A model generated the notes under the pieces. That model did no database searches, was not told the origin of the DNA, and saw only the letters and a list, made by a program, of their open reading frames with translations. Positions 1-64,000 of a stretch of DNA of 64,000 bases are shown here, in pieces (positions within the stretch are counted from its first letter, which is position 1; each line of letters begins with the position of its first letter). Where the stretch lies: the NCBI GenBank assembly GCA_951406725.2, contig OX597821.1, forward strand, positions 44,702,001 to 44,766,000, written 5' to 3'. The stretch is from Octopus vulgaris (lineage: Eukaryota). The translations under genes and the position numbers were made by a program.

Positions 1-63
1 TAAGACTGCAAAAAAAAAGTACTCAAATGTAATTGAGACAGAGATAAAAAAAAAACATTGATC

Positions 64-561
64 AGAGAACAAACATCAAATTCAAGTCAACAACTTTATA
101 TATTACACCACGCCTCCAAACATTTGATCTTATATAAATATTACCATGGCCCTTAAAAATATAAAGTATACATATATAAAAAAAACACAGAAGGTAAAAA
201 ATATATATGCAAATAAAAATACAGATATACAGACCAGCCTATCAAGAAGGTATATACAATTGACTAACAATTCTAAAGTGTGTCATGTGACTAAAAATCT
301 AAATAAAATAAAATATCAATCAACGAAAAAAAATTTTTTATTACTCCCCTCAAACAAAAAAGTATGTCAGAAAAGTTCATATCATAAAAACCATGGTAGG
401 TTGAAGTCCAGGAGCAAAAAGATTTCCACAAAATCAAGTCAAACACATCTATGGCCATTTCAGTGCAACTCGGTAATATTTATATATTTATATATGATCA
501 AATGTTTGGAGGTGTGGTGTTATATATAAAGTTGTTGACTCGAATTTGATGTTTGTTCTCT
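64..561. repeat. Element with ~82-bp inverted arms (64-145 / 472-561), Penelope-pLTR-like
   Basis: agagaacaaacatcaaattcaagtcaacaac...aatattacc is mirrored by ggtaatatt...gttgttgactcgaatttgatgtttgttctct. The interior (446-461) reads GAAA-TGGCCA-TA-GATG on the minus strand, the 3' half of a minimal HHR. Confidence 0.7.
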
Positions 562-565
562 CTCT

Positions 566-619
<54 letters not shown>

Positions 620-631
620 ATCTACTAGTAC

Positions 632-674
<43 letters not shown>

Positions 675-1189
675 TGTACAGTTAAACACAAGAGAAAACT
701 ACCTTTAACAGGTAATTTTTTTACACACTGGAAGAAGCAGTCAAAACGTCCAAAACCACATTTAAGAGCAATTTTCGAAATGAATGAAAAATAAAATCTT
801 TTACCTTATTTTTTTTACGTTGTATATATATATATATATATTTATTCATCCCCACCCCACAAAAGATGAGCAATTACTTCCCCTGTCCCCGGTAATAACG
901 ATCATCAGTTACCTCCCCTTATATTCTTCACTCATTCATTCACAAACTTCTCCACACATGACATGCACTAAAATCTTTAAGAAAATACGAAATTACAATA
1001 ATTTCAATGTAATTCATTAGTGAAAGCAAAACCAGTCGACAAACGCAATGTAAAATATATTAAAACTATATAAAGTGTGTGCATTTTCTTCTTTTATTTT
1101 ATATATATATTTTTGCAATACAACTCACCGTGTGGAGATAATAAAAATTCCTCCTTTTTTGTAACTATATATATATATATATATATATG

Positions 1190-1610
<421 letters not shown>

Positions 1611-2235
1611 AATCTGACATGGGTGATTCTTTCTTGTCTTGGGATTTACAGTCAAACGTCTGGGTGGAATTGTGCAAACAATTTTACAGGAATGATCCAT
1701 TGGTGATGCTGGGCTTTGTATTTTTTCATAGCTCCCATGGTTACTGAGATAATCTACTATAATAATAATAATACTCTTGTGTTTATGAATGAGAAAGGAA
1801 AGGGTGGTAGATGAATAAGGAAGGAATGAGTGATGTCATCTTGGTAGTGGGATGATGAAAATTGTACACTGAAAAAATAATCAAACAGCATTTGAACTCT
1901 GTGTGAATATATGTGTGTGTATGTAAAAGGGGGTATGTGAATGTGTGTGTGTGTGTTTGTGTGTGCGTGTGTGCATGCAATGGAAGTGGTTCATCTTTGT
2001 TTGCTTATTATTTGGGTTTATTTTTTGATTTGGTTGAATCTTGGCTGTTTTTTTTTTTTTGTTGGTCAGATATTTTTAGCATTTTGACAGGAAAAAGTCA
2101 TTCTAAAATTGATTTTTAACGTATGCCCAAACAAGCTGAATGCTTATACAGAGAAGGTTTTACAGCCACATCATCCAAACCAACCAGATGAAACTGGGCT
2201 TAGCTGCTAGTATATATATATAATATACACACATA

Positions 2236-2757
2236 CCGTAAATACTCGAGTATATTCCGCCGTTGAGTATAATACACAGGGAATTTTTAGGAGGTAGTAC
2301 CTCTGAAAAACCTAAACCTTGTGGATAATACGCACCCCTTCTCTAACTTGAGTTGTGTGTAATTAAGCCAGCAATACCTAGTTGAACAAACACTTCTGCG
2401 CATGCGTAATACAATAATGGTGATGTTCTTAACTGTTATATGGGAATGTAAATATGTTTGCAAATTGTTTATGTTATATGTTATTCTGTGTTCTGAATAC
2501 TTTTATTTTAATAAATGTTGCTTACTGCAAGTTATGGATAATTCTTTTATAACTTCATTGCTTTTAGGCTTAGCTTAATGTATTTTCGCGCCCGACATCA
2601 CACAACGTGTCTGAATAAACATTGCCGGACAGCAAATAGAGACTCAGACATTGCTTAGAAAATATTTTTCATTTTTAACCTCATATATAGTACGCACTAA
2701 GGATTTTGACCTTTAAATTTTAGGGAAAAAATGCGGATTATACTCGAGGATTTACAG
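2236..2757. mobile_element. MITE of Tc1/mariner superfamily (pogo/Tc2-like ends)
   Basis: TIRs CCGTAAATACTCGAGTATATTCCGC and GCGGATTATACTCGAGGATTTACAG; TA on both sides; no ORF. Confidence 0.9.
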
Positions 2758-2764
2758 TATATCT

Positions 2765-3112
2765 TTGACCCCAAGGCTTATTCTTTGTAAGCCTAGTACT
2801 TATTCTATCAGTCTTTCTTTGCCAAACTGCTAAGTTACAGAGGCATAAACACACCAACATCGGTTGTCAATCGATGGTGGAGGGGTGAAACACAGACACA
2901 AAGACACACACACAGAAATATATGTTTGTATGTGTGTCTGTGTGTCTGTGTGTATGACAGGCTTAATTTAGTTTCCATCTACCAAGTCCACTCACAAGGC
3001 TTTTAGTTGGTCTAGTAGAGGACACTTACCAAAGATGCCACGCAGTGGGACTGAACTCAGAACTATGTGGTTGGAAAGCAAGCTTCTTATCACACAGCCA
3101 TGGCTGCACCTA
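2765..3112 (-). mobile_element. tRNA-derived SINE family A (CORE-like)
   Basis: Reverse complement of the 4797-5193 element. Confidence 0.85.
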
Positions 3113-3161
3113 GCTACGCCAACTTTATTTGCATACCAAGGCAAATTTTGTTTCATATTAA

Positions 3162-4380
3162 CCCTTTTAAGATGGTTGTTGTAAATTTACACATGCAGTG
3201 TATATGCTTCAAATTGGTCAACGTAATTATAAGCTGTCTGACTTAGAACTTGTCACCGGTGCACCTGCTAACTGATAGGCTGGTTATTTGTTTCATGTAA
3301 ATATTTACAACCTAATAGGCTGGTCTTGCTACTCTGGCTCTGTCAACTTCATCTTCACATCCTGTTTAGCGAATTTACAGTTGTCATGCCAACTAAACTC
3401 CATCACCACACCAGTTGTTTTTTCCGGTTTGGACAATGACTCAGAGAGTGAATATTTTCCAAGTTCAGAATCAGATGATTCCAATAGTGATGATGATATT
3501 CCAGTGAATCAAAGATACAAGCGGGCAGCAGTGAATGACCCTGGACAACAGAATGTCATGTGACAAGCAAGAGACAATTTTGTCCAACAGCATGGTACTG
3601 GTATGCCTGGCATAAAGGCAAACCTTGAAGATGGAAGTTTGCCATTGGAAATCTTGCACGAGTTTTTGTCGGATGAAATATTCCGATATATAGCAAACGG
3701 AATGATTGACTATGCTGAAAACCATCCCCAGCATGGCGGTGGTTGGTTTCCAACTACAGGGGACAAAATCAAAGTTCTACTGATACTGATGGATATCATG
3801 AAGAAAGCAACACTAGTGTCATACTGGAATTGGGATCCAGCCATGTTCACACCTTTCTTTCTGGAAACGATGCCACATAATCGATTTTTGGTGCTTCTTC
3901 AAAATCTACATTTCAACTTAGGCAAGAACAAAGATGCCAGGCTGCACAAAATATGTCCTATCATTGACGAAGTGGCTGAAAATTTCAGAACGATGTGTTC
4001 CCATGCAGGATGTTTGTACGGATGAGAGTTTGTGGAAATTCAAGGGAAGGCTCTGATTCAAACAATGTAACCTGACCAAATGTACCAGCTTTGGAGTCGA
4101 GATTTATAAAATATGCCAGTCAGCTGGCAGAGCCGGTAGGTACATGTGGAATTATAAAATCTACACTGGTAAGGACAGATTGGATCAGCCAGCATCTACT
4201 CTAGTGATAACTGATGTTGTGTTGTCACTGAATGTAAACTTGTTTGACAAAGGCTACAATATTTATATAGACAACTGGTTTTCCAGTCTGGACCACTTCC
4301 TGCAGCTGCAGACGAGGAGGACTAATGCCTGTGGGACTGTGAGGGCACACAAGTAAAACATGCCGCCCAATCTTCACACC
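3162..4380 (+). mobile_element. piggyBac transposon remnant (PGBD4-like transposase pseudogene), 3' truncated
   Basis: Starts TTAA|CCCTT. Acidic N-terminus, then the motifs YW...F...MP.NRF..L..LHFN, RLHKI.PIID, DESLWKFKGRL, YMWNYKIYTGK, KGYNIYIDNWFSS and ACGTVR, broken by frameshifts and stops. Confidence 0.92.
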
Positions 4381-4624
4381 AGTGACAATTTTATCTCACT
4401 AATTGTCAGAGTATTTAGTACAAGCTTAAATTTCTCTACCAGATACTAATTGCTCCTTATCATATCTATCAGCATGGCAATTAAAGCTCATTTCATCTCA
4501 TCACACCATGAATTAGAATATTAATTAAATGACACTGTTTAATATTAATAAGTCGTAGGAAGGTGACAAGGTAGCAGAATCATTAATATACTGGAAAAAA
4601 TGCTTAGCATGTACATATACATAC

Positions 4625-4672
<48 letters not shown>

Positions 4673-4796
4673 GGTGGACTATACACACACACACATATAT
4701 ATTTAAGGCAAATAAGTAAATGGAGAGGATATAAAATCGACAAACATCAGCCAGTAGACACTCCAATATATCTATTTATCAAATGATAACAAACAT

Positions 4797-5193
4797 AGGT
4801 GAAGGAGTGGCTGTGTGGTAAGTAGCTTGCTGACCAACCACATGGTTTTGGGTTCAGTCACACTGCGTGGCACCTTGGGCAAGTGTCTTCTCCTATAGCC
4901 TCAAGCTGACCAAAGATTTGTAAGTGGATTTGGTAAACGGAAACTGGAAGAAACCTGTCATATATATGTATATATATATATATGCATGTGTGTGTATATG
5001 TTTCTATGTCTTTGTTTGTCCTCCTCAACATCGCTAGACAACTGATGCTGGTGTGTTTACGTCCCAATAACTTAGCGACAGAATAAGTACTAGGCTTGCA
5101 AAAAATAAGTCCTGGGGTCAATTTTCTTGACTAAAGGCGGTGCTCCAGCATGGCCACAGTCAAATTACTGAAACAAGTAAAAGAGTAAAAGAG
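4797..5193 (+). mobile_element. tRNA-derived SINE family A, near full length
   Basis: A-box-like TGGCTGTGTGGTAA, B-box-like GGTTCAGT, CORE-like ccttgggcaagtgtctt, internal TA/TG repeat, (gtaaaaga)n tail. Confidence 0.9.
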
Positions 5194-5774
5194 TATGTGT
5201 TTAAGTAGTACAAGTAAATGGATGTGGTAAGTAAATGAAGTCACTAAGGTTTTACCCAGTTTTTCTTTCATTTTATGTATTAATTTTCCCCTAACAGGTT
5301 CAATTTAAGTTTATTTCAGCCAACTCCTTTCATAATGCTATATCTATTAAATAATGTTTAGCCTCTAACCTCTAACCACTGTAGCATGGACCATACCATT
5401 AAACCCACCACATAGCATACTACCTTCACTATTTCCCTCAGTATAATGCAAACACAATGTAAACTGCAGCCTATGGATATATCTCCTGAAAGTGATTTTA
5501 TTTACTTGCCGAAGGATGGAATACCATGGATTATAATAACACCTTAAAATGAAGTAGAAAATACGTGAAATGCCAATTTATATTTTCACAATACCTATTT
5601 GAGGCAAACAACTTGTGTCAAGTTTTTTGCTTTTCTATTGACAATCTTGTATTAGTAGCTCGTATTTCAATACTAAGTATATTAAATATTTATTGCTCAT
5701 TGGATGGAGTACTTTTTTGTTGATCCTACTAATAACAGAACACTAAACTCTATATCTCAGTATCACAGGATCAA

Positions 5775-6380
5775 GTAGACCATCAGATGCTGTTATACAC
5801 CGCTGGTCACCATGTGCTTCCAATTCTATCTTGATTGCAACGTTCTTTTCCATCTTGACCTAAATTGTCTTCCCATTGGCATGGAGGTTTTCCAATTGGT
5901 CATTTCCCATCTCTTGGATACCTCTCTGCAACTGCAAAGGTCTACCTGTTGTTTGTGAAGCTTGTGGCATGTCTGACCCAGTGAAACTTGTGCTTTCAGT
6001 ACTCTGTAATCATGTCGTTCACTCCTCTCCTTTCTCAAATAATCTCATTTCAAATGTTCTCTGTTAATGATTCTCCTAGCATGGATCTTTTTATGGCCCC
6101 TTGCATTGTAGCCAATCGATGTTCTATCCTCTTCACAGTAGCCCATGTCTCACCAGCATATAAGAAGGCAGATAACATGTGGTATAGAAGAGCCTGGCAC
6201 ATGCAGCATTGCTCAAATACCTAGATTCTTTGCTCCATGTCAGCTGCAAGAATCCAGCTCTCAAACAGTAGAACGGTTTGTCGTCACTCATTCATTCCTT
6301 TGGCACTGTATTCTATATAATGTATTTGGCTTCCCTCTTATATTCTGTTAAGGAGTTGGCGACAAATGTCTCCTTTTGTA
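5775..6380 (-). mobile_element. RTE-type LINE 3' fragment, degraded
   Basis: Minus-strand frames give remnants of the RTE C-terminal pattern (W.GH..R....RW ... RW.R.LQ.R..W), with many frameshifts. Confidence 0.55.
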
Positions 6381-6555
6381 GGAGCCACTAAAGCTTTTTT
6401 TATTCTCTGTTTGTTTATTTTCTCGTTTCCGTTCTGTTGAAGAGCATAGACTCAAACCATAAAAGACTTCCTCAGCTTCCCGAGCATTTAACTAATACAC
6501 CTGTTTGTTGTTTATGCAACTGTCTTCATCTTTTGTTTTTTGTAAATTCCAACTA
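6380..6555 (+). mobile_element. Family M element, copy 2, with degenerate HHR (6431-6465)
   Basis: GTT-CTGTTGA-AGAGC atag ACTC-AAAC-CA-TA-AAAG; homologous to 1190-1369. Confidence 0.7.
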
Positions 6556-6571
6556 TATATATGCATATATA

Positions 6572-6830
6572 GTGAAGGTGTGTGGCTTAGTAATTAGGGG
6601 ATTCAGCTCACAATCATAAGGTCCTTGAGTAATATACTTTATTTCATGATTCTCCACTCCATTCAGCTGGCAAAAATGAGTAATCCCTGCCTTGTCATAT
6701 TCTGTGTCACTGAATCTCTCTGAGAGCTACATTAAAGGTACATGTGTCTGTGGAGTTCTCAGCCACTTGCACATTAACTTTACAAGCAGGCTGAAACAAT
6801 CATCATCATAATCGATTGAGTGCCAGCTAC
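6572..6830 (+). mobile_element. tRNA-derived SINE (family B-related)
   Basis: gtgaaggtgtgtggcttagt head as at 10705; internally deleted. Confidence 0.65.
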
Positions 6831-6869
6831 ACACACATTTGCCACATCATATTAATGAGGTGACAGACA

Positions 6870-7015
6870 CAGTGAGATAGTATCTCACACTTGTCAATAA
6901 TTACTTTCCCAGTTTAGATAAATATCTCTAAATATTCAATACAAACACTTTCAAAGTTTGGTATACTTGCCTCCCAAACATAGGTTCACAAATTTTCAGC
7001 CACACCAAAAGACAT
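6870..7015 (+). mobile_element. Penelope-like element ORF fragment
   Basis: Translates LTLVNNYFPSLDKYL*IFNTNTFKVWYTCLPNIGSQIFSHTK, matching the PLE post-RT motif (LI..HFP....KIFN.NT.K.SYSC.PN...I..HN). Confidence 0.7.
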
Positions 7016-7029
7016 CAATTCAAGAAGCC

Positions 7030-7500
7030 TTAAAGCTTCTTGGTATTGAAATCAACTCATCCAAGCTGGAGGTGATAAAATGAGCTGCAGTGAGGCTGAA
7101 TTCAAGGATGCCATGCTCAGCATCCTATGTGTCTTGGCTGGAGATCAGCTGACAACAAGGGATACCATCTGCATTCTTGGTTCTCCAATCCTCCCGAAAG
7201 CAATAACAAGATTGCTTGTATATGCAGGCTGACAGAGAGTGCACCTCATTGATGCATACCTAGCGTTCTCCTTCTTGAAGAATCGCTTTACCCTGGTTAA
7301 GATCCTTTTGCCACCATGCAGTGCACCATGTTACCCTCTCACAGACCACTTCAGCAATATCAATGACACCACCCAGCATTGTGCTTGAATTGATCTGCAA
7401 TGTGAATTTTCACAGTGCCATCTGGCAATAGGCTAAGCTGCCTGCTAAATGTGGTGGCCTTGGCCGCCATTCCACATTGGACCTATATTTCTTCTGTTTT
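7030..7500 (+). mobile_element. CRE-clade non-LTR retrotransposon RT fragment
   Basis: LGIEINSSKLE, ILGSPI, IDAYLAFSFLKNRF, ICNV...WQ*AKLP..GGLG. Confidence 0.65.
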
Positions 7501-7544
7501 CTCACTGTGCCTGTCACCTCATTCATGATATGTGGTAAATGAGC

Positions 7545-7799
7545 ATGTAACAAGCACTCCGTCAGTCATGACAGCAATTGTTCCAACCTGTTCATGAAAT
7601 TAGCATGTAGTGGAACACAGCATGTGCCAAGGCTGGCCCTTTGAATTACAGGCACATTTCATTTTTGCCAGCTTTATGGACTAGAGCAATGTAAAATAAA
7701 GTGTTTTGCCCCAGGACACAACGCAAGGTCCAGGAATCAAACCCATGATCTAAACATCATTAGGTCCTCTATCCAAACTAGGACACCACACACCTTCAC
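7545..7799 (-). mobile_element. tRNA-derived SINE (family B-related)
   Basis: Ends ...caccttcac; shares aaataaagtgttttgc/aggacacaac with 25365-25676. Confidence 0.7.
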
Positions 7800-7831
7800 G
7801 TTAAAATAGAAAAAAAAAAAGAGAGAAGCAC

Positions 7832-8000
7832 TAGCTGCAGGTATGGCTGTGTAGTTAGGAAACTTGCTCTGCAACCATGTAGATTCGGATTTTGTCCCAC
7901 TGCACGGCATCTTGGGTAAGAGTCTTATACTATAATCTTGGGCAAACTCAAGTCTTGTATAAGTGAACTTGGTAGACAGAAACTGTGTGGCTGCCCATTC
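7832..8000 (+). mobile_element. SINE family A, 5' part
   Basis: tggctgtgtagttagg...gtcccactgcacggcatcttgggtaag. Confidence 0.7.
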
Positions 8001-8070
8001 TGTCAGTTTGTCAAACTATCTGGCTGGTTGGCTGCATATATGTGTATATGTATGTATATCTATCTGTCTA

Positions 8071-8132
<62 letters not shown>

Positions 8133-8187
8133 GGAGGTGTACTTGCATAGCAAGTAACTTAATCTGAGATTGTGTGCTGAAACAAAA

Positions 8188-8445
8188 ACAATTGCAGCAT
8201 GGAAGATGTTTGTAAACCATTTAAGAACACACAAAAACCATTAGTTTCACTTCAGCATTTAAATTTAATTTGTGCCAAAATATTTTCTGCACTCTGAAAC
8301 TGCGACCTGTTCACTGACAAAACGGAGTCATGGTTTCAAAGCGATGAAAATATTTTGACACATATTAAATTTAAATGTTGAAGTTAAACTAACGGTTTTT
8401 GTGTGTTCGTAAATGGCTCACAAACATCTTCCATGCTGCAATTGT
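8188..8445. repeat. Fold-back element, ~119-bp inverted arms with 20-nt spacer
   Basis: caattgcagcatggaagatgtttg...tgcgac is mirrored by gtcatgg...caaacatcttccatgctgcaattg. Confidence 0.9.
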
Positions 8446-8451
8446 ATATAT

Positions 8452-8702
8452 CAGTGGTTCTCAACTGGTGTCTATATGGGATCCATATAAGATATTGTTG
8501 TTAAAATTTATCTGCAATAAATTGCTTATATTTCTACCAAATATAAAATATGTTAATAATCTTTTTTTGATACAATTCCTAATAATATTTAATTATAATA
8601 ATATAATAGGATTTTTTAAAGATCGAATGGCTAGGAGGGTTTATCCAAGTAAAATAGGAATTAAAGGAGTCCATAGGTAAAAAAAATGGTTGAGAAACAC
8701 TG
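8452..8702. mobile_element. hAT (Charlie-type) MITE
   Basis: TIRs CAGTGGTTCTCAAC / GTTGAGAAACACTG. Confidence 0.8.
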
Positions 8703-8817
8703 CTGTAGAAGATTCTAAGCAGAAATGGAAGCAAAACCTAGAAATGAAGTGCCTTGAAGGGAACTTAGCAAAAGCAAAATGTTGTAGTAAGTAGAAAGGA
8801 AGACAGGAGCTAGATAT

Positions 8818-9048
8818 CTATTTCTTTACTACCCATAAGGGGCTAAACACAGAGGGGACAAATAAGGACAGACAAACGGATTAAGTCATTTATATCGACC
8901 CCAGTGCATAACTGGTACTTATTTAATCGACCCCGAAAGGATGAAAGGCAAAGTTGACCTCAGTGGAATTTGAACTCAGAACGTAACGGCAGACGAAATA
9001 CGGCTATGCATTTTGCCCGACATGCTAACGTTTCTGCCAGCTCGCCGC
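8818..9048 (-). mobile_element. tRNA-derived SINE family C, well preserved
   Basis: Minus strand gcggcgagctggcagaaacgttag...gagttcaaattcc (A/B boxes). Related decayed copies at ~28110-28285, 32415-32560, 42215-42410 and 48240-48380. Confidence 0.85.
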
Positions 9049-9954
9049 AGATACCATCAAGAAAATAATCATGCTCACTATGGAGTGAATGGTTCAGTGA
9101 AAATTGAAATTGGTATGTATAGTGTAAACAATGTAGCTAACTTTCAGAGGAGGTAGATTTCCTAAATACCAAGTGCACTGGTGCAATAAATACTAAGTGC
9201 TCTTGTAAAATAAAATAGATTTTTGTAATGCTTGGATGAACCACTAAAGGTAGCTGATAGCTTTTGTTACCAACAACACGTCATTAACAGCAAAGTAGTT
9301 GATAGTTGCTCTTTTCAAGGTGACCGAATTAACACTGAATAATTGATTATAAGTACCAGTTATTACTTGAATTGCCTCTGATCCTGCTCTTACACAAAAA
9401 CAAAAAGATATGATTATTTAATCATAAAAAGTGACACAAGTTTGTTGGTTTGGAAGAACACATTTTTGTTCCTATTTTCATCAGACAACTTTGCTCATCT
9501 ACTAAGTGAATCAAATAATAAACCATTATTGAATTTACCCCATTAAATGTTATCAGTCATTCATCAGATTGTTACTTTAGTTGTATACCCATGAATAATT
9601 TTCTCATACCAAATGCTAAATAGAGGGAAAGTTACAAAGATCCGGTGTGTTTTAGTTCGGTATCTCATAGTTCTGAATAAAATTGAATAGTTCAAACAAC
9701 ATTGTTTAAATGTAGGTCAGTTTTTATTGAGCTGGATTAGGATCATAGGCATTCTAGATAAGGCCATCCCATCAATTTTCAGATGTAGCTTATCCAATGT
9801 GTTCTTCCTTTTTAAGGAAGGCATGATTTGAAGGGGATTTAGGTTGCTATTCCTAACAGGCAGAGGTTCCTCCAACAAAATTAATGACATAATTAATACC
9901 TCCAACTACACAAACATGTGACAAATGAAGTCCATTTTAACCCCATCACAACAG

Positions 9955-11545
9955 TTTTTGGGTGATCCTAGATTATGATACATCACCTTCACTTTGTTGT
10001 TAAATTATAGAGTATTTTTAATGACCATGATAGAAATTTTCTTTCTACTTTTTGATGCCATGCTGCAGCCATATATTGCATTTTATTAGAGATATTTTGT
10101 GGGTGTAATAAAGAATTATTTTGTTACTGTTCATTTTTGCTGTTGATTTTTATATTGTTCATTTTTGTCATTCCATTTGTTGCTATTGACTTTTGTGTGT
10201 ACACTGTAATTAAGATGGGAGTGTGTGATTGTATCAGATCACACTTTGTATACAATTGTGTTGTTGAAGTTTACATCTAGAAAAGTGTCGGTGATTATAG
10301 AATTAGCTGTAAGTTTTAATAGGTCAAGCAATGACATTCCCTGTTGACAAAACTAAAGAATAACAAAATGTTACATCACCAACAATAACAACAATATTGT
10401 GGTTATTGTCAACAACAGCAACTACCAAATAGTTCTTGATTAATTATATCCAAACCTAACCTTTCCCATGACAAACAAGTTGAGTTTAAAAAAATCAAGA
10501 AATATAAAAAAGATGGCTCTCTAAAAACAAACGACAAGCCTGTTGGGGAAACAGATGACGTGGTAATTTTGAACTATTTCCGTGATGGATGTAGTTACTG
10601 CAAACTAAGAAAAATTAAACATGTGACTTTACCTTTTATAATATTTATTAGATTAACTCCATTAAATGTTGTAAATCATTCATCTGTTAATTTAAATGTA
10701 TACTGTGAAGGTGCATGGCTCAGTGGTTAGAGTGTCGAGCATAAGGTTGTGAGTTCAAATCCCGGACTGGGCTGCATGTTGTGTTCTTGAGCAAGACACT
10801 TTATTTTATGTTGCTCCAGTTCACTCCGCCATAGAAATGAGTTGCGACATCACAGGTGCCAAGCTGTATCGGCCGTTGCCTTTCCCTTGGATAACACTGG
10901 TGGCGTGGAGAGGAGAGGCTGGTATGCATGGGTAACTGCTGGTCTTCCATAAACAATCTTGCCTGGACTTGTGCCTGGGAGGGTAACTTTCTAGGTGCAA
11001 TACTATGGTCTGTGTCATGACCGAAGGGGATCTCAGATACTCATGAATAATTTTGGGTGATTCTAAATTATGATGTACACCTTTAATTCATTAAATGGTT
11101 ATGATAAAAAATTTTCTTTCTATTTTTCAACACCATGCTGCAGCTGCATTGAATGTTAAAAATATTTTGTGGGTGTAACAAAAAGTTATTTTGTTACTGT
11201 TCAGTTTTGTTGGTGGTTCTTACGTTAATCATTTTTGTTGATTTTTGTATCTTTCATTGTAATTGCTGCTCAAAATGGGAACGTGTGACTGTATCAGATC
11301 ACATATTGTATACAATTATATACAATTTTTTTTTTTTTTTAGTTTTTATTTAGATAAGGGTGAGTGATTATAGATTTAGCTGCAAGTTTTAATAGGTCAA
11401 ACATTTATTTTTGAAGAAACATGAAACATAAAATAATTCAGCAATAACAAAAATTTGCACCACCACCACCAATAACACCAGTACAATTCAACAGCAACTA
11501 AATAATTTATTAATCTACTAATCTAACCTAACCTCTCCTATGAGA
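9955..11545. repeat. Old local tandem duplication (~500-bp units at 9955-10480 and 11048-11545)
   Basis: Collinear shared blocks: ttttgggtgat, ccatgctgcagc, atattttgtgggtgtaa, gtatcagatcaca, aagttttaataggtcaa, acctaacct. Confidence 0.85.
10705..11036 (+). mobile_element. tRNA-derived SINE family B, full length
   Basis: TGGCTCAGTGGTTAG A box, GAGTTCAAATCC B box; atact duplicated at both flanks. Confidence 0.92.
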
Positions 11546-11567
11546 AATAAGCCTAGGAAAAAAAAAT

Positions 11568-12012
11568 GAAATCACATGATATGGGAATTCTGGCACCCAT
11601 GACAGATGATTCTCATCTGCTACTGTCTATGTGTGTGTCTTTATGCACCAAGCACCTATGAGGGAAGATCTCTCGAGGCTAATAACTCAGTATTCAGTGT
11701 TCTAATGAAGCAGCCATGTTAAGTTGGATAGAAACATTACCTTTAGATATTAATACTGCTTCCATCACTACAAATTAATTTTTAATAAACCTCTTGGCTA
11801 TTTGTTGCATCAGTGTCTGGAACGATACTGGTATTTTATATATCATGGCAGCAAAATTTGCCTGGCATGTGGTAACTGACACTTCACACTGATAAGGTTT
11901 AGTAGACTAAAATTACGTGACATGGGAATTCCGGCCCCTGTGGCAGATTATTCTCATCTGCTACTGTATTTGTTTTTATGCCCCAAGTGCCTATATGAGA
12001 CGATCTCTCAAG
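11568..12012 (+). mobile_element. Retrozyme-like 1.3-mer: 341-nt period with HHR at the junction
   Basis: Direct repeat 11568-11677 / 11909-12012; each copy begins with the HHR 3' half (GAAA-TCAC[A/G]TGA-TA-TGGGAA). Confidence 0.7.
11883..11928 (+). ncRNA. Degenerate type I hammerhead ribozyme
   Basis: TTCACA-CTGATAA-GGTT tagta GACT-AAAA-TTACGTGA-CA-TGGGAA. The upstream copy retains GAAA, TCAC.TGA and TA. Inferred ancestor: TTCCCA CTGATGA GGTC..GACC GAAA TCACGTGA TA TGGGAA. Confidence 0.7.
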
Positions 12013-12219
12013 ACAAAATCAAAATGGTCTGTCTTGATGAATTCGATAAATGAATGAAAATGCTAATAAAGAATTATCCAAAATTATGATTGCCTCCTTT
12101 TCTCAATATACAATATCTGTACACCACTTCAAACACTCTATACATATGTAACTACATGTGGATTGTTGGCCAATTTTTTTCCTCCGTCTTCCTTTTCTCT
12201 TGAACTTTCCTCTGTCTCC

Positions 12220-12256
12220 TGTTTCTGAAGAAGAGCTTTGCTTGAAATATTAAACA
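12220..12256 (+). ncRNA. Minimal hammerhead motif, canonical CUGAAGA core
   Basis: TGTTT-CTGAAGA-A-GAGC ttt GCTT-GAAA-TA-TT-AAACA; same layout as family M, with CG decayed to TA. Confidence 0.6.
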
Positions 12257-12291
12257 ACCTTTCTTTCCTTCCCAGATAGTCTTTTAGTACT

Positions 12292-12367
12292 TTTCGTTGC
12301 GTCTTGCAACCTTTTCAATAGTCTTCACTAGTCAAGACTATTGAAAAGGCTGCAAGACGCAACGAAA
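12292..12367. repeat. Near-perfect 34-bp hairpin
   Basis: tttcgttgcgtcttgcaaccttttcaatagtctt / aagactattgaaaaggctgcaagacgcaacgaaa, 8-nt loop, one mismatch. Confidence 0.95.
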
Positions 12368-12546
12368 TTTTAGGAAAATAAAAATAAGAAATAAGTGGAA
12401 ATTTTACTATTGAGTGTGTTAAATTATAAGGCACAAAAAGAAAATGACTCTCCCCAGACACAACAGAATATGCTTCAACACATGAACTCACATAAAGAAT
12501 CTTGCAAACCAAATCCCAAAACGAAATATATATATGTATGTATGTA

Positions 12547-13792
12547 CAGGGTGCATAAGATATTTGAGGACAGATTTATGTTTATAAAAAAAAACTTATG
12601 TAATAACAGATAATAACTTTATTTATCAAAAAATTCTATGAGGATAAAAATAAGCCTTCTTTTCTATAATGTTATTCAATAAGGCCACCTTCAGCTTCAA
12701 TATGAGATCTAAATCATCTACATGCTCGAATCAAGTGCTCCTGAGTCATTTTGGACCTTACACTGACTATGGCAGCTTTCAAAGAATCTTTGATGTTATG
12801 GGCATATTCATTGACCTCTCCCTCAACAATGCTCCACATGTAATAGTCCAATGTATTGAGATCTGGGGAATTAGAGGCCAAATGTTAGGGGTTGTGTGAT
12901 CATGAAAATTTTCAGCCATCCATTCTTGTGTTACCAGAGCCATGTGTGATAGTGTAGAGCCTTATTGAAACACATATGGCTTTCCATTCATTACACTGTC
13001 TATCCAGGGCTTAACAATTATTTCCAGGACCTCAATGTAGGCAGCAGAGTTAACTGGAAGGTCTTGTGGAAAGAAGTAAGGAGGCATCACATGTCCTTCA
13101 TTGCTGACAACTCCTAAAACCATGACAGTTGCAGGAAATTTTTTATGCATAACATATGGAACTTCAGAAGGTTGACACATAACCATCTGTCTGTTCTGTA
13201 AACTTTTTGAACTTGGTTGAAGTTTTTCTCGTTTGAGAAAAACCAAATTAAATCTTCTTCTGCTGGATTTTTACATTTGTTTAAGAGCCTTTTAGATCTG
13301 ATGTAGTGATTTTCTTTTGCTTTTTCTGACAAATTGACCTTTCCACATCATATAAACCTTATATCTGATGTTTTCGCGGACAACATTTCTAACTGTTCCT
13401 TCTGACATATGGAGATCTTTTGCAATGCACCTCATGGACCTTCTGAGATTGTAATCAAAAGTCTGTTAAACTTGTTGGATAAATTTAGGTGCTCTAATGA
13501 TTCTAGAATGTTTAGAATGCTTTTTATGCTTTGATACTGGTGATACTTTTCCTTCTTCAGTCTCTAGCTCCTTAAAAACTTTGTAGACGAAATATCTGGC
13601 AACTTAAAAATAGAGATATTTCTAAATTGCTATGCTCAGCCTTTATAACCACGATAACAGCATACCTCTTCATTTCTTGAGTAAGCTGAGGGTCTGCCAT
13701 TATTATTTTCTGAAACATAGATTAAACAGAGTTAGCAAAAAATACAGCAATGACCCAAAAAATGTATGGCTTCAAATACTTAATGCACCCTG
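12547..13792 (-). mobile_element. Tc1/mariner DD37D (maT) transposon, full length, inactive
   Basis: TIRs CAGGGTGCAT..GATATTTGA with TA flanks. Motifs WFFSNEKNF, VMVLGVVSNEG, YVFQ, WP..SPDLN.LDY; 37 residues between the second and third catalytic positions after frameshift correction. Confidence 0.92.
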
Positions 13793-13824
13793 TATATATG
13801 CACCCTATATATGCACACATACAT

Positions 13825-14040
13825 GTGTCGTTGTCTGTGCTTGTTGCCCCCATCCCCACTTCTTGATAACCGGTGTTGGTTTGTTTAAGTCCCATAACTT
13901 AGTAGTTTGGCAAAAGAGACTGATAAAATAAGTAACCAGGCCTGAAAAAACATAAGCCCTGGGGTTGACTAAAATTCTTCAAGCCTATGCCCCAGAATAG
14001 CCTCAGTCCAGTGACTGAAACAAGTAAAAGATGAAAGATA
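13825..14040 (+). mobile_element. SINE family A, 3' half
   Basis: cataacttag..ggcaaaagagactgata..gactgaaacaagtaaaaga. Confidence 0.75.
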
Positions 14041-14711
14041 AATAAGAAATATACGATAATAAGTAAGAAATATGGAAAGAAAAGTTAAAAAGAAGGTTAA
14101 GAGTGTTTACAAACAAATTATAAAACATGTCACTCCGGGTAACATGGTGTTTACAATAGTTTTGGATTACAGGGTAGACATGCTCTAAAAGAACAATAAT
14201 GGGTGAGGAGTAAAATTTTCCACTAGACTGGTTTTGAAGCACGGAATCCACATATATGCCTACATACATAATACATACATACATGCACGTCATATATATA
14301 TGCAGCCTCAAAAATTCACACACACATGCACAGCCATGAGATCTGTTTGATTCTATGGAAACCTATTCCTATTGCATGTGTGTGTGTATGCCATGTGTAT
14401 GTGCATGTGTGCATGCTTGTGTGCATGTGTGCATGCATGCATGCTTGCATGTGTGCGTGTGTGTTAACAATGATGCAAATAAATAAAACAGCTTGGGTAT
14501 GATATACAAAATATAAATACATGTATACATGTAAATAGAGAGAAAGTAAAGATTGAAAATTTTCAGATGATGACTATTCAAGTAAAAATATATAAACATT
14601 TATATGATAACAAAGCATACTTACATAAAGTACATAGATGCCTCTCCCTTATACTTCTGTGTCTTTATATTCTGTGTAAGTTTGCTCTGTCATCATATAA
14701 ATATCTATATA

Positions 14712-15102
14712 CTAGCAGTATCGTCCAACATTGCTCGGGTTTGCTTCGACGCTTTAGAATTGCAGTTTTTGAAAAGTAAAAGTCTTGCATTACGTAGCTT
14801 GTTATTCTCTTTAAGTGAACATTTTTCTGGTTGAAATACACCGAAAAATAGCGACACAGCAGTCAAAAAAGCGTAAAAAATAGGGATTTTCATAGAAAAA
14901 AATGCACCTTTTTGATGTAAATAATTTTTGGTGTTAACATGGTCCGATTTGAATTTTATCTTCCACGGAATGAAGAGCAAGCCTTCTTCTATCATACTCT
15001 CAATTTTGGTCAACTTGCGCCGCAGGGTCTCGGAGGAGATAGTATTAGTTGAAGGCTACCAAACCTGCCACACACAGACAACTTCAGCTTTATATATAGA
15101 GA
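14712..15102 (-). mobile_element. Non-autonomous Helitron
   Basis: Minus strand: A|TCTCTATATATAAAG ... subterminal hairpin CCCGAGCAATGTTGGA ... CTAG|T. Confidence 0.8.
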
Positions 15103-15377
15103 TTATACATGAACATTCATCATCTGAAAATTTTCAGTCTTTACTTTCTCTCTATTTACATGTATACATATATATATATATATTGTATATCAAACCCAAG
15201 CAGTTTTATTTGTTTACTTGCATCATTATCTCCATATCTGCTCACCTGGATTTCTCTTATAGTCACGCTTTATCCCATGGACTTGGCCCTTGGTAAAGGT
15301 TTCAGAGCATAAGTTCAAATCCTTTGAGCACGACTAACTTTTTTATATTGGGAATCTCTGGATCTCATCTGTTGACT

Positions 15378-15579
15378 CTATCTATCTGTCTATCTATCTG
15401 TCTGTCTGTCTCTCTGTCTATCTGTCTGTCTGTCTGTCTACCTGTCTATCTGTCTATCTATCTGTCTATCTATCTGTCTGTCTGTCTATCTGTCTATCTA
15501 TCTATCTACCTATCTACCTATCTATCCATCTGTCTGTCTGTCTGTCTATCTGTCTATCTATCTGTCTATCTATCTATCG

Positions 15580-15629
<50 letters not shown>

Positions 15630-15688
15630 TTATCTATTTATCTATCTGCCTATCTATCTATCTATCTATCTATTTATCTATCTGTCTG

Positions 15689-15733
<45 letters not shown>
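15378..15733. repeat. (TCTA/TCTG)n microsatellite
   Basis: Direct observation. Confidence 0.99.
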
Positions 15734-15871
15734 GTCATTGTTCAGTTTTATTTCAAGATTTCTTGCCAATAGAGAAAGCGCTGGTTTCTAACCTAGGTAC
15801 AAGGCTCCTTCATTGGAATTTCAACATCAACAACAGGGTTTTTTGTTTGCATGTATATGTGCAGATTTGTA

Positions 15872-16092
15872 CTGGGTTGGTGCATAATTATTGCGACTTT
15901 TTTCAACAAATTTTATCTTTAAATGATGGTCTGACTGTCTGCCAAGCAAATGGGTAACGTATTCACCATCTACTGAAGTAGATGGTGAATATGCTCCAGA
16001 ATAATCATTTAAGGATGTTTTTATTACATGTTATTGTTTTTGTTCAATAAAATTTGTTGAAAAAAAGCCACAATAATTATGCACCAACCCAA
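15872..16092. mobile_element. mariner-derived MITE
   Basis: ~45-bp TIRs tgggttggtgcataattattg..ttttttcaacaaattttat with TA flanks; mariner C-terminal remnant LPSKW..EVDGEY; internal 13-bp hairpin at 15961-15990. Confidence 0.88.
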
Positions 16093-16099
16093 TATGTTT

Positions 16100-16548
16100 T
16101 GCTTTGTGTGTGTATTCTCATGCATATAGTTGCATATCTAGACATGCTCATATATATTTAAATGATAAATTTCTGGAAAGTTTTACAGATTTTTACAGTT
16201 CCAGTGATGGATTGGATCTGTAGTCTTCGAATTAGCTTTCTCCTTTCTGATTTTGAGAAGGCTATTTTCCCAAGACTGGTATTTAGGCAGTGTGTTACAT
16301 ATCCCAGGGCCCCAATAATTACAGGTATAAACCTGAACTTGTAATCTGGATAGAGTAACTGCAATAGGTGTTTTCTTTTTCACTGATCTTCAGCTTTATG
16401 TTAACATCCACTGGACAGCTAATTCCCACAACTGTACACAGTTTCTCTTCTCTATCCCAAATCATTATGTCAGGTCTGTTGTGCTTACATTTTATTGAGG
16501 TCTTCACTGGGATATTCACCAGAACTCTTTTTTATTATGAGTCGCTAT
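16100..16548 (-). mobile_element. R4/Dong-like non-LTR retrotransposon 3' end (restriction-like endonuclease)
   Basis: KCKHNRPDIMIWD...ISCP.D.N...EK..Y and FIPVIIGALG motifs; 5' truncated. Confidence 0.8.
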
Positions 16549-17391
16549 GGCTTCTACAGTACTGTATGTATGTATGTATGTATGTATGTATGTATGTATG
16601 TATGTATGTATGTATGTATGTATGTATGTATGTATGTATGTATGTATGTATGCATTTGTATATGCATGTAAGTATTATGTAGAAATATATCATCATCATC
16701 ATCATCATCATCATTTTCATCATTTTCATTTAACATCCACTTTTCTATGATTGCTTAAATCAGACATAATTTGTTGAGGCAGATTTCCTATGGCTGGATA
16801 CCCTTTCTATTGCCAACCCTCACTTTCTTTCCAAGCAAGATACTATCTTCTTATGAACGGATACGTTTTTGTGGAATAGTAGAAACAAACAACATTGTTT
16901 GTTTGATAGTAATACTTGCTTACCACCATCACATGATGACAAGAGAAGGGGACATGTAAACACACACACACACAAGCATAAATATTCAAGGACTGAGGTG
17001 TTCAGGATTGCTAGACAGTGAGTCAGAGAAAATTGAGATGTGGTAGGAGAGAGTGGTGTATGTATGAATAATGGTGTTTGCAAACAGTGACTCCAAGACA
17101 CTGAGAGATTACAAAGGAAATGACAAAGGACTGAGACATATGACACCGTCCTGTACTCAAGAAGACAAGTCTTCTACAACAAAATTAATACCGGTGCTGG
17201 AGCCACGTGAAAAGCACTGGTGCTTGTGACACATGATAGTATCACATTAAAAGCACTGGTGCTAGTGTCAAATTTAAAGCACAGGTCCTGATGCCACATA
17301 CATGTATGTATGTATATTGTATCTAGTATTGCAGGTGCATTCACCCAACCCATTCATACTTTATATATATGTATATATATATAAAAAAAAG

Positions 17392-17723
17392 TTAGAATAA
17401 AACCACCTTTTATCAATTCAAAATGAACAATCAAATTACACCATCTAGAAAATTACATATAACAGAAAAGTTAAAATTAAAACAACAATAAAATACCAAT
17501 GATTAAGTAAATTGCAAAAAAAATAATAAAAACATATATAATTGGTATATTTTAAATATATATTTATTTCTACCAATTATATACATTTTTATTATTTTTT
17601 TGCAATTTACTTAATCATTGGTATTTTATTGTTATTTTAATTTTAACTTTTCTATTATATGTAATTTTCTAGATGGTGTAATTTAATTGTTCATTTTGAA
17701 TTGATAAGAGGTGGGGGTTTTTC

Positions 17724-17726
<3 letters not shown>
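17392..17726. repeat. AT-rich fold-back, ~156-bp arms, 23-nt spacer
   Basis: ttatcaattcaaaatgaacaat..attggta is mirrored by taccaat..attgttcattttgaattgataa; flanked by (TA)n. Confidence 0.92.
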
Positions 17727-17767
<41 letters not shown>

Positions 17768-17862
17768 TATATTATATTGTGTGAAATTTCATTTATTATT
17801 TCTAAATTGAATTTTTTCCCTGTAAGTGTGGATTAATATTCCCTCAAATAATTATTATTATG

Positions 17863-17893
<31 letters not shown>

Positions 17894-18526
17894 ACACACA
17901 CTTACACACACATACACACACACACATTCACACACACACACATGTGCATACACACTCACAACAGGAATAGGGTTTGAAAGAATTAAACAGTGATCGTTGC
18001 TGTGTAAGTGCGTATGTGTGTGTGTGTGTATGTGTGAATTTTTGAGGATGCATACATATGATGCATATGCATGAGTGTGTATGTATAAGAGTGTGTGTGT
18101 GTATATGAGCAATTCATGCTTCAAAACCAGTCTTGTGGGAAATTTCACCCCCTTCACATTTGTTCTTTTAGAGCATATGTACCCAGTGATCCACAACCAT
18201 AGTAAAAGCCATGTTACTTAGAGTCACGTTTTCTTTTATAATTTGATTGTAAACACTCTCGACCTCCTTTTCAACTTTCCTTTCCACATTTATTTATTTC
18301 ATGTTATTTTTTTTATTTCCTTTTTTTTTCATTTTATGCTTTATTATGCTATTTAAGTGTTATTTAAGTGTTATTATGTTATCTAATAGTGTTCTATGGC
18401 TAAAGTTTGATAAGCAAATGGATGACTAATTACTTAATTTTACTGTAATTAGTATTATAGATAGATAAGACATATGACACTGTCCTGTACTCAGAAGACA
18501 AGTCTTCTAAAACAAAATTAATACCG

Positions 18527-19512
18527 GATATGAAGACAAGGCAAGTCCCTGGACCATCAGGAATCAGCGCTGAGATGCTTAAAATATTTGGCAGTGTAGG
18601 ATACAGCCTCTTCACTTGTATAGTTAATCAGGTTATCCAGGTAGACATCATCCCCAATGACTGCTGTGATGGTATTATAGTTAGTTACTACAAGGGTAAA
18701 GGTGATACCTTAGATAGAAACAACCACAGGGGTATCAAAGTGGTAGACCAGGTCATGAAAGTTACAGAAAGGGTTATAGCTCAATTAATTAAGAAGAGAA
18801 TTAAATTAGATGGGATGCAATGTGGTTTTGTGCCTGAGAAGAGAACCACAGATGCCTTCTTCCTAGGCAGACAGCTACAGGTGAAGTAACTGGCAAAGAG
18901 TAAACCATTGTACTTGGCTTTCATTGACCAGGAGAAAGTATTTGACAGAGTCACTTGTTCTATTATCAGGTGGTCTCTAAGGAAGTTAGGAATAGATGAG
19001 TGACTTGTTAGAGCTGTACAAGCCATGTACAGCTGTACTGTTAGTAGGATGGAGTTGGCATGAATACAGTGGAACTCGAAACTGGCTGCCCTTGGAAACT
19101 ACTATGTACTGATGACCTCATTCTTATTGCAGTATCTGTAGCAGAATTGGAGAAGAAATTCCAGGATTGCAGAAGACATGCATAGACAAGAGAAGAATGA
19201 AGCTTGTATGCTCTGATGGATATGCAACATCAGGGTGCATGTACGATGAAGTGCAAATGGTTTGAGAGAAAAGTTGAGCATAATGGGACTCAGATGCAGA
19301 ATGCAAGAGAGAAAACTATGTTGGTTTGGACATGTGATGTGTATGAATGAAGACAGTAGTATAAAGAAGTGCTGATCACTGCAAGTGGATGGCACCTGTG
19401 GGAGAGGAAGACATGGGATGAAGTAGTGAGGACCAACCTCAGGATGTTGGACCTCACTGATGAGATGACAATGGACTGAGATGCTTGGTGACATGAGGTT
19501 CTTGAGAAGACC
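18527..19512 (+). mobile_element. RTE-clade LINE reverse transcriptase remnant
   Basis: PGPSGI.AEMLK, YKGKGD..D.NN.RGIK, MQ.GF.P...TTDA.F..RQLQ, LAFID.EK.FDRV, LCWFGHV; internal deletions. Confidence 0.92.
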
Positions 19513-19759
19513 TACTTACCCCCTGTAGGTTCTTGAAGTGCTGCATGTTCCACTCACATGTAATGTAATCTAACTCTCTAACTCACTCTCCTTTCTTTTC
19601 CAGCTGGGGTGTTCATGTATCTACAGCAACACACTGATCCCTGTCCCTTTGTACTGTTAATTTCTCAAATGGCACAAAACCACCTACTTCAATATTACTC
19701 CTGCCTCCCAGTTGAAGGGTTTTGCCTTTTTTGTCCTGCAACTTACTTGGTTACCCTGT

Positions 19760-19975
19760 TGGTGCTAGTGACACATAAAAAACACTGGTATTGGTGCCAT
19801 GTAAAAAAGTACCCAGTACATTCTGTAAAGTGGTTGGCATTAGGAAGGGCATCCAGCTGTAGAAACTATGCCAAAACAGACAATAGAGCCTGGTACAGCT
19901 CCCAGTCTTGCCAGCTCCCGTAAAACCGTCCCACCCATGCCAGCACAGAAAATGGATGTTAAATGATAACGATGA
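19760..19975 (+). mobile_element. LINE-tail/SINE family D ((GAT)n-ending)
   Basis: gtggttggcattaggaagggcatccagctgtagaaac...acccatgccagca..gatgttaaa. Further copies at 38068-38200 and 40300-40452, and on the minus strand at 43405-43570 and 50305-50480. Confidence 0.8.
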
Positions 19976-20202
19976 AAGGCTGCTTCTTTCAGATAATGTC
20001 AACCAAATCCACTCACAATGTTTTGGTCAGCCTCAGGCTACAGTAGACGTTGCGTGCTGTGCAATCTGACTGAATTTGAGACCAAATGTTTGGGAAGTAA
20101 CCTTCTTACCTAAACAGCCACATCTACACCTGCATGTATATATTATCCTTGACCTGTTTAATAGTCTCTCATATCTCTAACATTATTGTTATTATTATTA
20201 TT

Positions 20203-20760
20203 GAGTGAGAGAGCAGTACATGCCATCAAAGTGGCTGTGGGGTAAAATATACAAAGCCCAGTATACCCATCATGACTACCCGTCTGATATGGGTACACCA
20301 GGCACACACATCACAACCATATGTGCATGACATGGTGATCTCATACCAAGATAAACAGCACATGACCTTGCAGGTGGGGCCCAATTAGAATATTCTTCTG
20401 GTCAAGTAACCCATCCTGCTCAAAAGGTCCCTGAATAAGGGTTGTTTAAGGATGTTGAATGAAACACCCATGTTTCCAGAGGTGAATTATTCAAACCCTA
20501 AAGAATCCCTCTCAACACATGGCTATGATTCTCCCGCACTACTTCTGCTCGTGATCAGAGATGCACATATCATCAGCCACTAAGGGACATGCTCAACTGG
20601 TTAAGGTCAAACAACTGACAAGCAAATCTGTAGTATTGAACAGAATATTTGCTGTAGCCCATCTTTTATACCAAGACAAAACAATGTACATGATAACACT
20701 TCCAATCAGTTAAGATCAGAAGCCACGAGAGCCACTGCCTGGTACTGCATCAGGGCATTC
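20203..20760 (-). mobile_element. Non-coding interspersed element embedded in an (ATT)n tract
   Basis: ~560-bp GC-richer block with (att)n on both sides; no ORF. Confidence 0.55.
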
Positions 20761-22122
20761 ATTATTATTATTATTATTATTCACCTCTCCATTTCACACC
20801 CTTATCACTCACCTGTTAGCCCACACCTGTCACCGATGTCTGCTTCACTTATGTCTTTATCTCTCTTGCTTCCACACCCATACAACAACTGTTTACCTTT
20901 TGGTCATCTCCTCTTCTTCTCAGTCTCATTGTACTATGCTATTGATGTGACTAAAGTTCGCAGTGAATCTCTCTTCTGTTTGTCACACAATGCACTCTCT
21001 CAGATTGATTGTTTGATTGATTGATATGTAAATTCACACACAGCTGATAATTCTTAATCTGAAGTACTTGGGACCAGAGATGCTGTGGATTTGCAAATAT
21101 TTTGACCATGCACCAAGTCAAGAAGATTTAATTAGCCATGTACCAAGTTAACATTGTTTAACTAGCCATAATGTTTTGTTTTGTTTGGGGCAAATACAAT
21201 GTGTTACTAAATCTATAGTAAAGAGAATCCAGAAACTCCTTTCAATTCTGTGTTAAAACTACTTCACTCTTATTTCTAATGTTCTCGTAAGAGTCATGAA
21301 TATCACAGCATCATAATGCTACTTTCTGTCTTGCATAAACATCTCAGACTTCAAAATGTATGCAACAAATTTTTTTTATTAGTTTGTATTTGTGAAAATT
21401 TAATTTATGTTTACAAATACTCAAGTAGTCTCCCTCCCTTTCTCTCTCTTTCTCTCCCATCCCTTTCTCTTTCCTCTCCTCCCTCTCTCTCCCATCTCTC
21501 TTTCTTCCCCTCCCTCTCCTCCATACCTACAGAATTTATTTCTCAGTATTCTACAAACCAGTTCTGTATTCAAATCTTTGAAATGAAACTTTCAACAACA
21601 TATAACAAGCTGAGTTTATTATACACAATGCAATGTTATTCTTTTGTTAGTGTAAACTATAACGTGAGTATTTGTGTTTCTGAAATTTTCAAGCTGAATA
21701 ATTATATAAATATTTTTGTGTTTTGAGTGCATGTGTGTGTGTGTGCTTGCACGTGGGTGTGAGGTCAGAATGACATGTTGCCATGTAGATATTTTGTTTC
21801 TCAACTGAAAAGACTGACGAATTATGTGCACAGTGTCTATGACCCAAGCTTCCCCCAGCAGTAATTAGATAGCAACTCATTCAACTTAACATGGCAAATA
21901 TCAATTTATTTGCTGACTTCATAATCTTATACTGCTGGTTTCTAGGTTTCCCAAAAATATAGATTTAAAATGTGTGAACTCTATTGTACTAGATACACTT
22001 GACAAAGTCTTCAAGTAGTGCCCAGCTAATCCACTGGTACTCCAACTTACAGAAATACCATGACTACTGGGGGCAGTACTGGATTATAGGTCTCATACAA
22101 AGTAGATTAACTGAACAAACTA

Positions 22123-23349
22123 CAGGGTGCGGATGGTGGTTGTTTGCAGTTTTCATCTGCTAATTTTATGCATGTTTTTACTTTCATTGTTAGTCTTTTT
22201 CTTCTTAAAAACAATAACCATTTTTACTTTATTTTTTTCACAGAATAATTGACTATGGAAAATTTTGAACCCCACCTCAGTTCATGGAAGAGGAAGAGAG
22301 TCCACCTTGGAATCCATGCCAGAAGGATAAACAAGGAGATATCAGATTTCTTCAACATCAGCTGAAGAATGGTAGAAAAGGTTGTAAAGGAGCTGGAAGA
22401 TTCAACTATGAGGCAACAACAGAGTTGAAAACCCTGATTGATGATCTGACACCATCAGAACACTGAAATTCAAGAGATCATCAACAATGATCCCAGAATG
22501 CCAATGCATATGAAAAAGGTGTGGATGGAAAGGCTCATTAAGTTAGTGGTGTATGAAGACATTCGTTACTTTTCCTACAAGATGAGGGTGGGACCAATTT
22601 CTGTCCATGGTAATGCAGGAAAAGTAACTCAAGCACACCAAGAAGCTGACCAACACCTGTTGGAGTTAGACATGTGGTTCTTCTCCAACAAGAAGAATTT
22701 CTGCCAAGAGCAGAAGATCAACTTTGAGAAAAACAGTGGCTCTCTGTCTCACTCAAAGACGAAATTTCCTGTTACAATCTTCATTGATGTCAGCAGTGAA
22801 GGTGACATCATGCCATATCACTTCTTCCTTGAGAACCTTAGGTGGAACACTGACAGCTACATCTGTGTTCTGAATGGGTGGTGAAGCCTTGGATCAACTC
22901 AATAGCTGCAGGGAGAGTGTACATGTGGCAGCAAGAATCTTCACCCTGACACACTAGCCAGAAGACCCAGGCCTCCCTGTTGAAGAAGTTTTTCACTCAC
23001 ACAGCACCTGACATTTAGCCTCTCAACTCATCTGACTGCAGCCCCTTCGACTTCTTTGTGTGGGGTGTGTTGGAACAAGAGACCAACAAATCCAGCTGCA
23101 ACATGAAGGATAAGCTGAGGGCCAGGATTACCAGGGCATTCAGGAGATGGTAATGAAGATCTGTGACCAGCTCTGGGATGGCCTGGAGGCTGTCATTGGG
23201 GCCAAAGGCAGGTTCATTGAGTGAGATTGATAGAACATGTCATGAAGACAAAGTGACCCAAATTTGATGAATATATCTCAAAAAATAAAAGTACTATATA
23301 ATTTTTTCCTGATACAGTCATCATGCAAACGAATACCTTCAGCACCCTG
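22123..23349 (+). mobile_element. Second DD37D (maT) transposon, inactive
   Basis: TIRs CAGGGTGC.GA.GGT..TTGCA; motifs WFFSNKKNF, VSSEGDIMP, VKPWI, WQQ.SSP.H, NS.DC.PFDFFVWG. Confidence 0.9.
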
Positions 23350-25158
23350 TGCAAGAATTCAAATATATATAAATAGTTGTGAAATAAATTTGTTGAAAGT
23401 TAATCTTTTTGCTTTTCTGTCAAAATTAGACACAAAAAAAAGCATGCTGAGAAATAACAGCAAAGTTGGAAATGATCTGAAAATAACTGAAAATTATTAA
23501 TGATGTGGACAAAAAACTATTGATCTTTGTTCATCTGGATGGTTTTCTATAATACTATCTGAAAACATTTTTATCTATATTTCATTTCTGCTCTCTATAA
23601 AACACAGTGGCTTTTAAAATAAAACTGTTTTGGTGATCCAAATCACCTGTCCTACAGTATACTACCACATCTTGAAGGTTGATAATTGTATTCACAACAA
23701 AGTGATAGCGTAAAAGAAAAGGTACCATCAGTGTCTTGAAATATTGAATTATATCTCTATCTCTTCTGAATTAAAATGTCACCAGCAGCAATTTTATTTT
23801 TCAGCCAATTCTAGGACCATTTAAATCAATGCCATATATGTGCTTGGGATGATAATATTTCTCGCCTAATATCTTTGGTTTTGTACCAATGTAAGAAATC
23901 TGTAGCAAATACCTCATGTTGCATTCATGGCACCTCGATAACAATAACCTTAAACTTTCATGCAAGCAGTCTGTAAACAAATATTCAACAGATGTGCTTA
24001 TGTCATCATTTCCTGCACTAACTGACTTTTACAGCAGTTTGTTTATCAACCTAAATACACTGACATCAACAGATGTACTGTCATCCCCTTTTAGACCAAT
24101 CAACTGGTACAACAAACCTGTTCATCTACCCATGGTACATTGACATCAACAGATGAGCCTATGTGATCCCTGTCAAGACTTATTAAGTTAGTGTGCTTAC
24201 TTCATCAAAAGATATACTTATGTCATCACATTTCCAATCAATGAACTTACTCAGACTGATGCTATATTAACAAGCCAAGCCCAAAGTGATAAAGCCAGTG
24301 AACACCACCCAGAGACACAGTACCAATGTGTACCACTTTATAAAGCAAAACAATGGTATCAGCAGTCACAGTATTTCCAATATAGTTGTAGTCACAAGAG
24401 ACATAACAGTGAACCATCTATGTACCCAGAAACCACCAAACTAGACAGTAATCAGTTTAATAATCATACTTCTATGTAAATAAAACAGACCAAACTTATG
24501 CAAAACTACTGGAATCTTGCCAGACCACTTTGTACGAACAATTCAGATACCCAGCCATTTTAAACCACTAGGTTTTACCAATGGCACTGAACTTTTCTAT
24601 AAGTATGTACAAATATACATTCGGATCATGTGTGTTTGTGTGTGTCAAGCACAAACAAAATCATCTTTAAACTTGTAGAACATGGTTTATCTCAGTAACA
24701 CTTCTTTCACAGAATATACAGAAATAACACATTCTCTGTGTTTCTTGATGTTTAAATTGAAGCCTCATATCAATGTTCCATTTAATAAGCCCAGTGTAGC
24801 TATTGTTAAATGTCATCCTTCTCTTTGTTTATGAACAGAATTTGTTTTCCTTCAAATCTAGAATTATTGTAACAAATCGTTTAAATTAAAGCATTTTTCT
24901 GAAAATTGGAGTTTTGTATTTAGTATTTGTTTGAATTAAGTTGCTTCTTCATCCAGCCACAACTGATTAAATAATCCTATCACCCAAATACTAAATTTAA
25001 TCAGTACATTGACACAGATTATTGTATATCATCGTTTAACATCTGCTTTCCATGCTGACATGGGTTGGACGGTTTGACTGAGGACTGGTGAGCCAGTGGA
25101 TCATATATCTGAAAAAGAAGCACACTCCAAAGTATAAAGCAGTAATGTATTCACATGC

Positions 25159-53062: not shown

Positions 53063-55325
53063 TCTTACTGTCTCAGCTACTGTGGATATTTTCTTATTCT
53101 TTTATTAGTTTCAACCATTGAACTGCAGCCATATTAGGATACCATCTTTAAATATACAATATATATAGGGAGTTGACTGACATTAACCATCTTGACAGCA
53201 GTAAATGTAAAATATGGTAACTCTGTTTCATTATTTCTACTTATTTTCATACACACACACACCTGTAGCAATGAAACTGTCAAAACATGTTTTCACTTAT
53301 GTAGTTATTCAACAACAGATTATTTTAAATTGAAAATCACAGGAAACTTAATAGCTCTTTAAATTAATAACATTAATACAAGAGTTATTACTTACTATCA
53401 ACAATAACTAACAATGCGATAATCTATAATATATTTTCATTATAAATTCTACACAAAGCCTATTATTTTCTGAGCTATATTTGCTCCTATCAAAGCACAA
53501 ATGGAAGTGCTGAGAGTTTTATCTATCTAAAGCAGATCTGTGCAACTTGCAATTATGCTGGCTAAATGAAACTAATTACAATAGATAAATAAACCCTTTG
53601 GAAACATAATTGTACACATAAGGGATTATATCAAAAGCAATGCAAATATATGAATATAAATAATATCAAATAAAGCCAAGCTGATTCCATGGCAGTGGAA
53701 TAGCTGAGTCATTAGAACATTAAGTAGGATCACTTGAAATATCTGCCCAAACTCTGAGTTCAATGTTGTCTTTTGTAACTTTATAAAGTTAACAAATTAC
53801 ATGTCCACAACAATGGCTTAGCAGGGCTGTTAGACTACTGGACAATGTGTTGCAATATTTGCTCTAGCTCTTTAAATAGTTCTGAGTTTAAATTCCACTT
53901 GATGGCCATACCATCACTGCCTTATGTACTGGAAGTTGACAAGGTGGACCGTAATAGATGGCAGTCTGCAATCAGACTGGCCTCCCCATCATCTCAATAT
54001 ATTTGAACCATGGAAACAGGGACTTTGAAAGTGAAACACTGTGGAGATTGTAACTGTGAACTTGTAAATGGTTGCAGAAACCATGGAAACATTGTCAATT
54101 ATGTGGATATGACAAAGGTAAAATAGTAATTGGTAAAAATAATATTAGAATAGATTGTTGAAGAGAAATAGTTGCTTAGCCTCAGGTCAATCCTAATAAG
54201 GCAGGCCTATAATCAAAAGATGTTCCAGCCATGACTTTATATATACATCATGGACTACATTATGCAATGTGTTCTTTTTTTATTAAAAAAAGAATGTAAT
54301 TTGAGGGTAACGTCACTGTTATTTCTAGGATATCAAACAACTTTTTAGAGGCTTCTCTCAATAACTGGATGATTGTTGCTTGCAGTTTCAGTGACTCCAG
54401 TAAAAATTAAAAGTGATAATGAATGAACACAAATCTAAATATGTACAATAGCAAGGTATTGTTCACAACCACTGTTATTGTGTAGTTCCTGTTACAAATT
54501 CTTCACTGGGAAGCAACCCTCAAGAATGCTTATTAGTAACATACTGCAATGATGGGAGTAGCATGCAAGTCTGCCATCAGCACACTTCTAATATAATCAC
54601 TCCTCCACCCACTAAACAGTAGGATTTCATCAGGAGTGTCACAGACATTGGCATTGTCTTAATATGCTATCATATTATGGATGTTATTATAACAACTAAC
54701 AAAAAAAAGAACAGTTCAGATTATAAAACAATATATAAACAGCATTACTCTGTCGATAGCTAAATTCTAGTTCCATTTCTATATGGGAAGAGAGCATATA
54801 TCATCAGATATATTTCTATTACATACTGAAAATGACTACAGACATTTCCTTTTTAACATATTTTATTTACATGTACTTGGCATCATATCATCTAAATCAT
54901 CTTTAACAAGTTAATAGTAACAAATTTAAATCTCTATTGCAACAAATGTAGTTTAAAGAGATATAATGTTATGTATGATAACAGAATGAAGCAGAAAGTT
55001 GTGAAAGAAAAACATACAAGTCAATGCAAGAACTTTGTTAATATTCTTTGAAATATGAATATTCAACAACAATGTACAATTTTATATTTATATAAAAAAC
55101 ACATAAAAATATAAAATTTGAGGGAAAGAGAAACAGACTATAAAATGAACTGATATTTTAATCAGTATAGGCCAAATACAACTTTCTGAATGAAACATTT
55201 AATGGAAAGGAAAAAAAAAGTGTAACTCAAACAAGCACAATTTTTCAATTTTGTTCCACAGGAACCAATAACAATAGCAGTAATTATTTACAATGAGAAA
55301 TATGTAGAGTGACTGTGATGTATGT

Positions 55326-55381
<56 letters not shown>

Positions 55382-55566
55382 ATATATATATATATGTATA
55401 TATAACATTTGCATGAAACTGCAGTTTAAAATACTTTGTTTAGGAAAGAAAATTAAAAGGGGGCAGGAGTATTTAAACAGGAAAAAAAATTTATCAAAAT
55501 ATTTGTCTTCTTACAATATAAATGGCTTGAAAAACAAACTATTCAAATAATTTAAATTTTTCATAT

Positions 55567-55624
<58 letters not shown>

Positions 55625-58600
55625 ATATATATGTGTGTGTGTGTGTGTAAAGAATGTTATTTACAAAATGGCAGTTTTTGTAGTAATTTTTTTGAAATTC
55701 AATTTGATATTCATAATGATTTTTACAAAATTTTATGTTAAATAAAAAAAAGGCTAATTAAAAAAATAACAAAATAAAAGGAAGCATTGAAATATAATAT
55801 TCAGAACACTGTATGAAAAATAAAGAAAAATCTCTCAAGAAATACAAATGCATAAAGATAGAGCCACCAAAACAAATACCTGCATAATATATGCATATTA
55901 TACACTCACATACATATACACACACATACAACTGCATATTTTTGTATTCTATATGACTAATGTGCTGCAACAAAAGATGCATTAACAAACTCCAATTGGT
56001 ACACAGATATTGAACCAGTTATACATTGCTACAAAAACATAGACATTGCAGTGAACCAACAGAAATGAGCAGAAACGTTTTTCTTTTTATAATATTCCAG
56101 TCAATACATTTGAGCACAATGTGTAGAGTAAAAAAGTAATAAAAAAAAATTTTTTTAATGGAATAAAAATCAACATTTAACATTAAGGCAGAATATTGTG
56201 ATATATTGCATGATATTAAAGTAATTCTTAATAAAGAATACTTCAGGCTATCAGTAGAACAAAATTTAAATAAAAAAATACTATACATTTTTATTTTATT
56301 CATCTTTTAGCAATGAGTAAACCTGTATCAAATGGCAAATACGTGTTTCCATTTTTTTTTCAAGTGTTTTTGTAGAGAAAGATATGCATAGTGTGCTGAC
56401 ACTGCTGTGTAAATTGTCACCATTCTATAAAATCTCTCTCTAACAAATCAACCCATCCCTACCTCAAATTAAAGCCATTATATACATCTACAAATTAAAT
56501 CTAGAAATTGTTTTGAACCCTATGTATTCATATATACAAGCGCATTTCTTTGTTTTGTTTTTTTCTGACATTCAGCATCACAGAACTGTATGAAATCATT
56601 TCTTTATTATTCCATAATAACCTGCAACTAATTTGTTCAGATTCAGGACATTTTGAAAAGACTCAAATCTAGCTTTATTACAATATAGCATTCACAACTC
56701 AAGTTTATTTGCATTTCAGTAAGTTGTATAACTAGACTAGATGTTAATATTTATAATTTAAACCAAGAATTTCTGTGCAGATATATAAAGTTCAACTCAA
56801 TAAAAATGAAACTCTAGCCTCTCTGTTCTTGGTCACTTTCAGATTGGTTTTGTTATATTTAAGCACAGAAACACTTATAAATATATATATATCAACATAT
56901 ACCACAGATGCCTTGCAAGAAATTGCTCATTGTACAACATTTATAGGTTTGATTAATTATCAAAATTATGCTGAATTTCATTTTCCAAAAAACAAAAATA
57001 TATATAAAAATAAACTTTTCTTTTTGTTGTTTTTGAAAAATAATTTGGTAATGAAAATAATATGCACTAAAATGTTGAAAGACTTATGAGAAATGTTCTG
57101 AGTGATATCAACACAATGCCTCATGCCAACCCCCATTTCCACGCCAGGCCTATAACTTGTACAAACTGATCATGTAGTGATATGGAAGGATTTACATTAT
57201 GGAATGATCATGAAATGGTTTTATTTCCTTTAAATTATTTAAAAATATATTTTCTCAAAAAGATCAACTGTTTCATTTGACAACTTTCTTGATAGAGCAA
57301 AGAAAAATTGACAATTTTAAATCGATGAAGGAAAAAGAAAAATTTTAAAAAGTGGAAGACAAAAATCAAAATTTATTAAAAAAATATTGTAAATCCTTCC
57401 ACCTCAAAACAATCAGAAAAAAATTAATATTATATGCATTTGGTTGTGAAGAATTGAAAGAATTATATACAATGGTATATCTTCTTTTCCTTCTACAGAT
57501 GAACAGATACAAACATGCTGGTGTTGTTCAGAGTGTTTAATCTTACAATCAAATGGAGGACATTGTGAAGGGATGGTAATTTTTTAGGTAGATATTTCAG
57601 CATAATTTTAGAATTTATAATTTCCATGAAATTATTTTGTCACATGATTTAATTATGGAATAATAAATCACTATTTTTAATCAATACACTTATAAACATG
57701 CACAATTAATTTTAACACTAAATTAAAATCTATTAATTTCTTTTTTTTTTTTACTAAAAGAAAGTGAAATTTTTATAAAATTCATAAAGTTAAAATTACT
57801 TATTTTAAATGTAGCAACCATAGAGTGGTTATAACCTAAATATCAGAGACATTTCAGAGAAATTTTGACATGATTAAAATAAGAAACAAGTATGAAGAAA
57901 CAACTGAAATATAGAAGAGATGATTAATGATAAAACAAACAATTTTAGTGAAGATAAATACAGGAAGGAAAAAACCCTTTCAAAATGATTGCATGTAAAT
58001 TTTTTTCTCATACTGCTTATTAGATTGCAAGCATTTAGACATTATATATATATATACATACATACATACATATACATATATATATATATATATATAGATA
58101 TATATATATATATATATATATATCACACATACAATTATATATACAATCAGAGAATTATGAGGAAATGGATTCAAAATAGTTGTACCAAAATGATTGACAG
58201 GAATTATAAAGAAGAACATTAAATTTGCTCAAATAAACCACAACATATTTATTCTGCCCAATTGCATTCATTAATTCTAAAAATAACTGAAAGGAAGCCA
58301 GCCATTCCAACTACTGATTTTGAAATTATTACCAAAAAAAAAAAACTTCTAGAATGACTTTTAAAAACTGAACCAATTTCTAATACTTTATCTGGTTCAG
58401 TAACAAAAGAGACTAAATAAACTGCAAATAAATTTTGTATCTATTTCCATGTTTCATGGAAATATCACTGGAAAAGCATACATTCAAACAAAGTAACTGA
58501 AGAAATACTTCATGTAATACATTATCAGCTAGTAACATTTAAGACATAGCCAAGAAAAAAAAATTAGTATTTAGGGAAATAAAACAAAATTTTAAATACA

Positions 58601-61600
58601 ACATAAATACTAACAGGGAGCAGAGATTTTTTTTTGCTTTTTCTCAACTAAATGTAACAATGTTATTAGTATGTATGATAGGTATAAAATTGCATATGAT
58701 CAGAACTAGTAAAAATGAACAAATCTTTTGAAAAGAATCAGATTCAAAGACTCTTTAGCTTTAACTCATTTCAAAAGAATGGATGTGTGTGTGTGTGTAT
58801 ATATATGTGTGTGTGTGTGCACACACACAAACTTACATATACATATTATATGTGTGCACACACACACAAACTTACATATACATATTATATATGTATGTAT
58901 TTATGTATTGAATATCAGACAACACAGGTAATCAAAGAAAATGACTACACTATGTATATTTATAAAATCCTTTATCAAAGTTAAAAAAATGAAATTAACT
59001 TCTTAGACATAAAGGATATTTCAAAAGAATTTCAACATTGAAATCCAGAGATTCATTTCAATTACTTCCCAACATAAATAAGAGGGAATAAACAACACTG
59101 ATGGAGAACTGTGTATAGAGGGTATAGGATCTCAACTGATATGTGGTTTTGAGCTTGTCGTTGATATCAACTAACCCAGGAATACATACCTCAATAGAAA
59201 TTTTACACAGATACCAAACAGAGAAGTGAAACAGTTAGGATTAAGGAACTTAAAATCTGTAGATGAAAAATTGATTAATTTTACAATCTAAAGATGAAGA
59301 ACATAATAAAATATTTGGTTCATTTGGTTAAATTTGCTTTTTTTTTTTTTTGGAAAAAGGAAATTACAAGAACTAAAACAAAACAGACAGATAATGGGAA
59401 AATATTTTGTTCTTTGACATAAATGTGGTGTCTAATTCCAAATACCAAGATTAGAAGAAATTCTTTATATATATACATGCAATTTTTTTTCTCATTGTGA
59501 GAAAGATAAACAGAATGTATTAACCACTGTTAATAGTATACATATTTATACATATCAAAATAAAAGGGAAAATAGTGGATATTCTTATATGAAAAATTAA
59601 AAAGAAACATCTATTATATACTTGACATTCAGACATAATTTGTATTGATCAAATAATTCAATGCACTTTATCACATATGATCTCTTTCTCTCTCTCTCTC
59701 TCAAGTAGACATATTTAAATTAATATCTCTCATTTAAATCAAATGAGGTAACACTTTCAGAACAAGAACAGGAAAGTAATCACAATCACTTCAAACTAAC
59801 TCAGAGATGCAAGAAATGATATATGTATGTATATATATATATATATATATATCCATGATAACATGCCTGGTGACCTATGAATCTGTCACATGAACAAAGA
59901 CTAGTAAAACTAATTCTTGCAAATATGTCTAACAGAGCACTAAATAGAAACATTAGTAATTTAAAACACATGTACACACAGACATATAGACACAAGTGTG
60001 TGTGGTTGAGAAGTTTGCTTCCCAACCACATGGTTTCAGGTTCAGTCCTGATATGGAAACTGAAAGAAGCTTGTCATGTGTGTATCTCCTTGGCATCACG
60101 TGATTGTTGTAAATGAATGCTATTCATTTCCAATATTCTGTGAAAATATGTCTGACCATGGGAGAAACACTTTGTAGGGAATAGGAAAGGGTTAATAACA
60201 GGAAAAGTATCTGGCTGTAGATCTGCCTCATGCAAGCATGGAAAAGTGACATTAAAACAATGAAGAAAAGAAACATGATATATAAATATAACACACACTA
60301 GGCATGCACTATTTACAGTTGAAATTAATGTGTTGAAAAAAAAAAAAACTATACTATCAATGAGGAACAGAAACAGTGAAAGAAATTATTGAAATTGTAA
60401 AACTTAACAAGTTATTATAAACAATAGCAAATGATAGTTATATGATTAAGGCAGTGGTAAATTTTTTAACTGTAAAACAGCTTTTACTTTCATCTAGTAC
60501 ACCCACCTTACTAGAATAAATATGGTTGATGATAAAAATATATGAAATTAAAAGAAAATGTGATGAGTTTTATCAACGAAGTAGTCTTAGAAAAATCTGG
60601 GAAACACTCAATATGAAAAAAAATATCAAAAAATAATCTATTGAGAGAGAATGAGAATTTAGAGGAGTCAACATAGTGTAAGAAATTAATGATAATAGAA
60701 GAAATAAATATCAAGTAGGAGAGGATTTAGTTAGAGGGGATATTGTAAACACCTACAAGGTATTCCAAGAATATGTTGGGAGTGGATGAATTCCCTTTGA
60801 TTTGTTCTCTTACCATTTTGTTTTTTCTTCTAATTAGTTTTTTTTTTAAATTTATGCACACTTACTTGGCAGTTTTGTCACAGAGGTTTTCAATCTAACA
60901 GTATTTGGTTTAACTGTTATATAAATATAATAGACTAAAAAAAAAAAATCCTACATTTGAATTTCCCTTACTTCATGCAAAGGTTAACAAAAGAGTTGCC
61001 ACTAAGAACAGTCAGTGATGGCCACTGCATCAATCACTCATGAGGTTCCTTGTTAAGTATACAGTACTTCAGCTACTTACTGCTATAAGCTGCATGTATT
61101 TGCAAGACACCTATTCACAGTTAGGTGGCCTGGACCACCAAATGTTACGTGTTTTGGATTCTGCACAGTCCCTCAGCAGAACATAATTGACTACCAATCT
61201 AGGAAAGGTAAAAAAGAACTATAGACTTGGTTGATGATTTGCAGCTCAAAACAAGAAATTTCTGCCTAAATTGATATTCTGTCTTTAGCATTAAAACAAT
61301 AGAAATAATATTATGAACTATCATAGAAAGTTCTATCAATTGAATAGTGTCTGCTTGTTAGAGATCTGATAGATTATAACAAAATGTAATCAACTGGCAG
61401 CGATAAAATGTTTTTCTTCCTTCTAAGACCTGACAACAATTACAATAATTATATAATCACACTGTTCTACCAACCTCACTATCATTTTCAATTCAATTTA
61501 GGGACCTAATCTTACCTATAGTTATGACCAAAAGAATATAATCACAAATACAAACAACCACAATAGGGTTCCTCCAAAGAATCAATAGGTTACATAACTC

Positions 61601-63238
61601 AGAGATCAGTGAGCTGCTCCACCTGAGTCACTTACTCCACACTGAGAAGTTGCATCTCCAGTACAGGAAAGGCAAGGCCAACTAGCAGGAGACCAAAGTG
61701 TAAACCACAAGGCAGTTGGATAATATCCATAGCTTTGATTTCTCCCTTGGGGATCCAACCAAAATATTTGCAGAAAGCTGTTTTTGATAGGCCTTACTAG
61801 AGATCATGTCCAAAGATTTCGTCTCCATGACCCTCACAGGAATGGCAAGCTGTAAAGATGGATGTATGAATGGAAATTTCCACTATAGCAAATAAAACTA
61901 TATTGTCATTCCAGCTGAAGGGAATGGGTATATTAGATAAATTTTTAATTTTTGGCAATTTTCTCAAAAAAAGAAAGAGCAAATATAAAAAACAGCAGCG
62001 TAGCCATGATATAATAATTTCTTTTCTAATATATTTGGGAGCAATGTTCCACAAAATTAGATTTTTAATATGCATCTTTTATAGTTATTGTAGATTACCA
62101 AAACAGATATTAGCTCCCATATCTCCCTGAAATAGATTACAAGTTCCCAACAGTAAAGAACCTCCAGAGTTATCAGGCCAAGAAATGGGGTGATGTGGAA
62201 TTGATGTATTTCTCAAGGATGTGACTGCTGTAGGTAACAGTGACTGAAATAGCAACAAAAATTTGTTCCACAATTCAGCGAATTTATCATCATGCTATAC
62301 ACTTATGTTATTTCCAGTCTTTTATTCCTGAAACACAACTGAGACATAATATGGACCCTTGATACAAGAGTCTCCTATTATTCATTTGATTAAAAGTCGT
62401 CATAACATGCACAACAAGGATTTGCATCATTAAAAAAAAAGTGGGGAATGATCATGCTGATTAGTCTTAGAAGCAAAACTGTATTTTAGACAGAGGGAGG
62501 GGGTGCAAAATTTTAGTAAGGAAGGGTTGCAAATATAATGATGTTTGCATTTGACAAGACATAATTCTTTCTTAATTAGAAAGCTATCACTTAAGAATTA
62601 TGCACGTCAGAAAATTTTTTTAACCCTTTTGCTCGTATTCATTGTACATATATATTCCTTCTTACTATTCAGGGTACCATTAATTATTATTCCAAATAAG
62701 ATTCCTGTAATAAACTTCAATTAATTTTTACTTCATAAGACCAAACCATGCTGATGATGACTATTTGAAATTTAAATAAATATCAAGTAGACACACAAAA
62801 TAACAAAAAATTAAAGTTAAGGTGCATGGTAAAATGGTATTTGGCATTCAGTATTAGAAGAATAAATCTGGTCAGTTTTTGACTTTCAGAATCATTCAAA
62901 AAAAAAAAAATTTCCAAGTCAATGGAATGATAAAAATTTTCCCATTTATAGTATTCTGTCTTAACTTTTAAAATTGTAACATAAACAGAGATAGAAAAGG
63001 GGAAAATAGCAAAAAAAAAAAGCAAGCCCTAGAAAAATACATCTTGAAATAACGACTAAATAATTTTGGAAAATAAATAAGACAAAAAAAATTATTTTCA
63101 ACTAAAAAAAAATTGAAATAAGAGAACGATTAAGATAAATTGTAAAAAAAAAAAAAGCAATATGAAGATAAGTAGCATACAAAATGCATTTTCTTCTGAA
63201 AAAAATTTTCTTTTTTACCAATTCAAACCAAATTTCTC

Positions 63239-63801
63239 TCAAACTGACTCGCAACTTAGCATTCTTAGGGCTTCTTCATAGGACGGAAGGGCATTGTTCT
63301 CAACGGAAAGAGAAAGGGCATCTTTCTTCATTGCAGGAAAAATGGTTGTGCTACATTTCTCTGTTTTCTGGTCCCATGTTGTCAAAGTGGGGTTTGTAAT
63401 CACAGGCGTTGATGTAGATGTAGTTGTTGTCACTGGAGCAGATGACGAACTGGACTCATCTGAATTGCACACCAGAACTGTAGAAGAAATAGGCAACTGG
63501 GGTGCAGGTTGAATGGAAAGTCGCCCTAAAGCAGTGCCATTATTAGCGTCTGGGTGTGTAAACTGTACAGGAAACAACTCACTATAAGAAGGTGGTGGTG
63601 TCATTGTTTTCCACCGCTGAGGAGGAAAGAATGTGTATTCTGAGCCATATGAACGGAATAGTGTCTCTTGATTCGATAGCCATCGGAACAGAGCACATGA
63701 GATTGTGAGTAGTATGAGGACAACGGAGAATATAACAATGATCCATTTAAAAATGTCATTGACATCATTACTATGACCTGTGCCAACATTGTCTGGATAA
63801 C
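63239..63801 (-). CDS. Terminal exon of a single-pass membrane protein with PY motifs and a PDZ-binding C-terminus
   Basis: Polypyrimidine acceptor ttccttttgttttcatttccag| (phase 1) and an open frame to TGA. TM helix WIIVIFSVVLILLTISCALF, then PPPSY, an S/T-rich linker, LPSYEEAL and C-terminal ESV. Upstream exons lie outside the window. Confidence 0.9.
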
Positions 63802-64000
63802 CTGGAAATGAAAACAAAAGGAAACATTAGAAATCATAGAAAATGTTTACAGAAAGACAAAAAAATGATTTACTATTGAGAAGTCCCTGATAAAATATGA
63901 AACCCAGCAGTTTTCAATGACAAACTGTCAGTAAAATCTTACAATTTTTATTTATCAAGGAATAATACTGAATTGGCAAATAGCAGATTGGCAGAGTTGT

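Follow-up and report, generated by a model that had tools for sequence, protein, structure and literature searches.

The window analysed here, a 64-kb stretch of Octopus vulgaris DNA taken as a whole, contains at positions 11568–12012 a direct repeat built around hammerhead ribozyme motifs. No open reading frame (ORF) of 90 or more amino acids overlaps these positions, and the ORF with reverse transcriptase (RT) and GIY-YIG domains that marks an autonomous Penelope-like element (PLE) is absent. One may ask what kind of element this is and how it was copied to its present place. We consider it about 80% probable that the stretch is a 5′-truncated, decayed 1.3-unit insertion of a protein-free hammerhead repeat, likely copied in trans by the RT and endonuclease of a PLE. 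By sequence definition, the family to which it belongs would be classed as a metazoan non-LTR retrozyme.

Structure of the Insertion

The two arms of the direct repeat, 11569–11677 and 11910–12012, start 341 nt apart, and their local alignment scores 95, as compared to a mean of 20.6 and a maximum of 29 in 200 shuffles; over an ungapped 64 nt the two passes differ by 17%. The 341-nt repeat was not reported by Tandem Repeats Finder run on the window. In total, the stretch amounts to 1.3 units of a dispersed 341-nt family. Its complete unit has a GC content of 38% and departs from the family column majority at 16.4% of positions (13.2% with CpG sites excluded). A preliminary description made from the sequence had the repeat start at the hammerhead GAAA and set the cleavage sites 341 nt apart, and both points were confirmed: the GAAA equivalents are found at 11568 and 11909 and the UH at 11580–11581 and 11921–11922, with cuts predicted after 11581 and 11922. 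Coordinates of individual features are given in Table 1.

Table 1. Features of the insertion at 11568–12012. Family positions are counted from +1, the first base after the cut site.
Feature	Positions	Strand
Hammerhead 1, 3′ half: GAAA, stem III (palindrome broken at 11576), UA cut site	11568–11581	+
One whole 341-nt unit, from one cut site to the next	11582–11922	+
Equivalents, in the first unit, of the two family 3′ ends (about +161 = 11742; about +198 = 11779)	11730–11790	+
Hammerhead 2, full-length type I: stem I, core, stem II, GAAA box, stem III, UH, stem I′	11883–11928	+
Partial second pass: family positions 1 to about 96–101, with a 6-nt deletion inside	11923–12012	+

The insert is truncated on its 5′ side at about 11566–11568, which falls within stem II of the first hammerhead, and what precedes 11568 is A-rich flank only: the 5′ strand of stem I, the CUGAUGA box and stem II are all missing. 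At the other side, the second pass ends 60–100 nt before the usual family 3′ ends, just upstream of another high-copy repeat, so that the 3′ end of this copy, at about +100, coincides with neither of the two family modes. No inverted arm, microsatellite flank or remainder of the copy elsewhere in the 64-kb window was detected, and no target-site duplication was seen by eye at 11566 and 12013.

The Hammerhead of This Copy Is Predicted to Be Inactive

The unit had been described as bounded by two hammerheads. As can be seen from Table 1, the first is a 3′ half only; the second, while of full length, carries a mutated core, with G8A (11894), G12A (11909), U16.1C (11921) and a stem I mismatch at 11886 (standard hammerhead numbering). 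Thus, the intact G8, G12, U16.1 and full core at both sites that would qualify it as a type I hammerhead are lacking from this copy. It likewise lacks the two consecutive units with complete hammerheads by which Li et al. (bioRxiv 10.64898/2026.07.22.740005) call a retrozyme "active".

G8 is required for hammerhead activity (PMC11167929), and the three core changes at one site, together with the half-motif at the other, lead us to predict that both sites are dead even as a dimer. By analogy with the double hammerhead, each active site would consist of the core of one copy and the UH of the other (PMC4209133); here one such site would depend on the first core, which is absent, and the other on the core with G8A and G12A, so that release of a 341-nt monomer, as proposed in the preliminary description, is not expected from this copy.

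The claim that stem III derives from a palindrome holds for the family, whose stem III is TCACGTGA (10 nt including the flanking core A/U), but the palindrome is intact in neither of the passes here (TCACATGA and TTACGTGA). Similarly, the mutual complementation of mutations suggested for the two copies is true, at the level of sequence information alone, of G12, U16.1 and of the palindrome, and fails for G8, where there is no second copy. Rfam returned no matches at the gathering score in the 64-kb window, the four matches below threshold being chance snoRNA/lncRNA similarities with E values of 4.6–9.5. Since Rfam finds no hammerhead here, the motif is evident from the family alignment rather than from this copy.

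The 341-nt Family and Its Ribozyme

A search of the 2.8-Gb genome for relatives gave 1083 first-look candidates, 40 of which were scored; these yielded 53 matches that, self excluded, are 65–85% identical. Five genome searches together produced 96 loci and, once 13 duplicates were dropped, 83 distinct places, a non-random sample consisting of the top-scoring matches of the five queries. The copies are dispersed over at least 25 contigs and are about 9–25% divergent from the column majority. Apart from self, no search gave a match better than about 91%, and hence no young copy was encountered. In the family alignment the unit joins head to tail with itself, inserts with two junctions are present, and candidates number more than 1000. 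The proposed retrozyme-like multicopy unit with a hammerhead core and a 341-nt period is therefore upheld; the alternatives that would have spoken against it, a single-copy sequence or the absence of core and period from other copies, do not agree with the results of the genome search.

At family level, the unit is short, non-coding, repeated head to tail and low in GC, with one type I hammerhead per unit (CUGANGA, GAAA and UH elements and three helices, helix I being open). Helix II has 3 bp and a first position that is mostly unpaired (62 of 85 junctions). Across the 85 junctions, 78.3% of stem cells were paired, and double-sided changes in the stems numbered 60 as opposed to 32.8 in shuffles, with none of 500 shuffles reaching 60, though related sequences can beat this shuffle without any structure. 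The covarying changes come mostly from two subfamilies (stem II, 52 U-A and 19 G-C pairs; stem I, 29 U-A and 25 C-G pairs) and hence represent few events inherited many times. The whole core is retained at 38 of the 85 junctions, conservation being inflated by the way junctions were picked (a motif with at most nine mismatches, and five loci found through an exact-core pattern). A strict 34-letter intact-core pattern matched six genomic places, none of them inside a long or young array; its reversed control matched none. Minimum-energy folding of three intact junctions did not return the hammerhead fold (z from −0.1 to −1.1), and for a rod-like circular fold the z values were −0.8 for the window monomer and −1.9 for the monomer of another locus, L002, which speaks neither for nor against such a fold. 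The short palindromic helix III of the family would fit a dimeric fold (PMC4209133).

A sister family was also encountered (L132–L161, e.g., L139, L159 and L142, and L131:3902–4152, minus strand; 148 candidates, 40 scored). It is 60–80% identical to the 341-nt family over +25 to +205, has a type I hammerhead of its own with a longer stem II and different stems I and III, and includes mirrored copies.

Insertion Ends Resemble Those of Penelope-Like Elements

Outer 3′ ends, taken from local alignments of copies that are 9–25% diverged, cluster at two positions: 77 of 113 fall within +151–170 (36 ends) and +191–210 (41 ends), with medians of 161 and 198. When the analysis is restricted to the subset whose query was located upstream of the junction, +140–210 contains 26 of 36 ends (p = 5e-11 versus a uniform distribution). 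The 5′ ends of simple inserts are, in contrast, scattered over the unit. First-look candidates were about fivefold more numerous for +1–148 than for +200–339 (1155 versus 240). A genome search for arrays and circularly permuted insertions had been recommended; dispersed copies were indeed found, but rather than being freely permuted they vary in their 5′ ends only, the 3′ ends being confined to two positions.

Mirrored, tail-out insertions account for 30 of the 83 places. In 19 of them both ends lie in +100–215, and 17 of these pair a long end with a short one while none has two long ends (p = 3e-4, at a long/short threshold of 183 chosen after viewing the histogram); the remaining 11 could not be scored for end length. 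Microsatellite runs adjoin 27 of 88 tail flanks, compared to 356 of 4082 background windows, and 10 of 53 5′ flanks. The 3′ ends of the sister family are at the same two positions despite its different hammerhead, which suggests that +50 to +200 is the stretch that the enzyme reads.

Known traits of PLEs include partial tandems, a truncated copy in inverted orientation next to the element, a bias towards microsatellites and a "tail" of 30–40 bp that is often present at one end only (PMC8557442) and is bounded by two internal RT starts (PMC11167929). The family shows the same arrangement: fixed 3′ ends with an optional 30–40-bp tail, 5′ truncation and, at many places though not in this copy, an adjacent inverted 5′-truncated copy with the tail at one end only. 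By analogy with the element studied in PMC11167929, the equivalents at 11742 and 11779 may correspond to two reverse-transcription start sites, in which case the PLE tail would be the 37 nt that separate them. In the literature searched and in the main texts of two retrozyme papers, no PLE-type end pattern was reported for retrozymes.

Circle or Uncut Multimer as Template

Inserts range in length from 0.5 to 2.3 units. Since they cross one or two junctions, the template must have been either a circle or an uncut multimer, and we regard a re-ligated circular monomer and an uncut multimer as about equally probable. The greater-than-unit insert in the window is compatible with rolling reverse transcription, as the preliminary description had it, and an uncut linear multimer leaves the same footprint.

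The strongest competing explanation is that the inserts arose by rolling reverse transcription around a self-cleaved, re-ligated 341-nt circle and that the unit in the window is such a monomer, to which we assign a little less than an even chance. Junctions were crossed although the family ribozyme was intact, as more than a third of the cores (38 of 85) still are, and 5′ ends are not concentrated around the cut (4 of 53 lie within about 5 nt of it). Successive passes of one insert share the subfamily in 16 of 20 cases, as opposed to 60% between loci; haplotypes of confident pairs are continuous in 58 of 64 cases across the junction and in 13 of 15 across the tail region, and at L018 and L022 both passes carry the same rare haplotype, which at L018 is a mosaic. 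A homogeneous linear dimer or trimer, however, predicts equal concordance, and these subfamily tests do not separate circle from multimer. No array longer than 2.3 units was found in the 83 places or in 30 loci matching a 2.3-unit query, and circles are formed by mussel and axolotl retrozymes of similar size (PMC7229834).

Set against a single monomer circle is locus L009 (G000:C1:175941879-175945333), whose passes agree at only 2 of 13 diagnostic sites, the subfamily switching between +136 and +298, an interval that contains both tail ends. L009 is clearly a chimera, to be explained by a mixed template, by template switching or by conversion at a later time, and cannot come from one monomer circle; L003 and L015 are weaker cases of the same kind. 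Tandem passes also agree slightly less than inverted arms do (0.73 versus 0.82, the interval of the difference including 0), the single PLE examined in vitro used mainly uncut RNA as its substrate (PMC11167929), and the copy in the window is predicted to be unable to cut. Two sequencing runs guessed to be RNA gave short low-depth contigs of the stretch and no back-joint, an outcome that favours neither side.

Search for a PLE Partner

PLE machinery is present in the genome. Elements with RT and GIY-YIG are abundant (6136 candidates; 148 matches among the 150 scored), and a young family (L127:1245–3590 and L128–L130) has intact 781-aa RT and GIY-YIG ORFs at many places. The 781-aa ORF matches RT with an E value of 1e-6, just under the Pfam cut-off, and contains GIY-YIG and a CX4CX2C linker, of the type tied to Neptune elements (PMC8557442). 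A second young PLE family is also present. At L128, one hammerhead-like motif lies downstream, in an inverted arm.

When the unit was compared with 30 GIY-YIG loci, drawn from the 150 scored of 6136 candidates, and with 30 loci of the second PLE family, no homology was found except at one place. That place, L105/L131, was considered as an autonomous partner and rejected, the match there being to an insert of the sister family that lies next to a fragment of a PLE. Since the sampled loci yielded no homologous autonomous partner, it is the end structure by itself that ties the family to PLEs; the partner PLE may be extinct.

One could also suppose that the copies are merely 5′-truncated ends (pseudo-LTR, or pLTR, plus tail) of an autonomous PLE and do not form an independent family. 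Their end features are all PLE-like, hammerheads are located in pLTRs (PMC4209133) and vertebrate retrozymes are related to pLTRs (bioRxiv 10.64898/2026.07.22.740005). The unit, however, closes on itself head to tail, and PLE ORF fragments occur in only 2 of 83 loci, outside the pLTR position, with no shared ORF beside the unit. Among 53 simple inserts, adjacent sequence is common to one pair upstream and four pairs downstream, and what is shared resembles common interspersed repeats. For the sampled loci, the pLTR-end explanation is thus largely refuted, and we consider it improbable overall. The unit may nonetheless have arisen from a pLTR that lost internal sequence.

Age and Surroundings of the Insertion

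The 3′ boundary of the insertion is bridged by DNA contigs covering 11594–12080 with 3–6 differences (runs X2, X5 and X7; organism labels A, C and D), and the 5′ boundary by one DNA contig covering 11356–11761 with 22 substitutions (run X17; label E). Because these contigs bridge its boundaries, the insertion is old and, if the labels hold, predates the splits of the labelled organisms. Contig depth increases about 100-fold from about 12048, so a different high-copy repeat lies beside the element.

Although the insert is retained in several related organisms, we consider it very improbable that it arose by local duplication, that it is left over from a satellite, or that its ribozyme has been preserved at this site to serve the host. 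Copies with polarised ends are dispersed over 25 or more contigs, three invariant positions of the core have changed here, this copy has diverged from the majority as much as its siblings have, and its two passes are 17% apart over the ungapped 64 nt.

Other repeats were noted in the window. One or more very high-copy repeats, with contig depth 100- to 1000-fold up, occupy about 12030–12290, right after the 3′ end of the element, and a high-copy repeat of about 250 bp (7696 candidates, about 92% identity) follows at 12291–12550, opening with a 38-bp hairpin at 12292–12367. A broken DDE transposase (PF13843, DDE_Tnp_1_7) lies in two reading frames at 3564–4356, and a tandem repeat at 47616–47875 has 2.6 copies of a 96-nt period (sub-period about 50) with 79% matches. 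Pfam searches of 41 of the 84 window ORFs, those other than microsatellite frames, detected transposase pieces only.

Discussion

The family resembles metazoan non-LTR retrozymes as described in PMC7229834 in its non-coding unit (about 300–390 bp in those elements, with GC below 45%), in having one type I hammerhead per unit with a 6-bp helix I and a short palindromic helix III, in its head-to-tail repeats and in the presence of PLEs in the same genome. Unlike them, it consists of dispersed inserts of at most 2.3 units, all of them old, is known from DNA alone, and has the 3-bp helix II with a mostly unpaired first position. The words "tail", "inverted" and "truncat" do not occur in the main text of PMC7229834, and the end pattern is thus undescribed there.

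Li et al. argue that vertebrate retrozymes depend on PLEs, the conclusion reached here as well, and there, too, decayed monomers and dimers are many; 8 of 9 predicted dimers remained uncleaved in their assay. Their argument is drawn from co-occurrence and pLTR homology, whereas ours is drawn from insertion ends, and we found no homologous pLTR. The likeness to PLEs with an endonuclease (EN+), namely PAc of Anolis (PMC11167929) and Naiad, Chlamys and Neptune (PMC8557442), extends to two internal RT starts, a 30–40-bp tail at one end, 5′ truncation, partial tandems, an adjacent inverted copy and AT-rich or microsatellite targets. In contrast to these elements, the family has no ORF, its starts lie about 160 and 200 nt past the cut site in non-coding sequence, and its hammerhead is of the canonical rather than the minimal type. 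A precedent is provided by non-autonomous head-to-tail Chlamys elements, e.g., MRC1 (PMC8557442).

In the mechanism that we propose, source units would have been transcribed and their RNA cut by the hammerhead, probably acting as a pair. A PLE protein would bind at +50 to +200, nick AT-rich DNA and start cDNA at about +160 or +200; RT would then continue past the hammerhead junction, its template being a circle or an uncut multimer, and fall off at random, yielding inserts of varied length. The copy in the window would afterwards have lost its 3′ 60–100 nt, a later tail loss that we consider likely, and then decayed neutrally. Judged from its sequence, it is a dead copy of an extinct-looking family, predicted to be without present ribozyme function.

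More tentatively, and at odds somewhat lower than those given above to the circle, the ends may record a full retrozyme cycle, in which a self-cleaved 341-nt circle was rolled by a PLE RT-endonuclease that always starts at one of two internal sites, the strands of mirrored insertions being primed from different sites and thereby ending one long and one short. If true, this would connect the circle model of retrozymes with PLE internal-initiation TPRT on genomic evidence, and the RNA element that recruits the enzyme would be identified as +50 to +200, which the sister family retains. The movement of animal retrozymes has so far been deduced from co-occurrence and pLTR homology. The family described here adds evidence of a different kind, in that a protein-free unit shows the tail and the inversions of PLEs, and it singles out a defined RNA stretch of 150 nt as a candidate template for the PLE protein.
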